A program made the translations under genes and the position numbers. This document shows positions 1-6,036 of a stretch of 6,036 nucleotides of DNA, in pieces. The DNA is from a virus: the IMG/VR virus record IMGVR_UViG_3300020041_000028, positions 1 through 6,036 of that record. One strand, given 5' to 3'. The first letter of the stretch is position 1. The number at the start of each line of letters is the position of its first letter. Under the pieces are notes generated by a model, which saw only the letters and a list, made by a program, of their open reading frames with translations, ran no database searches and was not told where the DNA came from.

Positions 1-121
1 CGAGCCGTTAAGAGCGCGGCGAGTAAGTGTTTCCGGAGCCGATGATATCGCGGACGCGAGATCGAGGCCCTGAAACAGCGCAGCCCGCTTAGGCTCGTGT
101 TGCATAAAATATTTTTTAGCC
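1..121. repeat. Terminal redundancy, copy 1. Identical to 5916-6036, the overlap of a circular contig.
   Basis: Read base by base: 'cgagccgttaagagcgcggcgagtaagtg...gcataaaatattttttagcc' occurs at both ends in direct orientation with no mismatches over 121 nt. Confidence 0.95.
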
Positions 122-322
122 ATGGATTATTTTGATTTTAGACCTAGGTTCTCACCGATTGTTGATTGCATTCCCTACCGTTTTTCCGTTGGTGCATATC
201 GTGGCAAAAGACGCGTTGTTATTGCCTGGTTTTCCGATGAGCAGCCCGCAAGCGACTATCTCATCCGCTGCCGTCGTGATCATCCTCGTGTTAAGTTTGA
301 TTGTCTACAAAGCCTGTTGTAA
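122..322 (+). CDS. Hypothetical 66-aa protein, mildly basic, translationally coupled to Rep
   Basis: ATG start. Its TAA stop (320-322) shares one base with the Rep ATG (322-324), giving TAATG. Third codon positions are T-rich (gat, ttt, cgt, gtt), like the confident genes. I recognise no family. Confidence 0.5.
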   Translation: MDYFDFRPRFSPIVDCIPYRFSVGAYRGKRRVVIAWFSDEQPASDYLIRCRRDHPRVKFDCLQSLL

Positions 323-1392
323 TGCCTTGTTCGTCGCCTATATGGATACGCAATCGTCGTTATTTCGACAAGAAGAATCCCTGTCGCAATGGTTCTGATG
401 TCGCTAAGTCTGCCCTGGCTCTCCGTCCCTGGGACGTTGCTCGCCAGTGGCTTATGGTTCCTTGTGGAAAGTGCGAAGATTGCCTGCGTCGTCAGCGTAA
501 CGATTGGTTCGTCAGGCTCGAGCGTGAACTTGCTCGTTGTAAGGCTGATAGCCAGCAGGCTATTTTTATTACAATAACGATTGCCCCGAAGTATTACAAC
601 GAAGCCTTGCTTGATCCGTCTTGGTTTATTCGAAAATTCAATGAACGCCTACGTCACAAGCTCGGTCATTCGTTTAAACATGCTTTTTTCCAAGAGTTTG
701 GCACTCATCCAGAAACAGGAAACGAGCCTCGATTGCATTTTCACGGTTTTTTATTTGGCACAAACGTTCTTTATAACACAATTCGCTCTGCTGTTCGAGA
801 CCTCGGTTTCGTGTGGCTAGCGAAGGCGACTCACAAGCGCGCTCGTTACTGCGTTAAGTATGTTACTAAGCAAATTGAATTTAACCCCGATGAAATTTCG
901 GATAAATATGTTACTGTAGATGGAAACCTTACGCCTTTATCTTGCCTCCTCCAACATCGCCGTTATACGCGAAAATTCGTGTCTGCTGGCGTTGGTGATT
1001 TTCTTGGTTATATGCCTCGCCCTTCTTCTCGTGTTTCGTCGTGGTCTTATTTCGATTTTGAGAAGCGCGTCAATTATAACTACTCGATTCCTAGGTATTA
1101 CCTTAGATACCTTAAACCGGAAGACGACGTTATTCGCTCGATTACCGCTGCTGATGCTTATTCACGTTTTAGCAAGTCTTCTCTGGTTAAGCGTATTGTG
1201 TCTCTGTGTGTTGAGCGGTTCAATCTCGATTCCTCCGTATCCCGTAGAGCGTCTTATACATGGGAGCAAAAGCAAATAATGCGCTTTTCTACCTCCTCTC
1301 GTAAAATGCCCGATTTTGATCCCCCAACGTGGCTGGATTTGGATATTCTTCAGTTTTGGAGAGACCACTATAAACTTCAATTAAACACTTAA
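322..1392 (+). CDS. Microviridae rolling-circle replication initiation protein (VP4 / phiX174 A-like HUH endonuclease), 356 aa from the ATG at 322
   Basis: N-terminus MPCSSPI and a CGKCEDC cysteine cluster. RCR motif 1 'FITITI' (565-582), HUH motif 'HFH' in LHFHGFLFG (736-744), and double-tyrosine motif 'YCVKYVTK' (from 847), comparable to phiX174 A 'YVAKYVNK'. The ORF track starts at a TTG at 301; the in-frame ATG at 322 is preferred. Confidence 0.93.
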   Translation: MPCSSPIWIRNRRYFDKKNPCRNGSDVAKSALALRPWDVARQWLMVPCGKCEDCLRRQRNDWFVRLERELARCKADSQQAIFITITIAPKYYNEALLDPSWFIRKFNERLRHKLGHSFKHAFFQEFGTHPETGNEPRLHFHGFLFGTNVLYNTIRSAVRDLGFVWLAKATHKRARYCVKYVTKQIEFNPDEISDKYVTVDGNLTPLSCLLQHRRYTRKFVSAGVGDFLGYMPRPSSRVSSWSYFDFEKRVNYNYSIPRYYLRYLKPEDDVIRSITAADAYSRFSKSSLVKRIVSLCVERFNLDSSVSRRASYTWEQKQIMRFSTSSRKMPDFDPPTWLDLDILQFWRDHYKLQLNT

Positions 1393-1395
1393 TTT

Positions 1396-3186
1396 ATGGG
1401 AAAACAACCTTTTATTTCGCATGCCGTAAATGGCTATTCTCGATACGATGTTCCCGAGAGTAAGGCGTTTACGTGTACACCGGGTATTTTGTATCCGGTG
1501 CGGGTCGATTTTATCAACGCTCGCGATCGCGTATCTATTGAGCAAGGTATCGACGTTCGTAGTAATCCGCTCGCCGTTCCGACGTTCAATCCCTACACTA
1601 TTCGTTTGCATCGTTTTTGGGTGCCTCTTCAGCTGTACCACCCTGAGATGAGAACGAATAGTAGTAAGTTCGATATGAATAGTTTGAGCTTGAATTTCGT
1701 TGCCGCTTCGTCAACCGGCTCTTACGAATTCACCTACAACAACTACCCCTATTCCAATTCGTTGCTTCGCTGGTTACGCATTATTCCCGCTTCTATTCCG
1801 TCGACAACCTCTTCTAACACTCCCATGTCGGCGAACCTTTCGGCTGCTCAACTAGAATATCCCTTAGGCTGGTGTACCGCCGATTCCTATCTCGCTTACT
1901 GGGATATTGTTCGCAATTACTATGGCTATTCCCAGTGGGGTCTCTACTCTTTCGCTTGGCCCAGCAGCTGGTGGTTCATTCCTAATAGCACTGGTGCTGC
2001 GTATAATGTTGCTCAATTCAGCGACGTGTCGAGGTTTTTCTCGCAAAGGATCGGAAACCTCGAATTTCTCGATGCTTATTATGAGAGCCAATTTTACCCT
2101 TCAGCTGTGCCGTCGTCGAATAATACGTATAATAGAGGAAATCTTTTTTCTCAGATATTACTCTCAGACCTTGGCGCTACAATTACTGCTTCCAAGGACG
2201 GTTACCCTGTCTCTACTATTTATCCTGGAAGTACCTCGCTAACCACCGCAGGCCCCGCGAATCAGCTTGCCACCACCCCTGGTACTACAACCGTCACTAC
2301 GCTGGGAGCGTTTCTCGTTTCTCATCCGATGGCTGTTGTACCTTCAAACCCTGATCGTTATAGCCGCCTGCTCCCTATCGGTAGCTCTGAAGGTGTTTCT
2401 ATGTCTGGTGTTTCAACTATACCACAGTTGGCTATTGCTTCGCGGCTTCAAGAGTACAAGGATTTGCTTGGCGCTGGTGGTTCTCGTTATAGCGATTGGT
2501 TGGAGACCTTTTTTGCGTCAAAGATTGAGCACGTTGATAGGCCCAAGCTGCTTTTTAGCGCTTCACAGACTGTCAATGTGCAGGTGGTTATGAATCAGGC
2601 TGGCAATGGTAATTTTGAAACCACTGAAGGTTTTCCGCCCCTTGGCCAGCAGGGTGGCGCCATCGCCTTCAACGAGCGCTTGGGTCGTCGACAATCTTAT
2701 TACTTTCGCGAACCCGGTTATCTAATTGATATGCTGAGTATTCGCCCCGTCTACTACTGGGCAGGCATCTATCCTGATTACCTCCATTACACTGGTGCTG
2801 ATTATTTTAATCCGATCTATAACGATATTGGATATCAGGATGTTCCTGGGTTCCAATTTGGTTTCGGAACTACCTCGGCCTCGGAAACCGTGGCTTACGA
2901 ACCGTGCTTCAACGAGTTTCGATCCTCGTATGACGAGGTTCTTGGTCAGCTGTCTCGATTCCAAGGCACTGCTACCAGCGTACCCCTTTATTCTTATTGG
3001 GTCCAACAGCGTGTTTTGTCTGCGAGCTATAACCAGTATTACTCCCTTCTGTTTGTGGATATTGATCAGGTAAACTCCCCGTTTTCTTCTAAGACGGAAG
3101 ATAACTTTTTCGTCAACCTTTCGTATTCTGTTCAGAAGAAGAATTTGGTTAATAAAACGTTCGCGACTCGTTTGTCTAATCGTTAA
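1396..3186 (+). CDS. Microviridae major capsid protein (VP1 / F-like), 595 aa
   Basis: Largest ORF, starting 3 nt after the Rep stop. N-terminal 'PGILYPV...NPLAVPTFNPYTIRLHRFWVPLQLY' and the central block 'LQEYKDLLGAGGSRYSDWLETFF...DRPKLL' (GGSRY at 2476-2490) match capsid signatures I recall for non-phiX microviruses. 'GYLIDMLSIRPVYYW' also fits. Confidence 0.95.
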   Translation: MGKQPFISHAVNGYSRYDVPESKAFTCTPGILYPVRVDFINARDRVSIEQGIDVRSNPLAVPTFNPYTIRLHRFWVPLQLYHPEMRTNSSKFDMNSLSLNFVAASSTGSYEFTYNNYPYSNSLLRWLRIIPASIPSTTSSNTPMSANLSAAQLEYPLGWCTADSYLAYWDIVRNYYGYSQWGLYSFAWPSSWWFIPNSTGAAYNVAQFSDVSRFFSQRIGNLEFLDAYYESQFYPSAVPSSNNTYNRGNLFSQILLSDLGATITASKDGYPVSTIYPGSTSLTTAGPANQLATTPGTTTVTTLGAFLVSHPMAVVPSNPDRYSRLLPIGSSEGVSMSGVSTIPQLAIASRLQEYKDLLGAGGSRYSDWLETFFASKIEHVDRPKLLFSASQTVNVQVVMNQAGNGNFETTEGFPPLGQQGGAIAFNERLGRRQSYYFREPGYLIDMLSIRPVYYWAGIYPDYLHYTGADYFNPIYNDIGYQDVPGFQFGFGTTSASETVAYEPCFNEFRSSYDEVLGQLSRFQGTATSVPLYSYWVQQRVLSASYNQYYSLLFVDIDQVNSPFSSKTEDNFFVNLSYSVQKKNLVNKTFATRLSNR

Positions 3187-3198
3187 TATATTGATCTT

Positions 3199-3495
3199 AT
3201 GGCACTTGATTGGTTACTTGAAGACGCTCCTGCTTATGTATCCCGCGGTCGGCGAATTATGTCTGTCCTCGACGGCTCTGGTTCTGTCGATGTTTTGCCT
3301 GGTCGCCCGGACGTGGTGGCCGAACCCTCTGACTTTGAGAAAGGAGAGAGGTTTAACCCTGATATTGATTTCGACCCTAACTCCTTTTCCCGTATGGATA
3401 AGTTTGATGGTCTCGAGGTTGGTCAGGAACTCATTGATTCAGAGCTAGATAGGTCAAAGTCTGCCTCTAAACCTACTAACCCTGAAGAAAAATAG
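3199..3495 (+). CDS. Hypothetical highly acidic 98-aa protein. Its position and charge are compatible with a scaffolding-type protein, but this is unproven.
   Basis: ATG start 12 nt after the capsid stop. 22 Asp/Glu against 12 Arg/Lys by direct count. T-rich third codon positions, as in the capsid and Rep genes. I recognise no family motif. Confidence 0.65.
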   Translation: MALDWLLEDAPAYVSRGRRIMSVLDGSGSVDVLPGRPDVVAEPSDFEKGERFNPDIDFDPNSFSRMDKFDGLEVGQELIDSELDRSKSASKPTNPEEK

Positions 3496-3499
3496 TATA

Positions 3500-3512
3500 T
3501 TCTTTACTTGAA
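3500..3512 (+). repeat. 13-nt direct repeat TTCTTTACTTGAA, copy 1
   Basis: Exact match to 3610-3622. It lies in non-coding DNA just after the stop of the 3199-3495 ORF, in the loop between the short AT-rich inverted repeats 'tagtatat' (3493-3500) and 'atatatgcta' (3514-3523). Confidence 0.9.
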
Positions 3513-3517
3513 GATAT

Positions 3518-3628
3518 ATGCTACGTGCGCGGACCCCTTCCGAAAGAGTTCGTGAATTTCTGAAGGTTATTGGTAACGAGTGCGGGAGAGGCCGCGCATT
3601 TTTCTATCGTTCTTTACTTGAATTTTAA
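3518..3628 (+). CDS. Possible 36-aa basic peptide (MLRARTPSERVREFLKVIGNECGRGRAFFYRSLLEF), a candidate J/VP5-like DNA-binding protein. Speculative.
   Basis: Hand-translated ATG-to-TAA ORF, below the ORF-track length cutoff. 8 Arg/Lys against 4 Glu. The ATG lies 5 nt after repeat copy 1. Microviruses are known to encode very small basic packaging proteins. The ORF is short and overlaps a terminator-like hairpin, so confidence is low. Confidence 0.25.
   Translation: MLRARTPSERVREFLKVIGNECGRGRAFFYRSLLEF
3580..3603 (+). terminator. Candidate weak intrinsic terminator: GTGCGG / gagagg loop / CCGCGC, then A-TTTTT
   Basis: A 6-bp GC-rich stem (3580-3585 pairing with 3592-3597, one G-T/G-U pair), a 6-nt loop, and a T5 run at 3599-3603. 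It sits in the spacer upstream of the lipoprotein gene. Confidence 0.3.
3610..3622 (+). repeat. 13-nt direct repeat TTCTTTACTTGAA, copy 2
   Basis: Exact match to 3500-3512. It ends 10 nt upstream of the ATG at 3633. Confidence 0.9.
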
Positions 3629-3632
3629 TATC

Positions 3633-3824
3633 ATGTCAGACACTAAACAACCTTTCTATAAATCAAAGGCTTTTTGGACGCTTGTTTCGTCTATTATTGC
3701 CGCGTTAGCTGCCTTTTTCCTCTCTTCTTGTTCGGCTCAGGCTAAAATGCAGCGTAGTGGCGTTCACATCGACACAGTTCGTGTTGATTACATCATTCGT
3801 TCTAACAACTTAACCCACGTATAG
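3633..3824 (+). CDS. Small prelipoprotein, 63-aa precursor with a predicted 31-aa mature lipopeptide. Candidate lysis or superinfection-exclusion protein.
   Basis: The sequence begins MSDTKQPFYKSK (positively charged n-region). AFWTLVSSIIAALAAFF follows as the hydrophobic core, then the lipobox L-S-S-C with Cys33 (tgt at 3729-3731). The stop is 1 nt before the VP2 ATG. The ORF track starts at a TTG at 3570; the ATG at 3633 gives a canonical signal-peptide length. Confidence 0.65.
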   Translation: MSDTKQPFYKSKAFWTLVSSIIAALAAFFLSSCSAQAKMQRSGVHIDTVRVDYIIRSNNLTHV

Positions 3825-3825
3825 T

Positions 3826-5082
3826 ATGTCCGCTCCTGCTGCTGCCGCCGTATCCTTTGGCCAGGCCCTTGGTCAGTCGGCCGCATCTACCGGTACTACC
3901 GGTCTAATCACCGGCGCTCTTGGTCAACTTTTTGGCGGCATGAACGCTCGCCGCCAGTGGAAATTTCAGCAAAAGCAAATGGCTCTTCAGCAGAAGTACG
4001 CTTTAGAGCAAATGCAAAAACAATCCGAGTTGTCCTATGCTAATTGGCAGAAACAGTTTGATTACGAGAATGCATACAATGACCCTACGAAGGTTTTTGA
4101 TCGCTACTTGAAGGCCGGCGTAACGCCTGCTGCCGTTTTAGGTTCCTCCGGCGTTGGCGTAAACGCCACCATGTCAGGCGGTTCTGCATCTATGCCCTCT
4201 GCTTCCGGACCTTCAGGTGGTCCTCCGATCGCTCCCGGCGGTTTCACCCCTGCTGATCCTACCTCTATCGCTCAAAATATGATGGCGCAGTCTACGATTG
4301 ACCGTAATGCCGCTGCCGCTAATCGAGATGATGCAGAGGCCGCTAATCTTCGAGGTAACACTCATACGCAAGAGTGGCGAGAACGGATGGATAAATTTGA
4401 GCTGCAGATCGCCGAGCACCACGTTAAGGATGCCCGCGAGCTCGCTAATCTTCGTGAAGCGCAGGCTCAGATCGTTGCAATCGACGCTTACTTGTCCAAT
4501 ATCACACAAGGTTATAAGATGTCTTCTATTATGGCCATGGCTGGCATCCTGGATGAAAAGTACCAGAATCTCCGTAAAACTAATGATTGGTTCGAACCCG
4601 AAGCTGGCGCTGCGCTTGCAGTCGCTTGGTCCTCGGCCGTTGCCAATGTTGCCGCCGCCGCTGAGTCTGAATCCAGGACTAAGCTTAACTATCAAGAACT
4701 CAAGGATTTGCAGAATTGGTTCGAGCTCAACTGGGAGAAGGAAGTTCCTGTTCAGATTCGTAACGATAAAGGTGAGGTTGTCGAGGTGAAGACGATGAAA
4801 GTTGCTGAAACTACGTCTATCCTAAAGACTGCTGCCGCTGAGGCTGCTCAGCTTGAAGTAGGTAATACTCGTTGGGATTTGCGTAATTCCAGACTTCGTC
4901 TTGCTCATGACATTGTTCGTTCCTTCGCTACTGCTGCAGGTGCCGCCGGCGCTGCATACGCTGGTCGCAAGGCCGCAGGCCCTACCGGCCCACAAGGTTA
5001 CGAAGAAGTGAAGGAAATCTACAGCCCCTACGGTGACAAAAACGGTAGCATTTATACCCGTCGTAGTTATTCTGGGAAATAA
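3826..5082 (+). CDS. Microviridae minor capsid / DNA pilot protein (VP2 / H-like), 418 aa
   Basis: Second-largest ORF. Gly/Ala-rich hydrophobic N-terminus. Gln/Lys-rich region followed by 'NAYNDPTKVFDRYLKAGVTPAAVLG' (4081-4143), which resembles the '...AGLNP..L.G' block I recall in microvirus VP2 proteins. Long Ala/Glu-rich, probably helical centre and a Gly/Ala-rich C-terminus. Confidence 0.78.
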   Translation: MSAPAAAAVSFGQALGQSAASTGTTGLITGALGQLFGGMNARRQWKFQQKQMALQQKYALEQMQKQSELSYANWQKQFDYENAYNDPTKVFDRYLKAGVTPAAVLGSSGVGVNATMSGGSASMPSASGPSGGPPIAPGGFTPADPTSIAQNMMAQSTIDRNAAAANRDDAEAANLRGNTHTQEWRERMDKFELQIAEHHVKDARELANLREAQAQIVAIDAYLSNITQGYKMSSIMAMAGILDEKYQNLRKTNDWFEPEAGAALAVAWSSAVANVAAAAESESRTKLNYQELKDLQNWFELNWEKEVPVQIRNDKGEVVEVKTMKVAETTSILKTAAAEAAQLEVGNTRWDLRNSRLRLAHDIVRSFATAAGAAGAAYAGRKAAGPTGPQGYEEVKEIYSPYGDKNGSIYTRRSYSGK

Positions 5083-5108
5083 TGAACAATCTCTCCGACT
5101 TTTTGAAC

Positions 5109-5139
5109 TTTGTTACTCGTTCTTTTTGCCGTATATTTG
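5109..5139 (+). promoter_or_regulatory. Candidate Bacteroides-type promoter: TTTG (5109-5112), 19 nt, then TATATTTG (5132-5139)
   Basis: Matches the published Bacteroides consensus of a -33 TTTG and a -7 TAnnTTTG at about the expected spacing. It lies in the 83-nt VP2/ORF5166 intergenic region, 27 nt before the ATG at 5166. Confidence 0.3.
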
Positions 5140-5165
5140 TATCGTAAACCAATAACCATACTACC

Positions 5166-5486
5166 ATGAAAAAGTCTAGCAAAAGTGTTAGAACCAACGA
5201 GTTGATGATCGACGTTGTAGAGTACGCATTCACCGAGTGGCTCGTTCGTCGAGGAATATTTTCCGCATTTAAGGCGAATTACGAGCACGCTTTCGCGCCC
5301 TACAAGAGTTTTCGCGATCGACTGCGTTCTCATATTCGACACTCTCTTCACGGTTTCGGTTTCGGCCCAAGCCACCTCGTTTCCTCCGCGTTCCTGTTTA
5401 CTTCGACACCCGAAGGTCCTAAGTTTTGGGGCAAGCAGTCTGCCGCTTGGGAGCGTTTTTGTTCTGAATTTCAAGTAAAACTTTAA
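5166..5486 (+). CDS. Hypothetical 106-aa protein (ORFan to my eye)
   Basis: ATG start (MKKSSKS...) preceded by the promoter-like motif. The sequence looks protein-like, with amphipathic stretches and 'TPEGPKFWGKQSAAWERF'. I can name no family. Confidence 0.6.
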   Translation: MKKSSKSVRTNELMIDVVEYAFTEWLVRRGIFSAFKANYEHAFAPYKSFRDRLRSHIRHSLHGFGFGPSHLVSSAFLFTSTPEGPKFWGKQSAAWERFCSEFQVKL

Positions 5487-5497
5487 ATCACATTATT

Positions 5498-5821
5498 ATG
5501 ACACAGATTCATGTTGTCGTCCGGCGAGTTAGTCCGGCTCTCAAGGTTGATCTCGCCCAGATAGGTCGTTTCAAAGATGGTCAGTTTGACCCGCTCCCTC
5601 TCGGCGCTGTTGCGAACACTCCTATTGCCCGTTTCTTGGAGAATTCGGATATCAGCGACTCGCTCTACGTCAACCACTCGAAAATAGCGGACCTCATTGC
5701 CGCCTGTGAAGAGCTTCCTGGCTTCGGCATCGAGTTTTTCGACAATACGTTGGTTCTCATGTTTGACTTTAATCTCAACTACGATGAAGGCGCGACGAAA
5801 GAAGAAGGGAAAGGGCACTAA
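5498..5821 (+). CDS. Hypothetical 107-aa acidic protein (ORFan to my eye)
   Basis: ATG start 11 nt after the previous stop. About 38% G at first codon positions (41 of 107, hand count). The antisense frame is also open, so the strand assignment rests on the ATG start and co-orientation with the other genes. Confidence 0.55.
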   Translation: MTQIHVVVRRVSPALKVDLAQIGRFKDGQFDPLPLGAVANTPIARFLENSDISDSLYVNHSKIADLIAACEELPGFGIEFFDNTLVLMFDFNLNYDEGATKEEGKGH

Positions 5822-5864
5822 AGTTGTGACCCGCCCGCTTGGTGGAAGAGTTCTTTAACACTGC

Positions 5865-5896
5865 GAACCTGTGGGAGACTCTTCTCCTGCAGGTTC
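5865..5896 (+). other. Strong 32-nt stem-loop, GAACCTGTGGGAGA-ctct-TCTCCTGCAGGTTC. Candidate end-of-operon terminator or ssDNA replication/packaging hairpin.
   Basis: Hand-paired: 5865-5878 pairs with 5883-5896, giving 12 Watson-Crick pairs plus 2 adjacent G-T (G-U in RNA) wobbles and a 4-nt loop. It starts 44 nt after the last + strand stop codon, inside the main non-coding region. Confidence 0.5.
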
Positions 5897-5915
5897 CTTC
5901 TCTACTATATATCCT

Positions 5916-6036
5916 CGAGCCGTTAAGAGCGCGGCGAGTAAGTGTTTCCGGAGCCGATGATATCGCGGACGCGAGATCGAGGCCCTGAAACAGCGCAGCC
6001 CGCTTAGGCTCGTGTTGCATAAAATATTTTTTAGCC
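5916..6036. repeat. Terminal redundancy, copy 2. Identical to 1-121.
   Basis: Same 121-nt string as at the start of the window. Confidence 0.95.

Follow-up and report, generated by a model that had tools for sequence, protein, structure and literature searches.

The window, by which we mean the whole 6,036-nt stretch of DNA analyzed here, is an essentially complete microvirus genome. It encodes the replication initiator VP4 (322-1392; PF23343, phrog_942), the major capsid protein (MCP) VP1 (1396-3186; PF02305, phrog_514), an acidic protein of 98 amino acids, ORF98 (3199-3495), and the DNA pilot protein VP2 (3826-5082, plus strand), which matches PHROG 8689/31272 and goes by the name VP2 or DNA pilot protein in the records of relatives. 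There are several further small ORFs. A 137-nt spacer separates ORF98 from the subject of this study, a prelipoprotein gene of 63 codons plus TAG (3633..3824, plus strand), with its ATG at 3633 and its stop at 3822-3824. The translation of 3633-3824 is MSDTKQPFYKSKAFWTLVSSIIAALAAFFLSSCSAQAKMQRSGVHIDTVRVDYIIRSNNLTHV. The nearest GenBank records are unclassified Microviridae from the faeces of pig, rodent, lemur, tortoise and human, and the clade, as delimited by capsid similarity in a phage collection, comprises only 67 records. To our knowledge, no cultured phage-host pair exists for this clade; phiHBP1, the sole cultured Bacteroides microvirus, is remote, with an MCP 21% identical to that of the window. 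None of the nine window genes is preceded by a Shine-Dalgarno motif, and the leaders are AT-rich. Use of this motif is absent in Bacteroidetes (PMC3155529, PMC7797042), and the lack of it before every gene indicates that the host is probably a Bacteroidota species. Pattern scans with the lipoprotein alignment and then the MCP, covering one genome for each of 185,579 species, yielded no prophage or host match.

The ORF at 3633-3824 was intact in 94 of 94 related loci. Pooled dN/dS (NG86) was 0.072 in frame, versus 2.3 and 2.6 in the two other frames, with synonymous sites near saturation (pS, 0.64). Variability at the first, second and third codon positions was 0.084, 0.047 and 0.362, respectively, so that the third position exceeded the others 4- to 8-fold. 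Synonymous diversity within the gene was normal (0.45 to 0.53), indicating that nothing overlaps it. The initiating methionine (ATG at 3633) is invariant, and the open sequence upstream varies in frame and length among relatives; together these rule out an upstream TTG at 3570 as the start. We also rejected a 36-codon ORF at 3518-3628 (MLRARTP...) as the true N terminus. Codon periodicity is lacking there (0.071/0.073/0.087), relatives differ in how its frame lies with respect to the lipoprotein gene, and the region shows covariation of the RNA/DNA type. The 100-residue versions annotated in some relatives reflect nothing more than an upstream spacer that, in those genomes, is by chance in frame with the gene.

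When 5.8 billion proteins were searched with two subtypes, 386 and 135 homologues were recovered, of which almost none is named; one nr entry is titled "MAG TPA: lipoprotein [Microviridae sp.]", which is an automatic label. IMG/VR contains 221 loci with the lipoprotein. A profile search of 1.84 billion cluster representatives gave 67 matches, of which two were chance matches to repetitive proteins and the rest all appear microviral. Pattern scans of one genome from each of 185,579 prokaryotic species detected no homologue in cells. On the evidence of these searches, the family appears to be restricted to microviruses. Nothing significant was found for the lipoprotein in Pfam, PHROG, NCBIfam, PADLOC or a profile search of PDB sequences; the weak, subthreshold matches involved lipoprotein signal regions only (YgdI/YgdR, MBA). 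Our literature search for lipoproteins in Microviridae found no paper.

Alternative-frame ORFs of these T-rich genomes are often hydrophobic, and some give false lipobox matches (extra matches were seen in L095 and L106). A chance ORF with a fortuitous lipobox is nevertheless already refuted by the intact frame in every locus, the low dN/dS and the third-position excess, and the hundreds of homologues and IMG/VR loci argue against it as well; we regard its probability as negligible. We conclude that 3633-3824 is, with little doubt, a conserved prelipoprotein gene. It is a core gene of its subclade and is under strong purifying selection. The stand-alone gene that the sequence-only reading had placed between the capsid module and the pilot gene is thus genuine and strongly constrained, lying between the capsid/ORF98 module and VP2. 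That reading had also raised the question of whether related microviruses carry a lipobox ORF at the same position. The ORF is intact in all 94 related loci, in 83 of them directly before VP2, but a sister subclade (L103-L105), with an MCP ~40% identical to that of the window, is without the gene.

The stop codon of the lipoprotein gene lies 1 nt before the ATG of VP2 (TAG-T-ATG, 3822..3828, plus strand) in 83 of the 94 loci, and this spacing suggests translational coupling of the two genes. The junction reads TAGTATG in 59 loci and TAATATG in 21. In other lineages, the gene is one of the small ORFs that separate VP2 from VP4, or it immediately follows the capsid gene (it is placed elsewhere than beside VP2 in L005, L007, L009, L012 and L095). 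Since the position shifts between lineages, linkage to VP2 is not obligatory.

Anatomy of the precursor and its family

Residues 1 to 32 form the predicted signal peptide (3633..3728, plus strand), with a basic n-region, MSDTKQPFYKSK, and an h-region, FWTLVSSIIAALAAFF. The n-region carries a net charge of +2 (K5, also K10 and K12), and K5 is the K or R that PS51257 requires among the first 7 residues. The uncharged stretch from K12 to C33 comprises 20 residues, and the hydrophobic core before the lipobox comprises ~17. The lipobox, L30-S31-S32-C33 (3720..3731, plus strand), matches both the PROSITE PS51257 and the DOLOP patterns (lipobox form [LVI][ASTVI][GAS]C), and Cys33 lies within the interval, 15 to 35, required for a prelipoprotein cysteine. 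The mature lipopeptide would be the 31 residues of CSAQAKMQRSGVHIDTVRVDYIIRSNNLTHV (3729..3821, plus strand), which has no acidic residues at +2 to +5, no Pro, and no Cys other than the lipid acceptor; a second Cys (GVHCDTV) occurs in the mature part of some homologues only. Its core motif, in type A, is G43-V-H-I-D-T-V-R-V-D-Y53 (3759..3791, plus strand), in which D47 has a conservation of 90% or more whatever the mature type. The charged n-region, the hydrophobic core (18 residues in that reading, 17 to 20 by our count) and the LSSC lipobox described in the sequence-only reading are all borne out, as is a mature lipopeptide of about 31 residues, which we count as 31 from Cys33.

In two AlphaFold2 (AF2) runs, residues 12 to 33 were modeled as a helix with a pLDDT of ~90. 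The mature part had a pLDDT below 62 in both; with a diverse alignment, it was modeled as a low-confidence beta-hairpin (37-41/51-55; pLDDT, 56 to 61). The signal peptide is under tighter constraint than the mature part (dN/dS, 0.052 versus 0.095). For a lipoprotein, a signal peptide more conserved than the mature peptide is an unusual pattern, of interest in its own right.

Among the 94 loci, the lipobox is LSSC in 62, LASC in 18 and LTSC in 4, with others making up the remainder. LESC, with E at -2 (some type B members, L012), violates the PROSITE rule. PS51257 was matched by 12 of 13 diverse homologues, and 52 of the 59 cluster representatives also fit it. All 13 diverse homologues, which were aligned without that constraint, have S, A or G at -1; the corresponding tally among the 59 cluster representatives is forced by the search pattern. 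The lipobox Cys is invariant in A1 and A3 and across all family types. As predicted from sequence, the anatomy of a signal peptidase II (SPase II) substrate is complete, an assignment that rests on the PROSITE rule and on the family-wide invariance of the Cys with S, A or G at -1.

The family contains several types. Genomes of type B had been candidates for lacking the gene, which we rejected: a 65-residue homologue sits at the same position, and the conserved spacer is shared. Type B has the same signal peptide, KSKKFWTLV.AIVAALAAFFLESC, followed by a different mature peptide, TARHYVVQSASSIKSGDTTRTTITYEQIGNFKRP. Further mature types exist beyond A and B. The signal peptide is conserved across mature types, and mature types A and B are also found behind unrelated hydrophobic leaders. 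Only Ala24 and the junction Cys are invariant across the whole family, while conservation reaches at least 90% at K12, W15, T16 and D47. Each mature type is conserved internally, and the divergent types share a G-D-[T/S] turn; they are probably divergent homologues built around this turn. In stand-alone family members, the mature length is 27 to 38 residues. Signal-peptide types and mature types combine differently and yet always meet at [S/A/G]-C, as an SPase II site predicts. No observation argues more strongly for the Cys being a site of lipidation and cleavage than this persistence of [S/A/G]-Cys exactly where the hydrophobic segment ends.

The same observations bear on a different view of the product, as an uncleaved, signal-anchored (type II) membrane protein whose transmembrane (TM) helix is the effector, a "protein antibiotic" like phiX174 E or levivirus LysM, with the Cys serving a purpose other than lipidation. 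Such a protein would account for the hydrophobic segment being the most constrained part (dN/dS, 0.052), for the invariance or near-invariance of F14, W15, T16 and A24, for a small-xxx-small pattern, and for the LESC variants that depart from the canonical lipobox rule. It would leave unexplained why unrelated hydrophobic segments (P0287, P0294, P0297, P0301, L107, mar36) keep [S/A/G]-C at their end, why none of the 13 diverse homologues departs from S, A or G at position -1, and why 52 of 59 cluster representatives fit PS51257. The gene is, moreover, stand-alone rather than overprinted. We consider an uncleaved membrane protein improbable.

Some database proteins of 172 to 223 residues join the lipoprotein module to a basic tail, and in ~25 cluster representatives the module is open in frame up to a J-like basic tail. 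These fusion ORFs are rich in S, L, T and P, the composition to be expected if NNY codon bias keeps a +1 frame free of stops. The long proteins probably arose when gene callers read through this compositionally open frame. They are relevant to a further possibility, namely, that the product is an envelope lipoprotein with another role, connected with the pilot protein or with the making of particles; it might, for example, organize a place in the membrane at which assembly or DNA delivery occurs, or alter outer-membrane vesicle formation. The conserved 1-nt stop/ATG coupling to VP2, core-gene status and low dN/dS would suit such a role, as would the location of the module among small ORFs between VP2 and VP4 in some lineages and the ~25 representatives open in frame to a J-like tail. 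However, there is no precedent for it in Microviridae, the linkage to VP2 changes between lineages, and the long fusion ORFs are probably artefactual. We consider it quite unlikely.

The upstream element and a reading frame inside VP4

The sequence from 3484 to 3620 is conserved far above the synonymous sites of the neighbouring genes. Within it lies a structured noncoding element (3525..3607, plus strand) that was found, highly conserved and with covariation, in 96 of 102 loci. The outer stem (3525-3530/3594-3599) is invariant and is followed by TTTTTCTAT, a T-run, in 91 of the 96; L105 has a compensated version of this stem. The inner hairpin (3533-3574) is 97% paired across the 96 sequences, with 17 extra pair types and 105 double-change cells, compared to at most 18 in slid controls. 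The ORF36 frame has no codon periodicity. A local terminator hairpin at 3580-3597 was rejected, being only 67% paired across relatives and without covariation. Comparison of the window with Rfam matched no family.

The same element directly abuts the ATG of VP2 in genomes of the sister subclade that lack the lipoprotein gene; hence, it is not specific to that gene. Judged by this distribution, it is a general feature behind the capsid/ORF98 module. Candidate functions are those of a terminator or attenuator, of an mRNA stabilizer, and of a complementary-strand origin. The sequence-only reading had described the spacer as unusually long and structured and had suggested that it could throttle expression of the lipoprotein gene. 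The window's own fold energy is unexceptional (z = -1.45 as DNA, -0.13 as RNA). Throttling itself survives as a plausible effect: the spacer is conserved and covarying, with an outer stem that is followed by TTTTTCTAT, and on these grounds the element plausibly limits downstream expression, but any such effect would not be particular to the lipoprotein gene.

A scan of synonymous diversity, using 54 to 93 orthologues per gene, identified a second locus of interest. In VP4, synonymous diversity of ~0.5 drops to 0.12 to 0.25 between 901 and 1260 and recovers at 1291. This trough matches the boundaries of an ORF at 920-1279, in the +1 frame within VP4, and thereby supports it as an overprinted gene. 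The scan has a built-in positive control: the trough that it shows in ORF107 (5753-5815) falls together with a very basic ORF of 24 residues (5784-5858). The product of 920-1279 would be a two-TM protein of 119 residues, with two hydrophobic peaks and a basic C terminus. The frame is open over its full length in 84 of 99 loci, and an ATG lies near the expected start in 92. Loci with the open frame include genomes that are only 32 to 43% identical there and that share LASLLW and PPYPVE.

Other lysis functions were sought in the window. No muralytic domain was found in any window ORF with Pfam, and no spanin domain with Pfam or PHROG; holin, endolysin and i-spanin partner likewise went undetected. 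An M15 peptidase was not found in ~100 related genomes, although phiHBP1 carries one. Some other microviruses also carry an M15 peptidase, which is only suggested as a lysis route for some lineages, and phiX174 is the only microvirus with its lysis mechanism worked out (PMC3394797). The embedded architecture of ORF 920-1279 resembles that of phiX174 E and K, and by this analogy it would be a lysis candidate at least as good as the lipoprotein. The two proteins could also act together. The claim that the lipoprotein gene is the best candidate in the genome for lysis or exclusion is therefore weakened: no other recognised lysis function is present, but an overprinted ORF competes with it on at least equal terms.

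Candidate roles in lysis and superinfection exclusion

The best explanation that we can offer for the lipoprotein, and one that we put forward as a guess short of even confidence, is that it is an envelope-disrupting lysis or release factor that is similar in kind to the colicin-release proteins (BRP). The precursor would be inserted N-in via Sec. Lgt would lipidate Cys33, and LspA would then cleave, producing a positively charged, beta-hairpin-prone lipopeptide of ~31 residues that faces the periplasm and leaving the 32-residue signal peptide behind in the inner membrane. The export signal of Bacteroidota lipoproteins consists of acidic residues after the Cys. Since none follow the Cys here, surface exposure of the mature lipopeptide is unlikely. 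The lipoprotein would be made with VP2, late, at a level lowered by the upstream element, and would build up as virions form. Damage to the envelope would come from both the mature lipopeptide and a persistent signal peptide acting in a sequence-specific manner, possibly with the help of the overprinted two-TM protein of 920-1279.

Several observations favor this reading. Colicin lysis proteins have mature lengths of 28 to 33 residues, and the 27 to 38 residues of the present family match that range. Constraint is tighter on the signal peptide than on the mature part, and the signal peptide is retained from one mature type to another; in BRP and colicin A lysis proteins, the signal peptide is known to be stable and functional (references 16-18 in PMC5727409). 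No other lysis gene is recognisable, and the lipoprotein gene has core status in its clade. It is also tightly coupled to VP2 and sits behind a conserved, terminator-like element.

Other observations count against it. No homology links the protein to any lysis protein, and the same genome has, in the embedded ORF 920-1279, a candidate of a better-precedented type. The sister subclade L103-L105, which is without the lipoprotein, must still release progeny. No prophage or cellular homologue emerged from the scans of genomes of 185,579 species. The LESC variant breaks the PROSITE rule, and the AF2 model of the mature part is of low confidence. Lastly, discrete, divergent mature types fit host-specific binding, as in exclusion, at least as well. 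If lysis is the function, these types would reflect adaptation to different hosts.

A stronger version of the lysis reading seems doubtful to us. It holds that the gene defines a previously unknown class of single-gene lysis proteins, in which a sequence-specific signal peptide is combined with a lipidated beta-hairpin of ~30 residues, and that this class evolved independently of the colicin-release proteins and acts in Bacteroidota-type envelopes.

The mature types lead to the alternative of a superinfection-exclusion or receptor-masking lipoprotein like T5 Llp, Cor and Rtp45. A periplasmic lipopeptide would bind an outer-membrane receptor or the DNA-entry route and so block related microviruses; progeny would also be spared inactivation on cell debris, a rationale that has been presented together with Rtp45 (PMC12685063). 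There is good precedent for small phage lipoproteins that act in this way, and their genes lie beside the receptor-binding gene: llp adjoins pb5, and Llp has a Cys11-Cys58 disulphide (PMC9586334). The present gene abuts that of the pilot protein VP2 in 83 of 94 genomes, and in the one cultured Bacteroides microvirus, host-range escape maps to capsid and pilot proteins (PMC13064476). The existence of several discrete, internally conserved mature types suggests target-specific binding.

Against exclusion, the mature peptide has only 31 residues and in the window no second Cys, whereas Llp is larger and disulphide bonded, and there is no homology to Llp or Cor. The lipoprotein type tracks the VP4/ORF98 backbone and not capsid similarity; the genome with the closest MCP (L098, 75% identical) carries type B. 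Within type A, the peptide is 87 to 95% identical while the medians for VP1 and VP2 are 69% and 54%, a comparison that is biased because loci were chosen by lipoprotein similarity. The strong constraint on the signal peptide would also be left without explanation. We regard exclusion as rather unlikely.

The mechanism of phiX174 E is the only one worked out for the exit of microviruses from their hosts. The present clade is abundant in animal and human gut viromes, with its 221 IMG/VR loci and hundreds of protein clusters. There are now two concrete lysis candidates, the 63-residue lipoprotein and the overprinted 119-residue membrane protein. Should the lipoprotein lyse cells, it would make envelopes fail in a new way, one that may be peculiar to Bacteroidota, and it could serve as a tool or as a starting point for antibacterials. 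Should it act in exclusion, Microviridae would have their first known exclusion factor, and this would give a lead to the receptor of the phage.

Comparison with known systems

By every sequence test that we applied, the lipoprotein falls outside the colicin-lysis, Llp/Cor and spanin families, and the resemblance is one of kind only. Profile searches of the kind proposed with the sequence-only reading, for homology to lysis or exclusion proteins, connected it to none of these three groups.

The colicin lysis proteins and BRP (Lysis_col, PF02402) are, like this protein, tiny prelipoproteins with a mature part of ~30 residues rich in S, T, Q, V, R and D. The 31 residues in the window are within the range of about 27 to 35 expected of a BRP. 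Both are encoded by stand-alone small genes behind highly expressed genes. The BRP signal peptide is stable and functional (references 16-18 in PMC5727409); here the signal peptide is the most constrained part, so it appears to matter in both. However, the lipoprotein had no Pfam match to PF02402 at an E value of ≤10, and its NCBIfam matches were subthreshold and confined to the signal region. Colicin lysis genes belong to an SOS-regulated colicin operon on a plasmid, whereas this gene is in a ~6-kb microvirus genome with Rep, MCP and pilot genes. BRP hosts are Enterobacteriaceae, in contrast to the probable Bacteroidota host here, and unlike BRP, the present family has several divergent mature-peptide types.

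T5 Llp, Cor (of T1, phi80 and N15) and Rtp45 are likewise small phage lipoproteins predicted to face the periplasm. Llp is encoded beside pb5 (PMC9586334) and the present lipoprotein beside the pilot gene VP2, so that both are next to a host-range or entry gene. The mature part here is about half the size of Llp/Cor-type proteins, and the intramolecular disulphide of Llp and Cor (PMC9586334) is absent from the window's peptide. No similarity to Llp or Cor was detected in Pfam, PHROG or a profile search of PDB chains (the presence of Llp among those chains is unconfirmed). In addition, the lipoprotein type does not track capsid similarity.

The o-spanins (Rz1-like) are also small phage lipoproteins, with a possible outer-membrane role in release in common. 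In contrast to them, the lipoprotein has no accompanying i-spanin, holin or endolysin, its mature peptide has no Pro or extra Cys, and that peptide is too short to span the periplasm.

The final comparison is with phiX174 E, a single-gene lysis protein that inhibits MraY, is overprinted in gene D, has an uncleaved N-terminal TM domain and has no lipobox. Both are small, membrane-targeted microvirus proteins with an N-terminal hydrophobic helix under sequence constraint. The lipoprotein gene differs in that it stands alone, its synonymous diversity is normal and its lipobox is conserved. It is ORF 920-1279 within VP4, and not the lipoprotein gene, that has an E-like architecture in this genome.

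Mosaic conservation of the lipoprotein-bearing genomes

We compared protein conservation across ~100 related genomes. Median identity was 88% for the replication initiator VP4 (322-1392) and 86% for the acidic ORF98 (3199-3495). For the 63-aa predicted prelipoprotein (3633-3824) it was 89%, a figure that is biased upward because the loci were chosen by lipoprotein similarity. In contrast, median identity was 69% for the major capsid protein VP1 (1396-3186), 54% for the DNA pilot protein VP2 (3826-5082), and 51-59% for ORF106 and ORF107. Lipoprotein types A and B, which differ in their mature peptides, were mixed among nearest capsid neighbours and unmixed among VP4 and ORF98 neighbours. We conclude that conservation in these genomes is mosaic, with VP4, ORF98 and the lipoprotein on one side and VP1 and VP2 on the other.

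The mature-peptide motif GVHIDTVRVDY gave a weak match in six stretches (E = 1.4e-5) to P0292, a 950-aa metagenomic repeat protein whose unit ends ...TG[LV]H[ST]DT[VI]Q[VIL]DYNDG. This repeat match suggests a beta-strand-turn-strand for the motif; the likeness itself is probably convergence rather than homology.

A structured element and a direct repeat in the spacer

The spacer between ORF98 and the lipoprotein gene (3496-3632) holds a conserved structured non-coding element at 3525-3607, supported by covariation and followed by TTTTTCTAT. It was found in 96 of 102 related loci, and also immediately 5′ of VP2 in genomes that have no lipoprotein gene. A search of Rfam gave no match for the element. 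It may serve as a complementary-strand origin, stabilise RNA, or work as a terminator or attenuator.

The element is bracketed by a direct repeat of 13 nt, TTCTTTACTTGAA (3500-3512 and 3610-3622). Both copies end 5-10 nt 5′ of an ATG (at 3518 and 3633, respectively), and the second falls within an almost 100% conserved block (3598-3620).

Overlapping reading frames

Within VP4, in its +1 frame on the plus strand, lies an overprinted ORF of 119 aa (920-1279; METLRLYLASS...PPYPVERLIHGSKSK). Synonymous diversity of VP4 falls from ~0.5 to 0.12-0.25 exactly across 901-1260, where this ORF lies. Among 99 loci, 84 keep the frame open from end to end and 92 have an ATG close to the expected start; genomes that are only 32-43% identical in this frame are among them. 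The product of the ORF is basic at its C-terminus and peaks in hydrophobicity twice, at residues 21-39 and 80-98. Gene callers almost never annotate it (5 database matches). We consider ORF 920-1279 a candidate membrane or lysis gene resembling the embedded E/K genes of phiX174.

A second short frame, on the plus strand at 5784-5858, overlaps the 3′ end of ORF107 (5498-5821) and encodes 24 very basic residues (MKARRKKKGKGTKVVTRPLGGRVL). It resembles the J DNA-packaging protein of phiX174, G4 and alpha3 in having a basic stretch and then ..GGxxh at the C-terminus. ORF107 synonymous diversity falls to 0.13-0.16 in the overlap, and a strict tail pattern occurred in 50 of 108 loci.

Approximately 25 cluster representatives matched by the lipoprotein profile, within the range P0246-P0281, are longer ORFs of 172-223 aa, in which the lipoprotein module is joined to a J-like basic tail (...RRGGRRKGRPRPKIKTIPLGGSHL) by an unconserved, S/L/T/P-rich linker of ~130 aa. 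In one related locus, L095, the fusion ORF (1512-2114) overlaps a second ORF, 133 aa long and read in a different frame, that looks more protein-like. These fusions probably represent read-through of a +1 frame held open by NNY codon bias, although several of the basic tails have no nearby Met.

Host signals and a cultured microvirus

The 20 nt preceding each of the 9 ORF starts checked in the window contained no Shine-Dalgarno-like motif, and gene leaders are 53-83% A+T; both features would fit a Bacteroidota host. A lipoprotein homologue is absent from phiHBP1 (PV598014), the sole Bacteroides microvirus in culture. By eye, the minus-strand ORF of phiHBP1 at 84-488 (134 aa; motif SGYRS...H...D) looks like an M15-family peptidase, a type of gene absent from all ~100 lipoprotein-bearing genomes examined. 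This putative peptidase fits the idea of a peptidase acting as endolysin (Roux et al. 2012, PMC3394797).
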